8,713 bases of DNA from a virus (taxonomy: Duplodnaviria; Heunggongvirae; Uroviricota; Caudoviricetes). The notes below the pieces were generated by a model. That model was not told the origin of the DNA. It did no database searches and worked only from the letters and a program-made list of their open reading frames with translations. The stretch lies in IMG/VR virus record IMGVR_UViG_2675903578_000007. One strand, given 5' to 3'. This document shows positions 1 through 8,713 of the stretch, piece after piece. Both the position numbers and the translations under genes were made by a program. Position 1 is the stretch's first letter; the number at the start of each line of letters is the position of its first letter.

Positions 1-20
1 ATATTGGTAAAGGTGATTCA

Positions 21-51
21 GGCCATCAGAGTTTTGCTGATGGCCTTTTTT
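21..51 (+). terminator. Rho-independent terminator in the late-operon leader (tR'-like), just upstream of the holin
   Basis: Seen in sequence: perfect 9-bp inverted repeat GGCCATCAG (21-29) / CTGATGGCC (37-45) with a 7-nt loop, followed directly by TTTTTT (46-51). Its position just 5' of the first lysis gene matches the lambdoid late-operon layout (established knowledge). Confidence 0.55.
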
Positions 52-86
52 CTTTCCGATAGCACAGGTCTGTCGGGGGGCGGGAT

Positions 87-302
87 ATGTATCAGATGGA
101 AAAAATATCAACAGGCATTGCCTACGGCACCTCCGCCGGCAGTGCCGGCTACTGGTTTTTGCAGTGGTTGGATCAGGTCAGTCCATCACAGTGGGCTGCG
201 ATTGGTGTGCTGGGAAGTCTGCTTCTGGGGCTTCTGACTTATCTGACAAATCTGTATTTCAAAATAAGAGAAGACAAGCGTAAGGCTGCGAGAGGTGAAT
301 AA
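87..302 (+). CDS. S: Class II holin, phage 21 S21-like pinholin (71 aa) with dual-start motif
   Basis: 71-aa [74 protein letters not shown]. It has a Gly/Ala-rich weakly hydrophobic first helix, a second hydrophobic helix and a basic C-terminal tail, near-identical as recalled to phage 21 S21. Met codons at 1 and 4 (87 and 96) form a dual-start motif. Stop TAA at 300-302 overlaps the next ATG (TAATG). Confidence 0.93.
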
Positions 303-799
303 TGTCGCCATCATTACGCAAGGCTGTTGCAGCTGCTATTGGTGGTGGGGCTGTTGCTATAGCATCTGTGTTAATCACTGGCCCAGGTGGTAACGATGGT
401 CTGGAAGGTGTCAGCTACATACCATACAAAGATATCATTGGTGTATGGACTGTATGTCACGGACACACCGGAAAAGACATCATGCTCGGTAAAACGTATA
501 CCGAAGCAGAATGCAAAGCCCTCCTGAATAAAGACCTTGCCACTGTCGCCAGACAAATTAACCCGTACATCAAAGTCGATATACCGGAAACAACGCGCGG
601 CGCTCTTTACTCGTTCGTTTACAACGTGGGTGCTGGTAATTTCAGAACATCGACGCTTCTTCGCAAAATAAACCAGGGCGATATCAAAGGCGCATGTGAC
701 CAGCTACGTCGCTGGACATATGCTGGCGGTAAGCAATGGAAAGGGCTGATGACCCGTCGTGAGATTGAGCGTGAAGTCTGTTTGTGGGGGCNNNNNNNN
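302..799 (+). CDS. R: SAR endolysin (phage 21 R21-like lysozyme with N-terminal signal-anchor-release domain); last codons and stop are masked
   Basis: ORF from ATG 302; N-terminal Gly/Ala-rich SAR segment [23 protein letters not shown] followed by a lysozyme core ([27 protein letters not shown]...). 163 codons are visible up to 790 (ending ...EVCLWG). End coordinate is estimated from the 165-aa length recalled for R21-family proteins; the true stop lies inside the N run. Confidence 0.9.
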
Positions 800-1218
800 N
801 NNNNNNNNNNNNNNNNNNNNNNNNNNNNNNNNNNNNNNNNNNNNNNNNNNNNNNNNNNNNNNNNNNNNNNNNNNNNNNNNNNNNNNNNNNNNNNNNNNNN
901 NNNNNNNNNNNNNNNNNNNNNNNNNNNNNNNNNNNNNNNNNNNNNNNNNNNNNNNNNNNNNNNNNNNNNNNNNNNNNNNNNNNNNNNNNNNNNNNNNNNN
1001 NNNNNNNNNNNNNNNNNNNNNNNNNNNNNNNNNNNNNNNNNGCAGTCTGTCAGTCAGTGCGTGAAGCCACCACCGCCTCCGGCGTGGATAATGCAACCAG
1101 CCCCCGACTGGCAGACACCGCTGAACGGGATTATTTCACCCTCAGAGAGCGGCTGATGACGATGCAGATGCAACTGGAAGGGGCACAGGAGTATATCCGC
1201 ACTCAGTGCATTAAGTAG
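784..1218 (+). CDS. Rz: Rz i-spanin (lambda Rz-like); N-terminal part masked
   Basis: Visible C-terminus 1042-1218: [58 protein letters not shown], near-identical as recalled to the lambda Rz C-terminus; stop TAG 1216-1218. In this frame the last stop before the mask is at 772-774 and a GTG sits at 784, so the start is at 784 or inside the mask. Confidence 0.85.
1042..1156 (+). CDS. Rz1: Rz1 o-spanin, embedded in Rz in the +1 frame (visible C-terminal part; start masked)
   Basis: Alternate-frame translation [37 protein letters not shown], with the proline-rich run typical of lambda Rz1; stop TGA 1154-1156. Start and lipobox lie in the N run; a 60-aa length as recalled for lambda Rz1 would put the start near 975. 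Confidence 0.8.
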
Positions 1219-1260
1219 CCTTTTTATCGTGGTAAACATTTCGCAGGGTATGAGGTATTT

Positions 1261-1611
1261 ATGCCATCACTAATCCCACGTGCCTGCCGTAAGCGTGGAT
1301 GTGCAGGTACAACCACAGACAGTTCGGGTTACTGCGATAAACATCGCGGTGAAGGCTGGGTGCAGCACCAGCGCGGACTGAGCCGCCACCAGCGTGGCTA
1401 TGGCTCAAAATGGACGGTGATTCGTGCCCGTATTCTGAAGCGCGATAAAGGTCTGTGTCAGTTGTGTCTGCGTGTCGGTGTGGTGAGCGAGGCGAAAACC
1501 GTCGACCACATCATCCCGAAAGCGCATGGCGGAACAGACGCAGACAGCAACCTGCAGAGTCTGTGCTGGCCCTGCCATAAAGCGAAAACAGCGCGCGAAC
1601 GAATCCGGTGA
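1261..1611 (+). CDS. HNH endonuclease (phage HNH, zinc-binding; HK97 gp74-like position after the lysis cassette)
   Basis: 116-aa ORF with ATG 1261 preceded by GAGGT. N-terminal Cys cluster CRKRGCAGTTTDSSGYCDKH and an HNH core DHIIPKAHGGTDADSNLQSLCWPCHKAKTARE. Stop TGA 1609-1611. Confidence 0.9.
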   Translation: MPSLIPRACRKRGCAGTTTDSSGYCDKHRGEGWVQHQRGLSRHQRGYGSKWTVIRARILKRDKGLCQLCLRVGVVSEAKTVDHIIPKAHGGTDADSNLQSLCWPCHKAKTARERIR

Positions 1612-1901
1612 TAATTATTCTCACTTGTAGGGAGGGGCGGGGCAAATNNNNNNNNNNNNNNNNNNNNNNNNNNNNNNNNNNNNNNNNNNNNNNNNNNNNN
1701 NNNNNNNNNNNNNNNNNNNNNNNNNNNNNNNNNNNNNNNNNNNNNNNNNNNNNNNNNNNNNNNNNNNNNNNNNNNNNNNNNNNNNNNNNNNNNNNNNNNN
1801 NNNNNNNNNNNNNNNNNNNNNNNNNNNNNNNNNNNNNNNNNNNNNNNNNNNNNNNNNNNNNNNNNNNNNNNNNNNNNNNNNNNNNNNNNNNNNNNNNNNN
1901 N

Positions 1902-2084
1902 AAATGCCCTGTGCCATCCTCAGCCGAAACCTCCAGCGCCTCCGGCATGGGCAATGATGCCACCGTCGAACTCTCTCCAGTTGCTGGACGAAACGTTCTC
2001 GGTATCCGGGACGGAATCATCAGCGACCAGACAGCATTGAGAATGCTTCAGGAGTACATCAGGATCCAATGCCTTGGGGGGTAG
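1902..2084 (+). CDS. Second Rz-family i-spanin (divergent paralog), visible C-terminal part; N-terminus masked
   Basis: Visible translation ...SSAETSSASGMGNDATVELSPVAGRNVLGIRDGIISDQTALRMLQEYIRIQCLGG aligns without gaps to the first Rz C-terminus with 19 of 52 identical residues, including ASG, QEYIR and QC. Stop TAG 2082-2084. A strong SD-like GGGAGGGG at 1630-1637 just before the mask suggests a start near 1650, giving about 145 aa (inference). Confidence 0.7.
   Translation, partial: KCPVPSSAETSSASGMGNDATVELSPVAGRNVLGIRDGIISDQTALRMLQEYIRIQCLGG
1903..2040 (+). CDS. Second Rz1-like o-spanin, embedded in the +1 frame of the second Rz (visible C-terminal part)
   Basis: +1 frame translation NALCHPQPKPPAPPAWAMMPPSNSLQLLDETFSVSGTESSATRQH with stop TGA 2038-2040. 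The proline-rich PPAPPAW.M.PP core matches the [11 protein letters not shown] core of Rz1. Lying wholly inside the Rz-like ORF mirrors the lambda Rz/Rz1 arrangement. Confidence 0.6.
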   Translation, partial: NALCHPQPKPPAPPAWAMMPPSNSLQLLDETFSVSGTESSATRQH

Positions 2085-2172
2085 CGGTAATTTTACTCAT
2101 TATCCTTCAAATCAGATTCTGTTGTCAGAGGAATGGGGGAAGCTGGATTCGCAAGAGCTTTTTATGGGCAGT

Positions 2173-2682
2173 TTAGCTAAAAAAAGGCAACACGAAGCTA
2201 AAACTACCAACATAAAGTGCTGACCAGCTAGCAGCTGAAATCAGACTCACTGTATACACTTTCACTGGATGAAGTTGCAACATTCCTGCCACCAAAGGAG
2301 CAATATAACGCAGCACGGCGATAAAGCGCGAAGTGAAAAGTATTGACACAGAGTTATTTTGCAACTGAAGGCGAACCCGTTCTATTGTATTGGAACGGCT
2401 TGATATTATACATGCAAGTTGAGGGATATGCCCAATTATTATACCAAGATGGTAATTAACGATAGTACCGCACCATGCGCCACTCATGACCGTGATTCCA
2501 GCTTCCCATGGTGAAAGAGTCGTCTTGCTGACTGTAATTACAGTGGCCATCATAATTGATGCTGGTGGCAATATCGCCGAAATGAGTAAAGTGGATTTTG
2601 TGAACGCTATTATAAAAAGAAGCCCCCATAGGCGATATGGATGAAGTACAAAATAGTTCATCAAAGCATTTATCCACTCCAT
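2173..2682 (-). CDS. DedA/YqaA-like (TVP38/SNARE-associated superfamily) inner-membrane protein; prophage moron on the opposite strand
   Basis: 169-aa minus-strand ORF (ATG at 2682, stop at 2173-2175) with an AAGGAAAG ribosome-binding site upstream on the minus strand. It is predicted polytopic, and its segments LLISAILPPASIMMATV, GAWCGTIVNYHLGI and RFIAVLRYIAPLVAGMLQL resemble YqaA/DedA motifs as recalled. The gene and flanks are visibly AT-richer than the neighbouring late genes and read against them. Confidence 0.65.
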   Translation of the reverse strand: MEWINALMNYFVLHPYRLWGLLFIIAFTKSTLLISAILPPASIMMATVITVSKTTLSPWEAGITVMSGAWCGTIVNYHLGIIIGHIPQLACIISSRSNTIERVRLQLQNNSVSILFTSRFIAVLRYIAPLVAGMLQLHPVKVYTVSLISAASWSALYVGSFSFVLPFFS

Positions 2683-2879
2683 CAATGTCTTTCCTTCTGT
2701 GAATTTTTCTTTGCTATTTAACCGTGATACGACTTAATTTAGGCTTAAACACCTTACATTTACAAGGTACTCCTGTGGGGGGCCCTGCCACGGAGCGTCG
2801 CAGGAGTGAGTGATGAGGAAGAATTAAAGCAACCTATTGTGACAGGCAGCGATAACAGTAAATCACAGGAAGCATAATC

Positions 2880-3644
2880 ATGGCAAAACCGGACTGGGAG
2901 GCCATCGAATCGGCATACCGGGCCGGAGTCCTTAGCCTCCGTGATATAGGCGAGAAATACGGCGTTACAGAAGGGGCTATCAGGAAGAGGGCCAAAAAGC
3001 TTGGTTGGGCACGCAGTGGCGGTACGCAGGTTTGCAAAAATGGTACGCAAAAAAGGAAAGTGCGTACCAGCAGAAAGCCTGCCATTACTGGCCTTACACA
3101 AAAAAGTACGCAACTAAAAACAGAATCTACACCGGATACGAAACCGATACGCGGAATGCGTACCGATCCCCCGACTAACCCATTCCAACCCGGTAACCAG
3201 CAGGCATTAAAACACGGTGGTTATGCCCGTCGCCTTCTGCTCAAAGATGAGGTGATAGAGGACGCTAAAGCGTTGACGCTCGAGGACGAATTATTTCGCC
3301 TTCGTGCTAACAACCTTGTCGCTGCAGAGAATATTGGTCGGTGGTTGGTGTCGCTGGAAGATGCTAATGGGGACCAGGAAAGGAAGATGCTGATTGAAAA
3401 TATCAGCGCCGCCGAGAAAGCAATGATGCGCAATACAGTTCGTATTGAGTCCATCGTTGGCACGCTTGCGACGGTAGGAAAAATATTTGCTGATACAGCC
3501 TACCGCAAGGCCGCCACTGATAAGGTGTCTCTGGAGGCTGATCGTCTTCGCCGTGATGCAGGTATTGATGATGGCAATGGAGAGCGTGACCTCAATGACT
3601 TCTACTCTGACATCCAAACCGACGCTGAATCCGGCTTTACGTAG
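2880..3644 (+). CDS. Terminase small subunit (N-terminal HTH DNA-binding domain)
   Basis: 254-aa ORF with ATG 2880 preceded by AGGAAG. N-terminus MAKPDWEAIESAYRAGVLSLRDIGEKYGVTEGAIRKRAKKLGW is the typical HTH start of phage small terminases; it sits directly upstream of the large terminase. Stop TAG 3642-3644. Confidence 0.88.
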   Translation: MAKPDWEAIESAYRAGVLSLRDIGEKYGVTEGAIRKRAKKLGWARSGGTQVCKNGTQKRKVRTSRKPAITGLTQKSTQLKTESTPDTKPIRGMRTDPPTNPFQPGNQQALKHGGYARRLLLKDEVIEDAKALTLEDELFRLRANNLVAAENIGRWLVSLEDANGDQERKMLIENISAAEKAMMRNTVRIESIVGTLATVGKIFADTAYRKAATDKVSLEADRLRRDAGIDDGNGERDLNDFYSDIQTDAESGFT

Positions 3645-3654
3645 TTTCTGGACT

Positions 3655-4998
3655 ATGCGGGCACGTAACAAAGTGCTTTATGGTGGTCGGTCATCGTCAA
3701 AATCATGGGATGCCGCTGGCATTGCCATATTTCTGTCGAATAAATACACCCTGCGTTTTTGTTGTGCCCGTCAGATCCAGAATAAAATCGAAGAGTCGGT
3801 GTATACCCTGCTCAAAATTCAGATAGACAGGTTTGGTCTGCGGCACCGTTTCCGTATTCTGAACAACAAAATCATTAACCGGGTTACTGGCTCGGAATTT
3901 GTTTTTTATGGATTATGGCGCAACATCGAAGAAATTAAGTCACTGGAGGGGATCGATGTGTTGTGGCTGGAAGAAGCCCACGCACTGACGGAATACCAGT
4001 GGAAAATTCTGGAGCCAACGATCCGTAAAGAGGGTTCGGAATGCTGGTTCATATTCAACCCCGGACTTGTTACTGATTTCGTCTGGCGCAACTTCGTTGT
4101 TGATCCGCCCGAAGGCACTCTCATCCGCAAAATTAACTATGACGAAAATCCGTTTCTGTCTGACACCATGCTTAAGGTTATCGACGCGGCGCGACGCCGT
4201 GATCCGGATGGTTTTAAACATGTGTATGAGGGCGTTCCGGAGTCTGATGATGATGCGGCAATCATCAAACTGTCTTGGATAGAAGCCGCAGTGGATGCGC
4301 ACAAAACGTTAAATTTCGAACCCAGTGGAAGAAAGCGTATTGGCTTTGACGTGGCTGACAGTGGTACAGATAAGTGCGCTAACGTTTACCGTCACGGATC
4401 CGTTGTTTTCTGGGCCGACGAATGGAAGGCCAAAGAAGATGAATTACTGAAGAGCTGCCAGCGTACTTATCAGGCGGCGCTGGAGCGTGAAGCAGATATT
4501 GTTTACGACTCTATCGGTGTTGGTGCGTCTGCCGGTGCTAAATTCTCTGAAATTAACGCTGACCGGAAGAGCGAGAACGCATACGCGCGACGTGTGAATT
4601 ACCAGAGGTTTAACGCCGGTGCTGGTGTGCATGAGCCAGATGACGAGTACAACGGCATCCCCAACAAAGACTTTTTCGCAAATCTTAAGGCTCAGGCATG
4701 GTGGCTGGTGGCTGACCGTTTCAGAAATACGTTTAACGCCATTAACAACGGAGAACAGTATCCTGTGGATGAGCTGATCAGCATAGATTCTCGTTGTCCG
4801 TTGCTTGAAAAGCTGAAACTGGAACTGACAACACCTCATCGTGATTTCGACCGTAACGGACGTGTGATGGTCGAAAGTAAAAAAGACCTCGCAAAACGCG
4901 AGATACCGTCACCAAACGTTGCTGATGCATTCATTATGGCCTTCGCGCCAATCGATACATCGCTGGATATCTGGGAACAGCTGGGGAGACAGGCCTGA
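3655..4998 (+). CDS. Terminase large subunit (ATPase/nuclease, PBSX/T4-like family)
   Basis: Long ORF with Walker A-like YGGRSSSKSWDAAG and Walker B-like VLWLEEAH motifs near the N-terminus and a C-terminal nuclease-like region. Start chosen at the first ATG after the small-subunit stop (3655); the tool start at 3487 would overlap the small subunit by 158 nt. Stop TGA 4996-4998 overlaps the next ATG. Confidence 0.9.
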   Translation: MRARNKVLYGGRSSSKSWDAAGIAIFLSNKYTLRFCCARQIQNKIEESVYTLLKIQIDRFGLRHRFRILNNKIINRVTGSEFVFYGLWRNIEEIKSLEGIDVLWLEEAHALTEYQWKILEPTIRKEGSECWFIFNPGLVTDFVWRNFVVDPPEGTLIRKINYDENPFLSDTMLKVIDAARRRDPDGFKHVYEGVPESDDDAAIIKLSWIEAAVDAHKTLNFEPSGRKRIGFDVADSGTDKCANVYRHGSVVFWADEWKAKEDELLKSCQRTYQAALEREADIVYDSIGVGASAGAKFSEINADRKSENAYARRVNYQRFNAGAGVHEPDDEYNGIPNKDFFANLKAQAWWLVADRFRNTFNAINNGEQYPVDELISIDSRCPLLEKLKLELTTPHRDFDRNGRVMVESKKDLAKREIPSPNVADAFIMAFAPIDTSLDIWEQLGRQA

Positions 4999-5984
4999 TG
5001 GCACGAAACAAACAAGCCCTGCGGCGAACTGTGCAGGCCACAGCTGATGGTTATGAGAATTTTATTGCCCGCGTAGGGATGCAGACACCTAACCAGCACT
5101 CAGCATCCACCTACCGGGCTAATTTCACCAGTCGTAACCGCATGCTGGTGGAATGGTCCTATCGTTCATCCTAGATCATCGGCGAAGCAGTCGATGCTAT
5201 CCCGGATGATATGACCCGCAAAGGCATTCGCATCACTTCGGAAATTGATGCAAAAGATCGTGGCATTCTCGAATCACAACTGGATGAGTTGCAAATCTGG
5301 GATGCGCTGAATGACGTGCTGAAATGGTCGCGCCTCTACGGCGGCGCGGTGGGTTTCATCATGATTGAGGGGTAGGCACCAATGACCCCGCTGCGACCCG
5401 AAACCATCGGTAAGGGCAAGTTTAAGGGGATTCTCCCGCTCGACCGCTGGATGGTCGACCCGGCACTGACCCGCCGCATTAAAGATATGGGGCCGGACCT
5501 GGGTAAACCTGAGTTTTACGATGTGGTGACCACAGCAACGGGAATTCCTGCCTGGCGCATTCATCACAGTCGCCTGATTCGCTTTGATGGCGTCACGTTG
5601 CCATTTCAGCAGAAGATGACCGAGAACGAATGGGGAATGTCGGTTGTAGAGCGTATCTGGGATCGTCTTACCGCGTTCGACAGCGCTACTGTCGGCGCGG
5701 CGCAGCTGGTCTACAAGGCGCATTTGCGTACCTACAGCGTGGAGAAGCTACGCGAGCTTATCGCACTTGGTGGTCCTGCGTATGAAGCGTTGCTGAAGAA
5801 TATCGACCTGATTCGACAGTTCCAGAGTAATGAAGGCATGACGCTCATGGACTCGCGGGATAAGTTTGAAACCCATCAGTACAGCTTCAGTGGTCTGGAT
5901 GACATCCTTTCGCAGTTTGTAGAACAGATTAGTGGCGCTGTTGGTATCCCACTGGTGCGGTTGTTCGGACAGTCCCCGAAAGGA
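4998..5984 (+). pseudogene. Portal protein (DUF1073/HI1409-like family), interrupted by two in-frame TAG codons; C-terminus masked
   Basis: One reading frame gives MARNKQALRR...LVEWSYRSS-TAG(5172-5174)-IIGEAVDAIPDDMTRKGIRI...WSRLYGGAVGFIMIEG-TAG(5373-5375)-APMTPLRPETIGKGKFKGILPLDRW... and stays open to the mask at 5985. Both stops were checked codon by codon, and the flanking segments look coding in the same frame. Position after the large terminase and before the MuF-like gene fits a portal. Confidence 0.8.
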
Positions 5985-6241
5985 NNNNNNNNNNNNNNNN
6001 NNNNNNNNNNNNNNNNNNNNNNNNNNNNNNNNNNNNNNNNNNNNNNNNNNNNNNNNNNNNNNNNNNNNNNNNNNNNNNNNNNNNNNNNNNNNNNNNNNNN
6101 NNNNNNNNNNNNNNNNNNNNNNNNNNNNNNNNNNNNNNNNNNNNNNNNNNNNNNNNNNNNNNNNNNNNNNNNNNNNNNNNNNNNNNNNNNNNNNNNNNNN
6201 NNNNNNNNNNNNNNNNNNNNNNNNNNNNNNNNNNNNNNNAC

Positions 6242-6874
6242 AGTATCACGGAAATTATTGCGGCGCTGGAGCGTTACAGTGAAATCATCACCCCCTGGGC
6301 GACAAAGGTCGCGGAAAACTTTACTGCGGACCTAACCCGGCAGAACGAGAAAGTTTGGCGGCAACACAGCAAGAACATCAGTCGCGAGCTCCGCAATCTT
6401 GTGGAAAGCGCTCCTGTGGGCCAGGTGATGCAATCCATCATCGCCGAACAGGTCAAGTACATCAAATCTCTGCCTCTCGAGGCCGCAGACAGGGTGTACG
6501 ACATCCAGAACAAAGCGATAGAGGCTGTTGTCACCGGTGGTCGGGCGGAGCAGTTTGCTAAAGAGATTGCATCTACCGGCGATGTTGCTAAGTCTAGGGC
6601 CGATCTGATTGCCCGAACGGAACTGGGAAGAGCAACGGGCGCGCTGGATATGGCCCGAGCGATAGCTATTGGCTCGGATGGTTATATTTGGCGTACAGCC
6701 GATGATGGCGATGTCCGAGATTCCCACGATCACATGAAAGGTAAATTCGTCCGCTGGGATTCACCTCCAACTTTGGACGGCATGACCGGCCACGCGGGCG
6801 AGCTGCCAAACTGCCGCTGCTATAAAGAGATCGTGTTTGTTCGCGTTCCATTCGCAATGAAAAGGGCAGCATAA
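6242..6874 (+). CDS. Phage head morphogenesis protein (Mu F / SPP1 gp7-like); N-terminus masked
   Basis: Frame is open from the mask edge: ...SITEIIAALERYSEIITPWATKVAENF...ADLIARTELGRATGALDMARAIAIGSDGYIWRTADDGDVRDSHDHMKGKFVRWD..., a MuF-like C-terminal signature. Stop TAA 6872-6874. The tool's start at 6401 is an internal GTG. Confidence 0.85.
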   Translation, partial: SITEIIAALERYSEIITPWATKVAENFTADLTRQNEKVWRQHSKNISRELRNLVESAPVGQVMQSIIAEQVKYIKSLPLEAADRVYDIQNKAIEAVVTGGRAEQFAKEIASTGDVAKSRADLIARTELGRATGALDMARAIAIGSDGYIWRTADDGDVRDSHDHMKGKFVRWDSPPTLDGMTGHAGELPNCRCYKEIVFVRVPFAMKRAA

Positions 6875-6877
6875 CCC

Positions 6878-8713: not shown

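What the first reader, a model, noticed from the sequence alone, without database searches (positions are those of the whole stretch)
1042..2084. Two divergent Rz/Rz1 spanin modules in tandem, separated by an HNH endonuclease gene
The first module (ending 1218, Rz1 ending 1156) is lambda-like. About 0.9 kb downstream, after the HNH gene, a second ORF ends with a C-terminus that aligns gap-free to Rz at 19 of 52 identities and contains its own proline-rich embedded +1-frame ORF resembling Rz1. A lysis cassette normally has one spanin pair, so a second divergent complete-looking pair suggests a mosaic junction between two lysis cassettes, or HNH-associated insertion of a foreign module. Two gene-within-gene pairs in 1 kb is unusual.
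Basis: partly seen in the sequence, partly recalled or inferred. Interest (0 to 1): 0.6.

Follow-up and report, generated by a model that had tools for sequence, protein, structure and literature searches.

The report
Two prophage spanin genes joined across a gap
The two spanin gene pairs are real, but they belong to two different defective Shigella sonnei prophages that lie about 2 Mb apart in finished genomes, and here they are joined only across an unsequenced assembly gap, so the tandem arrangement is most likely an assembly artefact and otherwise ordinary.

Summary
The visible sequence is as described. Bases 1042-1218 and 1902-2084 encode Rz C-termini, each with a +1-frame Rz1 tail, and all four fragments pass Pfam thresholds. 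The two Rz C-termini align gap-free at 19/53 identities.

The N runs are native scaffold gaps, not length-true masks. Relatives that are 100% identical on both sides hold 292 and 479 nt where the window has 250 and 255 N. Two public S. sonnei drafts carry their own N runs (279 and 51 N) that end at exactly base 1902. In both, the B-type lysozyme lies to the left of the gap.

The first part (holin, endolysin, Rz/Rz1, HNH) is 100% identical to an SfV-like cos prophage. There the HNH gene is the last gene before cos and a P27-type terminase. The visible sequence stops 18 nt before the SfV cos end.

The second part (Rz', DedA, terS, terL ... IS1) is 100% identical to another S. sonnei prophage remnant, which lies about 2.1 Mb away in the opposite orientation.

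No Rz-HNH-Rz arrangement was found in about 130 long Shigella contigs, 5,426 E. coli genomes, 50,697 phages or 80 HNH-bearing viral contigs.

Verdict: most likely a scaffold join (about 0.8), less likely a real illegitimate junction near cos. Whether the second pair is complete cannot be told from this window. Low interest.

The parts
87..302 (+). Class II holin (71 aa, phage-21 S-like), part of segment S1 (1-791), prophage type A
   Evidence: ORF. PHROG holin families at E 3e-36. PF04971 on the identical gene in L003.
302..791 (+). Endolysin (lysozyme, 165 aa in relatives). The last 2 codons and the stop are hidden in the first gap.
   Evidence: ORF. PF00959 on the same gene in L003. S1 differs from Shigella type A by two synonymous changes only, at 631 and 637.
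792..1041 (.). N run 1 (250 N). Type A relatives hold 292 nt here: the end of the lysozyme gene, Rz codons 1-96 and Rz1 codons 1-23.
   Evidence: Window 791 = L003 3489 and window 1042 = L003 3782. Sequence.
1042..1218 (+). First i-spanin Rz, visible 3' part (codons 97-154), lambda-like
   Evidence: PF03245 at 78 bits. 100% identical to L003 3782-3958.
1043..1156 (+). First o-spanin Rz1, visible 3' part, embedded in the +1 frame
   Evidence: PF06085 at 68 bits. The full 60-aa protein with lipobox VVGC is in L003.
1261..1611 (+). HNH endonuclease (116 aa), the cos-associated packaging type
   Evidence: PF01844 at 60.6 bits. Followed by Terminase_4/TerL/portal in all 34 contigs read and in 80 viral contigs. 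It is the last gene before the genome end in SfV and before the annotated cos site in phiP27.
1612..1647 (+). Start of the cos region of the SfV-like prophage (left arm GGGGCGGGGCA of an inverted repeat). The visible sequence stops 18 nt before the SfV genome end.
   Evidence: Alignment A1. SfV and SfIV records start at L003 4406.
1648..1901 (.). N run 2 (254 N): a scaffold gap that contains the only link between the two prophage types. True content and length are unknown.
   Evidence: The same right-hand boundary appears in the N runs of two other drafts, L140/L151 (279 N) and L152 (51 N), where the truly hidden lengths are 402 and 390 nt.
1902..2084 (+). Second i-spanin Rz' (type B prophage), visible 3' part, codons 97-156 of a 156-aa protein
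   Evidence: PF03245 at 31.4 bits. PHROG 13 at E 2e-18. 100% identical to L025 4801-4983.
1903..2040 (+). Second o-spanin Rz1', visible 3' part, codons 24-68, embedded in the +1 frame
   Evidence: Translation. PF06085 at 66 bits. The full 68-aa protein with lipobox in L025.
2173..2685 (-). DedA-family membrane protein gene (cargo gene of prophage B, opposite strand)
   Evidence: ORF. PF09335. Annotated as DedA family protein WP_011069285.1.
2880..4998 (+). Prophage B's own packaging genes: small terminase (2880-3644) and PBSX-type large terminase (3595-4998)
   Evidence: PHROG 370 terminase small subunit at E 7.5e-95 and PHROG 3717 terminase large subunit at E 1.2e-83. PF04466.

Best explanation
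The window is a piece of a short-read draft scaffold of a Shigella sonnei-type chromosome. It is made of four contigs separated by gap Ns: S1 1-791, S2 1042-1647, S3 1902-5984 and S4 6240-8713.

S1 and S2 come from a defective SfV/HK97-like cos prophage, here called type A. Its order is holin, endolysin, Rz/Rz1, HNH, cos, P27-type terminase.

S3 and S4 come from a different defective prophage, type B. Its order is endolysin, Rz'/Rz1', DedA cargo gene, its own terS and terL, a broken portal gene, and an IS1 cut.

The two prophages share a nearly identical endolysin gene and Rz 5' region. Short reads cannot resolve this repeat. The scaffolder strung the 606-bp contig S2 and the type B contig S3 one after the other behind S1.

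Each prophage in fact has one ordinary embedded spanin pair. The second 'module' is simply the 3' part of type B's single pair. Its holin, endolysin and Rz' 5' part lie in the unresolved repeat or on another contig.

Shown: the identity of every segment, the gap nature of the N runs, and the absence of this adjacency elsewhere. Inferred: that the S2-S3 join is a scaffolding error rather than a strain-specific rearrangement.
For: 1. N-run lengths are wrong. Loci that are 100% identical on both flanks hold 292 nt (L003) and 479 nt (L025, L027, L028, L031 and 8 more) where the window has 250 and 255 N.
2. Two public drafts have their own N runs ending at exactly window base 1902: GCA_001251035.1 CWVJ01000181.1 (279 N) and GCA_001258635.1 CWWM01000185.1 (51 N). 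The true interval there is about 400 nt, and the type B lysozyme lies on the left. Three gap-free contigs from other NCBI assemblies (L141-L143) start at or 1 nt before that base.
3. Contigs that begin at window base 1042 are on record in 94 blocks of the collection. This shows a recurrent assembly break point at Rz codon 97.
4. S2 is 100% identical to type A loci and S3+S4 are 100% identical to type B loci, including the IS1 junction at 8623/8624.
5. In CP104423.1 the two lie at 0.93 and 3.08 Mb in opposite orientation.
6. In the long contigs read, HNH is followed by Terminase_4 in every place shown (34 contigs read). In the type B look-ups (36, 30 and 28 contigs read) Rz' is preceded by lysozyme or cut by an IS in every place shown, and never preceded by HNH.
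7. No record joins S2 and S3 in 5,426 E. coli genomes or 50,697 phage records.
8. None of 80 HNH-bearing viral contigs has an Rz gene downstream of HNH.
9. S2 ends in pure type A sequence, with no trace of type B, and no useful microhomology exists between the A and B flanks.
10. S1 carries two clustered synonymous changes (631T, 637T) that are absent from all Shigella A and B loci but present in other lambdoid lysozyme alleles. This is what a consensus over collapsed paralogues would give.
Against: - The source record could not be found. Exact-pattern scans of genome, viral and metagenome contigs were negative. I therefore could not inspect its gap annotation or its reads.
- Scaffolders usually need read pairs between neighbouring contigs, and I cannot name the pairs that would link S2 to S3 in a standard genome.
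- The type A sequence stops 18 nt short of a cos cleavage site, which is a plausible place for a real DNA break.
- Only the 24 blocks with the longest contigs were read per look-up, and at most 10 places were listed.
Confidence: 0.8

Rival explanations
1. Real strain-specific rearrangement. The right arm of the SfV-like prophage, broken at or near its cos site (for example by in-situ terminase/HNH cleavage), was joined illegitimately to the type B prophage inside or just upstream of Rz'. This would leave Rz/Rz1-HNH followed by a relic Rz'/Rz1' in one late transcription unit of a dead chimeric prophage.
For: - The visible type A sequence ends 18 nt before the position where the SfV and SfIV genome records end and begin.
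- Shigella prophages are heavily rearranged. S. flexneri type B remnants have Rz' cut by an IS 63 nt upstream of window base 1902.
- S1 is type A and lacks the IS2 and IS110-family insertions found upstream of type B in S. sonnei.
Against: - The arrangement was never seen in any finished or long contig, nor in E. coli, phage or viral collections.
- No microhomology exists between the flanks.
- The junction itself is unsequenced.
- Sibling drafts with the same gap boundary have the normal neighbour.
- Protein searches found no junction-spanning ORF.
Confidence: 0.14
2. A mobile HNH homing endonuclease carried a foreign spanin module into a resident lysis cassette.
For: HNH genes can be mobile, and several phage records label this gene 'homing endonuclease'.
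Against: - Where flanks are present, the gene sits at a fixed place: after the lysis genes and before cos and a P27-family terminase.
- This is the arrangement described for cos-associated packaging HNH proteins (PMC3592412, abstract seen).
- Relative to type B, the 'inserted' DNA is simply contiguous type A prophage sequence, 100% identical to it.
Confidence: 0.03
3. A functional two-spanin lysis system, in which both pairs are intact and expressed and give the phage redundancy or a wider host envelope range.
For: Both visible parts are uninterrupted. They keep the conserved C-terminal Cys of Rz and the proline-rich Rz1 core.
Against: - Both parent prophages are dead in this lineage. The portal gene is split into 58-, 54- and 360-aa pieces and the head genes are cut by IS1 at 8624. 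The type A portal gene is cut by IS4.
- The S. sonnei Rz' allele carries Arg in place of Cys18 inside its membrane helix.
- The adjacency is unverified.
Confidence: 0.03

Closest known systems
Lambda-type two-component spanin Rz/Rz1 with embedded architecture (Pfam PF03245 + PF06085, PHROG 13)
   Same: Both visible Rz tails and both +1-frame Rz1 tails match the family models above threshold. Full-length relatives have the N-terminal membrane helix, the lipobox Cys and the embedded gene layout.
   Different: Nothing new in the proteins. The first pair is 100% identical to Shigella SfV-like prophage genes and the second is 100% identical to the S. sonnei type B prophage genes. Only the apparent tandem order is unusual, and it rests on a gap.
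cos-associated HNH endonuclease of HK97/SfV/phiP27-type phages (HK97 gp74 type)
   Same: Same domain, same size and same position: last gene before cos, next to a P27-family small terminase in all relatives. General description in PMC3592412.
   Different: In the window as given, its terminase partner is missing. It is followed instead by another phage's Rz', DedA and a PBSX-type terminase set that does not use it.
Scaffold gaps and mis-joins at inter-prophage repeats in short-read Shigella drafts
   Same: N runs of unreliable length, the same gap boundary in independent drafts, a short contig flanked by gaps, and an adjacency absent from finished genomes.
   Different: I could not retrieve the source record or its reads, so the mis-join is inferred and not demonstrated.

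Membership tests
Two-component spanin, i-spanin Rz (PF03245) | Sequence match to the Rz family model | tested here: met
   Window 1042-1215 scores 78.1 bits and window 1902-2081 scores 31.4 bits, against a threshold of 25.4. PHROG 13 at E 1e-23 and 2e-18.
Two-component spanin, i-spanin Rz (PF03245) | N-terminal transmembrane helix and own start codon | not testable with these tools
   Both 5' parts lie in N runs (792-1041, 1648-1901). Full-length relatives start MSRVTAIISALVICIIVCLSW. The S. sonnei type B allele has R at residue 18.
Two-component spanin, o-spanin Rz1 (PF06085) | Proline-rich lipoprotein gene embedded in the +1 frame of Rz | tested here: met
   +1-frame translations of 1043-1153 and 1903-2037 score 67.8 and 65.8 bits, against a threshold of 27.9.
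Two-component spanin, o-spanin Rz1 (PF06085) | Signal peptide with lipobox Cys | not testable with these tools
   Hidden in the N runs. Relatives have MRKLKMKLCALMLPLVVVGC (type A) and MRKLKMMLFGASLIMVVGC (type B).
Lysis cassette (holin-endolysin-spanin) | Spanin pair directly downstream of its own endolysin gene | tested here: inconclusive
   The first pair follows the endolysin across gap 1, as in L003. The second pair is preceded by HNH plus a gap in the window, but by a lysozyme gene in every intact type B locus read. In the S. flexneri-type remnants Rz' is cut by an IS instead.
cos-associated packaging HNH (HK97 gp74 type) | HNH motif, about 110-120 aa, gene adjacent to cos and to a small and large terminase | tested here: met
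   HNH domain. In relatives it is followed by Terminase_4 and TerL. SfV genome end and phiP27 cos-site annotation are 54-71 nt downstream. In the window itself the terminase partner is absent.
Homing HNH endonuclease cassette | Presence/absence polymorphism at a fixed target site in otherwise colinear genomes, carrying flanking foreign DNA | tested here: not met
   The DNA flanking HNH on the left is contiguous type A prophage sequence at 100% identity. No type B locus with an HNH insertion was found.
Native scaffold gap / possible mis-join | N-run length disagrees with finished relatives, and the same boundary recurs in other drafts | tested here: met
   250 N against 292 nt and 255 N against 479 nt. 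N runs of 279 and 51 end at the same base in L140 and L152.
Native scaffold gap / possible mis-join | The adjacency contradicts finished genomes of the same lineage | tested here: met
   Types A and B lie at 0.93 and 3.08 Mb of CP104423.1 in opposite orientation. No HNH -> Rz' adjacency appears in any place shown from the 128 long contigs read.

The most novel reading that the evidence does not exclude
The join is real. In one S. sonnei strain the right end of an SfV-like prophage, broken at cos, was fused without homology to the Rz' gene of a second prophage 2 Mb away (an inversion end-point). This would create a late operon with two different embedded spanin pairs and an orphan packaging HNH. 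It would be a rare footprint of in-situ cos cleavage driving chromosome rearrangement.
Probability: 0.12. Interest if true: 0.3.

Novelty: not a real feature. Interest (0 to 1): 0.08.

Why it matters
It matters mainly as a caution. Runs of N in a window may be scaffold gaps rather than masks. Their length carries no reading-frame information, and gene order across them is not evidence of linkage.

The genes themselves are ordinary and already known: Rz/Rz1 spanins, a cos-associated HNH, a DedA cargo gene and terminases of two Shigella prophage remnants.

If the join were real, it would be a modest curiosity about prophage decay and possibly about cos-initiated rearrangement. It would not be a new lysis mechanism.

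Tried and rejected
1. Reading the hidden bases from a public copy failed.
- Exact bridging patterns from the HNH end to the Rz' tail, with gaps of 240-268, 269-299 or 0-30 nt to the Rz' start, found nothing in genome contigs or viral contigs.
- The S1-specific 40-mer and 115-mer found nothing in genome contigs or metagenome contigs. They found only 89-97% relatives in viral contigs.
- The best E. coli match to S1 is 98.9%.

2. I first treated the N runs as length-true masks and the 158-codon ORF 1608-2084 as an HNH-overlapping fusion. I rejected this for three reasons.
- The lengths disagree with identical relatives.
- In type A the frame from 1608 meets a TGA 9 nt after base 1647.
- A database search with the hypothetical fusion found no protein covering its N-terminus.

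3. I considered a designed mask over a direct repeat. It does not fit. The two Rz types are only about 50% identical without gaps over the last 49 hidden nt, and the third N run is not a repeat.

4. I considered an IS hidden in gap 2, as in S. flexneri type B remnants. This cannot be excluded, but the S. flexneri break point differs, and the junction protein P0121 belongs to that type.

5. De Bruijn k-mer arithmetic on the contig ends (80, 84 and 90 nt into repeats) gave no single k, so I dropped it.

7. The promoter and terminator scan added nothing.

Full report
WHAT IS VISIBLE

The window has three runs of N: 792-1041 (250), 1648-1901 (254) and 5985-6239 (255). They split it into four readable segments: S1 1-791, S2 1042-1647, S3 1902-5984 and S4 6240-8713.
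- S1 carries a 71-aa class II holin gene (87-302) and a lysozyme gene from 302.
- S2 carries the last 58 codons of an Rz gene (to 1218), the tail of an embedded +1-frame Rz1 (to 1156) and a 116-aa HNH endonuclease gene (1261-1611).
- S3 starts with the last 60 codons of a second Rz gene (to 2084), with the tail of a second +1-frame Rz1 (to 2040). It continues with a DedA-family gene on the other strand (2173-2685), a small terminase gene (2880-3644), a PBSX-type large terminase gene (3595-4998) and a broken portal gene.
- S4 ends 90 nt into IS1.

CHECK OF THE OBSERVATION

All four spanin fragments pass curated Pfam thresholds. Rz scores 78.1 and 31.4 bits against PF03245 (threshold 25.4). Rz1 scores 67.8 and 65.8 bits against PF06085 (threshold 27.9). 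Both Rz tails also match PHROG 13, Rz-like spanin. The sequence-level observation is therefore correct.

WHERE THE SEGMENTS COME FROM

S2 is 100% identical over all 606 nt to a prophage found in several Shigella chromosomes (L003, L005, L007-L009, L012). S1 differs from it at two synonymous positions only. I call this type A.

In all 34 contigs read, type A runs holin, lysozyme, Rz (154 aa), HNH, then a P27-family small terminase, TerL, portal and HK97-type protease and capsid. Its HNH-to-terminase spacer and terminase start are 100% identical to the left end of the Shigella phage SfV and SfIV records. Those records begin at L003 4406. The SfV record's right end aligns up to L003 4405. PhiP27 has an annotated cos site in the same spacer.

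The HNH gene is therefore the ordinary last gene before cos of an SfV/HK97-like phage. This is the arrangement described for cos-associated HNH proteins (PMC3592412). Window base 1647 corresponds to L003 4387, 18 nt before that cos end.

S3 and S4 are 100% identical to a second prophage remnant, including the IS1 junction at 8623/8624 (L025, L027, L028, L031). I call this type B. Type B runs IS2, lysozyme, Rz' (156 aa), DedA, terS, terL, a portal gene split into 58-, 54- and 360-aa pieces, and so on to IS1.

One of the genomes with this exact structure is HE616528.1. From my own knowledge of the accession, this is S. sonnei 53G.

In CP104423.1, type A lies at about 0.93 Mb and type B at about 3.08 Mb, in opposite orientation. 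The two prophages share an almost identical lysozyme gene and Rz 5' region (98% over 746 nt). They diverge only about 19 nt into Rz1.

THE N RUNS ARE SCAFFOLD GAPS

- Type A relatives hold 292 nt between the bases matching window 791 and 1042, not 250.
- Twelve type B loci hold an invariant 479 nt between the bases matching 5984 and 6240, not 255.
- A look-up of the exact 60-aa partial product of 1902-2081 returned two draft assemblies whose scaffolds have their own N runs, of 279 and 51 N. These are GCA_001251035.1 CWVJ01000181.1 and GCA_001258635.1 CWWM01000185.1.
- Both N runs end at exactly the base matching window 1902. The truly missing intervals are 402 and 390 nt. In both, the contig left of the gap is the type B lysozyme, the true neighbour.
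- Three gap-free contigs from other NCBI assemblies (L141-L143) start at or 1 nt before the same base.
- The 58-aa partial product of 1042-1215 is on record in 94 blocks, from contigs that begin at that base and continue into HNH and the P27 terminase.
- Base 1902 and base 1042 both correspond to Rz codon 97, so this is a recurrent assembly break point. Rz'-tail sequences occur in up to five places in related genomes, which is the kind of repeat that produces such breaks.

It follows that the length of N run 2 says nothing about what it hides. The 158-codon ORF 1608-2084 listed is an artefact of translating N. The order S2 then S3 is a scaffolder's decision, not sequence.

IS THE ORDER FOUND ANYWHERE ELSE?

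No.
- A query spanning S2, the gap and S3 found no record that joins the two parts in 5,426 complete E. coli genomes or 50,697 phage records.
- In the long Shigella contigs read around HNH, DedA, the DUF2213 head protein and the 58-aa portal fragment (34, 36, 30 and 28 contigs), HNH is followed by the P27 terminase in every place shown. Rz' is preceded by lysozyme, or cut by an IS in S. flexneri types, and never preceded by HNH.
- In 80 HNH-bearing viral contigs, any Rz gene lies only upstream of HNH.
- Protein searches with a hypothetical HNH-downstream/Rz' fusion and with Rz1' found no junction-specific product.
- The A and B flanks share nothing longer than 10 nt.

BEST EXPLANATION (ABOUT 0.8)

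A short-read scaffolder met a repeat, the lysozyme 3' end plus the Rz 5' part. This repeat has two exits, S2 of prophage A and S3 of prophage B. The scaffolder chained both behind S1.

Each prophage has one normal embedded spanin pair. The 'second module' is the 3' part of type B's only pair.

The two clustered synonymous differences in S1 (631T, 637T) are absent from every Shigella A and B locus but present in other lambdoid lysozyme alleles. They fit a consensus over collapsed paralogues.

What is inferred, not shown, is the scaffolding error itself. I could not find the source record or its reads.

RIVALS

- A real junction (about 0.14) would be an illegitimate fusion of prophage A, broken at or near cos, to prophage B at or before Rz' codon 97. 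Its proximity to the cos end (18 nt) is the only positive hint. Depending on the break point, Rz' would be complete or 5'-truncated. Rz1' needs only about 85 nt upstream of base 1902 (start at L025 4733, with an AAGGAG ribosome-binding site) and so would probably be intact.
- A homing-HNH insertion (about 0.03) is contradicted by the fixed cos-adjacent position of the gene, and by the fact that the 'insert' is contiguous type A DNA.
- A functional dual-spanin system (about 0.03) is unlikely. Both prophages are dead in this lineage: the portal is split, IS1 and IS4 cut the head genes, and the membrane helix of the S. sonnei Rz' carries an Arg.

COMPARISON WITH KNOWN SYSTEMS AND NOVELTY

The proteins are members of the lambda Rz/Rz1 embedded two-component spanin family, as far as the visible halves allow. 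The full-length relatives meet the remaining criteria of membrane helix, lipobox and embedding. The HNH gene matches the cos-associated packaging HNH class by domain and by context in all relatives.

Nothing here departs from known kinds. The only unusual element, two pairs in tandem, is most likely not a feature of the genome. Interest is low.

Noticed in passing
window 8624-8713: The left end of an IS1 element cuts prophage B just after the 168-aa cement-protein gene. The same junction is present in S. sonnei-type chromosomes (L024-L033) but not in the E. coli-labelled relatives L023, L026, L029 and L032.
   Followed up: partly
window 4998-6240: The portal gene of prophage B is a pseudogene. 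There is a stop after 58 codons (5172-5174), and in identical relatives the gene is called as 58-, 54- and 360-aa pieces. Its 3' part is hidden by the third N run, which stands for 479 nt in relatives.
   Followed up: partly
window 631 and 637: Two synonymous GGC>GGT changes lie 6 nt apart in the lysozyme gene. They are absent from all Shigella type A and B loci fetched. The same 40-mer occurs in 14 more distant lambdoid prophage contigs. This suggests a collapsed-paralogue consensus or a short gene-conversion tract.
   Followed up: partly
window 1042 and 1902 (Rz codon 97 in both genes): Contigs from many independent assemblies (ENA metagenome scaffolds and NODE contigs, gap-free NCBI drafts, scaffolded drafts) begin at exactly these bases. 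Rz genes of lambdoid prophages appear to share a sharp mosaic boundary just after the Rz1 lipobox, where N-terminal and C-terminal modules are reassorted.
   Followed up: partly
window 1625-1647 and L003 4365-4440: A GC-rich inverted repeat (GGGGCGGGGCA ... TGCCCGCCCC), followed by a T run, surrounds the SfV-type cos end. PhiP27's annotated 10-nt cos site is the right arm. The window's readable sequence stops just after the left arm.
   Followed up: partly
L025 4563 (hidden in the window): The S. sonnei allele of Rz' has Arg instead of Cys at residue 18, inside the membrane helix (IIVRLSW against IIVCLSW in E. coli-labelled relatives). This is a likely sign of decay of the relic lysis gene.
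   Followed up: no
window 2173-2685 (- strand): A DedA-family (VTT domain) membrane protein gene sits on the opposite strand between the spanin genes and the small terminase gene of prophage B. It is a cargo ('moron') gene conserved at 100% in thousands of assemblies.
   Followed up: no
proteins P0101 and P0034: Two unrelated N-terminal partners (a RusA-like protein and another protein) are fused to the same point of B-type Rz, at residues ...D|ISALVICIIV. This hints at a recurrent deletion or recombination end-point at Rz codon 8 in some E. coli prophages.
   Followed up: no
window 87-791: The first cassette resembles the phage 21 lysis cassette. It has a 71-aa class II holin with two closely spaced Met starts (MYQMEK) and a lysozyme with an uncharged Gly/Ala-rich N-terminal stretch typical of signal-anchor-release endolysins. 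This reading rests on my knowledge of phage 21 and was not tested here.
   Followed up: no

Follow-up and report, generated by a model that had tools for sequence, protein, structure and literature searches.

Why does a lambdoid prophage carry, between its lysis and packaging genes, a membrane protein gene that is read against its own late operon? The window analysed here (the whole stretch of 8,713 nucleotides) covers the late region of a lambdoid E. coli/Shigella prophage, and its one antisense gene encodes a short protein of the DedA family. DedA proteins have recently emerged as translocases of undecaprenyl phosphate (UndP) and phospholipids on which polymyxin resistance and the integrity of the envelope depend; open questions are their source of energy and the reason why there are so many paralogues. 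A preliminary description, made by reading the sequence, took the gene for a moron, i.e. a cargo gene expressed in the lysogen, with a DedA/YqaA-like product that affects processes dependent on the proton-motive force. The analysis supports that reading in part: it appears right in outline and wrong on the likeness to YqaA, and the link to the proton-motive force is doubtful. What appears to be new is the candidate PhoP-type promoter architecture and the Mg2+-channel neighbourhoods of the DedA subfamily to which the protein belongs, together with the character that sets the subfamily apart, a glutamate-to-lysine swap in a core that seems to lack any conserved carboxylate.

An antisense gene between lysis and packaging

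The gene lies where the preliminary description had placed it, directly past the Rz-like lysis gene and ahead of terS (Table 1). The lysis part holds Rz-like genes besides the holin and the lysozyme; beyond terS, the late operon continues on the plus strand with terL and then the portal and head genes. It is indeed the only credible gene facing this operon, as all the others are on the plus strand and the remaining minus-strand ORFs overlap plus-strand genes. The ORF listing gives it 170 codons with a TTG start (2173..2685, minus strand), and the RefSeq start is likewise the TTG at 2685, one codon before the ATG at 2682. The ATG, from which the 169-residue protein is counted here, is the start kept in all orthologues.

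Table 1. Features of the window around the antisense DedA gene
Feature	Position	Strand	Remarks
P21-type holin	87-302	+	
RrrD-type lysozyme	from 302	+	
HNH endonuclease	1261-1611	+	
Rz-like lysis gene, partly N-masked	1608..2084	+	Last late-operon gene ahead of the DedA insert
Convergent spacer, Rz-like stop to DedA stop	2085..2172		Without intrinsic terminator on either strand
Transferable cassette, ~595 bp	2163..2757	-	Promoter region, ORF and ~10 nt of 3' sequence
DedA-family (VTT domain) membrane protein CDS	2173..2682	-	169 aa; ATG 2682-2680; stop 2175-2173
Shine-Dalgarno sequence GAAGGAAAG	2697-2689	-	6 nt before the ATG; unstructured leader
Candidate -10 hexamer TTAAAT	2721-2716	-	T(T/C)(A/T)AAT in 34 orthologous loci
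Candidate direct-repeat box	2733..2751	-	TGTTTA (2751-2746), 5 nt, AAATTA (2740-2735), 13 nt to the -10
Spacer up to terS	2758..2879		Specific to the host phage; not common to the Citrobacter copies
terS, small terminase subunit	2880-3644	+	First packaging gene past the DedA insert; PHROG/Pfam

The gene had also been described as AT-richer than its neighbours, and windowed GC values bear this out. The ORF has a GC content of 0.417 (GC3 0.386), its 5' spacer 0.433 and its 3' spacer 0.420; outside this region the window has 0.521, and the lowest value there among 513-nt windows is 0.458. A ribosome-binding site of its own, which was likewise claimed, is present ahead of the ATG, and the orthologues have a GGAG-type Shine-Dalgarno sequence at the equivalent place. 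Pairwise dN/dS of the gene against five orthologues is 0.15-0.25, and the ORF is under purifying selection. On its composition, its Shine-Dalgarno sequence and its dN/dS, we therefore consider the ORF to be a real gene. We found no intrinsic terminator after it, an Rfam search of positions 1903-3000 returned no RNA element, and the folds predicted for its leader and flanks are no better than those of shuffled sequences.

A transferable cassette in the bor slot

Nucleotide likeness among three copies of the gene, those of the window, of a Citrobacter youngae prophage and of the C. meridianamericanus chromosome, is limited to positions 2163-2757, which hold the ORF, ~72 nt upstream and ~10 nt downstream. 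Across this cassette the window is 82% identical to the Citrobacter prophage and 77% identical to the chromosomal copy of C. meridianamericanus. The boundaries previously drawn by eye, 2173-2760, nearly equal those of the segment that recurs in other genomes. Flanking repeats were searched for at the cassette ends and none was found. The C. youngae prophage homologue (78% identical) is also antisense and directly past the lysis genes, and the prophage that carries it differs in having other holins, a GH19 endolysin and a lambda-type GpA terminase.

The same slot is occupied in DLP12 of E. coli K-12, whose lysis cassette is ~90% identical to that of the window and is followed, in the equivalent place, by the antisense moron borD. 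Like the window gene, lambda bor and DLP12 borD are thus antisense and directly past the essD-rrrD-Rz lysis cassette. The borD promoter layout also resembles that of the DedA family (below): 12 nt separate its PhoP box from the -10, and the box lies 70 nt before the ATG. The resemblance does not extend to the products, since bor encodes an outer-membrane lipoprotein unrelated to the DedA protein, and the borD PhoP box is perfect whereas that of the window is degraded, PhoP control of the DedA cassette being presumptive. Its antisense orientation, distinct composition, own Shine-Dalgarno sequence, place in the bor/borD slot and recurrence in an unrelated Citrobacter prophage support the earlier view of the DedA cassette as a moron-type insert, here assigned to the lambdoid bor slot.

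Of 5426 complete E. coli genomes, 6 carry a 796-bp region containing the gene, in each case within a prophage. The identical protein, named 'DedA family protein' in RefSeq, is encoded on at least 1000 contigs, mostly of Shigella flexneri, and in 14 IMG/VR contigs; in sequenced S. flexneri the gene is nearly ubiquitous. Among the recovered loci there is no chromosomal member of the subfamily in E. coli or Shigella. The sequenced phages of INPHARED hold no close homologue by either search: megablast of the region gave no match, and tblastn of the protein gave nine matches, all below 31% identity and several of them in doubtful records. A 73% identical homologue on a contig labelled viral was considered as a third phage background and rejected, as it belongs to a DinI-DedA islet beyond the left boundary of a Mu-like prophage.

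A DedA/YqjA-type core that lacks conserved acidic residues

The protein matches the Pfam VTT domain (PF09335) over residues 42-162 with 52.4 bits (gathering score 33.9; E 9e-14), and all of its homologues carry this domain. Membership in the DedA superfamily, one half of the earlier label 'DedA/YqaA-like', is thereby confirmed. The other half does not hold. A profile of the subfamily scores 58.3 bits against E. coli DedA and 57.7 bits against YqjA (both COG0586), compared with 11.4 bits for YdjX (COG0398), 8.2 bits for YqaA (COG1238) and -0.9 bits for YdjZ (COG0398). As the scores for DedA and YqjA are far higher than that for YqaA, we assign the protein to the DedA/YqjA type (COG0586) and not to the YqaA type. 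YqaA, which at 142 aa is likewise a short single-domain protein of the superfamily, resembles it in length only. NCBIfam gives weak matches to DedA and UptA, far under the equivalog cut-offs (30.7 vs 236).

The subfamily is small as well as sharply bounded. Among 1.84 billion cluster representatives, 12 match at E<=1e-30, followed by a gap down to ~86 bits, and members are found only in Enterobacterales: Shigella/E. coli (phage-borne), Citrobacter, Kosakonia, Enterobacter, Lelliottia, Huaxiibacter, Hafnia, Morganella, Proteus and Arsenophonus, the last including endosymbionts with genomes of 0.84-0.93 Mb. The nearest outgroup includes VTT-PAP2-LssY_C fusions, and VTT-PAP2 fusions have been tied to UndP recycling (PMC10127716).

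The closest characterised relatives are YqjA, YghB and DedA of E. coli and UptA of B. subtilis, the COG0586 group to which the profile likeness is best (~58 bits). With the YqjA type the window protein shares the motif R-F-x-x-x-x-R-x-x-x-P-x-x-A-G of re-entrant helix 2 (RH2) and the proline and serine of re-entrant helix 1 (RH1). It aligns to YqjA residues ~11-180, so that the last ~40 residues, which form the C-terminal helix, are absent; YqjA-type proteins have ~220 aa and an acidic pair in place of the lysine and alanine described below. In YqjA and YghB the functional core consists of E39 and D51 in RH1, putatively involved in proton binding, and of R130 and R136 in RH2, which putatively bind lipid phosphate; the variants D51A and R136A have no activity, and S52 is likewise required (PMC10127716; bioRxiv 10.64898/2026.09.20.752871). 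The corresponding residues of the window protein are K29 (for E39), A41 (D51), S42 (S52), R119 (R130) and R125 (R136), each of them invariant in the subfamily. At position 29, E is found in 125 of the 132 nearest outgroup representatives, and K is confined to the subfamily; the D51 position is already S, A or T in the nearest outgroup. Across the subfamily not one Asp or Glu is conserved; the window protein has no Asp at all and three non-conserved Glu.

Todor et al. characterise COG0586 by an acidic RH1 and two Arg, COG0398 by neither, and COG1238 by an acidic RH1 without Arg (PMC10127716). The subfamily has the two Arg of COG0586 (R119, R125) and, with K29 and A41 invariant, lacks its acidic RH1. 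Compared with the YqaA type, whose RH1 is acidic and whose RH2 lacks basic residues (PMC10127716), it is the reverse. A pattern of no acids and both Arg thus appears to fit none of the three classes. The published criteria make the acids essential for COG0586 UndP flippases, and the D51A variant of YqjA has no activity; it is therefore doubtful that the protein acts as a canonical flippase. The proposed link to the proton-motive force is weakened by the same two replacements and by the absence of conserved acidic residues in the subfamily.

An AF2 model built on a 55-sequence alignment (pLDDT 77, pTM 0.73) has two helix-loop-helix units, residues 15-54 and 111-134, with the tips PPAS and RFIAV, although RH1 reaches a pLDDT of only 52-57; a model based on a 17-sequence alignment was discarded (pLDDT 58). 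Foldseek of the model against the PDB gave a best E of 2.2 and a sequence profile search of the PDB gave nothing, there being no solved DedA structure, while the best match in a BFVD fold search was a giant-virus DedA (E 0.43).

A candidate PhoP-type promoter

No convincing -35/-10 pair had been seen upstream of the gene, and in agreement with this every sigma-70 pair there falls short of 9 of 12 matches. The combination TTGTAA(2765-2760)-18-TAAATT(2741-2736) has 8 of 12, with its -35 outside the conserved cassette, and we regard it as a weak alternative. The missing -35 is probably explained by the type of the family promoter, which would depend on an activator and have a direct-repeat box where a -35 would otherwise stand. 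Alignment of the upstream regions of loci with otherwise unrelated flanks, encoding proteins of only 45-78% identity, gives the consensus xGTT(G/T)A-N5-xATT(T/G)A, 12 nt, T(T/C)(A/T)AAT. Of 70 loci, 34 have the box followed after 11-13 nt by T(T/C)(A/T)AAT, in the interval from -62 to -71 relative to the ATG; by chance, 0.012 occurrences per 130 nt would be expected.

This layout recalls PhoP promoters of architecture I, in which a box in direct orientation, with the consensus (T/G)GTTTA-N5-(T/G)GTTTA, lies 12 (11-13) nt upstream of the -10 and there is no -35 (PMC3335776). The distances in the DedA loci, 12 nt in Citrobacter and Enterobacter and 13 nt in the window, fit this architecture. For scoring we used a position weight matrix made from 26 footprinted PhoP activation boxes, which themselves score 3.9-20.5 bits (median ~13) when left out one at a time (PMC3335776). 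The borD box, with the spacing given above, serves as a positive control and scores 20.9 bits. In the mgtE-linked loci of Enterobacter the proximal box reaches 15.9-18.3 bits (background p ~1e-5) and a second, upstream box 15.4-16.4 bits; Enterobacter cloacae/soli-type loci without mgtE have 7.7-10.1 bits. Among Citrobacter copies the values are 13.7 bits (C. youngae prophage), 12.3 bits (C. amalonaticus) and 10.8 bits (C. meridianamericanus). We infer from these boxes and their spacing that the family promoter is a candidate PhoP architecture I promoter, with PhoP as its likely regulator.

The window allele scores far lower, at 3.6-4.9 bits (background p ~4-6e-3). Its first half-site, TGTTTA, is perfect and its second is altered to AAATTA; the low score is due to a 1-nt insertion and to G->A changes, and with the box so damaged the PhoP response of this allele is uncertain. 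The same mutations create TTTAAG-N5-ATTAAG, which matches the PmrA/BasR pattern xTTAAx-N5-xTTAAx (PMC10570014). Such a PmrA-like site would stand 11 nt from the -10, compared with ~8 nt implied for pbgP, and it is absent from the orthologues. The copies of Morganella, Hafnia, Kosakonia and Arsenophonus have no PhoP-type box, those of Kosakonia having a different upstream region with an extended -10-like element; the PhoP link would therefore be clade-specific. PhoPQ is a virulence regulator in S. flexneri. The DedA gene was not identified among the PhoPQ-dependent genes of an S. flexneri 301 microarray, for which cells were grown in LB medium and the locus tags are unmapped.

Linkage to Mg2+ channel genes

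The neighbourhoods of the orthologues point in the same direction. A Mg2+ channel gene (mgtE or corA) lies within ~4 kb in 41 of 73 loci, a count that is inflated by shared descent inside genera. In Enterobacter and Lelliottia the DedA gene is divergent from an mgtE-like gene, and the spacer that they share contains an M-box riboswitch reading into mgtE (113-115 bits; gathering score 44). Arsenophonus has the DedA gene, the M-box and mgtE in this order on one strand, and over the three genera the M-box between the two genes scores 107-115 bits. Morganella has corA ~10 nt from the DedA gene and convergent with it in 9 of 9 loci, and in Hafnia mgtE is 2.6 kb away. With four arrangements and two unrelated channel families, chance is hard to invoke.

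Taken with the PhoP-type boxes, the recurrent synteny leads us to infer that this DedA subfamily is tied to Mg2+ limitation. The protein itself is unlikely to be a Mg2+ channel, as its conserved core is purely cationic. Mg2+-related phenotypes have been published for canonical DedAs (PMC10846249, PMC10470534). The phenotypes of Xanthomonas XdfA and of Klebsiella YqjA/YghB parallel the mgtE, corA and M-box synteny; the proteins described there are canonical DedAs of 200-250 aa with the conserved glutamate, unlike the window protein, and the text consulted reports neither the synteny nor a link to PhoP for them (PMC10470534, PMC10846249). Our literature search found no paper that combines DedA, mgtE and the M-box.

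Proposed role and alternative explanations

We propose that the gene is a bor-slot moron with an acid-less DedA core, which was captured together with a Mg2+-linked promoter and gives the lysogen an envelope function; we put the probability of this reading at roughly 0.55. The moron would be a self-contained unit of ~595 bp that brings a promoter region, a Shine-Dalgarno sequence and an inner-membrane protein of 169 aa. This protein would be a minimal DedA/YqjA-type core of two re-entrant hairpins, without the C-terminal helix of ~40 residues found in YqjA, that keeps the putative phosphate-binding arginines and the adjacent serine, as in the DedAs that translocate UndP and phospholipids. It could thus handle an anionic, phosphate-headed lipid (undecaprenyl phosphate or a phospholipid) without carboxylate-based proton coupling, and the management of this lipid would matter when Mg2+ is scarce. 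In Enterobacteriaceae, chromosomal members are probably driven by a PhoP-type box 12 nt upstream of the -10, and a phage would have captured the gene along with this promoter. In the lysogen the gene would be transcribed against a silent late operon, and the cassette may add an envelope function to E. coli/Shigella lysogens, from which they would presumably benefit.

Much of the evidence on the window allele itself bears on a different possibility, that the gene is a decaying passenger, i.e. a moron that worked when it was captured but has since become a neutral relic, its promoter inactive and the lysogen drawing no benefit from it. By parsimony there are 51 substitutions on the window branch and 13 on the C. 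youngae branch, a fourfold excess. The changes on the window branch are strongly biased (36 GC->AT, 9 AT->GC), which accounts for the extra AT-richness of this allele (GC 0.42 vs 0.47-0.53 in orthologues), and comprise 28 nonsynonymous and 23 synonymous substitutions, which suggests some relaxation of constraint. The degraded box (3.6-4.9 bits vs 10.8-18.3 in orthologues), the rarity of the region among complete E. coli genomes (6/5426) and the state of the surrounding prophages, which are broken by IS2, IS911, IS600 and IS1, are in keeping with decay. Against it, however, the DedA gene is whole even in those IS-riddled prophages in which terL and neighbouring genes are disrupted, its ORF is intact and the identical protein recurs on at least 1000 contigs. 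All 33 residues that are invariant in the family are unchanged, the Shine-Dalgarno sequence and the -10 are kept, and pairwise dN/dS is still 0.16-0.23. We regard decay as an improbable account of the locus, if one to be taken seriously.

The position of the gene raises the question of phage defence, as the moron slot between lysis genes and terminase often holds exclusion or defence genes. An inner-membrane protein that is presumably expressed from the prophage could alter the envelope against adsorption or injection by other phages, and DedA proteins are reported to mediate the uptake of some compounds (PMC12119084). No PADLOC model matched, however, and the orthologues are ordinary chromosomal genes that are linked to mgtE or corA, not to defence islands, and that are kept even in Arsenophonus endosymbionts of 0.84-0.93 Mb, so that superinfection exclusion seems very unlikely. 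The small Arsenophonus genomes also make a pure modulator of other DedAs seem unlikely. Such a modulator would act by pairing with YqjA, YghB or DedA of the host and changing or poisoning their activity. YqjA occurs mainly as dimers in which the hairpins form the interface (bioRxiv 10.64898/2026.09.20.752871), and since DedAs dimerise through their re-entrant hairpins, a short form that is predicted to have these hairpins and lacks the acidic residues and the C-terminal helix could pair with them; we give this explanation little credence.

The bor-slot moron with an envelope function also has a more far-reaching version, which we consider speculative and rather unlikely. Here the carboxylate-free, all-cationic core (K29/R119/R125) would act as a lipid-phosphate translocase specific to Mg2+ limitation and coupled to neither protons nor cations, and the gene would be a conversion factor of S. 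flexneri that temperate phages have spread along with its stress-responsive promoter. If this is true, it would serve survival in niches that are low in Mg2+ and rich in antimicrobial peptides, much as bor serves serum resistance. The protein would represent a class of DedA proteins not recognised before, regulated jointly with Mg2+ channels by way of PhoP boxes and M-box neighbourhoods.

For the DedA family, the subfamily amounts to a natural experiment in which the putative phosphate-binding arginines were kept and all conserved carboxylates lost, and it could therefore separate the role of the acids in transport itself from their role in coupling. The placement of the gene with respect to mgtE, corA, the M-box and PhoP-type boxes offers a testable handle on the puzzling Mg2+ phenotypes of DedA proteins. 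For lambdoid prophages, the cassette would be a second moron of the bor slot with a promoter architecture indicative of host stress regulons.

Putative promoter box of the window allele

Orthologues of the DedA gene carry a PhoP-type direct-repeat box, of which the window has a degraded copy. In its mutated form this box has the sequence TTTAAG-CCTAA-ATTAAG, in which 5 nt separate two xTTAAx hexamers, and it matches the PmrA/BasR-box pattern, which was not seen in orthologues of the window DedA gene. The spacing does not match that of pbgP: the PmrA-like box lies 11 nt from the candidate -10 element in the window, whereas about 8 nt is implied for pbgP.

Genomic neighbours of DedA homologues

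Full-length M-box (ykoK-type) Mg2+ riboswitches (107-115 bits) were identified 5' of a short mgtE-like gene (333 aa) in Enterobacter, Lelliottia and Arsenophonus. In Hafnia alvei, mgtE lies 2.6 kb from the short DedA gene, which is also adjoined by two other genes, one for a cation antiporter (Na_Ca_ex) and one for a second protein with a VTT domain (190 aa). In C. meridianamericanus-type genomes a DinI-like gene occurs directly upstream of the DedA cassette, as a pair; at one such locus (L107) this DinI-DedA islet borders the left end of a Mu-like prophage. A match to the sRNA rseX (70.9 bits; gathering score 50) occurs near the DedA homologue of C. amalonaticus, at a distance of about 1.5 kb.

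Coordinates of features in the window and in homologous loci (L-numbers)
Feature	Position	Strand	Remark
Extra block	window 796-1611		endolysin to second Rz-like ORF; Rz gene and HNH endonuclease
DLP12-rzpD-like Rz gene	window, ends 1218		91% identity at 1042-1196
HNH endonuclease gene	window 1261-1611
Second Rz-like ORF	window 1608-2084		3' of extra block
PmrA/BasR-like box	window 2733-2749	-
Match to L001	window 8624-8713		final 90 bases
DinI-like/DedA pairing	L014/L015:7584-7826; L107:4584-4826
rseX match	L024:6026-6122	-	C. amalonaticus
M-box	L030:3672-3841	-
M-box	L053:3668-3837	-
M-box	L055:4792-4961	+
M-box	L057:4793-4962	+
Second VTT-domain protein and Na_Ca_ex genes	L110:7035-7607; 7898-9007	-; +	Hafnia alvei

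Lysis region and right end of the window

Because the extra block in the lysis region, whose junctions are masked by N runs (792-1041 and 1648-1901), brings its own Rz gene, two Rz-type genes stand in tandem in the window, with the HNH gene between them. Neither the homologous locus L001 nor the Shigella loci contain the block, and it is also missing from 14 viral contigs. Such Rz-HNH blocks are frequent among E. coli phages (171 genomes), and two genomes match this one at at least 98%; in both, the block and the DedA cassette reside in separate prophages.

L001 contains a perfect (100%) match to the right end of the window, and the matching segment of L001 reaches the start of an annotated IS1A. 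Thus, judging from this match, the prophage appears to be interrupted by IS1 directly past the gene ending at 8608.

Follow-up and report, generated by a model that had tools for sequence, protein, structure and literature searches.

Two amber codons in the portal gene of an IS-eroded Shigella sonnei prophage remnant are most probably ordinary pseudogene mutations

About half of the pseudogenes of Shigella sonnei come from IS insertion and the rest involve nonsense or frameshift mutations (PMC7373316). The pseudogenes and IS-eroded prophage remnants of Shigella described by Hawkey et al. 2020 (PMC7373316) are among the closest described systems to the locus considered here. The organism is the same and so is the process, in which nonsense mutations, insertions of IS1 and other IS elements, and deletions mediated by IS elements inactivate genes. 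The lesions are shared across the clone. A second system is the family of DUF1073 / Phage_portal_3 portals, which includes those of Pam3 (8hds), E217 (gp19, 8fvh) and Pa193 (gp19, 9b41). Salmonella phage SEN34 and the Escherichia phages vB_EcoM-689R2 and its relatives fall in the same family group. A third is the laboratory amber mutants of phage morphogenesis genes used with supE/supF hosts. They resemble this locus in having ambers in an essential head gene, reached by G:C>A:T changes from CAG and TGG. Finally, Dcm sites (CCWGG) are classical amber hotspots in lacI, as the work of Coulondre et al. 1978 is summarized in a review (PMC12606429).

The window, by which we mean the whole 8,713-nt stretch of DNA analysed (IMG/VR record IMGVR_UViG_2675903578_000007), was first read from its letters alone. 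That sequence-only reading described a portal gene running from ATG 4998 to a mask at 5985 and broken by just two TAG codons. Reading the frame confirms this. It opens at ATG 4998, and through the mask start at 5985 its internal stops are TAG 5172-5174 and TAG 5373-5375 alone. The start codon overlaps the TGA of the large terminase as ATGA at 4995-4998, and the same arrangement is found in the intact relatives. The coordinates of all features are collected in Table 1.

Table 1. Features of the portal-bearing prophage remnant, in window coordinates
Feature	Position	Strand	Remarks
254-aa ORF, presumed small terminase by position	2880..3644	+	overlaps large terminase; ends TAG
Large terminase, PBSX family, Terminase_3	3595..4998	+	intact ORF; TGA overlaps portal ATG
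Portal pseudogene, PF06381 Phage_portal_3 / DUF1073	4998..6240	+	488 codons; 3' 479 nt under mask 5985-6239
First amber, W59*	5172..5174	+	TGG>TAG via G>A at 5173; ancestral CCTGG (Dcm) 5169-5173
Second amber, Q126*	5373..5375	+	CAG>TAG via C>T at 5373; context GCAGG, no Dcm site
3' portal fragment, 360 codons	5382..6240	+	ATG 6 nt past second TAG; GAGGGG 10 nt upstream
Third S. sonnei-specific change, A308V	5920..5920	+	C>T, GCA>GTA
Mu F-like head morphogenesis, PF04233	6131..6874	+	start under mask; overlaps portal 3' end by 110 nt in another frame (real sequence)
DUF2213 (Pa193 gp24-like) head gene	6878..8098	+	intact ORF
Capsid cement / minor capsid protein	8102..8608	+	intact ORF
Major capsid (DUF2184) remnant	8620..8623	+	ATG plus one base
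IS1 left end	8624..8713	+	of 768-bp IS1

It must be noted that the N-masks of the window preserve neither length nor frame, as a comparison with unmasked identical DNA reveals. The mask at 792-1041 puts 250 N in place of 292 bases. The one at 5985-6239 puts 255 N in place of 479 real bases, so the portal frame is not traceable across it inside the window. Unmasked identical loci (L005 and others) supply what is hidden. There the portal gene has 488 codons, and its stops are limited to codons 59, 126 and the terminal 489. According to L005, which is 100% identical on either side of the mask, the true stop codon ends at window position 6240. Since 255 N stand for 479 nt, the TAA at 6333 does not end the portal gene, and the apparent ORF 5382-6335 that closes there was rejected. 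Gene finders call the 3' fragment that starts at ATG 5382 as a separate gene. It matches PF06381 with an E-value of 1e-81, and its product is putative.

The identification of the gene as a portal is borne out by protein families and by solved structures. An intact homolog that is 3 nt different matches PF06381 with an E-value of 3e-106 over profile positions 7-355 of 357, and the fragments in the window cover positions 24-76 and 84-355 of the same profile. TIGR01555 is matched above its cut-off. The Pam3 portal (PDB 8hds) is matched with an E-value of 2e-37, and both W59 and Q126 are conserved in that alignment. Other portals in the PDB (9jlf, 9l01, Pa193 9b41 and E217 8fvh) are matched with E-values of 1e-14 to 9e-23. 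The gene order is large terminase, portal, Mu F-like, DUF2213, cement and DUF2184 capsid, with the portal directly downstream of TerL. Once its sense codons are restored, the window sequence is a full-length member of the DUF1073 / Phage_portal_3 portals with a matching gene order.

Intact versions of the gene are found outside S. sonnei-type loci. At least 80% of the query is held by 338 of 5426 complete E. coli genomes. In the two of these 338 that were read (L001 and L002) the portal is one 488-aa CDS, with TGG and CAG at the sites of the two TAGs. An uninterrupted portal ORF of 488 codons is present in 77 of the 80 closest IMG/VR loci, and the 3 exceptions are S. sonnei-type contigs. The stops had been interpreted as point nonsense changes, neither frameshifts nor gene boundaries. 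This interpretation stands. The relatives differ by substitutions at the TAG sites and their 488-aa ORF is continuous. The opposite idea, that the three segments are normally separate small genes, fails on the same homologs. The window copy itself has no uninterrupted ORF coding for the full portal subunit, with stops at codons 59 and 126. It is a pseudogene of the PF06381 family, without functional membership in it.

The two TAGs are real and widespread across S. sonnei assemblies. From 1902 to 8713 the window is 100% identical to S. sonnei chromosomes, which were retrieved by exact look-up of the 58-aa first portal fragment. Among them is strain 53G (HE616528.1), a member of lineage II (PMC5447701). 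Among public assemblies, 2737 indexed blocks contain the 58-aa ORF closed by the first TAG and 2758 contain the 54-aa ORF closed by the second, and the contig-length distributions of the two are nearly equal. Both TAGs are carried by 4 IMG/VR contigs, and 8 of 10 NCBI S. sonnei chromosomes carry both in frame. The remaining 2 (L014 and L016) have the first TAG, and extra indels in the gene shift their frame. Every S. sonnei-type locus whose portal gene reads in frame has both TAGs.

One could suppose that the TAGs are base-calling errors in one assembly. The extra portal indels of L014 and L016 do resemble long-read errors, and beyond them this idea has the general possibility of artefacts in its favour. 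However, the identical TAGs recur: the 4 IMG/VR contigs have them, and so do at least 8 independent NCBI chromosomes, among them the finished 53G genome. The small ORFs that the TAGs create are found in roughly 2,700 blocks of assemblies each. Recurrence across independent assemblies rules out sequencing error, and we consider the chance that an artefact is involved to be practically nil. None of the complete E. coli RefSeq genomes has the TAGs. The best three matches there are 99.7% identical, and the one that was read (L001, FDAARGOS_944) has sense codons. An exact-pattern scan for the context of the first TAG in a genome-contig collection gave no match, and S. sonnei probably has no species representative in that collection.

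The first part of the window has a different source. In reference genomes, window positions 1-1647 are foreign to the portal-bearing element. Their match, at 99.7-100%, is a holin-lysozyme-Rz-HNH stretch that belongs to a different S. sonnei prophage remnant. There a Terminase_4 small subunit comes next, and the distance to the portal-bearing element on the same chromosomes is ~2 Mb. Where the two prophage pieces meet in the window, the mask at 1648-1901 covers the join. The segments that follow masks, at 1042 and 1902, both resume at offset 288 of their respective Rz genes. No contig with the window's junction of two prophage pieces was found when the junction downstream of the HNH gene was searched in IMG/VR and the HNH protein was looked up.

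The damage to this element extends beyond the portal. From 8624 on, right after the ATGA of the major capsid gene, the window no longer follows the intact relative, and the left end of an IS1 is found there. The assignment to IS1 comes from its InsA / DDE_Tnp_IS1 domains. In the S. sonnei chromosome L007 the IS1 is 768 bp long. Beyond it the FDAARGOS_944 sequence resumes; a truncated DNA-invertase gene comes first, then pgl and ybhD. The IS1 stands in place of 19,075 bp of the intact relative, which encode the capsid, neck, tail tube and sheath-type proteins, baseplate and tail fibres as well as the ipaHb effector gene. A second IS1 removed the neighbouring ybhH-ybhI. In reference S. sonnei genomes an IS3-family element interrupts the holin in the lysis cassette of the prophage remnant, with an IS110-family element upstream. 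The sequence-only reading had offered a defective prophage as one of two explanations for the stops. That the prophage is defective is right, given the loss of 19,075 bp of virion genes to IS1 and the other IS elements that interrupt it. Whatever the portal TAGs do, the prophage is dead: with its capsid and tail genes deleted, a perfect portal would still yield no virion.

The other explanation was that the gene is expressed conditionally, with a host or phage suppressor tRNA (supE- or supF-like) reading both TAGs and restoring Gln, Tyr or Trp. There are some reasons to consider this. The two stops share the codon TAG, each lost residue (Trp or Gln) is one transition away, and the remainder of the portal ORF is intact. 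However, an ARAGORN scan of the window gave no tRNA, and none of 13 related loci of up to 20 kb had a tRNA with a CUA anticodon. In the intact relative the tRNA cluster has the anticodons CAT (Met/Ile), TCT (Arg), TGT (Thr) and TCC (Gly). A restored portal would also be useless with the capsid and tail genes deleted, and all of the intact relatives have sense codons. TAG is not conserved in frame among functional relatives: 77 of the 80 closest loci have sense codons, and the S. sonnei remnant alone has TAG. Two ambers are the likeliest pair of stops from G:C>A:T mutation. Suppression is unsupported in the window and these 13 loci, and it is unnecessary. We consider it extremely unlikely.

The earlier reading was correct that TAG is a normal stop here. 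This codon terminates the two Rz genes as well as the 254-aa ORF that lies upstream of the large terminase, which also argues against suppression. The code is not reassigned, and TAG reassignment is ruled out by these nearby terminators. The neighbouring structural genes contain no further in-frame TAG. The 254-aa ORF has no match in Pfam or NCBIfam.

The ancestral codons are clear. Codon 59 is TGG and codon 126 is CAG in all 77 intact IMG/VR relatives, plus the E. coli prophages L001 and L002. It had been guessed that the TAGs came from TGG or CAG, and the relatives assign Trp (TGG) to the first site and Gln (CAG) to the second. Compared with its nearest relatives (L017, L020 and L022), the S. 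sonnei portal has 3 differences in 1467 nt. These are W59*, Q126* and A308V. All three are G:C>A:T transitions and all three are absent from every relative examined. The 500-nt flanks of the portal have no lineage-specific changes (2464 nt compared in total). W59* is like the Dcm-site ambers of lacI: deamination of a methylated C in the complementary strand is expected to produce CCTGG>CCTAG. Plain G:C>A:T mutation can give the same in-frame stop twice, here once at a Dcm hotspot. The intact portal offers 49 G:C>A:T routes to a stop, 28 of which give TAG. The chance that both nonsense hits are amber is therefore 0.33, which is unremarkable.

A single hint points to selected portal loss: nonsense changes make up two of the three lineage-specific substitutions, and no synonymous change is among them. 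Under a uniform G:C>A:T model, 2 nonsense among 3 substitutions has P = 0.011. If the Dcm site is a tenfold hotspot this becomes P ~0.02, by a hand calculation. Another hand calculation gives P ~0.06 for 2 nonsense among at most 7 differences across the whole 6.6-kb remnant. One explanation of such an excess is that loss of the portal was favoured, through toxicity or a portal-sensing defence. Alternatively, the 360-aa C-terminal fragment from ATG 5382 could be expressed with a new role. Past the second TAG there is indeed an ATG, preceded at 10 nt by a GAGG-like motif, and most of the portal domain is retained in the fragment. We consider this pair of ideas very unlikely. The excess (P ~0.01-0.02) comes from three mutations in a gene that was chosen for having stops. 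A second nonsense mutation adds nothing once the first exists, and one of the stops is at a mutational hotspot. In a more specific version, loss of the full-length portal was selected because a leaking portal is costly or triggers defence, or because the 360-aa fragment is expressed and hinders the portal assembly of related infecting phages. We regard that as very unlikely indeed. The nonsense excess is mild, the numbers are tiny and the comparison is post hoc; to us it does not speak for selection.

The terminase, Mu F, DUF2213 and cement genes of the remnant are still intact ORFs. Decay by point mutation is not general in the remnant because these other genes are intact. This fits a young clone with few substitutions.

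We argue that ordinary pseudogenization is by far the most probable explanation: a portal pseudogene in an IS-eroded S. sonnei prophage remnant, with TAGs that are ordinary stops. The proposed route begins with a ~40-kb SEN34-like prophage as the ancestor, which carried tail genes of the myovirus type and an ipaH effector. What is left of it is the cryptic prophage remnant that adjoins pgl-ybhD in the S. sonnei chromosome. Its portal was inactivated by two independent G:C>A:T transitions, TGG>TAG at Trp59 and CAG>TAG at Gln126. The first of these probably came from deamination of a 5-methylcytosine on the bottom strand at the Dcm site CCTGG. The A308V transition completes the differences from the nearest intact relatives. 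The same element lost its major capsid gene and all of its tail genes by an IS1-mediated 19-kb deletion. The portal TAGs would then be under relaxed selection and presumably neutral, part of the IS- and mutation-driven decay of the Shigella genome. The finding has little import outside annotation, where the three small ORFs at 4998-6240 should be treated as one portal pseudogene in a prophage remnant. They are no evidence for amber suppression or recoding.

How does this locus differ from the systems we started with? Unlike the DUF1073 / Phage_portal_3 portals, the copy in the window is interrupted at codons 59 and 126, and the ~55-kDa subunit for a dodecamer cannot be made from it. The laboratory amber mutants differ in that here we have a natural clinical lineage whose prophage lacks capsid and tail genes, with no suppressor tRNA in the window or in the 13 related loci of up to 20 kb. 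The comparison with the Dcm-site ambers of lacI extends to W59* but not to Q126* (GCAGG) or A308V, which are outside Dcm sites, and it supposes that the host had Dcm activity at the time. Relative to Shigella genome reduction (PMC7373316) nothing material differs. The finding is an ordinary one of an already known kind, and the portal in the window is one specific instance of it.

It must be noted that the N-masks in the window (792-1041, 1648-1901 and 5985-6239) do not preserve real length. The first puts 250 N in place of 292 nt (7490-7781 in L097, an S. sonnei copy of the lysis cassette), and the third puts 255 N in place of 479 nt (5500-5978 in L005, a locus of the portal-bearing remnant). 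Reading frames and ORF lists that span the masks are therefore unreliable, as with the ORFs listed at 302-1156 and 5382-6335.

In reference S. sonnei genomes the counterpart of window 1-1647 is part of another prophage remnant about 2 Mb from the portal-bearing one, and there a Terminase_4 gene lies downstream of the holin-lysozyme-Rz-HNH stretch. Under the mask at 1648-1901 this left part runs into the portal-bearing remnant midway through that remnant's Rz gene. Beyond their masks, both segments (from 1042 and from 1902) pick up their respective Rz genes at offset 288. The join could be a genuine rearrangement between paralogous lysis cassettes, an assembly chimera or a consequence of mask placement. 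Two positions in window 1-791 differ from all the S. sonnei copies of the lysis cassette that were fetched (L097, L099 and L103), so none of these loci comes from the strain that gave the window.

Coordinates of features in the window and in the loci compared
Feature	Window	Strand	S. sonnei locus L007	Compared with intact E. coli relative (L113)
Holin	87-302
Lysozyme	start 302
Rz	end 1218
HNH endonuclease	1261-1611
DedA/VTT-domain membrane protein gene	2173-2685	-
Capsid gene start and IS1 junction	8620-8713		13851-14618	1-16061

The DedA/VTT-domain gene, on the opposite strand, has the lysis cassette on one side and the terminase genes on the other. Window and E. coli relative alike carry it intact, and it looks like a cargo ("moron") gene.

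Two annotations around the portal deserve comment. A close E. coli homolog (98.5% identical, NZ_CP148474.1) is named "anti-CBASS protein Acb1 family protein" in RefSeq, and the other homologs are named "DUF1073 domain-containing protein". Pfam and solved structures indicate a portal, so the Acb1 name appears to be an artefact of annotation. The start of the Mu F-like head gene lies 110 nt upstream of the portal stop in a different frame, an overlap that is unmasked in the intact relative (L001 7456-7565) and masked in the window (6131-6240). As annotated it is unusually long. Some gene calls give a product of 152 aa versus 247 aa, and the true start may lie farther downstream.

The intact relative has four tRNA genes upstream of its lysis cassette (L001 1016-1326), with anticodons CAT, TCT, TGT and TCC. 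Some S. sonnei loci keep only the CAT gene, adjoining an IS (L011 2704-2777), and none of the four is left in the remaining S. sonnei loci examined.

Just past the prophage, a second S. sonnei IS1 (L007 17223-17983 versus L113 18666-21480) replaces the host genes ybhH and ybhI and the start of ybhJ. Within the prophage, IS1 comes directly after the major capsid gene's ATG and takes the place of 19,075 bp present in the intact relative. All the tail genes lie in this stretch and are lost from the S. sonnei remnant, as is the type III effector gene ipaHb at the right end of the prophage. The ancestral element was thus an ipaH-carrying prophage with its insertion site adjoining pgl.
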